Made by a program: the position numbers and the translations under genes. Below, piece after piece: positions 1-24,000 of a stretch of DNA of 24,000 bases (positions are counted from its first letter, which is position 1; each line of letters opens with the position of its first letter). The stretch spans positions 1 through 24,000 of the forward strand of contig CAYZCS010000007.1 in the NCBI GenBank assembly GCA_964476895.1. Reading direction: 5' to 3'. The notes beneath the pieces are model-generated. The model did no database searches and was not told the origin of the DNA. It saw nothing but the letters and a program-made list of their open reading frames with translations. This DNA comes from an uncultured Candidatus Saccharibacteria bacterium (lineage in GTDB: Bacteria > Patescibacteriota > SICC01).

Positions 1-1
1 T

Positions 2-472
2 CGCCATTTCGGAACGATCTCGTTCCTGAGCCTCTTCGCCATCCCGTTCTCGGTGGGGGCGCTGCGTAAACGTTCCGTGCGCGCCGGGCTGGGAACGGCG
101 TTTTGGGCCGGGCCGGTACGGTTGGCGCTTACCCAACACATCACCTGGTCGGTGAACTCGGTCTGCCATGTGTTCGGCAGCCGTCCGTTCGGAATCAACC
201 GGAAGACCGGGCGGAGCACCAACAACTGGGTGGTCGGCCTGCTGGCCTGGGGAGAGGGATGGCATCATAACCATCACCAGGATTCCCGGTCCGCTCGGCA
301 CGGCATATTTCCCGGTCAGTTCGACCTCTCGTGGCGCGTCATCAAGGCGTTCGAGAAACTCGGATTCGTCTGGGACGTACAGGAGCCAAGCCAGGGGCAA
401 ATCCGGCACTGGTTGGCTGAAGCTTCGGCCACCGAGGATGCCCGGCAGCTCTCCGGAACATCCGCCGCCTAG
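2..472 (+). CDS. Acyl-CoA (stearoyl-CoA-type) fatty acid desaturase, C-terminal part; 5' end lies outside the window
   Basis: The frame is open from the window edge. The third histidine box of membrane desaturases is present (GEGWHHNHH...). Confidence 0.8.
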   Translation, partial: RHFGTISFLSLFAIPFSVGALRKRSVRAGLGTAFWAGPVRLALTQHITWSVNSVCHVFGSRPFGINRKTGRSTNNWVVGLLAWGEGWHHNHHQDSRSARHGIFPGQFDLSWRVIKAFEKLGFVWDVQEPSQGQIRHWLAEASATEDARQLSGTSAA

Positions 473-484
473 TCGACCTGTCAT

Positions 485-539
485 AAGGCCCGGAAGGTGT
501 CTGCACATGCAGTCATACCTTCCGGGCCTTTATTCTTTT
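485..539 (+). terminator. Rho-independent terminator after the desaturase gene
   Basis: Perfect 13-bp stem, AAGGCCCGGAAGG (485-497) with CCTTCCGGGCCTT (518-530), followed by TATTCTTTT. Confidence 0.7.
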
Positions 540-552
540 CGAACGGTTCCGG

Positions 553-626
553 TGGGCAATGCTGGACTCGAACCAGCGACCTCCGCAATGTGAATGCGGC
601 GCTCTAGCCGACTGAGCTAATTGCCC
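553..626 (-). tRNA. tRNA-Val (anticodon CAC)
   Basis: The reverse complement folds as a 74-nt cloverleaf: GGGCAAT-TA-GCTC-AGTCGGCTA-GAGC-G-CCGCA-TTCACAT-TGCGG-AGGTC-GCTGG-TTCGAGT-CCAGC-ATTGCCC-A. The T-loop is GTTCGAGT. Only CC of the CCA end is encoded. Confidence 0.95.
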
Positions 627-676
627 GAGGTGCGACGAACCTCATTATTATACCCGGCAGCTTCTTCGGGCCCAGG

Positions 677-1258
677 TCAATCGAGGAACGTGGCGTAGAA
701 CGTCTTGCCGGCCTCCGACAGCGTCAGCCGGATCGTGTCGGGATGGTGCCACCAGGAACGCCGGGCCCAACGGCTGTCCGTCGCCGGATAGGTCAGGAAC
801 GAGACCTGATCACCGAACGTATCCTCGAACGTCACCTTCACCCGGCGGGCGTGGTAGGGCGACGTGACCAGGATCGCGGAACGGATGTTCTGCGCTTCGA
901 ACGTCGGCTTCAGGAACTCGGCATTCTCTTTCGTCGTGCTCGACTGCTCCTCGATGATCGTCGCGGATCGGGGCACCCCGGATTCGATCGCCAGTTGCTG
1001 CATCACCCTGGCGTTCGAGGTCCCGCGGTCCGCCGCGGCGCCGGAGAAGATCAGTTGCGGCGCCAGTTCCCGGTGCCATAACGAGATACCGGTCTCCGCC
1101 CGCGACTCCGTTTCTCCGCCGGACACCACGACGATCGCGTCAGTCTTCCGCAGCTCGTCACGCGGCGCGATGAACCAGCCCAGCCCGATCGTCGCCAGCA
1201 TGACCGTGGCGACGAATACGACGAGTATCAACGTAATTCGGCGCAACCAGCGGTTCAT
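677..1258 (-). CDS. DUF218 / YdcF-ElyC-SanA family membrane-anchored protein
   Basis: N-terminal TM helix, then VVVSGG...SSTTKENA...LVTSPYHARR, which is typical of DUF218. ATGA overlap with the upstream gene. Confidence 0.8.
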   Translation of the reverse strand: MNRWLRRITLILVVFVATVMLATIGLGWFIAPRDELRKTDAIVVVSGGETESRAETGISLWHRELAPQLIFSGAAADRGTSNARVMQQLAIESGVPRSATIIEEQSSTTKENAEFLKPTFEAQNIRSAILVTSPYHARRVKVTFEDTFGDQVSFLTYPATDSRWARRSWWHHPDTIRLTLSEAGKTFYATFLD

Positions 1259-1653
1259 ATACGGAACGTCCAGAACTTGTTACCGGCGAAGTTCGAGAGC
1301 ACGACCAGGCCGTTGGCGATCACCTGCGCGGGAAATGCGTGCAGTCCGACGACCTCGACCAGGAGCACCAGTCCGGCCAGGTTGAGCGAGAGTCCGATCG
1401 TCTGGACCGTCGCGAACTTGGCGAGCTTCCGGACGCGGTGTACCCCTGCCCGGAACGTCCAGATCCGGTTCAGCGTGTAGCTGTTCAGCGTAGCGACGAC
1501 GAAGGCGATGATCGCCGCGACGATGTAGAAGACGCCGAACCAGAGCAGGGCACCGTACACCGCGAAGTTGATGGCGGTGGTCATCAGGCCGACCAGTACG
1601 AATTTCACGAACTGGCGGGCGTGTCGGTCCTGGGTCAGCATGGCGATGTTCAT
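1255..1653 (-). CDS. GtrA family membrane protein
   Basis: 132 aa with 4 TM segments. FVKFVLVG..TTAINF start and NKFWTFR C-terminal motif. Confidence 0.8.
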   Translation of the reverse strand: MNIAMLTQDRHARQFVKFVLVGLMTTAINFAVYGALLWFGVFYIVAAIIAFVVATLNSYTLNRIWTFRAGVHRVRKLAKFATVQTIGLSLNLAGLVLLVEVVGLHAFPAQVIANGLVVLSNFAGNKFWTFRI

Positions 1654-1655
1654 GG

Positions 1656-2165
1656 TTACGGCGCGGTTTCCGGCTCGAATTCGGCCGGCCGAACCTTTCC
1701 ATCATATCGCACGACGACCCGCTTCCGTTCGAACCGGAGCACCGCCTCGCGGGGAAGGATCAGCTCCCGCGCCGCGGGGCGCCATAGCGGCGGTACGATA
1801 TGTAATTTCACGAGGAAGTGCCCCTCGGTTTCGATCGTACATTCCTTGACCCGTCCCAGCCGCTTACCGGACTCTGAGACCGCGACAGTGCCGAGCAGCC
1901 GCATCGGTCGTTCGAGCAGCGGCTTGATCGCCGGCAGGTCGTCGGCGGCCTGTGCGACATCCGCACCACTGGCACCGACCGCGCCCTCAAGATACGAGGA
2001 AACGTCCACGGTCGAGAGCAGGTGCTTCGGCCGTTCCTTCAGACGGTATGCCACGATCTTGCCCCGTGCGGCATCGAAGACCGGCCCGTCGATCGTGCCG
2101 AGCGGCGTACCGTCCGGCATCGCGATGACCGGCCGTCCGATGATCTCGGTAAGCAGGAGCAGCAT
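1656..2165 (-). CDS. PRC-barrel domain protein
   Basis: Two PRC-barrel-like halves (EIIGRPVIAMPDGTPLGTIDGPVFD... and LLGTVAVSESGKRLGRVKECTIE). The start was chosen at the internal ATG at 2165 because the longer ORF would overlap tlyA. Confidence 0.6.
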   Translation of the reverse strand: MLLLLTEIIGRPVIAMPDGTPLGTIDGPVFDAARGKIVAYRLKERPKHLLSTVDVSSYLEGAVGASGADVAQAADDLPAIKPLLERPMRLLGTVAVSESGKRLGRVKECTIETEGHFLVKLHIVPPLWRPAARELILPREAVLRFERKRVVVRYDGKVRPAEFEPETAP

Positions 2166-2208
2166 GCCCTTATTGTATCGGTTACGGCAGCCGGGGCAGC
2201 CATCCGGA

Positions 2209-2943
2209 TCAGGATCCGGCCGGTGTCGCCAACCGGAGCAGTTGCTCCCGGTTTCCCTTGGTGCCCCTGACCGGAGACGGCATAGTCTCCTCGACCGTCC
2301 AGCCATGCTTCGACAACCACGCCGTCAGGTCTCCGAGTGCGGTCATGATCGTGTCCGGATTCCTGATCACGCCCTTGCCGCGGCTGGCCTCCGCACGGCC
2401 GACCTCGAATTGCGGTTTGAAAAGGGCGACTACCGGGCTTTCCGGCGGCAGCAGGGCGGCGGTGGCCGGCAGCACGTCGCGAAGGCCGATGAAACTGACG
2501 TCGATGACCGCCAGGTCCGCCGCCTCCGGCAGCTCCCGGAGATTCCGGATGTCGGTCTCTTCCAGCACGGTCACGCGGGGGTCTTTCCGGAGCTTCCAGT
2601 CGAGTTGCCCGGTACCCACATCCACGGCCACGACCTTCCGGGCGCCGCGCTCGAGTGCCAACTGGGTGAAACCGCCGGTCGAAGCACCGACATCGAGCAC
2701 GACGCGTCCTTCGATCCCGATCGGCCAAGCGTCCAGGGCGGCGGCCAACTTGCCGGCCGCACGGCTCACGTACGGACGTTTTTCGTCACTGGCCACGGGT
2801 GCCGTCTCGTCGACGGGCTGGCCGGGCTTATGGACCGGTGCATCACCGACCCTCACGGTACCGGCCATGATCAACGCCTGGGCCTTGGTGCGGCTGACGC
2901 CGAGCGCGTCCGCGACGTGTGCATCGGCTCGGCGCTTCTTCAT
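2209..2943 (-). CDS. tlyA: TlyA family rRNA (cytidine-2'-O)-methyltransferase
   Basis: N-terminal S4-like RNA-binding segment (SRTKAQALIMAGTVRV), followed by an FtsJ-type SAM methyltransferase (VLDVGASTGGFT). Confidence 0.85.
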   Translation of the reverse strand: MKKRRADAHVADALGVSRTKAQALIMAGTVRVGDAPVHKPGQPVDETAPVASDEKRPYVSRAAGKLAAALDAWPIGIEGRVVLDVGASTGGFTQLALERGARKVVAVDVGTGQLDWKLRKDPRVTVLEETDIRNLRELPEAADLAVIDVSFIGLRDVLPATAALLPPESPVVALFKPQFEVGRAEASRGKGVIRNPDTIMTALGDLTAWLSKHGWTVEETMPSPVRGTKGNREQLLRLATPAGS

Positions 2944-4331
2944 CGGCGGGAAACGGGGACGGTATCGGACACGCCGGCCTTGAGTTTCTGGGTATCACCG
3001 CTTCCCAGTTCGACCGAGAACAGCGCCCGGCCACGGTCGTCATCCGCGATCACCAGGACGTGCCCGTAATCCCGATCCCATCCGGCGAGGACGGGGTTCT
3101 TGAGCGAGCCGAAGGTCTTCACCGTACCGTCCTTGAAAAGCGCGAGGGCCGGCTTGCTGCCCCGCACCAGCACCGTCGCGTCAGACTCCCGATTCAGGAG
3201 GTAGGAATGGGTCGGCTGTGTCTGGGTGAAGCTCTGTTCCTCATCGTTCTCCAGCGTCCGGATGACCAGCAGCGCGCCGCCGCGGTCCTGCGCGCGGAGG
3301 AAGTTCAGCCGGGAGCCGTCCAGGGAAAGGGAGGCGTCGTACTCGTTACGTGGCGTGTTCACGACGGCTTTCGTCCCGCCGGTGATCGCGTTGGCGACGT
3401 GGATGTCGTGATTACCTTCCGCGACCTCGATCTGGAAATAGAGCGTGACCCCATCCGGCGCCCAGACCAGCCCGCCGGGACCTTCCGGCGTCGCAACCCG
3501 CTGCACGTCGCCGCTCGTGGTGTCGGCGACGAAGATAGACCGCTCGGCCGGGATCGCCAGGCGTTTCCCGTCCGGCGACCAGGCCGCCGGCCAAGTACCG
3601 GGGAGGTTCGAGGCGATGGTCGCGACTTCCCGGGTCGCGATGTCCACGACCTTCAGCTTGGAGCGATTCCGCGTCTCATCGGAAGCGCCTTCCTCGTTGG
3701 AATAGAAGGCGATCTTCTGGGTGGCACTGGAGAACGCCACTCCGTAATCGTCGAAGACGGAACTGACGAGCTGGTCGTCCCGGTCACGTTCGACGGAACG
3801 GAGGTAGATCTGTCGCTTGCCGATGTCGCCCTTGGCGTACGCGACGGCGAACTCCCGGGTTTCCGGCGCCGGGGCGTCGGGAAGCGGTTCGAAGGACGGC
3901 AGCGGCTCGGGAGCCGGCGTAGCCGACGGCAGGGCGGTCGGGACCGACCGTAACGATTCGCTCTCCGCCGTCGCGGCGGGTGACGGGTACTGGATGGATT
4001 CCGGCGGCGCCAGCTGGGCGACCGGTCCGAGCCGGTTCCGAAGGTCGGTCCGGCCGGCCGGTGACGGCTCGGGAGTCTGCTCCCTGATCCGGACGGTGAG
4101 CACGCCGACGTCCACGTTGGCCGTGGCCAGCGGCCGGGCACGCTGTCCGAACCGTTCGTTCGAGAGGCCGCGCGGCGTCTCGGTGCTCTCCGGCGCAGGG
4201 GTCGGTGTCGGCACCGGTTCCGGCTGGCGGTCGCGCAGGTAGAGGATGCCGGCGATAATCGCCGCCAGCACCAAAGCGGCCAGTATCCCGTACGTGACTT
4301 TCTTCCAGCGCGGTAATTCTCTGTGTGTCAT
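2940..4331 (-). CDS. Membrane-anchored TolB-like beta-propeller (PD40 repeat) protein
   Basis: N-terminal TM helix, a Pro/Thr/Ala/Glu-rich linker, then repeated SPDG/APDG-type PD40 motifs (AAWSPDGKRLAI, VWAPDGVTLYF, SLSLDGSRLNF). ATGA overlap with tlyA. Confidence 0.6.
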   Translation of the reverse strand: MTHRELPRWKKVTYGILAALVLAAIIAGILYLRDRQPEPVPTPTPAPESTETPRGLSNERFGQRARPLATANVDVGVLTVRIREQTPEPSPAGRTDLRNRLGPVAQLAPPESIQYPSPAATAESESLRSVPTALPSATPAPEPLPSFEPLPDAPAPETREFAVAYAKGDIGKRQIYLRSVERDRDDQLVSSVFDDYGVAFSSATQKIAFYSNEEGASDETRNRSKLKVVDIATREVATIASNLPGTWPAAWSPDGKRLAIPAERSIFVADTTSGDVQRVATPEGPGGLVWAPDGVTLYFQIEVAEGNHDIHVANAITGGTKAVVNTPRNEYDASLSLDGSRLNFLRAQDRGGALLVIRTLENDEEQSFTQTQPTHSYLLNRESDATVLVRGSKPALALFKDGTVKTFGSLKNPVLAGWDRDYGHVLVIADDDRGRALFSVELGSGDTQKLKAGVSDTVPVSRR

Positions 4332-4396
4332 ATGCCCCTCGCAGGTTCATTCTACGCGGGAGCGGCCCGGACTACACGCGTTGGCAGCCGGTCCCG

Positions 4397-4954
4397 TTAC
4401 GCGCGTTCGACGTAGGTGCCGGTGCGGGTGTCGACGCGGATCCGGTCGCCCGGCTGTACGAAGAGCGGGACGTTCACGACGGCGCCGGTCTCGAGCGTCG
4501 CCGGCTTCGAGCCGCCGCTGGCCGTGTCGCCCTTCAGGCCCGGATCGGTTTCCGTTACCGTGAACGCCGCCTTGATCGGCAGCTCCACGCCGATCACCGA
4601 ATCGCCGTGGACGAGCAGTTCCGTATCCATGCCCTCGGTGAGGAACTCGGCCTGCTTGCCGAGCGTCTCGGCCGGCACGGCGTGTTGCTCGTAAGAGCCG
4701 GTATCCATGAAGGTCAGCGTGTCGCCCTGGCGGAAGAGGAACTGTCCGGCCCGGGTGGAGAGTGCGGCCGGCTTCACCTTTTCGCTTCCTTGGAACGTCT
4801 TCTGGAGCGTCGCGCCGGTCTTCAGGTTCTTGAGCTTGGTCCGGACGATCGCCCCGCCACGTCCCATCTTGGAATGCTGGTATGACAGCACCACGTACGG
4901 CTCGCCGTCGAGTTCGATCTTGGTATTCGTCTTAAGATCGGTGATTCCGAGCAT
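4397..4954 (-). CDS. efp: Translation elongation factor P
   Basis: Full-length similarity to EF-P (...DPGLKGDTASGGSKPATLETGAVVNVPLFV...TRTGTYVERA). The start ATG overlaps the rpsR stop (TGATG). Confidence 0.95.
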   Translation of the reverse strand: MLGITDLKTNTKIELDGEPYVVLSYQHSKMGRGGAIVRTKLKNLKTGATLQKTFQGSEKVKPAALSTRAGQFLFRQGDTLTFMDTGSYEQHAVPAETLGKQAEFLTEGMDTELLVHGDSVIGVELPIKAAFTVTETDPGLKGDTASGGSKPATLETGAVVNVPLFVQPGDRIRVDTRTGTYVERA

Positions 4955-5175
4955 CAGCGCGAGGTATACGGCATCAGCGCGGCCAGGCGTGAGCGCTTGA
5001 TCGCCCGCGCGACCATGCGCTGGTGCTTGGCGCAGTTGCCGGAGCGCCGTCGGGAATCGATCTTCCCGTACGGACTCACGAACCGCGACAGCAGCCGGAC
5101 GTCCTTGTAGTCGATGACGTCCAGTCCCTTGCTGCAAAACAAGCAGCGCTTATGCTTTGGTCGTTCGGCCGCCAT
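4954..5175 (-). CDS. rpsR: 30S ribosomal protein S18
   Basis: CLFC...IDYKDV..L.RF....GKI..RR.SG.CAKHQR signature. Confidence 0.95.
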   Translation of the reverse strand: MAAERPKHKRCLFCSKGLDVIDYKDVRLLSRFVSPYGKIDSRRRSGNCAKHQRMVARAIKRSRLAALMPYTSR

Positions 5176-5696
5176 TAGAAGGGAATGTCATCCAGCGACG
5201 GGTCTTCGCCCGATTCGCCCTTATCTTTCTTCTCTCCCTGCTTGCCGCCGTCCTTGCCAGAATCACCCGCCTGCGATGCCTCGGCCTCGGTCGGCTGGGC
5301 CGGGGCTTGGCTGGCCGCCGCGCCGCCTGCCGCCGCGCCACCGCCTTGGCCACCCTGTCCACCGCGCGAATCCAACAGGATCATGTCATCGGCGACGATC
5401 TGCGTCTTCGAACGCTTCGACCCATCCTGGGCTTCCCAGGTGTCCGTCTGTAGCCGTCCCTCGAAGTAGGCGCGCCGGCCCTTGGCGAGGTACTGGTTGC
5501 AGATCTCGGCGAGCTTGCCCCAGACGACGACGTTGTGGAACTCCACCGCTTCTTGCGTCTCACCCTGTTGGTTCTTCCATTGGCGGTTGGTCGCGACGCC
5601 GAAGTTCGCCACCTGCTGCCCGTTCGGGGTGCTGCGCAGCTCGGGGTCCCGTGTCAGGTTCCCGATGATCATCGCCTTGTTGAGATCTTTGGCCAT
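5175..5696 (-). CDS. ssb: Single-stranded DNA-binding protein
   Basis: OB-fold N-terminus (LNKAMIIGNLTRDPELR), a Gly/Ala/Gln-rich linker and an acidic DDIPF tail. GGAGG Shine-Dalgarno upstream. Confidence 0.95.
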   Translation of the reverse strand: MAKDLNKAMIIGNLTRDPELRSTPNGQQVANFGVATNRQWKNQQGETQEAVEFHNVVVWGKLAEICNQYLAKGRRAYFEGRLQTDTWEAQDGSKRSKTQIVADDMILLDSRGGQGGQGGGAAAGGAAASQAPAQPTEAEASQAGDSGKDGGKQGEKKDKGESGEDPSLDDIPF

Positions 5697-5711
5697 GGTG
5701 CCTCCGATTAA

Positions 5712-6248
5712 TTAATCCTTTTGATCCTTGAGTTGCGCTTCGAGCGCGGCTTCAAGTTCCTGCTTGGTCGCCGCTTTCTTGGCAGGCTTTCGCTCCGTGG
5801 TTTCTGCATCCTTGCCTGTGTCGGCAGGGGCGTCCTGCTTCGCGGCCGGTTTCGCCGAAGACTTGGCGGTCTTCCGCATCTCTTCAGGCACTTTCACCTT
5901 GGCGGCCTCCTTGCTTTCCTCGACGGCCGTCGTCACCTGGGTGATTTGTCCCGGCTCGGGGACCTCTTCGGCGACCAGGAGCACGGTGCGGACGATCTCG
6001 TCCATCACGTTCAGTCGCCGGGTGAGTTCGTTCACCTGGTCGGCCGGGAGTTCGCAGTGGAGGAGCGTGTACCAACCGTGATCCTGCTTGGCGATGTCGT
6101 AGGCGAGCTTGCGGCGGCCGAGCGCGTTTTGCTCTTTGGCCTTGCCGCCGAGTTCGAGCAGCATGGCGCCGACCGCATCGGCGACCTTGGCGGCCTCCTG
6201 TTCGGTCTTATCACCGGCGACAATGAAGAGTAGTTCGTACGTTCTCAT
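5712..6248 (-). CDS. rpsF: 30S ribosomal protein S6 with a long Lys/Ala/Glu-rich C-terminal tail
   Basis: MRTYELLFIV...GRRKLAYDI....GWY core, followed by a tail of about 80 aa of low complexity. Confidence 0.9.
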   Translation of the reverse strand: MRTYELLFIVAGDKTEQEAAKVADAVGAMLLELGGKAKEQNALGRRKLAYDIAKQDHGWYTLLHCELPADQVNELTRRLNVMDEIVRTVLLVAEEVPEPGQITQVTTAVEESKEAAKVKVPEEMRKTAKSSAKPAAKQDAPADTGKDAETTERKPAKKAATKQELEAALEAQLKDQKD

Positions 6249-6300
6249 GCTTCTCGTGGACTATCGTCCCGGTTGCCCGGGAGAAAAGCTCGTAGCTCTG

Positions 6301-6329
6301 AGTCTACGGTCGCGCTACCGGAGCGTCAA
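6301..6329 (-). promoter_or_regulatory. Candidate sigma70-type promoter of the rpsF-ssb-rpsR-efp operon
   Basis: The minus strand reads TTGACG (6329-6324), a 17-nt spacer, then TAGACT (6306-6301), about 50 nt upstream of the rpsF ATG. Confidence 0.4.
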
Positions 6330-6367
6330 GGAGCGAAGCATGATTATGGTAGCTTGCTAAGTAGCGT

Positions 6368-7642
6368 TTGTCAAACCCAGCCCGCTCTGCGAAGATAATG
6401 GGCTCCTCGAAGAACCTCCTCATGACTTCCCTCATGGATTCCGAACGCGAGAACGGGTCGAGGCCATTGACGCCCGACCGGCTTCAAGAAGTGGCGGGCG
6501 GGCTGGTGGAACACGAGACGATGGAGCGGGTGCTGGCCGACACGCATTGGGACTACCAACGTCGGGATACGAGCGCCGGAACCGCATACGTGTTCGCCCG
6601 TCCGGTCTCGTTGCTCGAATCGATGCGGATCAACCCGGCGGATTACCAGAACCATCGTCACACACTGGGAATCAGCGAAACGGACGGGGAAATGCGCCTG
6701 ACCTACCTGGTGCTGCGTGACGTGCATTCGAATGAACTCGGCATGCTTCCGAGGATCGAGTCCGCGTTGCGTGGTCGCGGTCGGATCACCCGTCGTGACT
6801 TCTCGGACGACGAGCTGGCGTTCGTCGACCGCATCTGGCTGCCGAGCGCCGAGATCGGCGAAGCCCTGGGAATCAGCACCGGTCACGCAGAGGCGAAGGT
6901 CACGGACATCCTCCGCCCGCGCCGCTTGGCCAACCGAACGGAGCTGCTGACCCTCGGGCTCAAGGAGGGATTCCTGAACCCCGATCTGGAAGCATGGCGC
7001 CGTCCGGTCGGGCTGTCGCCCTTGCAAGCTTCCGTGCTGCGCCGATCACACCTTGAGATAGCGCCCATGGCCCATGAGCTAGGAATAAAGACCAAGTCCG
7101 CCAGTAACGCTCTTGCCCAGTGTTATCGGAAGACCGGGGCCCGGATTCGCAGAGAGCTGATCCTGATCGGGTTGGCCAACGGTCAGTGCTGCTTGGATGA
7201 ACTGCCGACACCGGAAATGGAACCCAAGCTCACCTCCTTAAGACAGGAGATGCTGGCTCTGGTCGACCGATCGTACGAAGCCATTGCGGAGCAGAGCGGA
7301 GATAGCAAGAGTACGATCTCGAACCGGTATGTGCGCCTGTATGAAACGCTCGGACTCTCGAACATGAACGAGCTGGTGGCGTACGCGTTCCGGGAAGGGC
7401 ACATCGACAACCGGATCGATGCCCGTTTGGCGGACGTGTTCTCGCGGCGGCAACGGCAAGTCGTCGAGCGTCTCATGGACGATAATGACGAAATCGCCGC
7501 GTCGCTCGACATCAGTAAGTCCGTGGTCGTGCATCACCTTGTCGAAGCTAAGCGCCGCGCTGAGGTCGATTCGCGGTCCGGGCTCGTTGCGTACGGGCTC
7601 CGGGCGGGACTGATCGATCCGGAAACGGCCAGGCGTGGCTAG
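6368..7642 (+). CDS. Transcriptional regulator with four tandem LuxR/GerE-type HTH modules and an N-terminal domain of unknown function
   Basis: Four units of about 60 aa (aa 145-204, 216-273, 288-346, 358-417). Each follows the pattern L/F-S/T-x-x-x-x-x-h...EIA..LGIS..TV......h..KLG..NR.ELh..h...G.h. The start is uncertain: TTG at 6368 or ATG at 6398. Confidence 0.75.
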   Translation: MSNPARSAKIMGSSKNLLMTSLMDSERENGSRPLTPDRLQEVAGGLVEHETMERVLADTHWDYQRRDTSAGTAYVFARPVSLLESMRINPADYQNHRHTLGISETDGEMRLTYLVLRDVHSNELGMLPRIESALRGRGRITRRDFSDDELAFVDRIWLPSAEIGEALGISTGHAEAKVTDILRPRRLANRTELLTLGLKEGFLNPDLEAWRRPVGLSPLQASVLRRSHLEIAPMAHELGIKTKSASNALAQCYRKTGARIRRELILIGLANGQCCLDELPTPEMEPKLTSLRQEMLALVDRSYEAIAEQSGDSKSTISNRYVRLYETLGLSNMNELVAYAFREGHIDNRIDARLADVFSRRQRQVVERLMDDNDEIAASLDISKSVVVHHLVEAKRRAEVDSRSGLVAYGLRAGLIDPETARRG

Positions 7643-8748
7643 GCCCCGTGCCGGACGTGGATGACGTCGCCGTCCTGCACGATATAGTGCTTGCCTTCGG
7701 CGCGGAGCTTGCCGGTATCGCGCGCGGCTGATTCGCTCCCGGCGGCGATGAAGTCGTCGTAGGCGATGACCTCGGCACGGATGAACTTGGCCTCGAAGTC
7801 ACCGTGGATGGTGCCGGCGGCCCGCGGGGCGCTGCTGCCGCGGCGGACCGGCCAGGCGCGGACCTCCTTCGGTCCGGCGGTGTAGAAGGTAATCAGGTCG
7901 AGCAGGTCATAGCCGGCGCGGATGAAGCGGTTCAGGTTCGGCTCCGCGATCCCGACCGATTCCAAGAACTCCCCACGTTCTTCCGGCGGGAGCGAACCGA
8001 TCTCCGCCTCGATCTTCGCGGACACCGCGACGATGCCGAATCCCTGCTCCTCGGCCCAGCGCTCGGCCTCCTGGTAGAAGGAGCTGGTCCCCGGCTTGGC
8101 CACGTCGTGTTCCCCGACGTTCGCCACCACCAGCATCGGCTTGGCGGTGATGAAGGGGAGCGGGCCACCCTTTGCCAACGTCTTCCGTTCGTCGCCGTCG
8201 AAGGTCACGCTGTGCGCCGGTTTCTCGGCGTCGAACGCCGCACCGATCCGCTTGAGCAGCTTCAAGCGCTCGGCGGTATCGGGATTGCCCTTGGCCTCCT
8301 TCTCCAGCGGCCCGATCAGCTTCTCGTACGTCTGCTGGTCGGCGAGGATCAGCTCGAGCAGGACGGTGCGCAGGTCGTCCACCGGACCGAGCCGTCCCGC
8401 CACGTGGGTGACCTGCGGGTCCTCGAAGCAGCGGGCCACCAGCGCGATCGCGCTGGTCTCGCGGATGTGGGCCAGGAACTTGTTGCCGAGGCCCTCGCCC
8501 TTGCTCGCACCGCCGACCAGTCCCGCGATGTCGGTGAACGTCACGGTGGCCGGAACGACCTTTTCCGGCTCCACCAGTTCGGCAAGCTTCGCGAGCCGCG
8601 GATCGGGGACGTCAACCACACCCTCGTTCGGCTCGATCGTGGTGAACGGCCGGTTGGCGCTCTCGGCCTGTGCCCGTTCGAGCAGGGCGTTAAAGAGCGT
8701 GGACTTGCCGACGTTCGGAAGCCCGACGATACCGATGGAGAGGGACAT
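7639..8748 (-). CDS. ychF: Redox-regulated ATPase YchF (Obg-family GTPase/ATPase)
   Basis: GIVGLPNVGKSTLFNALL P-loop, full YchF-length architecture and a TGS-like C-terminus. Confidence 0.95.
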   Translation of the reverse strand: MSLSIGIVGLPNVGKSTLFNALLERAQAESANRPFTTIEPNEGVVDVPDPRLAKLAELVEPEKVVPATVTFTDIAGLVGGASKGEGLGNKFLAHIRETSAIALVARCFEDPQVTHVAGRLGPVDDLRTVLLELILADQQTYEKLIGPLEKEAKGNPDTAERLKLLKRIGAAFDAEKPAHSVTFDGDERKTLAKGGPLPFITAKPMLVVANVGEHDVAKPGTSSFYQEAERWAEEQGFGIVAVSAKIEAEIGSLPPEERGEFLESVGIAEPNLNRFIRAGYDLLDLITFYTAGPKEVRAWPVRRGSSAPRAAGTIHGDFEAKFIRAEVIAYDDFIAAGSESAARDTGKLRAEGKHYIVQDGDVIHVRHGA

Positions 8749-8908
8749 GCATTCAGTGTACGTGATGGTTGACTTTTCGCATGGTTAATAGGAATATACC
8801 TAGTCGCACTTTTCCATACAGGGAGGTTCCCGGCGACAAGGCAATCGGAATGCTTTGTCCCCGGGAATCTCACAGGGAGAGCTCCGTGGAGAAAAAGGAG
8901 AAGATCGC

Positions 8909-9901
8909 ATGCGCCACGAGTATGGGTACAGACGGATTTCGACCAGACGGGTCATCGGTTGGATCGGTCTGGGTATCGGGCTGATCCTGTTGATCCTCCT
9001 GCTGTTCGCGTGGCCGTTTAAGAAGGCGCCCGCCGATCAGTGGGCGGTCAGCTACGGCGGCGGCCCGTTCGAGAGCCAGCACTACCAGGGCACGTTCGAG
9101 CCCGGCTCAAACCTCCGGTTCAACGGGTGGTTCGACAAGTGGTTCGAGTATCCGGCGACGCTTCGTTCCTACATCGTCTCGAAGCAAGGCGGTGAGGGCG
9201 ATGTGCCGGGCAGCGACTCGATCCGCGCCACCACCAAGGACCAGGTGGAGGTGGAGTTCGAGATCACCACGAACTTCAAGCTCAACACCAACCTGCTCCG
9301 GAAGTTCCATGAGCAGTTGGGGCTGAAGTTCGAGGCCTGGGAGGACGATGGCTGGAACAAGATGCTTCGGGACTCGTTCCGGCAGCAGCTTGAGAACAGC
9401 CTGCAGTCCATCGTGCGCGAGTTCGACGTCGCCGAGGTCTGGGCCAGTGAGCGAGCGCTCGAGGAGATCCAGGATCGGCTCGGAGTCGAGCTCAATGAGA
9501 AGATCACGTCGCAGCTCGGGGACGAGTACTTCTGCGGACCGACTTTCCAGCACGGGCGAGCGGTCCAGGTACCGGTCAAGGAGCAGGTCGACGGCGAGAT
9601 CGTCACAAGGATGGAGCGAACGGATTGTCCGCCGCTCCAAGTAAAGATCAAGCGTCCGACCATCCCGCAGAAGGTGAAGCGTGCCTTCGAGGCTAACCGG
9701 ACCTCCGAGATCCTGGTGGTTACCAAGGAGAACGAGATCGAGCAGCGCCGGAAGGAGCGGGAGTCGATCAAGCAGCTCCGGAACGTGCTCTCACCGCAGT
9801 ACGTACTCCTCAGGGCCATCGAGGAGGGCAAGATCGACTTCTGGGTTCTGCCCGGGAATAACGGTCTCAACCTCCAGACCCCGACGAGAGCGGCTCCATA
9901 G
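8909..9901 (+). CDS. Membrane-anchored SPFH (band 7 / prohibitin-like) domain protein
   Basis: N-terminal TM helix followed by an SPFH-like pattern (..IRATTKDQVEVEFEITTNFKL..). The ATG at 8909 is preceded by an AAGGAG Shine-Dalgarno. The family call is by eye only. Confidence 0.55.
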   Translation: MRHEYGYRRISTRRVIGWIGLGIGLILLILLLFAWPFKKAPADQWAVSYGGGPFESQHYQGTFEPGSNLRFNGWFDKWFEYPATLRSYIVSKQGGEGDVPGSDSIRATTKDQVEVEFEITTNFKLNTNLLRKFHEQLGLKFEAWEDDGWNKMLRDSFRQQLENSLQSIVREFDVAEVWASERALEEIQDRLGVELNEKITSQLGDEYFCGPTFQHGRAVQVPVKEQVDGEIVTRMERTDCPPLQVKIKRPTIPQKVKRAFEANRTSEILVVTKENEIEQRRKERESIKQLRNVLSPQYVLLRAIEEGKIDFWVLPGNNGLNLQTPTRAAP

Positions 9902-10021
9902 CTGAGCGACACTACGGCCCCATAGTCTGGCCTCTCACGAGGTGGCCTGAAACAACAGACGCCAGGGGGATTCCGGCAGGTTAATGCGAGATATCATATC
10001 TCCATTGCCTGCCGCCCCCGA

Positions 10022-10070
10022 CCCTCTCGCATAGCGACTGATGAGACCCGGGAAGTTCGGGTCGAAAGGG
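10022..10070 (+). ncRNA. Hammerhead ribozyme-like element, copy 1 (stems I and II capped, stem III open, i.e. type III topology)
   Basis: CCCUC / UCGC-AUA-GCGA (stem I) / CUGAUGA / GACCCG-GGAAGUU-CGGGUC (stem II) / GAAA / GGG. All invariant core positions are present. The predicted cleavage site is after C10026. Confidence 0.7.
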
Positions 10071-10167
10071 AAGCACGAATGCCGCGTTGGTAGAATACGG
10101 CGCTGGTATGATGTACTTGCTCGCCGTACCTTACCGCAAACAGTCAGACCCGTCGGAAGGAATGTAC

Positions 10168-10524
10168 ATGCAACGACTCTACGACAGTGACGTCATCCGT
10201 TCGATGTCGATGTACTGTGAGGATCCGCTGGTGCGGCTCATGACGCTCGCCATGGTACTGATGGGAGTCACGGTCACGGGCATACTGGTCGCCGTGACCC
10301 CCGATGCAAGCGCCTGGGGTATCCTGGCGCTCTACGTCTTCATCGGCATGCTGATCGTCGCGCCGAAGCACCTGTGGATGCTGTTCACCTACTGCGGCAC
10401 GTTGTTCACAGGGATCATGATCGAGCCACAGGGACCGTTTGTCATGGTGCTTCTGGCGCTGCTCTGCTTTGTCCTCGCGGCATTCGCCCGGAAGCGATTG
10501 CCTGATCAGCGGACCGTCACCTGA
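10168..10524 (+). CDS. Hypothetical integral membrane protein (about 4 TM)
   Basis: Hydrophobic ORF. The ATG at 10168 is preceded by GGAAGGA. The ORF track starts it at TTG 10087, so the start is uncertain. Confidence 0.5.
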   Translation: MQRLYDSDVIRSMSMYCEDPLVRLMTLAMVLMGVTVTGILVAVTPDASAWGILALYVFIGMLIVAPKHLWMLFTYCGTLFTGIMIEPQGPFVMVLLALLCFVLAAFARKRLPDQRTVT

Positions 10525-10592
10525 ACGACCGATAACGGACCTCGAACCCGCGCGCAGTGGTCCGTGTGGCTAACCAGCCATGTCGCGGGAGC

Positions 10593-10630
10593 GGCCATCA
10601 TGTACTTTAGTATCTGGTGGCCTTTTCTTT
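10593..10630 (+). terminator. Rho-independent terminator of the 4-TM protein gene
   Basis: Stem GGCCATCA (10593-10600) with TGGTGGCC (10615-10622), including one G-U pair, followed by TTTTCTTT. Confidence 0.65.
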
Positions 10631-10642
10631 ATGGTCCGGATG

Positions 10643-10671
10643 TTGATTATTTAGCTTAACTGTAGTATAAA
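10643..10671 (+). promoter_or_regulatory. Candidate sigma70-type promoter driving hammerhead copy 2 and the metzincin gene
   Basis: TTGATT (10643-10648), a 17-nt spacer, then TATAAA (10666-10671), within an AT-rich patch of an otherwise GC-rich region. Confidence 0.5.
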
Positions 10672-10702
10672 ATCAAGCTACGGAAACACCGTGACACGGT
10701 CG

Positions 10703-10751
10703 CCGTCGCGCATAGCGCCTGATGAGACCCGGGAAGATCGGGTCGAAACGG
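10703..10751 (+). ncRNA. Hammerhead ribozyme-like element, copy 2
   Basis: CCGUC / GCGC-AUA-GCGC / CUGAUGA / GACCCG-GGAAGAU-CGGGUC / GAAA / CGG. The predicted cleavage site is after C10707. It lies about 25 nt downstream of the predicted transcription start. Confidence 0.7.
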
Positions 10752-10759
10752 TATCAACA

Positions 10760-11836
10760 ATGCATAGCGAAGCCAGTCCCAATCACGATTCGCAACCCGA
10801 GTCCACGGTCCTGGACCGCATGCGGTCATCGCGGGTCGTGAAAACCGTCTTGGGTGCCGCGTGTGCGGGCGTGCTCGCGAAATGCAGTGGTCCGTCGGCA
10901 CCACCCGAAATGAACGAAGTCCGCTCACCGCGCGCGGTATTCGAACCGCCCGTTCCGGCTGCTCCCGACCTTCCGTACGTAGCGGAGAGCCGCCCGGTCG
11001 AGTACTACGGCGGCCTGTCAGCGTATCGATCCATGAGGGTCAACAGGATCGGTCGGGAACTGTTCGAAGACGCCAGGATGGCGCGCGGATTCGAGATCGA
11101 ACGGGAGATCGAACAGTGGAACCTGGACCGGATGGGATTTCTACTGGTGCCCGCCGAGCTGCGCGGCCCCCTCGAAGCGTCCGTGGACGCGGAGCTGCGG
11201 ATGGAAGAGTTCTTTCTCAGCAAGGGCCTTCCGCAATATTCCGTGATCGATTACCTGGGCTGGCGGACGAGCGCTGAGATGATCGATGAACCTTTGCCGT
11301 TACCGGAAGTCATGCACGGGCTAAGCCAGCTGGAGCTGGACTATCTGGAAAGCCTGGACCGGGAACGTGAGGCGGCGATGCTCCAGGCGGAGATCATCGC
11401 CGAGGAGATCTACGGACCCACGCCCTTGCCTGCCGATCCGGAAAAGCGGGCTCAGATTCCCACGGTTTCCGTCCGGCTGGAGGGGTCTCCGAAGGTGGAG
11501 CGGGCGGTCAGCGAGGCGCTTGAGCGGTGGCAGGAGCGCGGCTACGACCCTCCGTGCGACGGTGACATCGAGCTCTGGGGCTCCAATCGGCTGTCTCGGC
11601 CGAAAGCGACCGCCCAGGCCCCGTTGTCGCCAAGGTTCGGAGAGCCTTGCTATATCAATTTTCGGGTTGATGAGATTATGCAGAGTTCGGAAGACCATTT
11701 GGCCAACGTTTCCGAGCATGAAATCGGCCACAACTTGGGATTCTGCCACTCGAAACAGGAAGATTCCATCATGTACAGCAAGCGCGAAGAAACAGAAGGA
11801 TGCGAGGTTCCTCACCCGAGTTGGACGGTCGAGTAA
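10760..11836 (+). CDS. Metzincin (matrixin/M10-like) zinc metalloprotease, probably secreted
   Basis: HEIGHNLGFCH matches HExxHxxGxxH, and is followed by an SIMY Met-turn. A signal-peptide-like segment is present (MRSSRVVKTVLGAACAGVLA). The start is ambiguous: ATG 10760 or ATG 10820. GTG 10691 would run through the ribozyme motif. Confidence 0.75.
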   Translation: MHSEASPNHDSQPESTVLDRMRSSRVVKTVLGAACAGVLAKCSGPSAPPEMNEVRSPRAVFEPPVPAAPDLPYVAESRPVEYYGGLSAYRSMRVNRIGRELFEDARMARGFEIEREIEQWNLDRMGFLLVPAELRGPLEASVDAELRMEEFFLSKGLPQYSVIDYLGWRTSAEMIDEPLPLPEVMHGLSQLELDYLESLDREREAAMLQAEIIAEEIYGPTPLPADPEKRAQIPTVSVRLEGSPKVERAVSEALERWQERGYDPPCDGDIELWGSNRLSRPKATAQAPLSPRFGEPCYINFRVDEIMQSSEDHLANVSEHEIGHNLGFCHSKQEDSIMYSKREETEGCEVPHPSWTVE

Positions 11837-11861
11837 GAGGTGGCAATCAGCGGACAGGGAG

Positions 11862-11907
11862 AACGGGCCGGTCTTCATCGAGGTATCGAGGAAGGGTCCG
11901 GCCCGTT
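11862..11907. terminator. Hairpin between convergent genes, possibly a bidirectional terminator
   Basis: Perfect 10-bp stem, AACGGGCCGG (11862-11871) with CCGGCCCGTT (11898-11907). The loop is large and the T-tract is only moderate (TGTAGTTAT). Confidence 0.5.
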
Positions 11908-11911
11908 GTAG

Positions 11912-12193
11912 TTATCGGTCCCGTGGGTCATAACCGTTGTCGTGGTAACGACCGATCGCGCCTCCCAGTGCATGAAAGAAAGGGATGATGTTAAGTACCG
12001 AAACCGCGACGAAAAGACCAATAATGGTGAATCCCAGAATGAACGTCAGCAAGGCGCCGATGTATGTCTCCGGGAAAGCCAGCAGCAGGAGTTCGGCCGC
12101 CGGATAGGTCGCCAGCATGGGCCCGAAGCAGTAGAGACCATTCCGGAGCACCGCACGGTACTCCGGTACGGCGAACAGCGGCAATGAGCGCAT
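11912..12193 (-). CDS. Hypothetical small membrane protein (93 aa, 2-3 TM)
   Basis: ATG preceded by AAAGGAG with 5-nt spacing. Hydrophobic composition. Confidence 0.55.
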   Translation of the reverse strand: MRSLPLFAVPEYRAVLRNGLYCFGPMLATYPAAELLLLAFPETYIGALLTFILGFTIIGLFVAVSVLNIIPFFHALGGAIGRYHDNGYDPRDR

Positions 12194-12262
12194 GAGTGCT
12201 CCTTTGGTCGGGAACGGGACGTGATGTGAATGTGAGCGGCGAACTTATTGTACGCTGAATGC

Positions 12263-12595
12263 ATGGCTTCTTTCGACGACTTCCAGAAGCTCGACATCCG
12301 GGTCGGCGAGATCGTCTCGGCGGAGGAATTCCCGGAGGCGCGAAAGCCCAGCTACAAACTGACGATCGACTTGGGGCCGGGGCCCGGCACCAAGCGGTCG
12401 TGCGCGCAGCTTACGGCAAACTACCCGCGGGAGTCGCTCGCGGGCAAGCGGGTGCTAGCGGTGGTGAACTTCCCGCCGCGGCAGATCGGCCCGGCGGTCT
12501 CGGAGGTACTGACGCTCGGCGTGCCGGACGCGAAGGGCGAGTGCGTCCTGCTCACCCCGGACGCGGACGTGCCGTTGGGTGGGAAAGTGTATTAG
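12263..12595 (+). CDS. csaA: tRNA-binding domain protein (CsaA/YgjH-like)
   Basis: FDDFQKLDIRVGEIV.AE.FPEARKPSYKL.IDLG....RS.AQ...Y....L.G..V..V.NFPPRQIG...SEVL pattern of the EMAP/CsaA OB fold. Confidence 0.8.
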   Translation: MASFDDFQKLDIRVGEIVSAEEFPEARKPSYKLTIDLGPGPGTKRSCAQLTANYPRESLAGKRVLAVVNFPPRQIGPAVSEVLTLGVPDAKGECVLLTPDADVPLGGKVY

Positions 12596-12604
12596 CGGGT
12601 GGGT

Positions 12605-13108
12605 CTAATTAAGCCAGTCTAAGAAACGCTCGACATCCCGTTTTGATTTCAGGTGCACTACTTTTTCCGAATGTTTCGTAAGAAATCTTTGTGTGTTCTT
12701 CAGGCGATCGCCGGCTAGTTGGAACATCGCTTGAAAATGACCGAGGTCGTTCCACCAGTTCAGTTCCGGGTGACGATCTTTCTTGGATATTCTTTTCGCA
12801 TGTCGAATTACACGTCGCCATAGCGGGATATCCAGGAACACGATGATGTCAGCCCGCTCCGCGATCTCGGGTTGCACGCGGCGATACAATCCATCGCTGA
12901 CCCAGATCGGCTTTTTGATGAATTTCGCTACCTCGGCCTCTATCTTTCTTCGGACGCGCTCTTTCTCTTTTTCGCTTTTCGCATTGTGACCGCCCTCCGA
13001 GAACCAAATCCGGTCGATTTCCAGGCGAGGGATCCCGGCATGCCGAGCAATCCGCTTGGCGAGCGTCGTCTTCCCACTCGCGCTAAGGCCGAGGATAGAG
13101 ATCCTCAT
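12605..13108 (-). CDS. P-loop NTPase / adenylate-kinase-like protein (topology modulation FlaR-like)
   Basis: MRISILGLSASGKTTLAKRIA Walker A motif in a protein of about 167 aa. GC content is visibly lower than in the neighbouring genes. ATGA overlap with the recombinase gene. Confidence 0.75.
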   Translation of the reverse strand: MRISILGLSASGKTTLAKRIARHAGIPRLEIDRIWFSEGGHNAKSEKEKERVRRKIEAEVAKFIKKPIWVSDGLYRRVQPEIAERADIIVFLDIPLWRRVIRHAKRISKKDRHPELNWWNDLGHFQAMFQLAGDRLKNTQRFLTKHSEKVVHLKSKRDVERFLDWLN

Positions 13109-14094
13109 GACTTCCCATGAAACTTCTTATGCACCTCCCGCAGCTGCGGGTTGGTGACGTGCGTGTAGACCTGCGTGGTCGTGATCGAGGCGTGGCCGAG
13201 CATCTGCTGCACGCTCCGGATGTCGGCACCGCTGCGGAGCAGGCCCGTCGCGAACGAGTGCCGCAGCGTGTGCGGGGTCACGTCCTTCACCAGGCCCGCC
13301 GCCGTCGTGTACTTCTTCAGGATCCGCTGCACGGACCGCGGCGTGAGCCGGAGGTCCCCGCCGTCAGCTTCGCGGCCTTTCGGCTCGTCTGAACGGGTGA
13401 GGAGCGGCCGCATCGCGGCGCGGCGCTTGCCGAGGTAGGCGGCCAGGTATCCCGCGGCCCGCTCGGAGAGGAAGACGATCCGCGGCTTGTCGCCCTTGCC
13501 GCGCACCATGAACTCGCCGCGTTCGGCGTTCACCTGGTCGGTGTCGAGGGCGCACAGCTCGGACACGCGCAGCCCGGTGGAGTAGAGGAGCTCGAGGATC
13601 GCGCGATCGCGGAGGCTCGTGAACGTGTCCTTGGTACCGGCGGATTCCAGGAGCCGCTCGACTTCCTCGCCGGTCAGGAACTCGACGCTCCGCCGTTCGG
13701 TCTTCCCGAGTTCGATCTTGTCGGCGGAGAGGGTCTTCACGTCCCGCCGCGCCAGGTATTTGAGGAGCGCCCGGATCGCGATCACGTGGTAGTTCTGCGT
13801 GAGCCGCGTAAGTTCGCCGCCGTTCTGGTTCGGCTGGCGGTTCAGCCAGAGCCGGAAGCTCCGGACCGCGTCGATCGTGATGCCCTGCGGCGCGGTCACG
13901 CCGTGCCCCGCGCCCCAGCGCGCGAACCGGCTGAGATAGTGGTCATAATTTCGGAGTGTGAGCCGCGAGAGCTGCCGCTCCACCTCGCAGTATTCGAGGA
14001 ATTGCGTGATGTACTCCGCGAGTTCGGTCTTCGGGCGGGGCGGGGGCTTAACGCCCGGCGCGGGAGTGTGGCCAGATGTCGCTTTTTCTGACAT
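13105..14094 (-). CDS. Tyrosine site-specific recombinase, XerC/XerD type
   Basis: N-terminal SAM-like core-binding domain and C-terminal catalytic motifs (...HTLRHSFATGLLRSGADIRSVQQMLGHASITTTQVYTHV). Confidence 0.9.
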   Translation of the reverse strand: MSEKATSGHTPAPGVKPPPRPKTELAEYITQFLEYCEVERQLSRLTLRNYDHYLSRFARWGAGHGVTAPQGITIDAVRSFRLWLNRQPNQNGGELTRLTQNYHVIAIRALLKYLARRDVKTLSADKIELGKTERRSVEFLTGEEVERLLESAGTKDTFTSLRDRAILELLYSTGLRVSELCALDTDQVNAERGEFMVRGKGDKPRIVFLSERAAGYLAAYLGKRRAAMRPLLTRSDEPKGREADGGDLRLTPRSVQRILKKYTTAAGLVKDVTPHTLRHSFATGLLRSGADIRSVQQMLGHASITTTQVYTHVTNPQLREVHKKFHGKS

Positions 14095-14161
14095 GTCCTA
14101 TATTGTGCGACATTTAGACGGGGAAAGCGAGCAATAATGTTGGGCCGGTAGTATCCAGCGT

Positions 14162-14647
14162 CTAGCGAAGGCTTTCCACCACGGACGTCACTTCCTCGAT
14201 CCTGTCCGCCGGCAACGCCTCTTGGTTCAGGCCCATCTCGTGCTCAAGCGAAAGATTCGCGTAACCCTCGACGAGCCAGGCCTCCAGTTGGCCGGTGTCG
14301 CCCGCTTCGCGTGCTCGCTGTATGTCCTCGATGGAGAACGGTGGGTGATACCGGTGCTCCCGCACGATCCCGTGGTCATCCCGCGTGAAGACCTGCTGCT
14401 CAGTGGAGTCCGCTACTCTCCTGATGATGCGGTAGAAACGGCTGCCTTCGACCTCCACGGGCTGCAGGGTGACCGGGCTGAAGTCCCGGTCGACGAGCGC
14501 TAGCTCCGGTCCGATCAAGCCATTCGAAATGCTGTGGGAATACTCCTGCCACTTGGCGTCGAACGCGCCATCGAGCCGTTCGACGGCCGCTTCCTGTTCG
14601 GCGAGCCGCCGTAGTTCGTCGTTCTCATGATTCTCTTCCCTGGTCAT
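14162..14647 (-). CDS. Hypothetical acidic cytoplasmic protein (161 aa)
   Basis: Long ORF with normal composition. No recognisable family. Confidence 0.6.
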   Translation of the reverse strand: MTREENHENDELRRLAEQEAAVERLDGAFDAKWQEYSHSISNGLIGPELALVDRDFSPVTLQPVEVEGSRFYRIIRRVADSTEQQVFTRDDHGIVREHRYHPPFSIEDIQRAREAGDTGQLEAWLVEGYANLSLEHEMGLNQEALPADRIEEVTSVVESLR

Positions 14648-14680
14648 GACGCCCCATCGTAACGGTAAAAATACCGTTAG

Positions 14681-14734
14681 ACAAAGAAAAAAGAGAGGAG
14701 AAAGTCATATGGGTGATGAATTTGATTCCTCTCT
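14681..14734 (-). terminator. Candidate terminator of the 216-aa membrane protein gene
   Basis: On the minus strand, AGAGAGGA (14734-14727) pairs with TCCTCTCT (14699-14692) and is followed by TTTTTCTTTGT. The 27-nt loop is large, which lowers confidence. Confidence 0.45.
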
Positions 14735-14818
14735 TTGGAGTGTATTCCCCGTCCGGAACATCGCTGATGCGATGCGGCCACTCGGATTGAGTACGGGGTT
14801 ACGGGCCGGTTGGTGGTG

Positions 14819-15469
14819 CTAGTGCTGCTCGGTGAGCTGGGAGCGGAAGTTCCGCAGTACTCTCTCCCGGGCCTCCGGCGAAAGCCGGTTGAGCTCTTGG
14901 ATGAACGCGGTGTCCGCGGGGGTCAACCGATCCATGGTCGGAACGTCTTGGAACCGGTTCGGTGCGTCACCGCTTACGGCTCCTCCGGACTGGCCGGTGA
15001 CGTCCTCGGGCGACGCATTCCGCTTCCATGCGAAGACGCGGTAGTTGTCGGCGAGGAAGTACAGGGCCGCCAGGACGAACGGAGCCAGCAGCACCAGCCC
15101 CAGGAAGTTGCCCTGGACGTCGTTGATGGTGGGATGGAGCGCCAGCACGGTGAAGCATGTGGCGAAACCGATGCCCAGCGTCAGCAAGAAGCGGCGCTGG
15201 TGGGCGGCGATGAAAGCCGCGGAGATGATTCCCGCCACCGTGACGATCTCGAGGACGGTCGTTACGCCCTCGTTCAGTACGAGCAGGCTGTACCCCTGCA
15301 TGTAGCTGGGAATCGTCAGGTAGGTCTCGGACGTCGACCCATCGGCGAAACCGCCGACCAGCTCGGTCTCGAGACCGGAGATGCTGATGAAGCTGCCGAT
15401 CAGCAGCACCTGGGCGGCCGCGGCGATGCCGAGCAAGCCCCAGACGACCCTGTTGATATTGGAGCTCAA
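14819..15469 (-). CDS. Hypothetical integral membrane protein (216 aa, about 5 TM, soluble C-terminal tail)
   Basis: Hydrophobic ORF. No recognisable family. Confidence 0.6.
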   Translation of the reverse strand: MSSNINRVVWGLLGIAAAAQVLLIGSFISISGLETELVGGFADGSTSETYLTIPSYMQGYSLLVLNEGVTTVLEIVTVAGIISAAFIAAHQRRFLLTLGIGFATCFTVLALHPTINDVQGNFLGLVLLAPFVLAALYFLADNYRVFAWKRNASPEDVTGQSGGAVSGDAPNRFQDVPTMDRLTPADTAFIQELNRLSPEARERVLRNFRSQLTEQH

Positions 15470-15592
15470 AGCTCCACCTCCTAGTTGTAGATGTGCACGA
15501 TAGCCTTATGCCATCGGCAAGAAAGTACCATAACAGAGCTAATTATTCAAGTACTGTCGAATGATGCAGCAGGATAGCGCTAAGCTGGTTAC

Positions 15593-16150
15593 ATGGGCTT
15601 CCTCGGCTACCTCGACTACCAGCTGACGCGTGCTGCCACGGAGATCGGCGGCACCAGCCCGCTCCGTGCCGAGATCGTGAACTTCGCGGCTGATTTGCTT
15701 CCGTACTTCTTCACCGCGGCGGCGGTCTGGATCTTCCTGAGCGGCCGGACCAAACGCCAGAAAGAGAAAGGGCAGGACGCGGTGATCGCGGCGCTCGGTG
15801 CCGTGCTGCTCGCGATCGGTACGCACTGGCTGATCGGCGAGGTGTTTCACCGCGACCGGCCGTTCGTGACGCACCAAATCAATTACGTCGAGCTGGTGGA
15901 TCCGCTCGAGCAGTCCTTCCCGAGCGGCCATGCGATGATCCTCTTCGCGTTCGCGGGGACGATCTACTTCATCGGGAACCATCGGAAGTGGGGCGTCATC
16001 CTGCTGACCGTCGCGGCGGTCGTGGCGATCGCCCGGGTCGTTGCCGGCGTGCACTATCCCAGCGACGTGATTGCCGGCGCGCTGCTCGGACTCGCCCTCG
16101 CCAAGCTCGTCTCCTGGCAGAGCCGGTGGCTGGCCAAGGAAATGCGCTAG
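15593..16150 (+). CDS. PAP2 superfamily phosphatase (BcrC/PgpB-like, candidate undecaprenyl-diphosphate phosphatase)
   Basis: The three PAP2 motifs are present: ...RDRPF..., SFPSGHA, and RVVAGVHYPSDVIAG. Confidence 0.85.
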   Translation: MGFLGYLDYQLTRAATEIGGTSPLRAEIVNFAADLLPYFFTAAAVWIFLSGRTKRQKEKGQDAVIAALGAVLLAIGTHWLIGEVFHRDRPFVTHQINYVELVDPLEQSFPSGHAMILFAFAGTIYFIGNHRKWGVILLTVAAVVAIARVVAGVHYPSDVIAGALLGLALAKLVSWQSRWLAKEMR

Positions 16151-16203
16151 GCGTACACTGACCAGTCACCTTCACATACCGTTGTCGACCAAAAGGAGGG
16201 GCC

Positions 16204-16401
16204 GTGGAGCTTTTTTTGCTATTGCTGATCGCCGCGGCCCTGCTCGGGTCGCGCCTTGCCAGGAGCTGCCTGCTCGGCATGTTCTGGTTCATCGTCCTGG
16301 CCGTTGCGTTCATCCTGTTCCTCGCGATCCTCATCCAAAGCGACGTGAAGGACAACGACCGGCCCGCCAAACCCCGGACGGAGATCGTCCGGACAATCTG
16401 A
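16204..16401 (+). CDS. Small hydrophobic peptide 1 (65 aa, 2 TM)
   Basis: GTG start preceded by AAGGAGG (16193-16199). Two hydrophobic helices followed by a charged tail. Confidence 0.5.
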   Translation: MELFLLLLIAAALLGSRLARSCLLGMFWFIVLAVAFILFLAILIQSDVKDNDRPAKPRTEIVRTI

Positions 16402-16414
16402 AAGGACTCGTTCC

Positions 16415-16546
16415 ATGAAGCAGTCGCTGAGAATGGTGGCGATCGCCGTTCCGGTGGGTACGCTGGCCGGTTTCTTCGAGGCCGTCGGCGCATCCCTGGC
16501 GTGTTTCGTCGCGATGGGTTGCTACATGAGCAATCGGATGCTCTGA
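16415..16546 (+). CDS. Small hydrophobic peptide 2 (43 aa)
   Basis: Hand translation gives MKQSLRMVAIAVPVGTLAGFFEAVGASLACFVAMGCYMSNRML. AAAGGA lies 8 nt upstream of the ATG. The ORF falls below the ORF-track length cutoff. Confidence 0.35.
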   Translation: MKQSLRMVAIAVPVGTLAGFFEAVGASLACFVAMGCYMSNRML

Positions 16547-16556
16547 AAGGAGTCAC

Positions 16557-16709
16557 ATGGAAATCATGGCAGCAAGCGAAACCCTGAAGGTCGTCGCCGT
16601 GACCCTGCTTGTTCTGGGAGGAGCGGCATTTCTGGTCTTCGAGCCGCTCTTCTACGCCATGTTGTACGGGGAGCCGCCCGACGACGCGGACGAGTCCGGC
16701 CATGCGTGA
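16557..16709 (+). CDS. Small hydrophobic peptide 3 (50 aa, 1 TM, acidic tail)
   Basis: Hand translation gives MEIMAASETLKVVAVTLLVLGGAAFLVFEPLFYAMLYGEPPDDADESGHA. A strong AAAGGAG Shine-Dalgarno lies 5 nt upstream. Confidence 0.45.
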   Translation: MEIMAASETLKVVAVTLLVLGGAAFLVFEPLFYAMLYGEPPDDADESGHA

Positions 16710-16899
16710 CTGGGGCATCCTGATCCCGATGTCATTCGTGCCGGCAGGGCTCGCGTTCTTCGCGGGAGTCGTCTCATTCCTCACCGGTTCGGCATTCCTG
16801 ACCAACCTGCTTCGCGTTTCTGCGCTCGCCGTGATCGTCCTGATCATCCTGTTTCTCAACGATCAGGTCCGGCGCGCCTTGGACGGCGGACATCCCTAA
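16702..16899 (+). CDS. Small hydrophobic peptide 4 (65 aa, 2 TM)
   Basis: MRDWGILIPMSFVPAGLAFFAGVVSFLTGSAFLTNLLRVSALAVIVLIILFL... The ATG overlaps the end of peptide 3 within ATGCGTGA. Confidence 0.45.
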   Translation: MRDWGILIPMSFVPAGLAFFAGVVSFLTGSAFLTNLLRVSALAVIVLIILFLNDQVRRALDGGHP

Positions 16900-16901
16900 G
16901 G

Positions 16902-16970
16902 CGGCGATCCGTCATCCCCGTTTCGATCTCACGATTTGAAACGACCGGATGATGGGTTGCCGTCTTTTTA
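16902..16970 (+). terminator. Rho-independent terminator after the micro-ORF cluster
   Basis: 16-bp stem (16902-16917 with 16947-16962, including three G-U pairs) with an inner GTTTC/GAAAC helix, followed by TCTTTTTA. Confidence 0.6.
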
Positions 16971-17011
16971 CTTGCGCGGGGAACCGCCGCATACGGTAGG
17001 CTGGAATCCGT

Positions 17012-17794
17012 ATGGAGTACGTCTACGCCGCGATTCTCGGCATCGTCCAGGGGCTCACTGAGTTCCTGCCGGTCTCCTCGACCGGTCATCTGGCGCTGGC
17101 GCAGGAGCTGTTCGGTCTCGACCAGTCCCGGTTCGGATTGCAGTTCGACGCGGCGATCCATCTCGGCACCGCGGCGGCGGTCGTCGGGTTCTTCCGCCGC
17201 GACCTCTGGCGGGTGGTGACCGGATTTCGCAAGCCGGAAGAACGGAAGCTTGGATACTCCCTGGTAATCGCGAGCATCCCGGCCGGCCTGGCCGGACTGA
17301 TGTTCGAGGACCTGATCGAGGGACCGCTCCGCGATCCGGCGGTGATCGCGACGGCCCTGGCGGTCGGTGCGCTCGTCTTCCTGATGGTCGAGCGGGTGGC
17401 GAAGGCGCGGAAAGACGTCCGTGACGCCTCGGTCCTGGACGCGCTGATCATCGGTCTGGCCCAAGCGCTCGCGCTGATTCCCGGCGTCTCCCGCTCCGGC
17501 TCGACCACGGTCACCGGCATGCTGCTCGGACTCAAACGGGCGGAGGCGGCGCGCTTCGCCTTCCTGCTCTCCGTGCCGATCGTGGTGGCGGCCGGTGGCA
17601 AGAAGTTCTTCGATACCCTGAGCGAGGGAAGCGACGGAGTGATCGGCATCACCCTGGTCGGACTCGCGACCTCGGCGGTCGTCGGATACTTCACGATCCG
17701 GTATCTCCTCCGGTTCCTCCAGCAGAACCGCCTCGATGTCTTCGCCTACTACCGCCTGGTCCTGGCGGGCGTAATCGTACTGACGCTCTTGTAA
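17012..17794 (+). CDS. uppP: Undecaprenyl-diphosphate phosphatase (BacA/UppP)
   Basis: GIVQGLTEFLPVSSTGHL N-terminal motif, PGVSRSG.T motif, and 8-TM length. Confidence 0.95.
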   Translation: MEYVYAAILGIVQGLTEFLPVSSTGHLALAQELFGLDQSRFGLQFDAAIHLGTAAAVVGFFRRDLWRVVTGFRKPEERKLGYSLVIASIPAGLAGLMFEDLIEGPLRDPAVIATALAVGALVFLMVERVAKARKDVRDASVLDALIIGLAQALALIPGVSRSGSTTVTGMLLGLKRAEAARFAFLLSVPIVVAAGGKKFFDTLSEGSDGVIGITLVGLATSAVVGYFTIRYLLRFLQQNRLDVFAYYRLVLAGVIVLTLL

Positions 17795-17821
17795 GGTAGG
17801 GGCGTAAAGGGGTACTCGCAG

Positions 17822-19417
17822 ATGTTCAAAGACGTGACCGGTCCGGAGGGGGCTTCGAAGCAATCAGACGCAGGCGGCGTCGTCGCCGCCGGAAGCCCGG
17901 AAACGGTCCGAGCCGGGACGGAGATCCTGCAAGCCGGCGGCACCGCTGCGGACGCCGCGATCGCCTGTGCGTTCGCGGCCTGCGCCGCCGAGCCGCATCT
18001 GATCGCGCTCGGGGCCGGCGGGTTCATGCTGACCCACGACGCCGCGACCGGCCGGCAGACGCTGCTCGACTACTTCGTGGCGATGCCCGGCGAGGGTCTC
18101 GAGAAGGAGCAACGGAAACTCGCGAAGCTCACGCCGACGCCGGTCGACTTCGGCAGCACCGTGCAGATGTTCCACTCCGGTCACGCCGCCAACGGCGTGC
18201 CGGGATTCGTGGCGGGGATGTACGCGGCGCACGAGCGGTTCGGGACGCTCCCCATGGCGCGGCTGCTCGAGCCGGCGCAACGGATCGCCACGGAAGGCGT
18301 GGTGGTCGGCGAACAGCAGAGCTACCTGTTCGAGCTACTGCACAACATCCTGACGCTCACGGAGGATTCGAAGCGACGGTTCGCCAAGGACGGCGGCCCC
18401 TACCGGAAAGGCGATACGTTCCGGTACCCGGAGCTGGCCGAGACGCTGGCAGAGATCGCCGCCGGCGGTGCGGACACGTTCTACCGCGGCGCGCTCGCGG
18501 AGCGGATCGTCCGCGAATCCGCGGCCGGGGGCGGCCGGATTACCGCCGCGGACCTGGCGGCGTACGAAGTGATCGAACGCGATCCCGTCCGGATCGAATA
18601 TCGCGGTTCGGAGATCGTGGGGAATCCGCCGCCGTCGTCCGGCGGCGCGCTGATCGCCCACACGCTCAGGCTGCTTTCGCACTTCGACCTGGCGGGACTC
18701 GGGCGCGATTCCTACGAACGGCTCCGGCATGTGGTCGAAGCGCAGCTCGCGACGAACACCGTCCGCCGCGTCCGGTTCGACGCGCACCTGCATGACGAGG
18801 ACGTGCTGGAGCGGCTCCTGGCGGAGGAGCAGGTCGTCCACGACCATCAGGGCATCACCAACCGGCTCGGCAACACGACCCACTGCGTGGTGATCGACGG
18901 TAACGGCAACGCCGTCAGCATGACCAACTCGAACGGGGCCTGCTCCGGCGTACAGGTGCCGGGTACCGGGATCCAGCTCAACTCGATGCTCGGCGAGGAG
19001 GACCTGAACCCGCAGGGGTTCCACAAGCATCCGGTCGGCTCGCGGATTCCCTCGATGATGGCGCCGACCCTGGTGCTCGACCGCGGCGAGGTTCGCCTGG
19101 CGGTCGGGTCGGCCGGCAGCAACCGGATCCGGAGCGCGATCCTGCAGACGATCCTCGGCGTGCTTGATGACGGCCTGCCGTTGGACGAGGCGGTCGAGGC
19201 GCCGCGGGTGCACGTGGAGGGAGATTCGGCGGAGATCGAAGGCGGCATCGACCCCAAGCATGCCAAGCGCCTCACCGCGGACGGCTACCAGGTGAATCTG
19301 TGGAAGGACCGGAACCTGTTCTTCGGCGGCGTGCAGGCCGCCGTCCGGAACCCGCGGACCGGCACGTTGACCGGCCACGGCGACACCCGCCGCGGCGGCG
19401 CGGCGATGACGGTCTGA
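17822..19417 (+). CDS. ggt: Gamma-glutamyltransferase family protein (no obvious signal peptide)
   Basis: GGTAADAAIA...GGGGF-like N-terminus. The autoprocessing/nucleophile region is GNTTHCVVIDGNGNAVSMTNS, with an SSMAPT-like segment downstream. Confidence 0.9.
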   Translation: MFKDVTGPEGASKQSDAGGVVAAGSPETVRAGTEILQAGGTAADAAIACAFAACAAEPHLIALGAGGFMLTHDAATGRQTLLDYFVAMPGEGLEKEQRKLAKLTPTPVDFGSTVQMFHSGHAANGVPGFVAGMYAAHERFGTLPMARLLEPAQRIATEGVVVGEQQSYLFELLHNILTLTEDSKRRFAKDGGPYRKGDTFRYPELAETLAEIAAGGADTFYRGALAERIVRESAAGGGRITAADLAAYEVIERDPVRIEYRGSEIVGNPPPSSGGALIAHTLRLLSHFDLAGLGRDSYERLRHVVEAQLATNTVRRVRFDAHLHDEDVLERLLAEEQVVHDHQGITNRLGNTTHCVVIDGNGNAVSMTNSNGACSGVQVPGTGIQLNSMLGEEDLNPQGFHKHPVGSRIPSMMAPTLVLDRGEVRLAVGSAGSNRIRSAILQTILGVLDDGLPLDEAVEAPRVHVEGDSAEIEGGIDPKHAKRLTADGYQVNLWKDRNLFFGGVQAAVRNPRTGTLTGHGDTRRGGAAMTV

Positions 19418-19421
19418 ATCC

Positions 19422-19835
19422 CTATCGTCGGAACCGGTCGGGAATCAGGTCGAGCGCGAAGAGCGAGGCGACGAACGCGCCCAGTAACGTCAGGAACAGC
19501 GCCAGCAGAAATGCGGAGAGGCGTGGGCGGCGGCGCACGAACCGGACCACGGCCCGGGTGAAGGAGCTGTCCTTGGCACGGTCGGCGTGCTCGAGGGCCT
19601 GCTGGAGCAGCCGCTCCGCCCAGTGGAACTCGAGCGCCAGCAGATAGAGGCCGATCGGGATCACGGCGAACGCGGGACCGGGCAACGCCAGCAGCAACAG
19701 TCCCCAGCTCGTGACCAATGCGCCGGCCACGATCGTCAGTCCCCGGACCAACTTGCTGCGCTGCCGGTGGTTCACCCGGCTCAATTGGAGGCGCTTCACC
19801 AGTCCGAACTCACGTCTTTTGGGAACTCTTGCCAT
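19422..19835 (-). CDS. PGPGW-type small transmembrane protein
   Basis: LLLALPGPAFAVIPIGLYLLALEFHWAERLL resembles the PGPGW membrane family. The call is by eye. Confidence 0.55.
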   Translation of the reverse strand: MARVPKRREFGLVKRLQLSRVNHRQRSKLVRGLTIVAGALVTSWGLLLLALPGPAFAVIPIGLYLLALEFHWAERLLQQALEHADRAKDSSFTRAVVRFVRRRPRLSAFLLALFLTLLGAFVASLFALDLIPDRFRR

Positions 19836-20238
19836 GCGCCCGGATGATACACTAATTCCCGTGGCATCTCGGAATAAGCTTTCTTTCTATTACTTCATCA
19901 GCGCGGTGGGGCTCTTCATTGTCGGGTACGGCCTGGCCTGGTTCTCGGAGCAGCCGCTCTTCTCGAAGGAGATCTTTCCCCGGTCCGAAGAACGGACCGC
20001 GACGGTGCCCACGCCGAGCGGCGCGCCGGCTTCGGGCGGTGACGAAGTGCCATCCGACAGCGAGGCCTCCGTCCGGCCCGGCCGCCAGTACGAGGTCCAG
20101 CCCGGCGATACGATCAGCTCGATCGCCCAGGCAAACGGCATGGCTTTCGAGGAGCTCGCCGAATACAACGGCATCCCGTATCCGTACAACCTGGCCGTCG
20201 GCCAAATCATCGTGATCCCCGAAGGTGGCGATGAATAA
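19834..20238 (+). CDS. LysM domain membrane-anchored protein
   Basis: TM helix followed by a C-terminal LysM domain (YEVQPGDTISSIAQANGMAFEELAEYNGI..PYNLAVGQIIVIP). The start was chosen at the ATG at 19834. Confidence 0.8.
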   Translation: MRPDDTLIPVASRNKLSFYYFISAVGLFIVGYGLAWFSEQPLFSKEIFPRSEERTATVPTPSGAPASGGDEVPSDSEASVRPGRQYEVQPGDTISSIAQANGMAFEELAEYNGIPYPYNLAVGQIIVIPEGGDE

Positions 20239-21532
20239 GCCCGCCCGGAAAGCAGGACAGGTACCGGTGTTCCGCACGCGGACGCTGGACAGCGGCCTGA
20301 CCGTCGTGACCGTTCCCCGTCCCGGCACCGAGGCGGCGACCGTGAGCTTCCTGTTCCGCGGCGGCAGCCGGTACGAGACGCCGGAGACGAACGGTATCGC
20401 GCACTTCAACGAACACCTGGCGTTCAAGGGCGGCAAGCGGTATCCGGACTACCGGGCGGTGACCCAGGCGTTCGACAAGATCGGCGCGGTGTCCAACGCG
20501 TTCACCGGCGCGGAAGTGACGGGCTTCTGGGCGAAGACCCGTGCCGCGCACATCCTCGACGTGGCTGACGTCTTCTCCGACGTCCTGACCGCTACCGCGT
20601 ACGACCCGGACGAGCTCAACAAGGAGCGTGGCGTAATCATCGAGGAGATCAACATGTATGAGGATGATCCGGCCGCTGACATCTACCAGGTGCTGGAAGC
20701 CGTGACGTTCCCGGACCATCCGCTCGGCCGGTCCACCCTCGGGCCGAAGGAAAACATCCGCCGGTTCACGCCGGACGACTTCCGCGCGTACGAGCGGCGG
20801 CACCAGACCCCGGACCGCTGCGTGCTGGTAATCGCTGGCAAGGTGGACGGTCTCGACGAGGCGAAGCTCGATGAGCTGCTCGGCCGGTTCTCCGGCACCA
20901 GTGACGTCCGGCCGGAAGCGGCGGTCGTTTCCCAGACCGAGCCGCGACTCCGGGTGAAGACCAAGCGGACCGAACAGACGCACATCGGCCTGACGCTCCG
21001 CGCGCCTTCGCTGGCCGATCGCGCCGCGTCGCCGGTACTCGGCGTGTTGGCGCAGCTCCTCGGCGGGACCATGAGTTCGCGGCTGTTCACCGAGGTCCGT
21101 GAGAAGCGCGGCTTGGCCTACTACGTGCGGGCGCTCCCGGACCAGCTGACCGATGCCGGCATGCTGGTGGTCGCGGCGGGAGTGAAGAACGACCAGGCGC
21201 ATGACGCGCTGGGAGCGATCATCACGGAGCTCAAGCGGCTGCGTGACGGCGACCTGCCGGCGGACGAGCTCGCCATGCACAAGGATTCCCAGATGGGCCG
21301 GCTGGCGCTCAAGTGGGAGGATTCGATGGCGCTGGCTGAATTCTACGGCGAACAGCAGCTGCTGATCGGCGACGTGAAGACCACCAAGGACCGACTGGGG
21401 GAGATCGCGGCGGTCACGCGGGACCAGGTGATCGACCTGGCGAAGGAGATCGTCGGGGATAAGGGCCTGAGCGCCGCGGTGATCGGTCCACACGAGGATG
21501 CGAAGTTCAAGGACGTGCTGACGTTCGAGTAG
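20231..21532 (+). CDS. M16 (pitrilysin/insulinase) family zinc peptidase
   Basis: Inverted zinc motif HFNEH (HxxEH) within GIAHFNEHLAFKG, and two-domain M16 length. GTG at 20225 is an alternative start. Confidence 0.9.
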   Translation: MNKPARKAGQVPVFRTRTLDSGLTVVTVPRPGTEAATVSFLFRGGSRYETPETNGIAHFNEHLAFKGGKRYPDYRAVTQAFDKIGAVSNAFTGAEVTGFWAKTRAAHILDVADVFSDVLTATAYDPDELNKERGVIIEEINMYEDDPAADIYQVLEAVTFPDHPLGRSTLGPKENIRRFTPDDFRAYERRHQTPDRCVLVIAGKVDGLDEAKLDELLGRFSGTSDVRPEAAVVSQTEPRLRVKTKRTEQTHIGLTLRAPSLADRAASPVLGVLAQLLGGTMSSRLFTEVREKRGLAYYVRALPDQLTDAGMLVVAAGVKNDQAHDALGAIITELKRLRDGDLPADELAMHKDSQMGRLALKWEDSMALAEFYGEQQLLIGDVKTTKDRLGEIAAVTRDQVIDLAKEIVGDKGLSAAVIGPHEDAKFKDVLTFE

Positions 21533-21554
21533 GCGTTCGGGTAGACTGGAGCGT

Positions 21555-22145
21555 ATGAAAGAGATCAAGCAGGAACGGACGCTGGTATTGGTGAAGCCGG
21601 ACGGGGTGATGCGCGGACTCACCGGCGAGGTGCTGCAGCGGATCGAGCGCCGCGGGCTCAAGGTCATCGCGCTGAAGATGGTGCAGGTCGACCGCGAACA
21701 TCTGGAGGGGCATTTCCCGAGCGAAGAAAGCTGGGTGGCCCGGCTCGGTGAGAAGGGCCTCAAGACCTTCGCTGAATACAAGATCGACGTGAAGGAGCAC
21801 ATGGGGACCGACGACAAGGTCGAGATCGGGAAGATCGTGAAGGAGAGCCTGTTCGAATACATGGCCAGCGGTCCGGTGGTGGCGGCCGTGATCGAAGGCA
21901 TCCACGCCATCGACATGGTACGGAAGCTTGCCGGTCACACGCTGCCGGTCTTCGCCGACATGGGGACGATCCGCGGCGACTACTCCGTGGATTCGCCGGC
22001 GGTTGCCAACGTGGAAAAGCGGGCGATCAAGAACATCATGCACGCCTCCGAAACGCCCGAAGAGGCCAAGAACGAGATCGACCTCTGGTTCAGCAAGGAC
22101 GAGCTGCACTCGTACGTCCGCGCCGAAGAATCCGCGATGTTCTGA
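21555..22145 (+). CDS. ndk: Nucleoside-diphosphate kinase, long form with internal insertions
   Basis: ERTLVLVKPDGV, GTIRGDY and NIMHASE (active-site His) motifs. At 196 aa it is longer than the roughly 140-150 aa typical of NDK. Confidence 0.9.
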   Translation: MKEIKQERTLVLVKPDGVMRGLTGEVLQRIERRGLKVIALKMVQVDREHLEGHFPSEESWVARLGEKGLKTFAEYKIDVKEHMGTDDKVEIGKIVKESLFEYMASGPVVAAVIEGIHAIDMVRKLAGHTLPVFADMGTIRGDYSVDSPAVANVEKRAIKNIMHASETPEEAKNEIDLWFSKDELHSYVRAEESAMF

Positions 22146-22582
22146 TGGGTGACCGCACGCTCCAGGTCGGAGTGAAGGTCTTACTCAAGAATACGCAAGG
22201 CAAGTATCTCCTCCTGTTCCGCTCCAAGGAAAAGTATCCGGAAGTGCAGGAACCTTGGGATATGCCGGGCGGGCGAATCCATGTAGGTGCTTCGTTGATT
22301 GCGAACTTGCGCCGAGAGGTTTCAGAGGAAACAGGCTTGGAGGTACAAGGTGAGCCACGACTAATCGGTGTTCAGGATATTCTGCGCGTTCCTGATCGAC
22401 ATGTAATCAGACTGACGTTTATGGCCACGACCGATGGTGAGCCTGTATTGAGTAAGGAAAGCACGAAGAGCGGCTGGTTTTCCCTTGACGAGATTGAGCG
22501 GCTCCCTGACCTAGACCGCTATCTTGCCGAAGTTTTACGAAAACTTGATCAGCCGCATGTCACGCTCTCAAATCCGCTATAG
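22145..22582 (+). CDS. NUDIX hydrolase
   Basis: Nudix box GGRIHVGASLIANLRREVSEETGL (GX5EX7REUXEEXGU). TGATG overlap with ndk. Confidence 0.85.
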   Translation: MGDRTLQVGVKVLLKNTQGKYLLLFRSKEKYPEVQEPWDMPGGRIHVGASLIANLRREVSEETGLEVQGEPRLIGVQDILRVPDRHVIRLTFMATTDGEPVLSKESTKSGWFSLDEIERLPDLDRYLAEVLRKLDQPHVTLSNPL

Positions 22583-22600
22583 GTTTATACTGCAGATGTT

Positions 22601-23155
22601 ATGAAACGAATTAAGGTATATCTCGCCGGTAAGGTGAGCCCCAATTCGCCGCATGTGGGCGAATCGTGGCGGGAGGAATACTGCGGAATACTGAGCGATC
22701 GTACAGGTTTGGACATCCAGAACCTTAATCCGTCCCGCGGGACTGCTACATACGAGGTGGATGAAGGCGACCCTCGGGCCGTCTTCGGGCGGGACTGCTT
22801 CATGATCCAACAGTCAGACGTGGTGATCGTGAATCTGACGGATGATATCAGTGTCGGGGGGTCCCAGGAGATGCTCATCGCGAAATACTTCAGCAAGCCA
22901 CTGCTGGGTATTGCCCCAGTGGATGGTAAATTCCGAAAAACGGAAGCTGAAATCAGAGGACGCAAATATGCCGACTATGTCCATCCGTTCGTGAAGCTTC
23001 CTTGTGATGCCATCCTTGATGACATTGAGGCGGTAGGAGACTATCTTGCGGCGTACTTTCAAGGGCGCCGGAGGCGAGCCAAGGGTGTTGATGTCATCGA
23101 TAAATCGATTCAGTACTACATCGACGACCTGCTGGAAAAAAGCATTGTGCAGTAA
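22601..23155 (+). CDS. Nucleoside 2-deoxyribosyltransferase-like protein
   Basis: N-terminal KVYLAGK, mid-protein D...VVIVNL and GGSQEMLIA, which resembles the D/E catalytic pattern of the NDT/Rcl fold. The call is by eye. Confidence 0.5.
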   Translation: MKRIKVYLAGKVSPNSPHVGESWREEYCGILSDRTGLDIQNLNPSRGTATYEVDEGDPRAVFGRDCFMIQQSDVVIVNLTDDISVGGSQEMLIAKYFSKPLLGIAPVDGKFRKTEAEIRGRKYADYVHPFVKLPCDAILDDIEAVGDYLAAYFQGRRRRAKGVDVIDKSIQYYIDDLLEKSIVQ

Positions 23156-23160
23156 GCCGC

Positions 23161-23790
23161 ATGAACCGGGATACCCAATTCCTGTTCGAAGTCGGCGCGC
23201 TAAGGCGGATGCCGCGGCAGTGGTTCCGGTTCTTCGGGACCGACCTGCAGAACATCACGGAACACACGTTCCGGGTCGCGTGGATCGCCCTGGTAGTGGC
23301 CGCCCGCGAACAGACCGGTGACACCGGCAAGATCGTGAAGCTGGCCCTGGTGCACGACGTCGTGGAGAGCCGCTCGACCGACGTGGATTACCTCAGCCGG
23401 CAGTACGTTGACCGGCATGAGGACAAGGCTGCCCGGGACATCTTCGAAGGCACCGCGCTGGCAGACGAATTCACGAAACTCTGGCAGGAATACGAGGTCC
23501 GGGAGACGATCGAAGCGAAGATCGTGAAGGACGCCGACATCCTGGACCAGGACCTGGAAGTGCGGGAACAATCGTCCGCCGGCGTGCCGATGGAACGTTT
23601 CTGGAAGGAAGACCGCCGAAAGATGGTCCGGAAGAAACTGCATACCCCATCGGCCGCCGAAATGTTTGATGAGATCTACGCGTCGGATCCGCACGACTGG
23701 CATGTCAAAGGGCAGAACCGGTTCCATGATGGCGATTGGCAGAAGGAATCGTCCGAGCAGGAGAAGCCATCCGATGCCCAAGAGTCCTGA
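23161..23790 (+). CDS. HD-domain phosphohydrolase (YfbR-like 5'-deoxynucleotidase family)
   Basis: RMPRQW...EHTFRVAWIAL...LALVHDVVESRSTD (H...HD...E/D metal ligands). Confidence 0.8.
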   Translation: MNRDTQFLFEVGALRRMPRQWFRFFGTDLQNITEHTFRVAWIALVVAAREQTGDTGKIVKLALVHDVVESRSTDVDYLSRQYVDRHEDKAARDIFEGTALADEFTKLWQEYEVRETIEAKIVKDADILDQDLEVREQSSAGVPMERFWKEDRRKMVRKKLHTPSAAEMFDEIYASDPHDWHVKGQNRFHDGDWQKESSEQEKPSDAQES

Positions 23791-24000
23791 ACTGCTCTAC
23801 GCTACCAATAACCCCGGCAAGCTTGAGGAAGTCGGGACGTTCTTGCGGGACGTGATGCCGATCGAATCGCCGAAGGACCTGGGCTTGGATGTCGAGGTCG
23901 AGGAGACCGGTGCGACGCTCGAGGAGAACGCGCTGCTCAAGGCACGGGCGTTCCGGGCGGAGGCGCCGCCGGACATGATCGTGATGGCGGATGATACCGG
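23774..24000 (+). CDS. rdgB: RdgB/HAM1 family non-canonical purine NTP pyrophosphatase, N-terminal part; continues beyond the window
   Basis: LLYATNNPGKLEE......ETGATLEENALLKA....MADDTG pattern. Confidence 0.85.
   Translation, partial: MPKSPELLYATNNPGKLEEVGTFLRDVMPIESPKDLGLDVEVEETGATLEENALLKARAFRAEAPPDMIVMADDT

What the first reader, a model, noticed from the sequence alone, without database searches (positions are those of the whole stretch)
9964..12193. Ribozyme-led mini-locus: two self-contained transcription units plus an antisense small membrane gene
The architecture, as read from the sequence, has three parts.
- Unit 1: nested hairpin, hammerhead 1, a 4-TM protein gene, and its terminator (10593-10630).
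- Unit 2: promoter (10643-10671), hammerhead 2, a secreted metzincin gene, and a convergent hairpin (11862-11907).
- A 93-aa membrane protein gene on the opposite strand.

None of the three proteins has a housekeeping role that I can assign. No clear promoter is visible for unit 1. Hammerhead 1 may therefore separate it from a read-through transcript of the SPFH-like gene. A pair of hammerheads used as 5' processing modules for a membrane protein and an extracellular protease is not, to my knowledge, a described arrangement. The functional linkage is a hypothesis.
Basis: inference. Interest (0 to 1): 0.6.

Follow-up and report, generated by a model that had tools for sequence, protein, structure and literature searches.

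The report
Hammerhead ribozymes at gene boundaries
Two genuine self-cutting hammerhead RNAs sit in front of a small membrane-protein gene and a protease gene, but they belong to a multi-copy family that marks many unrelated gene boundaries in this ultra-small bacterium and its relatives, so they are general transcript-cutting modules and not a dedicated three-gene system.

Summary
The sequence features are real. There are two type III hammerheads, HH1 at 10021-10071 (cut after C10026) and HH2 at 10702-10752 (cut after C10707). The long hairpin, the intrinsic terminator, the promoter-like site, the three genes and the convergent hairpin are also present.

Covariation is decisive. Across 39 diverse copies, 99.5% of cells are paired and 12 of 15 pairs show compensatory changes. 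Position 17 is never G in the copies inspected.

- This 0.79-Mb Patescibacteria genome has seven strong copies, next to unrelated features: purE-purC/cmk, a tRNA-Arg, a stand-alone mini-unit and a 446-aa membrane protein.
- Congeners have 1-8 copies each.
- The subtype is spread over Patescibacteria.

Copies nearly always follow a co-directional gene, often directly after a very stable hairpin. About a third face a convergent gene. After the orthologous SPFH gene, one relative has a classical terminator where this genome has hairpin plus hammerhead.

The promoter-HH2 juxtaposition is secondary, because relatives keep a gene between them.

The most likely function is cis-cleavage that punctuates transcripts at gene boundaries. 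Clustered hammerheads flanking genes were described in 2011 for prophages. This scan has noted such elements in Patescibacteria on other DNA many times.

The parts
8855..9901 (+). SPFH/Band 7 membrane-anchored protein gene. It is the co-directional gene whose transcript runs into HH1.
   Evidence: Pfam PF01145, E 4.6e-13. Orthologues in G002 and G006 lie at the same place next to ychF.
9914..10019 (+). 'Class A' module upstream of HH1: a conserved segment followed by a long nested hairpin (9965-10019, closed by GGGGG...CCCCC).
   Evidence: The module is repeated upstream of the hammerheads on contigs C17 and C40, and in G001, G003, G004, G005 and G008. Its interior changes sequence but stays paired. 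Fold energy is -52 kcal/mol together with HH1.
10021..10071 (+). Hammerhead ribozyme 1 (type III). Predicted cleavage is between C10026 and U10027.
10168..10524 (+). Small membrane protein gene, 118 aa. It has no family match.
   Evidence: The start is set by the G004 orthologue (MQRIYDSD...) and an SD-like GGAAGGA. There are no Pfam or PHROG hits. It is found only in G000 and G004. dN/dS is 0.50.
10593..10631 (+). Intrinsic terminator (hairpin plus U-run) ending unit 1.
   Evidence: Fold. Conserved in G004.
10643..10671 (+). Sigma-70-like promoter, TTGATT-17-TATAAA.
   Evidence: Read from the sequence. Homologous promoters occur in G004 (TTGATA-17-TATAAA) and G006 (TTGAAA-17-TATAAA), where they drive a gene that is missing here. 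The scan tool did not call it.
10702..10752 (+). Hammerhead ribozyme 2 (type III). Predicted cleavage is between C10707 and G10708.
   Evidence: Rfam RF00008, 33.9 bits, E 7e-5. Own model, 85.6 bits. An orthologous copy lies in G004 after a 279-aa gene and a strong hairpin.
10760..11836 (+). Orphan metzincin-like metalloprotease gene (358 aa from ATG 10760). Alternative starts are 10820 and 10910. A signal-peptide-like segment follows M21.
   Evidence: PF00413, 31.8 bits, over residues 309-342 only. Weak MMP matches in PDB. Only two relatives were found among 5.8 billion proteins. dN/dS is 0.19.
11862..11907 (.). Stable hairpin between the convergent metzincin and 93-aa genes.
   Evidence: -31 kcal/mol, z -3.9.
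11912..12193 (-). 93-aa two-TM protein gene. It is conserved in the genus independently of the ribozyme-flanked genes.
   Evidence: Orthologues in G001, G004 and G005 at 51-57% identity. dN/dS is 0.39.

Best explanation
HH1 and HH2 are two members of a family of compact type III hammerhead ribozymes. The family has a 4-bp stem I with an NUA triloop and a 6-bp stem II with a GGAAGNU loop. Patescibacteria carry it in their chromosomes at gene boundaries.

Each copy is transcribed as part of the message of the gene upstream and cuts itself out of that message in cis.
- The upstream RNA is left ending in a 2',3'-cyclic phosphate, often just after a very stable hairpin.
- The downstream RNA starts with a 5'-OH and the folded ribozyme.

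In this window:
- HH1 would separate the SPFH message, which would end at hairpin 9965-10019, from the 4-TM message. The 4-TM gene has no promoter of its own and ends at the terminator 10593-10631.
- HH2 would trim about 30 nt from the transcript that starts at the 10643-10671 promoter. In relatives it lies between a cold-shock-like gene and the metzincin, so its place right behind the promoter is a by-product of gene loss.

The three proteins are fast-evolving accessory genes of a hypervariable interval between ychF and xerC. They are not a ribozyme-dependent system.

Shown here: the motifs, their covariation, their copy number, their contexts and the synteny.
Inferred: cleavage in vivo and its effect on RNA stability and expression.
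For: Structure:
- The core is intact, and A15.1-U16.1 and G10.1-C11.1 are invariant in both alignments. H17 is C, U or A in the 31 copies printed.
- 98.7% of cells are paired in 31 copies, with 11 of 15 pairs compensatory.
- 99.5% of cells are paired in 39 more diverse copies, with 12 of 15 pairs compensatory. In both sets 0 of 500 shuffles reach the observed value.

A generic element:
- There are 7 strong copies in 0.79 Mb.
- 5 of 6 congeners have copies, as do a second family of the order and one more distant genome.
- A pattern scan of 185,579 species genomes returned 37 stretches, nearly all Patescibacteria.

Contexts in this genome:
- purE-purC to cmk.
- 446-aa membrane protein, then the ribozyme, facing a convergent cmk-like gene.
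- 29 nt upstream of tRNA-Arg.
- Promoter, leader, ribozyme, terminator as a stand-alone unit.

Position:
- The upstream gene is co-directional in 23 of the 25 copies where one could be called. It usually ends 46-140 nt before the ribozyme.
- Among copies with a called downstream gene, it is co-directional in 15 and convergent in 10.

Hairpin:
- 15 of 49 copies have an upstream 60-nt fold in the lowest 5% of local windows, against about 2.5 expected.
- The class A hairpin keeps its pairing while its interior sequence changes.

Natural swap after the orthologous SPFH gene:
- G000 and G002 have hairpin plus hammerhead.
- G006 has an intrinsic terminator.

Precedent: clustered hammerheads flanking genes cleave polycistronic RNAs in vitro (PMC3088659).
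Against: - No transcript data could be obtained.
- Rfam's curated threshold is not reached.
- The upstream hairpin is missing from many copies, HH2 included.
- A terminator and a promoter lie between the two hammerheads, so they are probably not on one polycistronic RNA here.
- In the predicted primary transcript of HH2, the minimum-energy fold pairs the leader ACGG with the CCGU strand of stem III and not with the ribozyme's own strand. HH2 may therefore cleave poorly.
- Decayed copies at the same locus in G005 show that a copy can be lost. That is also what a dispensable repeat would show.
Confidence: 0.7

Rival explanations
1. The two hammerheads are dedicated 5' processing modules of a functional three-gene unit (4-TM protein, secreted metzincin, antisense 93-aa membrane protein).
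For: - The order HH1, 4-TM..., HH2, metzincin, then the convergent 92/93-aa gene is kept in G004. G004 is the only other genome with the metzincin and 4-TM genes.
- HH2 and the first codons of the metzincin are almost identical in both genomes.
Against: - G000 and G004 are close relatives (ychF 93% identical), so shared order may simply be shared ancestry.
- The same ribozyme flanks unrelated genes.
- G004 has two more genes between the hammerheads.
- At the orthologous site upstream of the 4-TM gene, the module is class A here and class B in G004.
- The 93-aa gene is present in G001 and G005 without the other two genes.
- An AUG at a fixed distance is not a family feature. In HH1 it opens only a 4-codon frame.
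Confidence: 0.08
2. The hammerhead modules are selfish or neutral intergenic repeats that spread and decay, with little or no benefit to the host. Cleavage would be incidental.
For: - Class A modules are near-identical at three loci of this genome. Contigs C40, G001:C33 and G001:C55 end 71-86 nt upstream of such a copy.
- The module class differs at an orthologous site.
- Decayed copies are present in G005.
- Copy number among congeners ranges from 1 to 8; none was found in G006, which is 66% complete.
Against: - Orthologous copies persist across genera and families with compensatory changes and an intact core. Examples are purE-purC/cmk in four genomes, and the 446-aa protein's copy in G000, G005, G008 and one further MAG labelled Iamiaceae.
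- Orientation relative to the upstream gene is strongly biased.
- No target-site duplications or mobility genes were seen, and there are no phage-like neighbours.
Confidence: 0.15
3. The modules act mainly as terminator substitutes. Cleavage after the hairpin ends the useful transcript, and the 5'-OH downstream RNA is discarded. Read-through into the next or a convergent gene is thus silenced, not converted into a stable downstream message.
For: - About a third of copies face a convergent gene, so there is nothing downstream to process.
- G006 has an intrinsic terminator exactly where G000 and G002 have hairpin plus hammerhead.
- One copy is followed directly by a terminator.
Against: - The 4-TM gene here and in G004 has no promoter of its own after HH1, and so needs the read-through RNA.
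- cmk after purE-purC is a housekeeping gene 75 nt downstream of a copy.
- A tRNA lies 29 nt downstream of another copy.
Confidence: 0.2
4. The 681-nt segment between the two cleavage sites is released with 5'-OH and cyclic-phosphate ends and joined into a circular RNA that encodes the 4-TM protein.
For: - Two same-strand hammerheads bracket one small gene.
- A similar pair, 713 nt apart, brackets a 144-aa small multi-TM gene in another Saccharibacteria MAG.
- Perreault et al. raised circular products as a possibility.
Against: - An intrinsic terminator and a promoter lie between the 4-TM gene and HH2.
- No RtcB ligase was found in the 90%-complete genome.
- Perreault et al. looked for such products and found none.
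Confidence: 0.03

Closest known systems
Type III hammerhead ribozymes (Rfam RF00008, clan CL00010)
   Same: - The catalytic core is identical (CUGAYGA ... GAAA).
- A15.1-U16.1 and G10.1-C11.1 are present, and position 17 is not G.
- The topology is three helices with stem III open and loops closing stems I and II.
- HH2 aligns end to end to the Rfam model.
   Different: - Scores fall below Rfam's gathering threshold (33.9 against 48.5 bits), and HH1 is not listed. Routine annotation would therefore miss them.
- The family is very compact: a 4-bp stem I with a triloop, and strongly conserved loop sequences (NUA and GGAAGNU).
- The subtype was found almost only in Patescibacteria.
Clustered hammerheads flanking single genes or short gene blocks in bacterial prophages (Perreault et al. 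2011, PMC3088659)
   Same: - Several same-strand hammerheads lie in intergenic gaps and bracket individual genes whose identity is not constant.
- The proposed role is the same: cutting long transcripts into gene-length RNAs.
   Different: - The setting here is chromosomal and not phage-like. There are no PHROG hits, and the neighbours include purE-purC, cmk, a tRNA and ychF.
- Copies are often coupled to a stable upstream hairpin.
- Some copies face convergent genes or stand alone between a promoter and a terminator.
Selective RNA processing and stabilisation of operon transcripts by RNases and 3' stem-loops (for example PMC4423207, PMC8219983; abstracts seen)
   Same: An intergenic cut next to a stable stem-loop would give neighbouring cistrons independent RNA ends and stabilities.
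   Different: - The cut would be made by the RNA itself, not by RNase E or RNase Y.
- This is a comparison of how it may work. Nothing about stability was measured here.
RiboJ-type synthetic ribozyme insulators (my own recollection, not checked here)
   Same: A hammerhead just downstream of a promoter removes the variable 5' leader, as HH2 would in this window.
   Different: - RiboJ is an engineered part.
- The promoter-HH2 adjacency here arose by loss of the gene that separates them in G004 and G006.

Membership tests
Hammerhead ribozyme, type III | Conserved core C3-U4-G5-A6-N7-G8-A9 and G12-A13-A14 | tested here: met
   CUGAUGA at 10038-10044 and 10719-10725. GAAA at 10064-10067 and 10745-10748. 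The core is CUGAYGA...GAAA in all but one of the 31 copies printed from the genus and its relatives (L034 reads GGAA).
Hammerhead ribozyme, type III | Three helices around the core, with A15.1-U16.1 and a pair at 10.1-11.1 | tested here: met
   The minimum-energy folds are three-way junctions. 98.7% and 99.5% of cells are paired, and 11 and 12 of 15 pairs show compensatory changes. U-A and G-C at these two positions never vary.
Hammerhead ribozyme, type III | Cleavage-site nucleotide 17 is A, C or U | tested here: met
   C in HH1 and HH2. C, U or A in the copies inspected, never G.
Hammerhead ribozyme, type III | Type III topology (stem III open, stems I and II capped by loops) | tested here: met
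Hammerhead ribozyme, type III | Score at or above Rfam's gathering threshold for RF00008 | tested here: not met
   HH2 scores 33.9 bits against 48.5. HH1 is not reported at E up to 10. This is a curated cut-off, not a structural requirement. The Rfam model also gave sub-threshold matches at E<=10 in 7 of 14 control genomes.
Hammerhead ribozyme, type III | Self-cleavage activity | not testable with these tools
   This needs in vitro transcription or RNA end mapping.
Prophage-type clustered hammerheads (Perreault 2011) | Several hammerheads close together, flanking single genes | tested here: met
   HH1 and HH2 lie 681 nt apart on one strand around the 4-TM gene. G004 has pairs 1.8 and 2.1 kb apart.
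Prophage-type clustered hammerheads (Perreault 2011) | Prophage or integrase context | tested here: not met
   The flanked genes have no PHROG matches; the upstream SPFH gene matches phrog_200 (lipoprotein) and the 167-aa kinase-like gene matches generic ATPase/kinase PHROGs. The nearby tyrosine recombinase was found next to ychF in 7 of the 9 class genomes (not found in the stretches fetched for G001 and G008), so it looks like a resident XerC/D-type gene.
Metzincin metalloprotease (M10-like) | Zinc-binding motif HEXXHXXGXXH followed by a Met-turn | tested here: met
   HEIGHNLGFCH at residues 320-330 and SIMY at 336-339. Both are conserved in G004.
Metzincin metalloprotease (M10-like) | Pfam PF00413 above its curated cut-off | tested here: met
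   31.8 bits against 24, but only profile positions 103-136 of 159 are aligned.
Metzincin metalloprotease (M10-like) | Complete catalytic-domain fold | tested here: inconclusive
   The AlphaFold model from a two-sequence alignment has a mean pLDDT of 34.9 and is unusable. PDB sequence matches to MMP catalytic domains are weak (E 0.05).
Intrinsic terminator | G+C-rich hairpin followed by a U-run | tested here: met
   10593-10631, -16.9 to -20.4 kcal/mol, followed by UUUUCUUU. Conserved in G004.

The most novel reading that the evidence does not exclude
Hairpin-plus-hammerhead modules may be a lineage-wide, protein-independent way of setting mRNA ends in Patescibacteria. They would be interchangeable with intrinsic terminators and placed preferentially after small multi-pass membrane-protein genes. 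One possible purpose is to free downstream RNA from a message that is being translated at the membrane. That would give a general biological role to bacterial hammerheads, whose function is still open.
Probability: 0.3. Interest if true: 0.7.

Novelty: new member of a known kind. Interest (0 to 1): 0.4.

Why it matters
The biological role of bacterial hammerhead ribozymes remains largely unknown. This genome offers a compact natural test set of seven copies in 0.79 Mb, in four distinct settings:
- gene-hairpin-ribozyme-gene;
- facing a convergent gene;
- just upstream of a tRNA;
- as a stand-alone promoter-to-terminator unit.

It also offers a natural replacement of the module by a classical terminator after an orthologous gene. 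If cleavage is confirmed, these small genomes would be shown to use self-cleaving RNA to define transcript ends; RNase E/G was not found here.

For annotation, the subtype falls below Rfam's threshold and is therefore missed in Patescibacteria genomes. The specific idea of a ribozyme-driven protease and membrane-protein system is not supported.

Tried and rejected
- **Rfam at gathering threshold.** Only a tRNA was found. At E up to 10, only HH2 was found. Nothing in Rfam matches the class A hairpin module.
- **AlphaFold model of the metzincin.** Mean pLDDT was 34.9. No fold search was attempted on it.
- **Phage origin.** The flanked genes have no PHROG matches; the upstream SPFH gene matches phrog_200 (lipoprotein) and the 167-aa gene matches generic ATPase/kinase PHROGs, none of which indicates a prophage. 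Rejected.
- **Integron-like cassette array next to the tyrosine recombinase.** Rejected. The recombinase was found beside ychF in 7 of the 9 class genomes, the variable genes point towards it and not away from it, and other genes lie in between.
- **Circular RNA route.** No RtcB was found, and a terminator and promoter lie between the sites. Kept only as a low-probability rival.
Both copies do have an ATG 12 nt after GAAA. In HH1 it opens a 4-codon frame out of register with the 4-TM gene, and other family copies lack it. Rejected as a family feature.
- **Own promoter for the 4-TM gene.** TTGGTA/TATGAT at 10087-10112 has a 14-nt spacer and is not credible.
- **Universal upstream hairpin.** Not met. 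Only about a third of copies stand out.
- **Homology among the small membrane proteins upstream of hammerheads in other Patescibacteria.** BLASTP found none.
Full report
**What is there**

The window is contig C7 of a 0.79-Mb, 63% G+C genome in 50 contigs, 90% complete. It belongs to Patescibacteria. NCBI titles of congeners read Candidatus Saccharibacteria or Saccharimonadia, or "Patescibacteria group" (matched through contig lengths). In the genome collection held here its class has only nine species genomes.

At the stated coordinates I find, on the + strand:
- the SPFH/Band 7 gene (8855-9901);
- a conserved segment and a long nested hairpin (9914-10019);
- hammerhead 1 (10021-10071);
- a small membrane-protein gene, whose start at 10168 is set by its G004 orthologue;
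- an intrinsic terminator (10593-10631);
- a TTGATT-17-TATAAA promoter (10643-10671);
- hammerhead 2 (10702-10752);
- a metzincin-like gene (10760-11836);
- a strong hairpin (11862-11907).

On the - strand lies a 93-aa two-TM gene (11912-12193).

**Are the hammerheads real?**

Both carry the full core: CUGAUGA, GAAA, A15.1-U16.1, G10.1-C11.1 and C at position 17. Taken alone, each has a three-way junction as its minimum-energy fold. They differ from each other by compensatory changes in stems I and III.

Rfam's type III model aligns HH2 end to end, but at 33.9 bits, below the gathering score of 48.5. It does not list HH1.

A covariance model built from four genomic copies found 7 strong copies in this genome. 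It found 1-8 copies in five of six congeners, 2 in a second family of the order and 3 in one more distant genome. It found none in the 52 other genomes of the phylum that were sampled.

| Alignment | Copies | Cells paired | Pairs with compensatory changes | Shuffles reaching observed |
|---|---|---|---|---|
| | 31 | 98.7% | 11 of 15 | 0 of 500 |
| | 39, more diverse | 99.5% | 12 of 15 | 0 of 500 |

Slid controls pair only 25-46% of cells. The two pairs that the hammerhead consensus requires never vary, and position 17 is C, U or A. I regard the identification as secure. Self-cleavage itself could not be tested.

**Are they tied to these genes?**

They are not. The other copies of this genome lie in unrelated settings:
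- between a purE-purC fusion and cmk;
- after a 446-aa membrane protein, facing a convergent cmk-like gene;
- 29 nt upstream of tRNA-Arg(GCG);
- in a stand-alone unit of promoter, leader, ribozyme and terminator.

An upstream gene could be called for 25 of the 31 copies from the genus and near relatives. It is co-directional in 23 of them and usually ends 46-140 nt before the ribozyme. A downstream gene was called for 25 copies and is co-directional in 15 and convergent in 10.

A pattern scan of one genome per prokaryotic species returned 37 stretches with this subtype (loop I NUA, loop II GGAAGNU). Nearly all come from Patescibacteria: Saccharibacteria, CPR3, WWE3 and Dojkabacteria.

The metzincin and the 4-TM gene exist only in G000 and its close relative G004. 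The metzincin has just these two representatives among 5.8 billion proteins. The 93-aa gene is found in G001 and G005 without either of them.

**The locus in evolution**

The interval between ychF and the resident tyrosine recombinase is hypervariable across the nine genomes. Its G+C content is lower than in the flanking core genes.

| Genome | Gene order after ychF |
|---|---|
| G006 | SPFH, intrinsic terminator, promoter, a 181-aa gene |
| G002 | SPFH, hairpin, hammerhead |
| G004 | two other genes, class B module plus HH1, 4-TM, a 105-aa membrane gene, terminator, the same promoter, a 279-aa homologue of the G006 gene, hairpin, HH2, metzincin |
| G000 (this window) | lacks the 105-aa and 279-aa genes, so the promoter abuts HH2 |

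These orders rest. Three conclusions follow:
- The promoter-ribozyme arrangement of "unit 2" is secondary.
- The module upstream of the 4-TM gene is class A here but class B in G004.
- G005 carries two decayed copies at this locus.

**The hairpin**

Many copies are preceded, within 2-6 nt of stem III, by a very stable hairpin. The class A hairpin keeps GGGG(G)/CCCC(C) and CCGGCA/UGCCG at its base. Its interior changes sequence and length but stays paired. Hairpin and HH1 coexist in the minimum-energy fold.

The feature is enriched but not universal. 15 of 49 copies fall in the lowest 5% of local windows, and HH2 lacks it.

**How it most likely works**

Cleavage in cis at gene boundaries would leave an upstream RNA ending in a hairpin and a cyclic phosphate. 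The downstream RNA would begin with a 5'-OH and the folded ribozyme.

Three observations fit a role in defining transcript ends:
- the orientation bias relative to the upstream gene;
- the copies that face convergent genes;
- the replacement by a terminator in G006.

Other cases argue that the downstream product is often used: the promoterless 4-TM gene, cmk, and the tRNA. I cannot decide between "processing into stable messages" and "terminator substitute" without RNA data.

RNase E/G and RtcB were not found in this genome, while RNase Y is present.

For HH2, the predicted primary transcript favours a fold in which the leader pairs with the 5' strand of stem III. HH2 may therefore cleave less efficiently.

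**The proteins**

- The metzincin has the HEXXHXXGXXH motif and a Met-turn, and passes Pfam's M10 cut-off on a 34-residue stretch. PDB matches are weak.
- Structure prediction for the metzincin failed (pLDDT 35). Export is inferred from a signal-like segment after M21. The record annotation of G004 starts later and lacks that segment.
- The 4-TM and 93-aa proteins have no family matches.
- dN/dS against G004 is 0.19 for the metzincin, 0.50 for the 4-TM gene and 0.39 for the 93-aa gene. For ychF it is 0.15. The three are therefore real but fast-evolving genes.

**Comparison with what is known**

Perreault et al. 2011 (PMC3088659) described multiple hammerheads flanking single genes or short blocks in prophages. 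They showed cleavage of the polycistronic RNAs in vitro and proposed processing into gene-length messages.

The present case shares that layout in a new phylum and a non-phage chromosomal setting, with frequent coupling to a hairpin. Full-text searches for hammerhead together with Patescibacteria, candidate phyla radiation or Saccharibacteria found no relevant paper.

This scan has already noted hammerheads at gene boundaries in Patescibacteria. 58 notes in at least 50 genomes hold all five search words; the eight shown describe such elements. My results agree with those notes independently.

**Verdict**

- This is a new member of a known kind, with moderate interest that lies mainly in the comparative evidence about function.

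Noticed in passing
G000:C25:3398-3458 (L013 1432-1590): This is a stand-alone mini-unit, conserved in G005 and G002. It consists of a promoter (CTTGACA-17-TACTAT), a leader of about 45 nt, a hammerhead, and an intrinsic terminator directly after stem III. The leader begins with a near-copy of the ribozyme's own substrate strand (CUUACGUCCUGC against CUUACGUACUGC). In G002 this is an exact tandem duplicate, so one catalytic core may have two alternative cleavage sites.
   Followed up: partly
G000:C16:8064-8124 (L011 1501-1663): A hairpin plus hammerhead lies 29 nt upstream of tRNA-Arg(GCG). The ribozyme would cut the tRNA precursor away from the upstream transcript.
   Followed up: partly
L086 2150-2420 (-), G006: After the orthologous SPFH gene, G006 has a classical intrinsic terminator and a promoter homologous to window 10643-10671. 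G000 and G002 have hairpin plus hammerhead at that place. This is a natural swap of the two element types.
   Followed up: yes
L084 1162-1216 and 1916-1976, G005: Two decayed hammerhead copies lie at the same ychF-proximal locus. One reads CCGACGAG...GGUUGAAA. The other reads UCGACGAG and has stem II mismatches.
   Followed up: partly
L056 2012-2785 (Saccharibacteria MAG CullarsAll.DT.34): Two hammerheads 713 nt apart bracket a 144-aa small multi-TM gene (3 segments by the crude count) of higher G+C content than its surroundings. The gene before the first hammerhead is also a small 3-TM protein. In lower-GC Patescibacteria loci, the co-directional upstream gene has two or more TM segments in 9 of 17 cases, against 15 of 177 other ORFs. 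This rests on a crude hydrophobicity predictor, and the copies are not independent.
   Followed up: partly
window 12605-13108 (-): A 167-aa P-loop kinase-like gene with about 50% G+C and a low codon score lies between the tRNA-binding-domain gene and the recombinase. It has no counterpart at this place in the relatives examined, so it is probably a recent acquisition.
   Followed up: no
G000:C40 and G001:C33, C55 (L012, L022, L028): These contigs end 71-86 nt upstream of a class A hammerhead copy. The repeated module therefore probably breaks the assemblies.
   Followed up: no
G000:C4 and C17 (L001, L004): Both cytidylate-kinase paralogues of the genome lie next to a hammerhead. One is downstream on the same strand and the other is convergent. 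This may be coincidence.
   Followed up: no
window 10678-10765: In the predicted primary transcript of HH2, the minimum-energy fold pairs the leader ACGG (10680-10683) with the CCGU strand of stem III. This competes with the active ribozyme fold.
   Followed up: partly

Follow-up and report, generated by a model that had tools for sequence, protein, structure and literature searches.

Apart from glmS, the function of self-cleaving ribozymes in bacteria has been called 'largely elusive' (PMC6765202). Several bacterial hammerheads flank small, non-conserved open reading frames (ORFs), and processing of multi-gene transcripts has been proposed for them (PMC3088659, PMC6155905, PMC6765202). Here we describe two hammerheads in the window, by which we mean the whole 24,000-nucleotide stretch of DNA that was analysed. 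As in the published clusters (Perreault et al. 2011, PMC3088659; de la Pena et al. 2017, PMC6155905), they form a co-oriented pair a few hundred nucleotides apart that brackets a small orphan ORF, and they share with those clusters the strain-variable genes between the copies and a tyrosine recombinase within 2.4 kb. The published clusters are mostly type II and mostly in prophages, whereas both copies here are type III and chromosomal, without phage genes around them, and their recombinase is XerC/XerD-like and syntenic. Proteins of the window have cluster-mates that are more than 90% identical in MAGs labelled Patescibacteria group bacterium by NCBI, and we found no report of a hammerhead in Patescibacteria in the literature that we searched. 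The reading that we favour, and consider probable, is that both copies are type III hammerheads whose cis-cleavage at gene boundaries uncouples neighbouring transcripts.

A pair of type III hammerheads

Copy 1 occupies 10022-10070 (+) and was recognised from its sequence, Rfam, a family covariance model (R1), RNAfold and a motif simulation. The 5' strand of stem III (CCCU, 10022-10025, +) is followed by C17 (C10026, +), with cleavage predicted between 10026 and 10027, and then by the stem I hairpin UCGC-AUA-GCGA (10027-10037, +), the core CUGAUGA (C3-A9; 10038-10044, +), stem II with its loop (GACCCG-GGAAGUU-CGGGUC; 10045-10063, +), closed by G10.1-C11.1, the GAA of G12-A14 (10064-10066, +) and, at 10067-10070 (+), A15.1 with the 3' strand of stem III (GGG). 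A15.1 (10067) pairs with U16.1 (10025) and, together with CCC/GGG, makes a stem III of 4 bp. The initial annotation had laid out the same segments on this strand, including C17, the core, stem II and GAAA, and its layout proved exact at each coordinate. Its statement that every invariant hammerhead position and a CUC cleavage site are present was also borne out, as the core, U16.1-A15.1, G10.1-C11.1 and a C at H17 are all there. It had further described stem I as unusually short; stem I does consist of 4 bp and a triloop, but this is just 1 bp below the Rfam type III consensus of 5 bp and a uUa triloop. The topology is that of type III, with stems I and II closed by loops and both ends in stem III. 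RNAfold returned the three-way junction as both the minimum-energy and the centroid fold, for the element alone and in a 146-nt context.

The second copy lies 681 nt downstream, at 10703-10751 (+). Its segments are CCGU-C, GCGC-AUA-GCGC, CUGAUGA, GACCCG-GGAAGAU-CGGGUC and GAAA-CGG, with cleavage predicted between C10707 and G10708. The two copies differ at five positions. Four of these make up two compensatory pairs: from copy 1 to copy 2, the 1.1-2.1 pair of stem I changes from U-A to G-C and the 16.2-15.2 pair of stem III from C-G to G-C. The remaining difference lies in loop II. When copy 2 was folded alone, RNAfold preferred a structure in which part of the core pairs with the 5' strand of stem III. 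R1, built from the seven family sequences described below, scores 80 bits for copy 1 and 82 bits for copy 2 and finds no third copy in the window. The loose pattern CTGATGA-N8-38-GAAA occurs three times in the window, against 0.27 expected. The full motif, defined as the core, a capped stem II of at least 4 bp, a capped stem I of at least 4 bp, U16.1, a non-G H17 and a stem III of at least 4 bp, was matched at two places in the window and in none of 2000 first-order Markov simulations of it.

The element had been expected to be missed by standard models, and it is. A search with the Rfam covariance models, which the initial annotation had proposed, gave, at permissive thresholds, Hammerhead_3 as the best and sole ribozyme match. 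The scores of 24.8 bits (copy 1) and 33.9 bits (copy 2) fall short of the gathering score, 48.5, so that routine annotation misses both copies. The shortfall is due to the stem lengths, not to the core. At gathering thresholds the sole Rfam match in the window was to tRNA-Val, with the hammerheads unreported; this tRNA-Val (CAC) lies at 551-626 (-). Both a mechanical ORF (10691-11836) and a public gene call, P0005 (Logan SRR12687281, contig L028, 649-1794), translate through copy 2; both start at a GTG upstream of it and reach 381 aa, against 358 aa or fewer. This read-through gene call is an annotation artefact from an unrecognised RNA. Contig L028 itself begins inside copy 1, and we considered its start as a possible RNA end; it falls just past the polymorphic N7 base, and we rejected this idea in favour of an assembly break. 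The wider consequence is that annotation at Rfam thresholds overlooks a compact subfamily and that gene callers read through copy 2.

Family members, covariation and conservation

Through cluster-mate P0003 we reached a syntenic locus on a 638-kb contig of GCA_040902515.1 (L026). By exact look-up, YchF of the window and P0001 led to no contig, and P0017 and P0018 led solely to one that ends before the ribozymes are reached. In a blastn comparison, the window and L026 are 91% identical across 1-8749 and show no homology for 8750-10021. Homology restarts with the very first base of copy 1 (10022), where identity is 71%, and goes on at 81% through the metalloprotease-like gene described below. 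L026 retains both hammerheads at 94-96% identity, within flanks that are 71-81% identical or unalignable. Its copy 1 differs from ours at 2 of 49 positions (A to C in loop I; U to C at N7) and its copy 2 at 3 of 49 (A to C in loop I; C to U in stem II, giving G-U; A to U in loop II). All five differences fall at positions that hammerheads tolerate, namely N7, the loops and a change of G-C to G-U, and at the rate of the flanks (19-29% divergence) each copy should have gathered about 9-14 changes, against the 2 and 3 that are seen. Judged by sequence, the RNA structure is under selection, and this low divergence, confined to neutral positions, is the strongest evidence for it. Rfam reported neither L026 copy at E <= 1, and at permissive Rfam thresholds neither 8700-13200 of the window nor the L026 island gave a match to a further class of ribozyme (twister, pistol, hatchet or HDV-like).

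To place the pair among other hammerheads, we scanned a genome collection for the stem II pattern and obtained 25 loci. About half are type II hammerheads, and the remainder are type III with a short, capped stem I, in MAGs of Patescibacteria, Saccharibacteria, Microgenomates and Gammaproteobacteria. One of these, in an AT-rich patescibacterial contig (L006), shares its stem I core, stem II and loop II with copy 1 and departs from it in having A-U as its 1.1-2.1 pair and GAUU/AAUC as its stem III. A metagenome scan added the L029 and L030 copies. Base pairs were counted in 7 distinct gap-free family members, leaving out the distant type III copies, in which MAFFT misaligned stem I. In these sequences, which come from few lineages and hold few independent covariation events, 98.1% of cells are paired in the hammerhead structure and 5 pairs are changed on both sides. 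None of 500 shuffles reached the observed percentage paired or the covariation score, and slid partners were 21-50% paired. Pair 1.1-2.1 is seen as GC, UA and AU, and pair 16.2-15.2 as CG, GC and UA. Stem II is almost invariant, with one change of G-C to G-U, and its support comes mainly from complementarity. The core is invariant in 7/7 sequences apart from U or C at N7, the one free core position; U16.1-A15.1 is U-A and G10.1-C11.1 is G-C in 7/7, and H17 is C throughout. The hammerhead identity claimed by the initial annotation is thus upheld: the sequence and structure features of type III are complete and are kept, through compensatory or neutral changes, in copy 2, in L026 and on three other contigs.

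Conservation is uneven within the element. Stem II and loop II (GACCCG-GGAAGUU-CGGGUC; window 10045-10063), together with the inner part of stem I (CGC-YUA-GCG), are near-invariant across the window, L006, L026, L029 and L030, whereas the copies differ freely in stem III and in the 1.1-2.1 pair that adjoins the cleavage site. The contigs that bear the near-identical stem II differ strongly in GC, and the copies themselves have GC contents of 49% at one end and 60-67% at the other. The near-invariance of stem II, loop II and inner stem I points either to recent horizontal spread or to a tertiary role that is sequence-specific. Extended, fast natural hammerheads have a tertiary contact or a pseudoknot between loops I and II. 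In this family, loop I (AUA, CUA or UUA) has no Watson-Crick complementarity to loop II (GGAAGUU or GGAAGAU), and the conserved UA of loop I, taken with the near-invariant stem II and loop II, hints at constraint beyond pairing. Activity at physiological Mg2+ is uncertain, because stem I (4 bp and a triloop) is shorter than stem II (6-8 bp) and a loop-loop pseudoknot is not evident.

These features also bear on whether the copies are fossil or catalytically feeble hammerhead-like sequences, kept as a DNA repeat, as a recombination or protein-binding site, or as recent copies that have yet to decay. Scores under the Rfam threshold would be expected of such remnants, as would short stems I and III and the lack of an identifiable tertiary contact, and the near-identity of stem II and its loop even in AT-rich L006 could reflect recent horizontal spread, not selection. 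However, whether the two copies or the genomes are compared, each change is compensatory or at a known neutral position, while the flanks diverge by 19-29%, and a site that acts as DNA needs neither complementarity in stems I and III nor 11 invariant core bases. We therefore regard a fossil or DNA-level origin as improbable.

Genes and signals at the ribozyme sites

The copies lie at the edges of genes that change from strain to strain. Upstream of copy 1, the window carries an SPFH/Band 7 gene (8855-9901, +; PF01145) that is absent from L026. The spot that holds it, which adjoins ychF, is strain-variable: the SPFH/Band 7 gene lies there in the window (8750-10021), and two unrelated genes (220 and 180 aa) lie there in L026 (6416-8000). 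Between the two hammerheads there is one gene in the window, against three (121, 105 and 230 aa) in L026. The gene in the window (10168-10524, +) encodes an orphan 118-aa membrane protein with four hydrophobic segments by hydropathy (4-TM). The 4-TM protein is 62% identical to the 121-aa L026 orthologue; it matched no known family, and a search of 5.8 billion clusters returned itself alone. To judge from these comparisons, the 4-TM gene is fast-evolving and lineage-restricted. Downstream of copy 2 is an orphan matrixin-like (HExxH) metalloprotease-like gene (10760-11836, +; 358 aa; PF00413, C-terminal motif only), whose annotated ATG is 9 nt beyond the ribozyme and whose only homologues found were itself and the L026 orthologue.

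The wider neighbourhood is housekeeping (rpsF-ssb-rpsR-efp, ychF, csaA, uppP, ggt and M16 peptidases). The tyrosine recombinase gene within 2.4 kb of the copies gives a full-length XerC/XerD match and is syntenic in L026 and L075. We considered and rejected a prophage or defence island. PADLOC returned nothing meaningful, and PHROGs found no virus-specific families among the flanking genes, its matches being the recombinase (integrase PHROGs) and the SPFH protein (phrog_200, a generic 'lipoprotein' family). An integron-like cassette with the hairpin as attC was also set aside, since the recombinase fits XerC/XerD better than integron integrases. In IMG/VR, 43 contigs share the stem II pattern and nearly all of them carry type II hammerheads; the narrow hammerhead family had no match in IMG/VR, and R1 had no strong match in these 43 viral contigs. 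Hammerheads that flank small ORFs occur also in L008/L019, L022 and L074. On the Saccharibacteria contig CAZAOA010000002.1, three near-identical type III hammerheads, at 6756-6702 and 5401-5349 (L008, -) and 4452-4398 (L019, -), bracket ORFs of 101-114 aa.

A very stable imperfect hairpin without a U-tract ends 2 nt before copy 1 (9965-10019, +; fold about -34 kcal/mol, z about -5 to -6). Strong hairpins end 0-4 nt upstream of 6 of the 7 family copies and, among the type III copies, of 10 out of 22; for random 60-nt windows taken from these loci the count was 6 of 399. This enrichment is real but, the control windows being mostly coding, overstated relative to intergenic DNA. Besides 9965-10019 in the window, hairpins 5' of type III hammerheads lie at 6416-6460 and 4638-4696 in L026 (-), 286-330 in L029 (-), 3765-3819 in L030, 4824-4856 in L006 and 7056-7113 in L010 (-). 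Possible roles of the upstream hairpin are to cap the 5' product of cleavage, to stack on the short stem III or to insulate the folding. We found no description of such adjacency in PMC3088659, PMC6155905, PMC6765202 or PMC10085705, a non-exhaustive coverage of the literature.

Signals for transcription appear to separate copy 1 from the gene that follows it. An extended -10-like box, TGGTATGAT (10104-10112, +; proposed -10 hexamer at 10107-10112), is conserved in L026 and may be a promoter; in the alignment with L026, CTGGTATGAT is the sole conserved block between copy 1 and the 4-TM start codon, in divergent surroundings. A Shine-Dalgarno-like GGAAGGA (10155-10161, +) precedes ATG 10168. The mechanical ORF 10087-10524 begins 17 nt past copy 1, but the actual start of the gene is ATG 10168. 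The initial annotation had placed copy 1 upstream of a 4-TM gene, which is correct as to position; the ribozyme need not, however, be in the mRNA of that gene, as the -10-like box and the Shine-Dalgarno sequence intervene and the start is at 10168.

Between the 4-TM gene and copy 2, a hairpin (10593-10622) and a U-rich tract resemble an intrinsic terminator (10593-10632, +). They are followed, upstream of copy 2, by a promoter-like TTGATT-17 nt-TATAAA (10643-10671, +), a putative promoter whose -10 element (10666-10671) aligns with TATGAA in L026. Our consensus scan called none of the proposed promoters and terminators; it demands a T at position 6 of the -10 box, and its loop limit of 8 nt accounts for the missed terminator-like hairpin at 10593-10632.

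The same signals bear on whether the paired ribozymes excise the RNA between them (10027-10707, 681 nt) for an RtcB-type ligase to close into a circular RNA encoding the 4-TM protein. Co-oriented type III hammerheads do bracket one gene in the window and three in L026, and the predicted 5'-OH and 2',3'-cyclic-phosphate ends are RtcB substrates by established chemistry. However, the terminator-like hairpin and U-tract (10593-10632) and the promoter-like boxes lie between the copies, so that a transcript should seldom reach across both. Nor would a ligated junction rebuild a hammerhead, since the stem III strand of copy 2 (CCGU) lacks complementarity to that of copy 1 (AGGG). Perreault et al. 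detected no circles from bacterial tandem hammerheads (PMC3088659). Circularisation is accordingly the least probable of the explanations considered here, and we give it very little weight.

Other members of the family carry their own signals. In L006, a TTGACT-17-TATACT pair lies downstream of the ribozyme. In L029 (281-200, -) and L030 (3819-3900), an intrinsic terminator (GACGCCUCC...GGAGGCGUUUU) begins 2-3 nt past the ribozyme, and a -10-like GGTACTAT and a uvrD-like helicase gene come after it; self-cleavage at these two loci would free an RNA of about 75-80 nt that consists of ribozyme and terminator. The copies in Gammaproteobacteria MAGs are at 5766-5830 in L004, 3070-2980 in L012 (-), 5205-5285 in L014, 5420-5330 in L018 (-) and 6952-6890 in L025 (-), and in four of the five (L004, L012, L014 and L018) the type III hammerhead ends 0-13 nt ahead of an ATG. 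Shine-Dalgarno-like purine runs are found 5' of the ribozyme in three of them: AGGGGAG in L012, GGAGG overlapping stem III in L014 and AAAGGGG in L018. Because these runs are on the 5' side and the ATG follows within 0-13 nt, the ribozyme in these MAGs seems to sit as an insertion between ribosome-binding site and start codon.

One possible explanation for such layouts is that the ribozymes are mainly 5'-UTR devices for the downstream gene, by the logic of RiboJ or glmS, with any upstream effect incidental. Cleavage would then give the 4-TM and metalloprotease-like mRNAs a defined 5'-OH end with a structured cap, and this would adjust how stable they are or how well they are translated. This would suit copy 2, which follows the promoter-like TTGATT-17-TATAAA and stands 9 nt ahead of the annotated ATG, and the gammaproteobacterial ribozymes that end 0-13 nt from an ATG; moreover, both window copies have the orientation of the downstream gene and are conserved with it in L026. 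It suits copy 1 poorly, given the conserved -10-like box between that copy and its gene, and likewise L006, with a clear -35/-10 pair after the ribozyme, and L029 and L030, with an intrinsic terminator directly after it. With a promoter or terminator in that position, the main downstream mRNA would not contain the ribozyme in any of these four cases. We hold it unlikely, on balance, that a 5'-UTR device is the main function.

Proposed role and relation to known systems

Under the reading that we favour, in which cleavage uncouples neighbouring transcripts, we infer that polymerase transcribes through each copy and that the three-way junction then folds. If the RNA is catalytically active, the 2'-OH of C17 (C10026 in copy 1, C10707 in copy 2) would attack the phosphate that follows it, either while the RNA is being transcribed or afterwards. 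This would leave the upstream RNA with a 2',3'-cyclic phosphate a few nucleotides beyond the stable hairpin, and the downstream RNA would start with a 5'-OH and carry the folded ribozyme body. The products should part because stem III has merely 4-5 bp, and, since the ribozymes sit at gene boundaries, neighbouring genes would be uncoupled both physically and in RNA stability, which is where we would place the selective benefit. Copy 1 lies where the SPFH unit meets the 4-TM unit, and copy 2 where the 4-TM unit meets the metalloprotease-like gene. At copy 1, the cut would trim the SPFH transcript or its read-through just past the hairpin, upstream of the 4-TM promoter-like box; that box and the hairpin upstream are the reason to think that copy 1 may act on the 3' end of the upstream transcript or on read-through. 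At copy 2, the cut would free the metalloprotease-like mRNA of about 30 nt of leader. That all copies share one role is an assumption, as their contexts differ (5' leader, 3' end, before a terminator).

A broader proposal is that a stable hairpin and a compact type III hammerhead, 0-4 nt apart, work as a portable module for RNA 3'-end formation and insulation in Patescibacteria (CPR) and other small genomes. In such a module, the ribozyme would cut the nascent RNA shortly beyond the hairpin, in place of intrinsic termination or as a back-up to it, and the hairpin-hammerhead would mark the borders of fast-evolving, strain-variable gene cassettes. We put this forward tentatively, as a long shot; if true, it would give bacterial hammerheads a defined job. 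With or without it, the locus offers a non-prophage case in which a covarying type III pair stands at gene borders in a strain-variable spot, with orthologues, a recurrent hairpin and legible promoter-like and terminator-like signals, and it predicts hairpin-capped 3' ends with 2',3'-cyclic phosphates and ribozyme-capped 5' ends with 5'-OH.

Compared with Rfam RF00008 (type III, clan CL00010), the copies share the core CUGAUGA ... GAAA, A15.1-U16.1, G10.1-C11.1, C at H17 and an open stem III, and their stem I triloop, NUA, resembles the consensus uUa. They differ in stem lengths: 4 against 5 bp in stem I, 4-5 against 7 in stem III and 6-8 against 4 in stem II. In sTRSV-like type III ribozymes stem I is longer than stem II; here the order is reversed, and the usual contact between loop I and loop II may not apply. 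By sequence this is an ordinary hammerhead, and the locus adds a new case to a bacterial arrangement that is already known but still unexplained in its purpose.

Similar to glmS, the copies would be bacterial cis-cleaving RNAs in an mRNA leader, yielding a 5'-OH product with a defined fate. The glmS fold is, however, unrelated, metabolite-dependent and tied to one gene family, none of which applies here. RiboJ, reportedly the work of Lou and colleagues in 2012, is said to be a synthetic insulator in which the sTRSV hammerhead and a hairpin are set between promoter and ribosome-binding site. Copy 2 matches that layout in its promoter-like site, short leader, type III hammerhead and start codon, and its cleavage would remove the promoter-derived leader. 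Unlike RiboJ, it is natural, has no added 3' hairpin and shows no Shine-Dalgarno sequence between ribozyme and ATG, and copy 1 does not fit the layout. Felletti et al. 2017, as summarised in PMC6765202, used twister ribozymes in engineered reporters, in bacterial 3' UTRs and polycistronic transcripts. As in that system, the ribozyme here comes after a coding region and ahead of a terminator or a further gene, and cleavage is expected to alter transcript ends and stability. The difference lies in the stable hairpin directly 5' of the cut: the upstream product here should stay hairpin-capped and not lose its protection.

Follow-up and report, generated by a model that had tools for sequence, protein, structure and literature searches.

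Candidate type III hammerhead ribozymes beside chromosomal genes of Patescibacteria

Type III hammerhead ribozymes (Rfam RF00008) occur in viroid and satellite RNAs and in plant and bacterial genomes. They combine the CUGANGA and GAAA core segments with the A15.1-U16.1 and G10.1-C11.1 pairs, an N-U-H cleavage triplet and a three-helix junction in which stem III is open. RiboJ, which Lou et al. reportedly described in 2012, is an engineered insulator joining the sTRSV hammerhead and a hairpin in the 5' UTR. The glmS ribozyme has a different fold and depends on a metabolite, and the hammerhead of the rodent Clec2 3' UTR is a discontinuous, eukaryotic one. Hammerheads positioned on either side of bacterial genes cut polycistronic RNA in vitro (PMC3088659). 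The clusters reported by Perreault et al. in 2011 (PMC3088659; reviewed in PMC6155905) are predominantly prophage-borne and close to integrases, combine types I, II and III, and include same-strand hammerheads around one small ORF of unknown function; cutting of long transcripts to gene-length RNAs was proposed for them. The role of bacterial hammerheads has been called an open question, the known cases being mostly tied to phages, in a review that also mentions the Clec2 hammerhead (PMC6155905).

In this work we analysed a 24,000-nucleotide stretch of a Candidatus Saccharibacteria contig (the window), which carries two same-strand hammerhead-like repeats with all of the type III features listed above. 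Compared to RF00008, the Patescibacteria family to which they belong scores below the gathering score, has a stem I of just 4 bp and a conserved GGNRGNU loop II, nearly always carries an upstream hairpin and has a chromosomal setting; the RF00008 consensus loop I, c-uUa-g, resembles the c-NUA-g of the family. As in the Perreault clusters, the same-strand pair flanks a small gene (10168-10524, + strand; a 118-aa membrane protein without a family match), and a similar cutting of long transcripts is proposed here. However, the location is not a prophage, and the family lies beside the core genes ychF, purC, purF and PBP1A with no phage signal. Copy 2 recalls RiboJ: a promoter-like site precedes it by about 30 nt, a start codon follows closely, it has a hairpin, and it would leave a uniform 5'-OH leader upon cleavage; but the hairpin is downstream in RiboJ and upstream in the Patescibacteria family, whose usual position is after a gene and not after a promoter. 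The likeness to glmS and Clec2 is that self-cleavage in an mRNA untranslated region alters the RNA ends and may alter stability or expression; unlike in glmS, a ligand-sensing domain is not evident in the window hammerheads. Literature searches linking hammerheads to Patescibacteria, Saccharibacteria, the candidate phyla radiation (CPR) or TM7 found nothing relevant.

Sequence and structure of the two copies

The two copies form a direct repeat of 61 nt (10022-10082 and 10703-10763; spacing 681, identity 85%), on which sequence reading and a repeat finder agree. The first-pass annotation had stated that the 49-nt units, offset by 681 nt, differ at 5 of 49 positions by compensatory changes that spare the core, and our recount matched it exactly. 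C10024/G10705 together with G10068/C10749 swaps pair 16.2-15.2, U10027/G10708 together with A10037/C10718 swaps pair 1.1-2.1, and U10056/A10737 in loop II is the single unpaired difference. The CUGAUGA...GAAA core is the same in both copies, without any catalytic-core difference. The repeat is far beyond chance. The core pattern matched five times in the window (0.22 expected by chance; 0 of 100 shuffles reached five), three of the matches being unstructured chance occurrences away from both hammerheads.

Both copies have the type III topology, with stems I and II each capped by a loop and both RNA ends exiting via stem III. From 5' to 3' the elements are the stem III 5' strand, UC, the stem I hairpin, the core, the stem II hairpin, GAAA and the stem III 3' strand. 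Hammerhead 1, as read from the sequence, covers 10022-10070 (+ strand): stem III pairs 10022-10025 with 10067-10070, stem I pairs 10027-10030 with 10034-10037 (loop AUA), the core comprises CUGAUGA (10038-10044) and GAAA (10064-10067), and stem II pairs 10045-10050 with 10058-10063 (loop GGAAGUU). Its predicted cleavage site is after C10026, in the triplet CUC (10024-10026). Hammerhead 2 (10703-10751, + strand) repeats this layout, with stem III at 10703-10706 and 10748-10751 plus a G10702-U10752 wobble, stem I at 10708-10711 and 10715-10718, CUGAUGA at 10719-10725, GAAA at 10745-10748, stem II at 10726-10731 and 10739-10744, and predicted cleavage after C10707 (GUC, 10705-10707). The minimum-energy fold of hammerhead 1 was the three-way junction, both alone and in a 148-nt context. 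Both copies have orthologues at locus L001: for hammerhead 1 (8016-8064) the differences are confined to loop I and to N7, where U becomes C, and for hammerhead 2 (9794-9842) a stem II pair is changed from C-G to U-G.

The identification of the repeats as hammerheads, already made in the first-pass annotation, fits the type III core, the topology and the covariation across 34 distinct relatives. The core C3-U4-G5-A6-N7-G8-A9 is present in both copies, N7 (U or C) being the sole variable core position among the 34 relatives, in all of which the A15.1-U16.1 pair (columns 7/49) is UA and the G10.1-C11.1 pair (columns 27/45) is GC. The cleavage triplets of the family (CUC, GUC, UUC and CUU) fit N-U-H, in which H is not G. 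Against RF00008, whose gathering score of 48.5 bits is an annotation cut-off and not a biochemical criterion, copy 2 scored 33.9 bits (E 2.6e-5) and copy 1 had no reported match at E up to 10. None of roughly 25 copies tested, including 20 related loci, reached this gathering score, and Rfam at the gathering threshold reported a single tRNA and nothing else in the window. A covariance model of the family scored 77.3 bits for copy 1 and 77.5 bits for copy 2 (E about 1e-23).

A family of related copies

Pattern scans of genome and metagenome collections yielded about 40 further copies (34 distinct), and the matches separated cleanly into real and chance. Every structurally valid copy in the scan of organism-named genomes was in a Patescibacteria, Saccharibacteria or WWE3 MAG; the metagenome copies have no taxon label, and their contigs have a GC of 0.36-0.67. 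The copies constitute a previously undescribed multi-copy hammerhead family, found only in Patescibacteria (CPR) wherever the source organism is named. A phage origin is unsupported, as two scans of viral contigs gave unstructured chance matches alone and no valid copy. The covariance model found no extra copies beyond the pattern matches in the window and 38 loci. Most family members are solitary, and locus L099 carries a second same-strand pair flanking one or more genes.

The family shape consists of a 4-bp stem I with an N-U-A triloop, a 6-bp stem II with a GGNRGNU loop, and a short, open stem III. The first-pass annotation had proposed gathering homologues and testing their covariation. 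Among the 34 distinct relatives all three stems covary strongly, and the core is kept except at N7. Pair 16.2-15.2 is CG in 19, GC in 13 and UA in 2, and pair 1.1-2.1 is UA in 15, GC in 9, AU in 7 and CG in 3. Double changes occur at 14 of the 17 pairs, and 90.8% of the cells are paired on the full structure, although the selection filter demanded intact stems I and II, so that the percent-paired figures of these two stems are partly circular. Stem III played no part in selecting sequences; its inner three pairs are formed in 33-34 of the 34 sequences, with 10-15 double changes each. The covariation score was 0.592, compared to 0.186 in shuffled alignments (0 of 500 reached it) and 0.06-0.15 in slid controls, and the pairs with the highest mutual information coincide exactly with the helical pairs. 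At orthologous loci the hammerhead is the best-conserved segment (78-98% identity vs. 50-79% in the flanks).

In the loops, positions A15 and G16 (loop I) and G33, G34, G37 and U39 (loop II) are invariant in the family, those of loop II being partly imposed by the metagenome search pattern and not by the genome pattern. U14 in loop I and A35 in loop II are associated (Fisher p 0.006, uncorrected for phylogeny), which hints at a tertiary contact between the two loops. With a stem I this short, rapid cleavage at the Mg2+ levels of a cell would rely on such a loop-loop contact.

The first-pass annotation had raised the possibility of a generic repeat family lacking structural constraint. The copies do form a repeat family, but the structural constraint is strong. 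A DNA-level repeat (REP- or MITE-like, or a recombination site) with an incidental hammerhead likeness would explain why there are several copies per genome, why the L066 and L079 contigs break within the repeat, why the blocks of homology shared by the window and L001 are interrupted at the 5' edge of each copy, and why one copy type travels with a DDE transposase. However, all 13 essential core bases are invariant and the stems change by compensatory substitution across a GC range of 0.36-0.67, on which grounds we rejected this explanation as highly improbable. Moreover, the orientation of the copies tracks the strand of the upstream gene, and neither terminal inverted repeats nor target duplications were seen.

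Upstream hairpins, neighbouring genes and adjacent AUG codons

A stable hairpin lies directly 5' of nearly every copy; for 26 of 31 it ends within a few nucleotides of stem III. Across the family, folding of the upstream 60 nt gave a mean z of -3.4 vs. -0.4 in controls (p 8e-10). Hammerhead 1 is preceded by a class B upstream element (9916-10021, + strand), delimited by alignment with L087, L006, L066 and L079. It contains a small hairpin (9929-9947, + strand) and a long hairpin, P0 (9965-10019, + strand), which ends 2 nt 5' of stem III; the fold of 9927-10074 had a z of -3.7. The counterpart of P0 before hammerhead 2 is a 5-bp hairpin with the loop GAC (10688-10700, + strand), and in the L001 orthologue the matching position is taken by a 10-bp hairpin.

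Both classes of upstream element (A and B, about 105 nt long) share 86-94% identity across genomes in which the adjacent coding DNA is 72-79% identical, and at the loci examined they were found solely beside hammerheads. Several copies also form a compact hairpin-hammerhead-terminator unit. These observations would suit a functional small RNA, either the two-hairpin upstream element with a 3' end set by the ribozyme, or a 3' fragment made of the ribozyme body and the terminator. We consider this rather unlikely: no promoter is evident before the elements, which start right after stop codons, the upstream hairpins of the wider family have a common shape but no common sequence, and no Rfam match was found.

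Upstream of hammerhead 1 lies a gene of the SPFH/Band-7 family (8855-9901, + strand; Pfam PF01145, E 4.6e-13) with an uncertain start codon. The start of the membrane-protein gene between the hammerheads, ATG 10168 (MQRLYDSDVIRSM), is about 98 nt past hammerhead 1 and is kept in L001. A candidate promoter of its own for this gene, TGGTATGAT, is located at 10104-10112. An intrinsic-terminator-like hairpin follows at 10593-10631 (+ strand), in which 10593-10600 pairs with 10615-10622 (8 bp) before a T-run; it is kept in L001 and was read from the sequence and this conservation, the terminator scan having missed it with its 14-nt loop. The promoter-like TTGATT-N17-TATAAA (10643-10671, + strand; TTGATA-N17-TATAAA in L001) was likewise read from sequence and conservation, since the sigma-70 scan, with its strict rules, missed a second hexamer ending in A. 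If it acts as a promoter, transcription would start about 30 nt before the cleavage site of hammerhead 2. The gene after hammerhead 2 encodes a Matrixin-type zinc metalloprotease (10760-11836, + strand; HEIGHNLGFCH, Pfam PF00413), which is 100% identical to P0001 (358 aa). Exact-sequence look-ups of the YchF and protease proteins of the window gave no match.

The wider neighbourhood contains ychF, ribosomal protein genes, EF-P, a tRNA-binding protein gene and a XerC/D-like gene, with synteny common to two genomes. Four of ten local proteins matched PHROGs families (the SPFH protein a lipoprotein family, the XerC/D-like protein integrase families, and the LuxR-type protein a sigma-factor family), and none of the ten matched a phage structural, packaging or lysis family. 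Most copies of the hammerhead family sit 3' of a same-strand gene of varied function (purC, purF, transposase, membrane proteins), and directly 3' of many copies there is an intrinsic terminator or the next gene; a terminator hairpin with a T-run immediately follows at least eight copies, and one copy is followed at 28 nt by the start of a PBP1A gene. We asked whether loop I, through its near-invariant UAG, provides the stop codon of upstream genes. The long open frames ending there at L109 and L141 were artefacts (the real genes, with homologues, are in other frames) and L099 was unsupported too; the L031/L091 pair alone remains plausible.

As two same-strand hammerheads bound a short unit, and the 5'-OH and cyclic-phosphate ends from cleavage would suit ligation, the pair might excise a 681-nt RNA that is then circularised, as in retrozymes or viroid-like elements. 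The hammerhead at the circle junction would, however, be broken by the compensatory change at pair 16.2-15.2, which opposes G16.2 of copy 2 to G15.2 of copy 1. This G-G mismatch, the terminator-like and promoter-like sites between the copies and the unconserved spacing (1778 nt with extra genes in L001 vs. 681 nt in the window) led us to reject circularisation, which is scarcely credible. The predominance of solitary copies and the viral contigs without valid copies also argue against it.

In both window copies AATGC begins 7 nt past the last stem III base, giving ATG codons at 10079 and 10760. The first-pass annotation had noted an AUG held at a fixed distance and suggested that ribozyme folding is coupled to it. 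The equal offset is real in the window, where ATG 10079 opens ATGCCGCGTTGGTAG (MPRW-stop), and the sister genome keeps both the AUG and its spacing at copy 2, for which this AUG may be the protease start. After cleavage, the stem III 3' strand and the 8-nt spacer would be single-stranded, which would favour a tie between ribozyme folding or cleavage and translation initiation. However, the copy 1 orthologue (L001, 8016-8064) has neither AUG nor mini-ORF, and none of the other family members, all of which were checked, has an AUG at that offset. Terminators or convergent genes, not start codons, follow many copies, and in the predicted folds the AUG region does not pair with the ribozyme. Conservation of the fixed distance is confined to copy 2, the proposed coupling is not supported, and a link to initiation is in our view very unlikely. 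The suggestion that the protease starts at ATG 10760, 8 nt past hammerhead 2, has in its favour the conserved AUG and spacing; against it, the sister-genome protein (P0002, 310 aa) is annotated from a later start, and the alternative ATG 10820 (MRSSR...) resembles the start of a signal peptide.

A proposed role in mRNA processing

The motif, its conservation and covariation, the hairpin before it and the surrounding genes and terminators, all of them observed, point to a processing and insulating module that would need no protein. Taking both propositions jointly, we think it fairly probable that the two repeats are genuine type III self-cleaving hammerheads and that the family processes mRNA in cis, both at the 3' ends of genes and between cistrons. 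What we infer from the sequences is the cleavage reaction, the transcription units and any consequence for RNA stability or expression. Once transcribed, the ribozyme would cut after C17, that is, after C10026 and C10707. The upstream RNA would then finish with the hairpin and about 7 nt more, terminated by a 2',3'-cyclic phosphate, and the downstream RNA would have a 5'-OH, the compact ribozyme body forming its first part; product release would be favoured by the short stem III. Hammerhead 1 would part the SPFH-gene transcript from whatever comes after, and hammerhead 2 would trim a leader of about 30 nt off the protease mRNA.

A broader proposal is appreciably more doubtful. Patescibacteria, whose genomes are very small, may use the cassette of a hairpin and a minimal hammerhead as a general protein-free signal that defines mRNA 3' ends and separates cistrons on chromosomal housekeeping transcripts, replacing the work of endoribonucleases. 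The repeats may also double as recombination points, which would account for the synteny breaks at their 5' edges.

The Patescibacteria family is set apart from other hammerheads by its location in core chromosomal regions of CPR bacteria, by its fixed architecture (gene, hairpin, hammerhead, then terminator or next gene) and by its retention at orthologous 3' untranslated regions across otherwise very divergent genomes. With these three properties, the idea that ribozymes define mRNA ends can be put to a direct test in cultivable Saccharibacteria. Present Rfam thresholds miss this whole hammerhead lineage, and its members (49 nt plus the hairpin) are compact natural parts for RNA engineering. 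If true, the cassette proposal would provide the first concrete cellular function for bacterial chromosomal hammerheads.

Two hammerhead motifs and their orthologues

Two 49-nt type III hammerhead motifs were read in the sequence, copy 1 at 10022-10070 and copy 2 at 10703-10751, both on the forward strand; a repeat finder reported a direct repeat of 61 nt with 85% identity and a spacing of 681. Each motif presents, in order, the stem III 5' strand, U16.1, C17, the stem I hairpin, CUGAUGA, the stem II hairpin, GAAA and the stem III 3' strand. The chance expectation of CTGATGA-N(6-30)-GAAA is 0.22 per window. The 49-nt units showed exactly five differences, located where the first-pass annotation had put them: two in pair 16.2-15.2 (C-G in copy 1, G-C in copy 2), two in pair 1.1-2.1 (U-A and G-C respectively) and one loop II base. 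The catalytic core was identical in both copies.

At curated thresholds Rfam matched a single feature of the window, a tRNA gene (553-626, reverse strand, 71.6 bits). Using relaxed thresholds, RF00008 (hammerhead type III) matched copy 2 at 33.9 bits (gathering score 48.5), no match was reported for copy 1, and none of the hammerhead copies in 20 related loci reached the Rfam threshold. All of the sequence-level features of the type III definition were present, the Rfam cut-off being the single exception, and the window repeats are very probably genuine hammerhead ribozymes, as initially recognised.

The protease encoded 3' of copy 2 has just two relatives in a large protein collection, one identical and one 83% identical, the latter from a MAG labelled 'Patescibacteria group bacterium'. 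The contig of this sister genome (L001) is syntenic with the window and harbours both hammerheads at corresponding places. The copy 1 orthologue (L001 8016-8064) has one changed base in loop I and a C in place of U7; position 7 is the one position of the hammerhead core that tolerates any base. In the copy 2 orthologue (L001 9794-9842), loops I and II have one changed base each and a C-G pair of stem II is replaced by U-G. The two copies and the compensatory differences between them are thus older than the split between the two genomes.

Homology between the window and L001 breaks off right at the 5' boundary of each hammerhead (10022 and 10697-10700 in the window, 8016 and 9788 in L001), and the hammerhead repeats may be recombination or insertion points. 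The genes upstream of the breakpoints differ (SPFH in the window, ORFs of 220 and 180 aa in L001), and L001 has extra ORFs before hammerhead 2 (230 aa) and after the membrane-protein gene (105 aa). The sister genome also has a second hammerhead pair on another contig (L099, minus strand, oriented positions 723 and 2856, 2.1 kb apart), in which one copy has a CUU cleavage triplet and the other is followed by a terminator. Elsewhere in the window, a gene adjoining ychF (6368-7642, forward strand), in an arrangement kept in L001, encodes a 424-aa protein with a GerE/LuxR helix-turn-helix domain at the C terminus. Several weaker HTH-like matches are spread over this protein, which looks as though it were built of repeated HTH modules.

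A covarying family in Patescibacteria

A scan of 185,579 species genomes, using a pattern that fixed the core and two stem I pairs, gave 102 loci that fell cleanly into two groups. In the structured group (19 matches in 17 loci) stem I was perfect, stem II had 8 pairs and stem III had three or more, while the remaining matches were essentially unpaired. All of the structured matches were in Patescibacteria MAGs: LejiaD (five pattern matches on a 638-kb contig and, identified afterwards, a sixth copy whose triplet is CUU), 'CAM bin17' (five structured copies), one Saccharibacteria MAG with three, and three other Saccharibacteria MAGs and one WWE3 MAG with a single copy each. When stem I was left free in the pattern, 22 of the 42 matches from metagenomes were structured; their contigs lacked a taxon label and ranged in GC from 0.36 to 0.67. 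Scans of viral contigs gave chance matches only.

Thirty-four distinct sequences aligned gap-free. The catalytic core, the 10.1-11.1 and 15.1-16.1 pairs, the terminal A and G of loop I and the G, G, G and U of loop II were invariant. On the hammerhead structure 90.8% of the alignment cells were paired, although this percentage is partly circular for stems I and II, which had to be intact for selection. Stem III was not used in selection, and its inner three pairs were paired in 33-34 of the 34 sequences with 10-15 double changes each. Both-sided changes were present in 14 of 17 pairs, and the covariation score was 0.592, compared to 0.186 in shuffles (0 of 500 reached the observed value) and 0.06-0.15 in slid controls. 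The column pairs with the highest mutual information were exactly the helical pairs, and the three-way junction was the minimum-energy fold for roughly two in three sequences. Under a covariance model derived from the alignment, copies 1 and 2 scored approximately 77 bits each, and the model detected no additional copies in the window or the related loci.

The stems thus covary and the core is kept across 34 distinct sequences, greatly strengthening the original argument, drawn from the two copies and judged correct, that the compensatory changes reflect selection on RNA structure. A purely DNA-level repeat was rejected, as it cannot account for core bases that stay invariant while the stems change by compensation at widely differing GC contents. 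Co-variation was also seen between U14 of loop I and A35 of loop II (counts 28, 2, 1 and 3; Fisher p 0.006, uncorrected for phylogeny), which may form a loop-loop contact; one sequence combines G14 with C35.

Gene context and arrangement of the window

A stable hairpin ended 0-4 nt before the last three bases preceding position 16.2 in 26 of 31 distinct contexts (9965-10019 for copy 1, 10688-10700 for copy 2). The mean folding z-score of the upstream 60 nt was -3.4, compared to -0.4 in control windows (Mann-Whitney p 8e-10), and when 148 nt were folded together, hairpins and hammerhead formed side by side. Most copies lie 50-180 nt downstream of a same-strand gene, and these genes are mutually unrelated (SPFH, purC, purF, AAA ATPase, sugar transferase, DDE transposase, membrane and unknown proteins). 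A GC-rich hairpin plus T-run (intrinsic terminator) comes within a few nt after the ribozyme in at least eight copies; in others a convergent gene comes next, and in yet others the next gene begins at 20-65 nt, such as the PBP1A gene 28 nt 3' of the ribozyme at L031/L091. When orthologous loci are compared, no segment is better conserved than the hammerhead (78-98% identity, flanks 50-79%).

The W1-type copies carry one of two conserved two-hairpin upstream elements of approximately 105 nt, class A (e.g. L001 7925-8015) or class B (e.g. window 9916-10021), which sit directly upstream of near-identical hammerheads and recur at L006, L041, L062, L066, L079, L087 and L089. Between genomes these elements are conserved more strongly than the coding DNA beside them, and they had no Rfam match. 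The product might be a small RNA, either such an upstream element or the ribozyme with its terminator, a reading that we consider improbable.

Four metagenome contigs (L125, at 2273-2316, L126, L127 and L140) have an identical hammerhead 154 nt 3' of a DDE transposase gene (PF13701), which suggests a copy carried by an insertion sequence. At L031 (4921-5367) and L091, a plausible 137-aa ORF enters a hammerhead that lacks the upstream hairpin and stops at the loop I UAG, a stop codon that the predicted cleavage would remove.

From the SPFH gene to the protease gene, we infer ten elements in the window: the SPFH gene (to 9901), the class B hairpins, hammerhead 1, a possible extended -10 box (TGGTATGAT, 10104-10112), the membrane-protein gene (10168-10524, start ATG 10168, MQRLYDSDVIRSM), a terminator-like hairpin and T-run (10593-10631), a promoter-like TTGATT-N17-TATAAA (10643-10671), a short hairpin, hammerhead 2 and the protease gene (start ATG 10760 or 10820). 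L001 conserves TGGTATGAT, the membrane-protein start and both the terminator-like and the promoter-like site; the last two are consensus readings absent from simple scanner output. TGGTATGAT may serve the membrane-protein gene as an extended -10 promoter, in which case hammerhead 1 would be part of the upstream transcript. In L001 the 230-aa ORF lies between the promoter-like site and hammerhead 2, making the ribozyme intercistronic there.

The first-pass annotation had proposed that ribozyme folding is coupled to an adjacent start codon. AATGC does begin 7 nt 3' of stem III in both window copies, the copy 1 ATG opening only MPRW-stop, but the copy 1 orthologue in L001 has neither an AUG nor a mini-ORF at +8, and on comparative evidence across the family and L001 start-codon coupling was judged wrong. 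Excision of a circular RNA by the pair of ribozymes is also unlikely: the junction ribozyme would have a G-G mismatch created by the copies' own compensatory change, a terminator and a promoter appear to separate the copies, and the spacing between them is not conserved.

A proposed processing module at gene ends

The best-supported reading of the hairpin and hammerhead is a cis-acting RNA processing module; that it forms mRNA ends or separates cistrons has, in our estimation, about an even chance. If the ribozyme cleaves itself after C17, the upstream RNA would end in the hairpin and a short tail carrying a cyclic phosphate, and the downstream RNA would start with a 5'-OH, followed by the folded ribozyme. 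Stem III, being short and open, should allow the products to separate. The hairpin next to it could either stack on stem III or keep upstream mRNA sequence away from the ribozyme. Effects on RNA stability or on translation might be expected by analogy with the known behaviour of 5'-end-dependent RNases and 3' hairpins.

Bacterial hammerheads flanking genes are already known; they are mainly prophage-associated and their role has been described as an open question (PMC3088659; PMC6155905). By contrast, the present family lies in the core chromosome with no phage signal, its lineage, where named, is Patescibacteria, and its module has a near-obligatory upstream hairpin. The full-text literature, incompletely covered, gave no report of hammerheads in Patescibacteria, Saccharibacteria, CPR or TM7, and earlier large surveys may already contain some of the family sequences. 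Seen as a whole, the family is a variant of a known ribozyme class, a CPR-wide module of hairpin plus hammerhead located at gene ends.

What the first reader, a model, noticed from the sequence alone, without database searches (positions are those of the whole stretch)
10703..10751. Second hammerhead core between a strong promoter and the metzincin gene (copy 2)
The architecture is the same as copy 1: CCG-U-C (C17 is C10707), GCGC/AUA/GCGC, CUGAUGA (10719-10725), GACCCG/GGAAGAU/CGGGUC, GAAA (10745-10748), CGG. It lies about 25-30 nt downstream of the predicted start of a TTGATT-N17-TATAAA promoter. Self-cleavage would therefore remove a short triphosphorylated leader. The mRNA would be left with a 5'-OH end capped by the folded ribozyme, which could alter its stability or translation. 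The six-frame track's longest ORF (GTG at 10691) runs straight through the element, so automated annotation would probably bury it inside a CDS.
Basis: partly seen in the sequence, partly recalled or inferred. Interest (0 to 1): 0.85.

Follow-up and report, generated by a model that had tools for sequence, protein, structure and literature searches.

The report
Hammerhead ribozyme before a protease gene
The flagged 49 bases are a genuine type III hammerhead self-cleaving RNA motif in the leader of a protease gene. It belongs to a hammerhead subfamily, not found in the papers I searched, that is scattered through the chromosomes of ultra-small Patescibacteria/Saccharibacteria, which offers a new handle on what bacterial ribozymes are for.

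Summary
Window 10703-10751 (+) carries every defining hammerhead feature, and cleavage is predicted between C10707 and G10708. Copy 1 lies at 10022-10070.

It is not a chance match. Two independent pattern scans recovered 64 distinct relatives, almost all from Saccharibacteria/Patescibacteria genomes. All three stems covary: 98% of cells are paired and 12 of 15 pairs show compensatory changes. U16.1 is invariant and H17 is never G. Both loops are conserved (NUA and GGAAGNU).

Rfam's type III model scores copy 2 at only 33.9 bits against a cut-off of 48.5. None of the 21 relatives in 17 other loci reached a curated threshold either. No relative was found in 2.9 million viral contigs.

Family members lie in intergenic DNA, usually just after a stable hairpin downstream of a co-oriented, often housekeeping, gene. 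Some are followed directly by a terminator.

Copy 2 here lies about 28 nt after a promoter-like box and 8 nt before the matrixin ATG. In the closest relative, a 230-aa gene and a hairpin separate that promoter from the ribozyme. The promoter-proximal layout is therefore probably secondary.

Most likely role: cis-processing of the mRNA. Cleavage itself is untested.

The parts
10703..10751 (+). Hammerhead ribozyme copy 2 (type III). Layout: stem III 5' strand 10703-10706; cleavage site C10707|G10708; stem I hairpin 10708-10718; core CUGAUGA 10719-10725; stem II hairpin 10726-10744; GAAA 10745-10748; stem III 3' strand 10749-10751, with an optional G10702-U10752 wobble pair.
   Evidence: Sequence. 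Rfam Hammerhead_3 at 33.9 bits. Own covariance model at 77.0 bits. Minimum-energy fold equals the hammerhead. Family covariation.
10643..10671 (+). Promoter-like box TTGATT-N17-TATAAA in a 37% GC island. The predicted transcription start is near 10678-10680.
   Evidence: Single match in the window against 0.04 expected. GC dip. Conserved in L009 8988-9039. Not listed by the strict sigma-70 consensus scan.
10678..10707 (+). Predicted short 5' leader of about 28-30 nt. Cleavage would release it with a 2',3'-cyclic phosphate. It contains a small hairpin, CCGUG-ACA-CACGG.
   Evidence: Inferred from the promoter position and the C17 site. Fold.
10760..11836 (+). Matrixin-type (Peptidase_M10) metalloprotease gene with a signal-peptide-like N-terminus. 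Its ATG lies 8 nt after stem III.
   Evidence: Pfam PF00413. NCBI product of 358 aa starting at ATG 10760. Synonymous-rich divergence from L009 starts at this ATG.
10593..10630 (+). Intrinsic terminator of the upstream small membrane-protein gene: GGCCAUCA...UGGUGGCC followed by UUUUCUUU. It separates copy 1 and copy 2 into different transcription units.
   Evidence: Fold z-score -4.0. Conserved in L009.
10022..10070 (+). Hammerhead copy 1 (CCC-U-C | UCGC AUA GCGA | CUGAUGA | GACCCG GGAAGUU CGGGUC | GAAA | GGG), with cleavage after C10026. It differs from copy 2 by compensatory changes in stems I and III.
   Evidence: Minimum-energy fold. 76.2 bits.
9915..10021 (+). Conserved structured element directly upstream of copy 1 ('type A'). 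It has a GGCC...GGCC hairpin plus a long hairpin, GGGGGAUUCCGGCA...UGCCGCCCCC. It is an example of the stable hairpin that precedes most family members.
   Evidence: Shared with L010, L031, L036, L041, L047 and L050. Consensus fold. Upstream 70-nt fold energy -34.3 kcal/mol.
10168..10524 (+). Small multi-pass membrane protein gene of unknown function, flanked by the two hammerheads.
   Evidence: ORF. No Pfam match. Homologue in L009 8149-8514 starts at the equivalent ATG.

Best explanation
Window 10703-10751 encodes an active-type, canonical type III hammerhead ribozyme. It belongs to a lineage-specific subfamily found in Patescibacteria, mainly Saccharibacteria. The subfamily has a 4-bp stem I capped by NUA, a 6-bp stem II capped by GGAAGNU, and a 4-8-bp open stem III.

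In this window the proposed sequence of events is as follows.
1. The ribozyme is transcribed from the promoter-like box at 10643-10671 as part of the matrixin mRNA leader.
2. It folds co-transcriptionally and cuts itself between C10707 and G10708.
3. The 5' fragment is a leader of about 28 nt carrying a 5' triphosphate and a 2',3'-cyclic phosphate. The 4-5-bp stem III is short enough for it to dissociate.
4. The mRNA then starts with a 5'-OH directly at the base of the stem I hairpin, followed by the stem II hairpin. The AUG lies in an unstructured stretch 12 nt after GAAA.

The effect is to give the protease mRNA one defined, structured 5' end whatever lies upstream: a promoter here, another cistron in the nearest relative. 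That uncouples its stability and translation from the upstream RNA.

Across the family the same module lies immediately after a stable hairpin downstream of a co-oriented gene. Cleavage there would also leave the upstream RNA ending in a hairpin plus a cyclic phosphate.

What is shown: motif identity, evolutionary conservation of the fold and core, genomic placement, and the indel relative to L009. What is inferred: actual cleavage, the transcription start, and the direction of any effect on stability or translation.
For: - Canonical core and helices at the stated coordinates. The isolated element folds as a hammerhead.
- Rfam Hammerhead_3 aligns end to end.
- Two independent pattern scans gave 73 hits, 64 of them distinct. 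In those, 98.2% of cells are paired, 12 of 15 pairs have double changes, and slid controls pair in 25-48% of cells. The gapless 38-sequence alignment agrees.
- Positions that neither scan constrained behave as hammerhead rules demand: U16.1 in 63 of 63, and H17 is C in 36, U in 25, A in 2 and G in 0.
- N7 varies between U and C, as that position allows.
- The orthologous element in L009 keeps the fold, with a C-G to U-G change and loop changes, and keeps the identical 8-nt spacer to the ATG.
- The 70 nt upstream of family members are strongly structured: median z -3.1 and 74% below -2, against -0.84 downstream and -0.48 for a segment 200-270 nt upstream of stem III; Wilcoxon p about 1e-8.
- 12 of 62 members have an intrinsic terminator within 110 nt downstream.
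- Flanking genes are ordinary chromosomal genes: SufS-like aminotransferase, PBP1, M23 peptidase, RadC, SAICAR synthetase and SPFH.
- The predicted 3' product starts flush with the stem I hairpin.
- Published work already proposes that clustered bacterial hammerheads process polycistronic mRNAs (PMC3088659, PMC6765202).
Against: - No cleavage assay or transcript-end data exist for this element.
- The score is below Rfam's gathering threshold (33.9 against 48.5 bits). Copy 1 was not reported by cmscan at all.
- No Watson-Crick loop-loop pseudoknot could be found, so fast cleavage at physiological Mg2+ is assumed only from loop conservation.
- No Shine-Dalgarno sequence lies between the ribozyme and ATG 10760.
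- A 5'-OH end can be destabilising. From my own knowledge, the glmS ribozyme product is degraded by RNase J1 in Bacillus. The sign of the effect is therefore open.
- The promoter call rests on an E. coli-type consensus in a phylum whose promoters are not characterised, and the stricter scan did not list it.
- The upstream-hairpin partner typical of the family is largely missing for this copy: upstream fold only -14.6 kcal/mol.
Confidence: 0.7

Rival explanations
1. The module mainly serves the upstream transcript. In this reading 'hairpin + hammerhead' is a 3'-end maturation or intercistronic cleavage cassette. Copy 2 in this window is a leftover: an indel of about 740 bp (L009 9040-9787), most simply a deletion in the window lineage, removed the upstream 230-aa gene and hairpin. 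The ribozyme still cuts but has little function of its own in the protease leader.
For: - Nearly all members follow a co-oriented gene and a stable hairpin. About a fifth are followed directly by a terminator rather than a gene.
- In L009 the same promoter drives a 230-aa gene, then an 8-bp-stem hairpin, then the ribozyme.
- In L009 the extra segment is flanked by a CGGT direct repeat, of which the window keeps one copy, which fits a microhomology deletion.
- Downstream of copy 1 a conserved TGGTATGAT (extended -10-like) sequence suggests that the next gene may have its own promoter.
Against: - The ribozyme-to-ATG spacing (8 nt) and sequence are identical in both genomes, and no promoter can fit between them. 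The protease mRNA must therefore pass through the ribozyme in both.
- The core is intact.
- With only two genomes, the direction of the indel cannot be proven.
Confidence: 0.2
2. The hammerheads belong to a dispersed selfish or mobile repeat, or to a circular-RNA-producing unit like retrozymes and viroid-like RNAs. In that case the two copies 681 nt apart would excise and circularise the intervening RNA.
For: - Units of about 100-150 nt, made of an upstream structure plus the hammerhead, recur nearly identically at several loci of one genome, and similarity stops at the 3' end of the ribozyme (L009 against L029; L031 against L036).
- Pairs 0.7-2 kb apart occur in the window, L009, L015, L020 and L046.
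- The two copies in L020 have compatible stem III strands.
Against: - Stem III of copy 1 (CCC/GGG) and copy 2 (CCG/CGG) are not cross-compatible, so a circle would not rebuild a ribozyme. The same holds for the pairs in L009, L015 and L046.
- A terminator and a promoter lie between the two window copies.
- Pfam and ORF screens of the genes around the ribozymes (window 6368-14647, L009, and a sample of flanking genes) found no reverse transcriptase or transposase; the only recombinase is a XerC/D-type tyrosine recombinase about 1.3 kb downstream.
- No viral contig hits.
- Orthologous positions are conserved across diverged genomes, for example SPFH followed by the hammerhead in the window and in L049.
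Confidence: 0.06
3. The RNA fold is conserved but is not constitutively catalytic. Cleavage might be gated by a protein, a ligand or the upstream structure, or the fold might serve only as a protein-binding or stability element.
For: - The invariant GGAAGNU loop and the UA of loop I are more conserved than simple capping loops need to be.
- Structured elements directly abut stem III and could compete with it.
- In longer transcripts the minimum-energy fold does not always keep the hammerhead.
Against: - All catalytic-core positions are strictly kept and H17 is never G. This pattern is expected only if chemistry is under selection.
- Upstream structures are not homologous between loci, so there is no single aptamer.
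Confidence: 0.04
4. The motif is a chance match or is simply coding sequence of a longer protease precursor that starts at GTG 10691.
For: The frame is open from GTG 10691, and one automated caller used it (381 aa).
Against: - Covariation in 64 sequences lying next to unrelated genes.
- GTG 10691 is not conserved, and the 3 of 3 substitutions are non-synonymous but structure-neutral.
- NCBI's call starts at ATG 10760.
Confidence: 0.01

Closest known systems
Hammerhead ribozyme, type III (Rfam RF00008 Hammerhead_3)
   Same: The same 11 core nucleotides plus the A15.1-U16.1 pair, an NUH cleavage triplet (GUC), G10.1-C11.1, an open stem III, and capped stems I and II. The Rfam consensus also has a short stem I with a uUa triloop.
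   Different: - Stem I has only 4 bp.
- Stem II has 6 bp with an invariant GGAAGNU loop.
- Copy 2 scores below the curated threshold (33.9 against 48.5 bits), and no member in 17 further loci reached gathering.
- The hosts are Patescibacteria chromosomes rather than viroids, satellites, plants or prophages.
Clustered bacterial hammerheads flanking small ORFs (Perreault et al. 2011, PMC3088659; reviewed in PMC6155905 and PMC6765202)
   Same: Two ribozymes bracket a small ORF of unknown function. The proposed role is processing of multi-gene transcripts.
   Different: - The published cases are mostly linked to prophages or integrases and are often type II.
- This family gave no hit in 2.9 million viral contigs.
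- It lies next to housekeeping genes.
- It has a constant upstream-hairpin partner.
RiboJ-type synthetic ribozyme insulators (sTRSV hammerhead plus hairpin; own knowledge)
   Same: A promoter-proximal type III hammerhead removes a variable 5' leader, so the mRNA gets a fixed, structured 5'-OH end.
   Different: This one is natural. The accompanying hairpin lies upstream of the cut, and so stays with the 5' product, rather than downstream.
glmS ribozyme in 5' UTRs (PMC6765202)
   Same: A self-cleaving RNA in a bacterial mRNA leader, whose 5'-OH product determines the fate of the mRNA.
   Different: glmS has a different fold, needs GlcN6P, and is tied to a single gene. This family has no conserved gene partner and no aptamer.
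Retrozymes and viroid-like circular RNAs with type III hammerheads
   Same: Type III topology and tandem copies on one strand.
   Different: Stem III strands of neighbouring copies are not interchangeable. A terminator and a promoter lie between the copies. There are no repeat units and no reverse transcriptase.

Membership tests
Hammerhead ribozyme (type III) | Core strand C3-U4-G5-A6-N7-G8-A9 | tested here: met
   CUGAUGA at 10719-10725. In relatives only N7 varies, between U and C. The other positions were fixed by the search patterns.
Hammerhead ribozyme (type III) | Core strand G12-A13-A14, with A15.1 paired to U16.1 | tested here: met
   GAAA at 10745-10748 and U10706. U16.1 was not constrained by either scan and is U in 63 of 63 members.
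Hammerhead ribozyme (type III) | The cleavage-site nucleotide H17 is not G (NUH rule) | tested here: met
   C10707. Across the family: C 36, U 25, A 2, G 0.
Hammerhead ribozyme (type III) | Three helices around the core, supported by covariation, with G10.1-C11.1 closing stem II | tested here: met
   98.2% of cells paired; 12 of 15 pairs with compensatory changes; slid controls 25-48%. The gapless alignment gives the same picture.
Hammerhead ribozyme (type III) | Type III topology: stems I and II capped by loops, stem III open | tested here: met
   Sequence and fold.
Hammerhead ribozyme (type III) | Tertiary contact between loop I and loop II, needed for fast cleavage in vivo | tested here: inconclusive
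   Both loops are strongly conserved (NUA and GGAAGNU), which suggests a contact. On inspection, the two conserved loop sequences show no Watson-Crick complementarity.
Hammerhead ribozyme (type III) | Score at or above Rfam RF00008's gathering threshold | tested here: not met
   33.9 against 48.5 bits. Copy 1 was not reported. There were no gathering-level hammerhead hits in 17 loci holding 21 members. This is a curation threshold, not a biochemical criterion.
Hammerhead ribozyme (type III) | Site-specific self-cleavage giving 2',3'-cyclic phosphate and 5'-OH ends | not testable with these tools
   Needs in vitro transcription or RNA-end sequencing.
Prophage-associated clustered bacterial hammerheads | Location in phage or prophage DNA, or next to phage genes | tested here: not met
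   0 hits in viral contigs with a family-specific pattern, and only chance hits with a broad pattern. Neighbours are housekeeping genes. A XerC/D-type recombinase lies 1.3 kb downstream, but within a conserved syntenic block.
Retrozyme or viroid-like circular-RNA unit | Neighbouring ribozyme copies are interchangeable, so the excised RNA can rebuild a hammerhead and circularise | tested here: not met
   The stem III strands of adjacent copies are incompatible in the window, L009, L015 and L046. They are compatible only in L020.

The most novel reading that the evidence does not exclude
Patescibacteria, which have very small genomes, may use a chromosomally encoded, non-phage 'stable hairpin + hammerhead' cassette as a general, protein-independent mRNA maturation signal. 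At least 3-6 copies per genome of about 1 Mb lie between ordinary genes. Each cut would leave the upstream mRNA ending in a protective hairpin with a cyclic phosphate. The downstream mRNA would begin with a 5'-OH flush against a hairpin. If so, this would be the first case where a hammerhead family has a definable housekeeping role across a bacterial lineage.
Probability: 0.3. Interest if true: 0.75.

Novelty: new member of a known kind. Interest (0 to 1): 0.55.

Why it matters
The biological role of bacterial hammerheads is an acknowledged open question. Only the glmS ribozyme is well understood, and most other examples are tied to phage DNA (PMC6765202, PMC6155905).

This element shows that curated models, and at least one gene caller, miss a whole hammerhead subfamily in Candidate Phyla Radiation bacteria. 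The subfamily has three useful properties:
- It is chromosomal.
- It lies next to housekeeping genes.
- It has a constant structural partner, an upstream hairpin, and sometimes a downstream terminator.

Those regular features turn 'what is it for?' into testable predictions about mRNA 3' and 5' end formation and stability. They also give a ready covariance model for annotating these genomes.

For this particular window the practical consequence is modest. The protease starts at ATG 10760, not GTG 10691, and its mRNA is probably processed at C10707.

Tried and rejected
- **Rfam at gathering thresholds.** On the window and on 17 related loci it found only tRNAs. A whole-window E-value scan lost the hammerhead to the speed filters. 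A weak CRISPR-DR61 hit at 10656-10687 (E 0.52) is the AT-rich promoter box, and I dismissed it.
- **Broad hammerhead pattern in viral contigs.** It returned 8 hits, none with proper stems. A family-specific pattern returned 0 hits, so I dropped the phage link.
- **A common flanking gene family.** All-against-all BLAST of upstream and downstream ORFs gave only orthologous pairs, with no shared family.
- **A Watson-Crick pseudoknot between loops I and II.** I found none, and saw no obvious covariation between the variable loop positions on inspecting.
- **Circular-RNA or retrozyme reading.** Rejected because stem III strands of neighbouring copies are incompatible and a terminator and promoter lie between the copies.
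- **Translation through the element from GTG 10691.** Rejected. In-frame stop codons cannot settle this, because in both genomes the frame stays open by chance in GC-rich DNA.
- **Protein homologues of the matrixin.** Only two clusters exist, so only one orthologous locus (L009) was available. P0001's own contig could not be fetched.
- **Literature.** Searches for hammerhead or self-cleaving ribozymes together with Saccharibacteria, Patescibacteria, TM7 or candidate phyla radiation found nothing relevant. This covers only the open-access library searched.

Full report

Yes.
- CCG 10703-10705, U 10706, C17 = C10707
- stem I GCGC/AUA/GCGC, 10708-10718
- CUGAUGA, 10719-10725
- stem II GACCCG/GGAAGAU/CGGGUC, 10726-10744
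- GAAA, 10745-10748
- CGG, 10749-10751

On its own, the 55-nt element folds into the three-way junction as both its minimum-energy and centroid structure.

Rfam's type III hammerhead model aligns to 10700-10754 over its full length. The score is 33.9 bits (E 7e-6 for the 251 nt searched), below the curated cut-off of 48.5. The default gathering scan of the window reports only a tRNA.

A generic CTGATGA-N10-40-GAAA search finds three places in the window against 0.25 expected. Two of them are the hammerheads. Copy 1 is at 10022-10070. It differs from copy 2 by compensatory changes: the first pair of stem I is U-A instead of G-C, and a stem III pair is C-G instead of G-C.

**2. Related sequences**

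The matrixin protein has only two clusters of relatives. The second, at 83% identity, lies on a 638-kb contig of a Patescibacteria metagenome-assembled genome (locus L009). The region is syntenic: S6-SSB-S18-EF-P, a LuxR-like gene, YchF, then variable genes, then matrixin, a tRNA-binding protein, an AAA protein and XerC.

L009 carries both hammerheads.
- The copy 1 orthologue has CUGACGA. Position N7 is the one core position that is free to vary.
- The copy 2 orthologue has a C-G to U-G change in stem II and loop changes. It keeps the identical 8-nt spacer to the ATG.

A scan of one genome per species used a pattern that fixed the core, part of stem I and the base of stem II. It returned 41 loci. 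Thirty-four are clear relatives, nearly all Saccharibacteria or other Patescibacteria, with GC content from 36 to 65%. Seven are chance hits.

A second, independent pattern was anchored on loop II and left stem I free. It returned 38 metagenome loci, of which 33 are relatives. In all of them stem I is again a short hairpin. It has 4 bp in most, 5 bp in three, and a tetraloop in one. The loop is NUA in nearly all; exceptions are one ACA loop (L064), one UCA loop (L058) and the CGUA tetraloop (L065).

**3. Covariation**

In the gapless 38-sequence alignment, stems I and II pair in 100% of cells, as do the four inner pairs of stem III. Twelve of 17 tested pairs show double changes.

In the combined model-based alignment there are 73 hits, 64 of them distinct. 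There, 98.2% of cells pair and 12 of 15 pairs have compensatory changes. Sliding the partner columns drops pairing to 25-48%. One caveat is that this alignment was fitted to the model.

Positions that neither search pattern constrained follow hammerhead rules. U16.1 is U in 63 of 63 members. H17 is C in 36, U in 25, A in 2 and never G.

Loop II (GGAAGNU) was unconstrained in the first scan and loop I (NUA) in the second. Both are nevertheless conserved. This points to a tertiary contact, although I found no Watson-Crick pseudoknot.

With the covariance model built from the family, the window has exactly two hits, at 77.0 and 76.2 bits. The next best place scores 8.8 bits.

**4. Is the family already catalogued?**

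None of the 21 members in 17 loci reach the gathering score of any Rfam hammerhead family.

Full-text searches combined hammerhead or self-cleaving ribozymes with Saccharibacteria, Patescibacteria, TM7 or candidate phyla radiation. They found nothing relevant. This covers only the open-access library, so it is not proof of novelty.

**5. Context in this window**

Upstream of copy 2 lies the small membrane-protein gene (10168-10524). It is followed by a strong intrinsic terminator at 10593-10630 (z -4.0). Next comes an AT-rich box, TTGATT-N17-TATAAA, at 10643-10671. That pattern occurs once in the window against 0.04 expected, in a 37% GC island. The stricter sigma-70 consensus scan did not list it.

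The protease ATG at 10760 is 8 nt past stem III, with no Shine-Dalgarno sequence in between.

The evidence favours ATG 10760 as the start:
- NCBI's product is 358 aa, starting at ATG 10760.
- A Logan gene call is 381 aa, starting at GTG 10691. Automated annotation can therefore bury the ribozyme in a CDS, as predicted.
- From the ATG onward, the window and L009 differ by 77 synonymous and 62 non-synonymous codons.
- Within the hammerhead, the three differences are all non-synonymous in the GTG frame but structure-neutral.
- GTG 10691 itself reads CCC in L009.

**6. The promoter-proximal layout is not conserved**

Window 10528-10685 aligns with L009 8865-9039, which covers the terminator, the promoter box and the first bases of the transcript. 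Window 10697-10800 aligns with L009 9788-9891 at 93% identity. Between those two blocks L009 has about 740 extra bases.

The extra bases carry a 230-aa gene and a hairpin with an 8-bp stem that abuts the ribozyme. The upstream 70 nt there fold at -32.5 kcal/mol, against -14.6 in the window.

In L009 the extra segment is flanked by a CGGT direct repeat, of which the window keeps one copy. A microhomology deletion in the window lineage is therefore the simplest reading. With only two genomes, the direction cannot be proven.

In both genomes the protease mRNA must be transcribed through the ribozyme.

**7. Family-wide context**

Members lie in intergenic DNA. In the AT-rich genomes, where long ORFs are trustworthy, 14 of 16 have a co-oriented ORF ending 50-320 nt upstream. 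About 9 of 16 have a co-oriented ORF starting within 300 nt downstream. The rest face a convergent gene (my count; ORF-based and therefore approximate).

The 70 nt immediately upstream of stem III fold much better than shuffled versions. The median z-score is -3.1 and 74% fall below -2. The flanks show -0.84 downstream and -0.48 for a segment 200-270 nt upstream of stem III (Wilcoxon p about 1e-8). These hairpins are not homologous between most loci.

Twelve of 62 members have an intrinsic terminator within 110 nt downstream, often touching the ribozyme.

Flanking genes are diverse and often housekeeping: a SufS-like aminotransferase, PBP1, an M23 peptidase, RadC, SAICAR synthetase and SPFH. 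No gene family is shared.

No member is present in 2.9 million viral contigs. That contrasts with the phage link reported for other bacterial hammerheads (PMC3088659, PMC6155905).

Positions can be orthologous across diverged genomes. For example, SPFH, a hairpin, the hammerhead and a small membrane protein occur in that order both in the window and in L049.

Pairs 0.7-2 kb apart that bracket one to three genes occur in the window, L009, L015, L020 and L046. This matches the published description of clustered hammerheads flanking small unknown ORFs (PMC6155905).

**8. Mechanism**

Shown: a canonical, evolutionarily maintained type III hammerhead lies in the protease leader.

Inferred: it folds co-transcriptionally and cuts between C10707 and G10708. 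The leader of about 28 nt leaves with a 2',3'-cyclic phosphate, because stem III has only 4-5 bp. The mRNA then begins with a 5'-OH flush against the stem I hairpin, followed by the stem II hairpin. The AUG region stays open.

That gives the protease mRNA the same 5' end whether the upstream RNA is a short leader (this window) or another cistron (L009). The logic is the same as in synthetic RiboJ insulators (own knowledge). From my own knowledge, a flush 5' hairpin is also generally protective against 5'-end-dependent RNases.

The glmS precedent cuts the other way. There the 5'-OH product is degraded (PMC6765202), so the sign of the effect here is open.

The family-wide hairpin partner suggests that the cut also matures the upstream RNA's 3' end, leaving a hairpin plus a cyclic phosphate.

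**9. Rival explanations**

- **Relic of a 3'-end cassette.** The window copy may be what remains after the indel. This is plausible, and I put it at about 0.2.
- **Mobile repeat or circular RNA.** Some 'upstream structure + hammerhead' units recur nearly identically within a genome. However, stem III strands of neighbouring copies are incompatible in 4 of 5 pairs, a terminator and promoter separate the window copies, and no reverse transcriptase or transposase was found in the regions screened. I put this at about 0.06.
- **Gated or non-catalytic fold.** About 0.04.
- **Coding sequence or a chance match.** Effectively excluded.

**10. Verdict**

The element is a new member of a known ribozyme class.

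Its wider interest is the subfamily it reveals: Patescibacteria-wide, chromosomal, non-phage, hairpin-associated, and missed by the curated models and thresholds. Cleavage and function remain to be tested.

Noticed in passing
window 9915-10021 (+): A conserved structured element of about 105 nt lies directly upstream of hammerhead copy 1. It has a GGCC...GGCC hairpin and a long hairpin closed by GGGGG/CCCCC with an apical GAGAU...AUCUC stem. It is shared with L010, L031, L036, L041, L047 and L050 and has no Rfam match. A different conserved upstream element (AAAAAACCACGGCAAG...CUUGCCCGCCGAGAAUAG...) precedes the ribozyme in L009, L021, L029 and L042.
   Followed up: partly
window 10096-10135 (+); L009 8070-8112: The 5' region of the small membrane-protein gene has a hairpin whose stem covaries between the window and L009. 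Its loop keeps CUGGUAUGAU.UAC, and ACCUUACCG follows. The loop sequence also reads as an extended -10 promoter (TGGTATGAT). Whether it is a promoter or an RNA element is unresolved.
   Followed up: partly
window 10686-10697 against L009 9040-9787: An indel of about 740 bp separates the two genomes. In L009 it carries a 230-aa gene with a cold-shock-like N-terminus, and it is flanked by a CGGT microhomology. The region between YchF and the matrixin is otherwise variable too: SPFH plus one gene here, five small genes in L009. In both cases synteny resumes at a hammerhead.
   Followed up: partly
window 10691-11836 (+): Two public gene calls exist for the protease: NCBI's 358 aa from ATG 10760 and Logan's 381 aa from GTG 10691. 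The longer one translates through the ribozyme.
   Followed up: yes
L051 728-792, L058 2139-2203, L079 1201-1265: A more divergent subgroup of the same hammerhead family has a 5-bp stem I (for example GUGGU-CUA-ACCAC), stem II GAGAUG/CGUCUC, and in one case A at position 17. Scores are 46-51 bits with the family model.
   Followed up: no
L017, L025 and L035 (record titles): Three bins labelled Pseudomonadales or Iamiaceae carry typical family members on contigs of 43% and 63% GC. This may mean mis-binned Patescibacteria contigs.
   Followed up: no
L010 about 1620-1656 (-), L031, L055, L067, L046: In several loci an intrinsic terminator starts within 0-10 nt of the ribozyme's 3' end. Cleavage there would release a small RNA of about 80-90 nt (hammerhead body plus terminator) with a 5'-OH end.
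   Followed up: partly
window 6368-7642 (+): A 424-aa protein has a C-terminal LuxR/GerE helix-turn-helix domain and several weaker helix-turn-helix-like repeats. It is conserved next to YchF in L009.
   Followed up: no
window 551-626 (-): tRNA-Val (CAC). It is the only Rfam gathering-level RNA in the window.
   Followed up: yes
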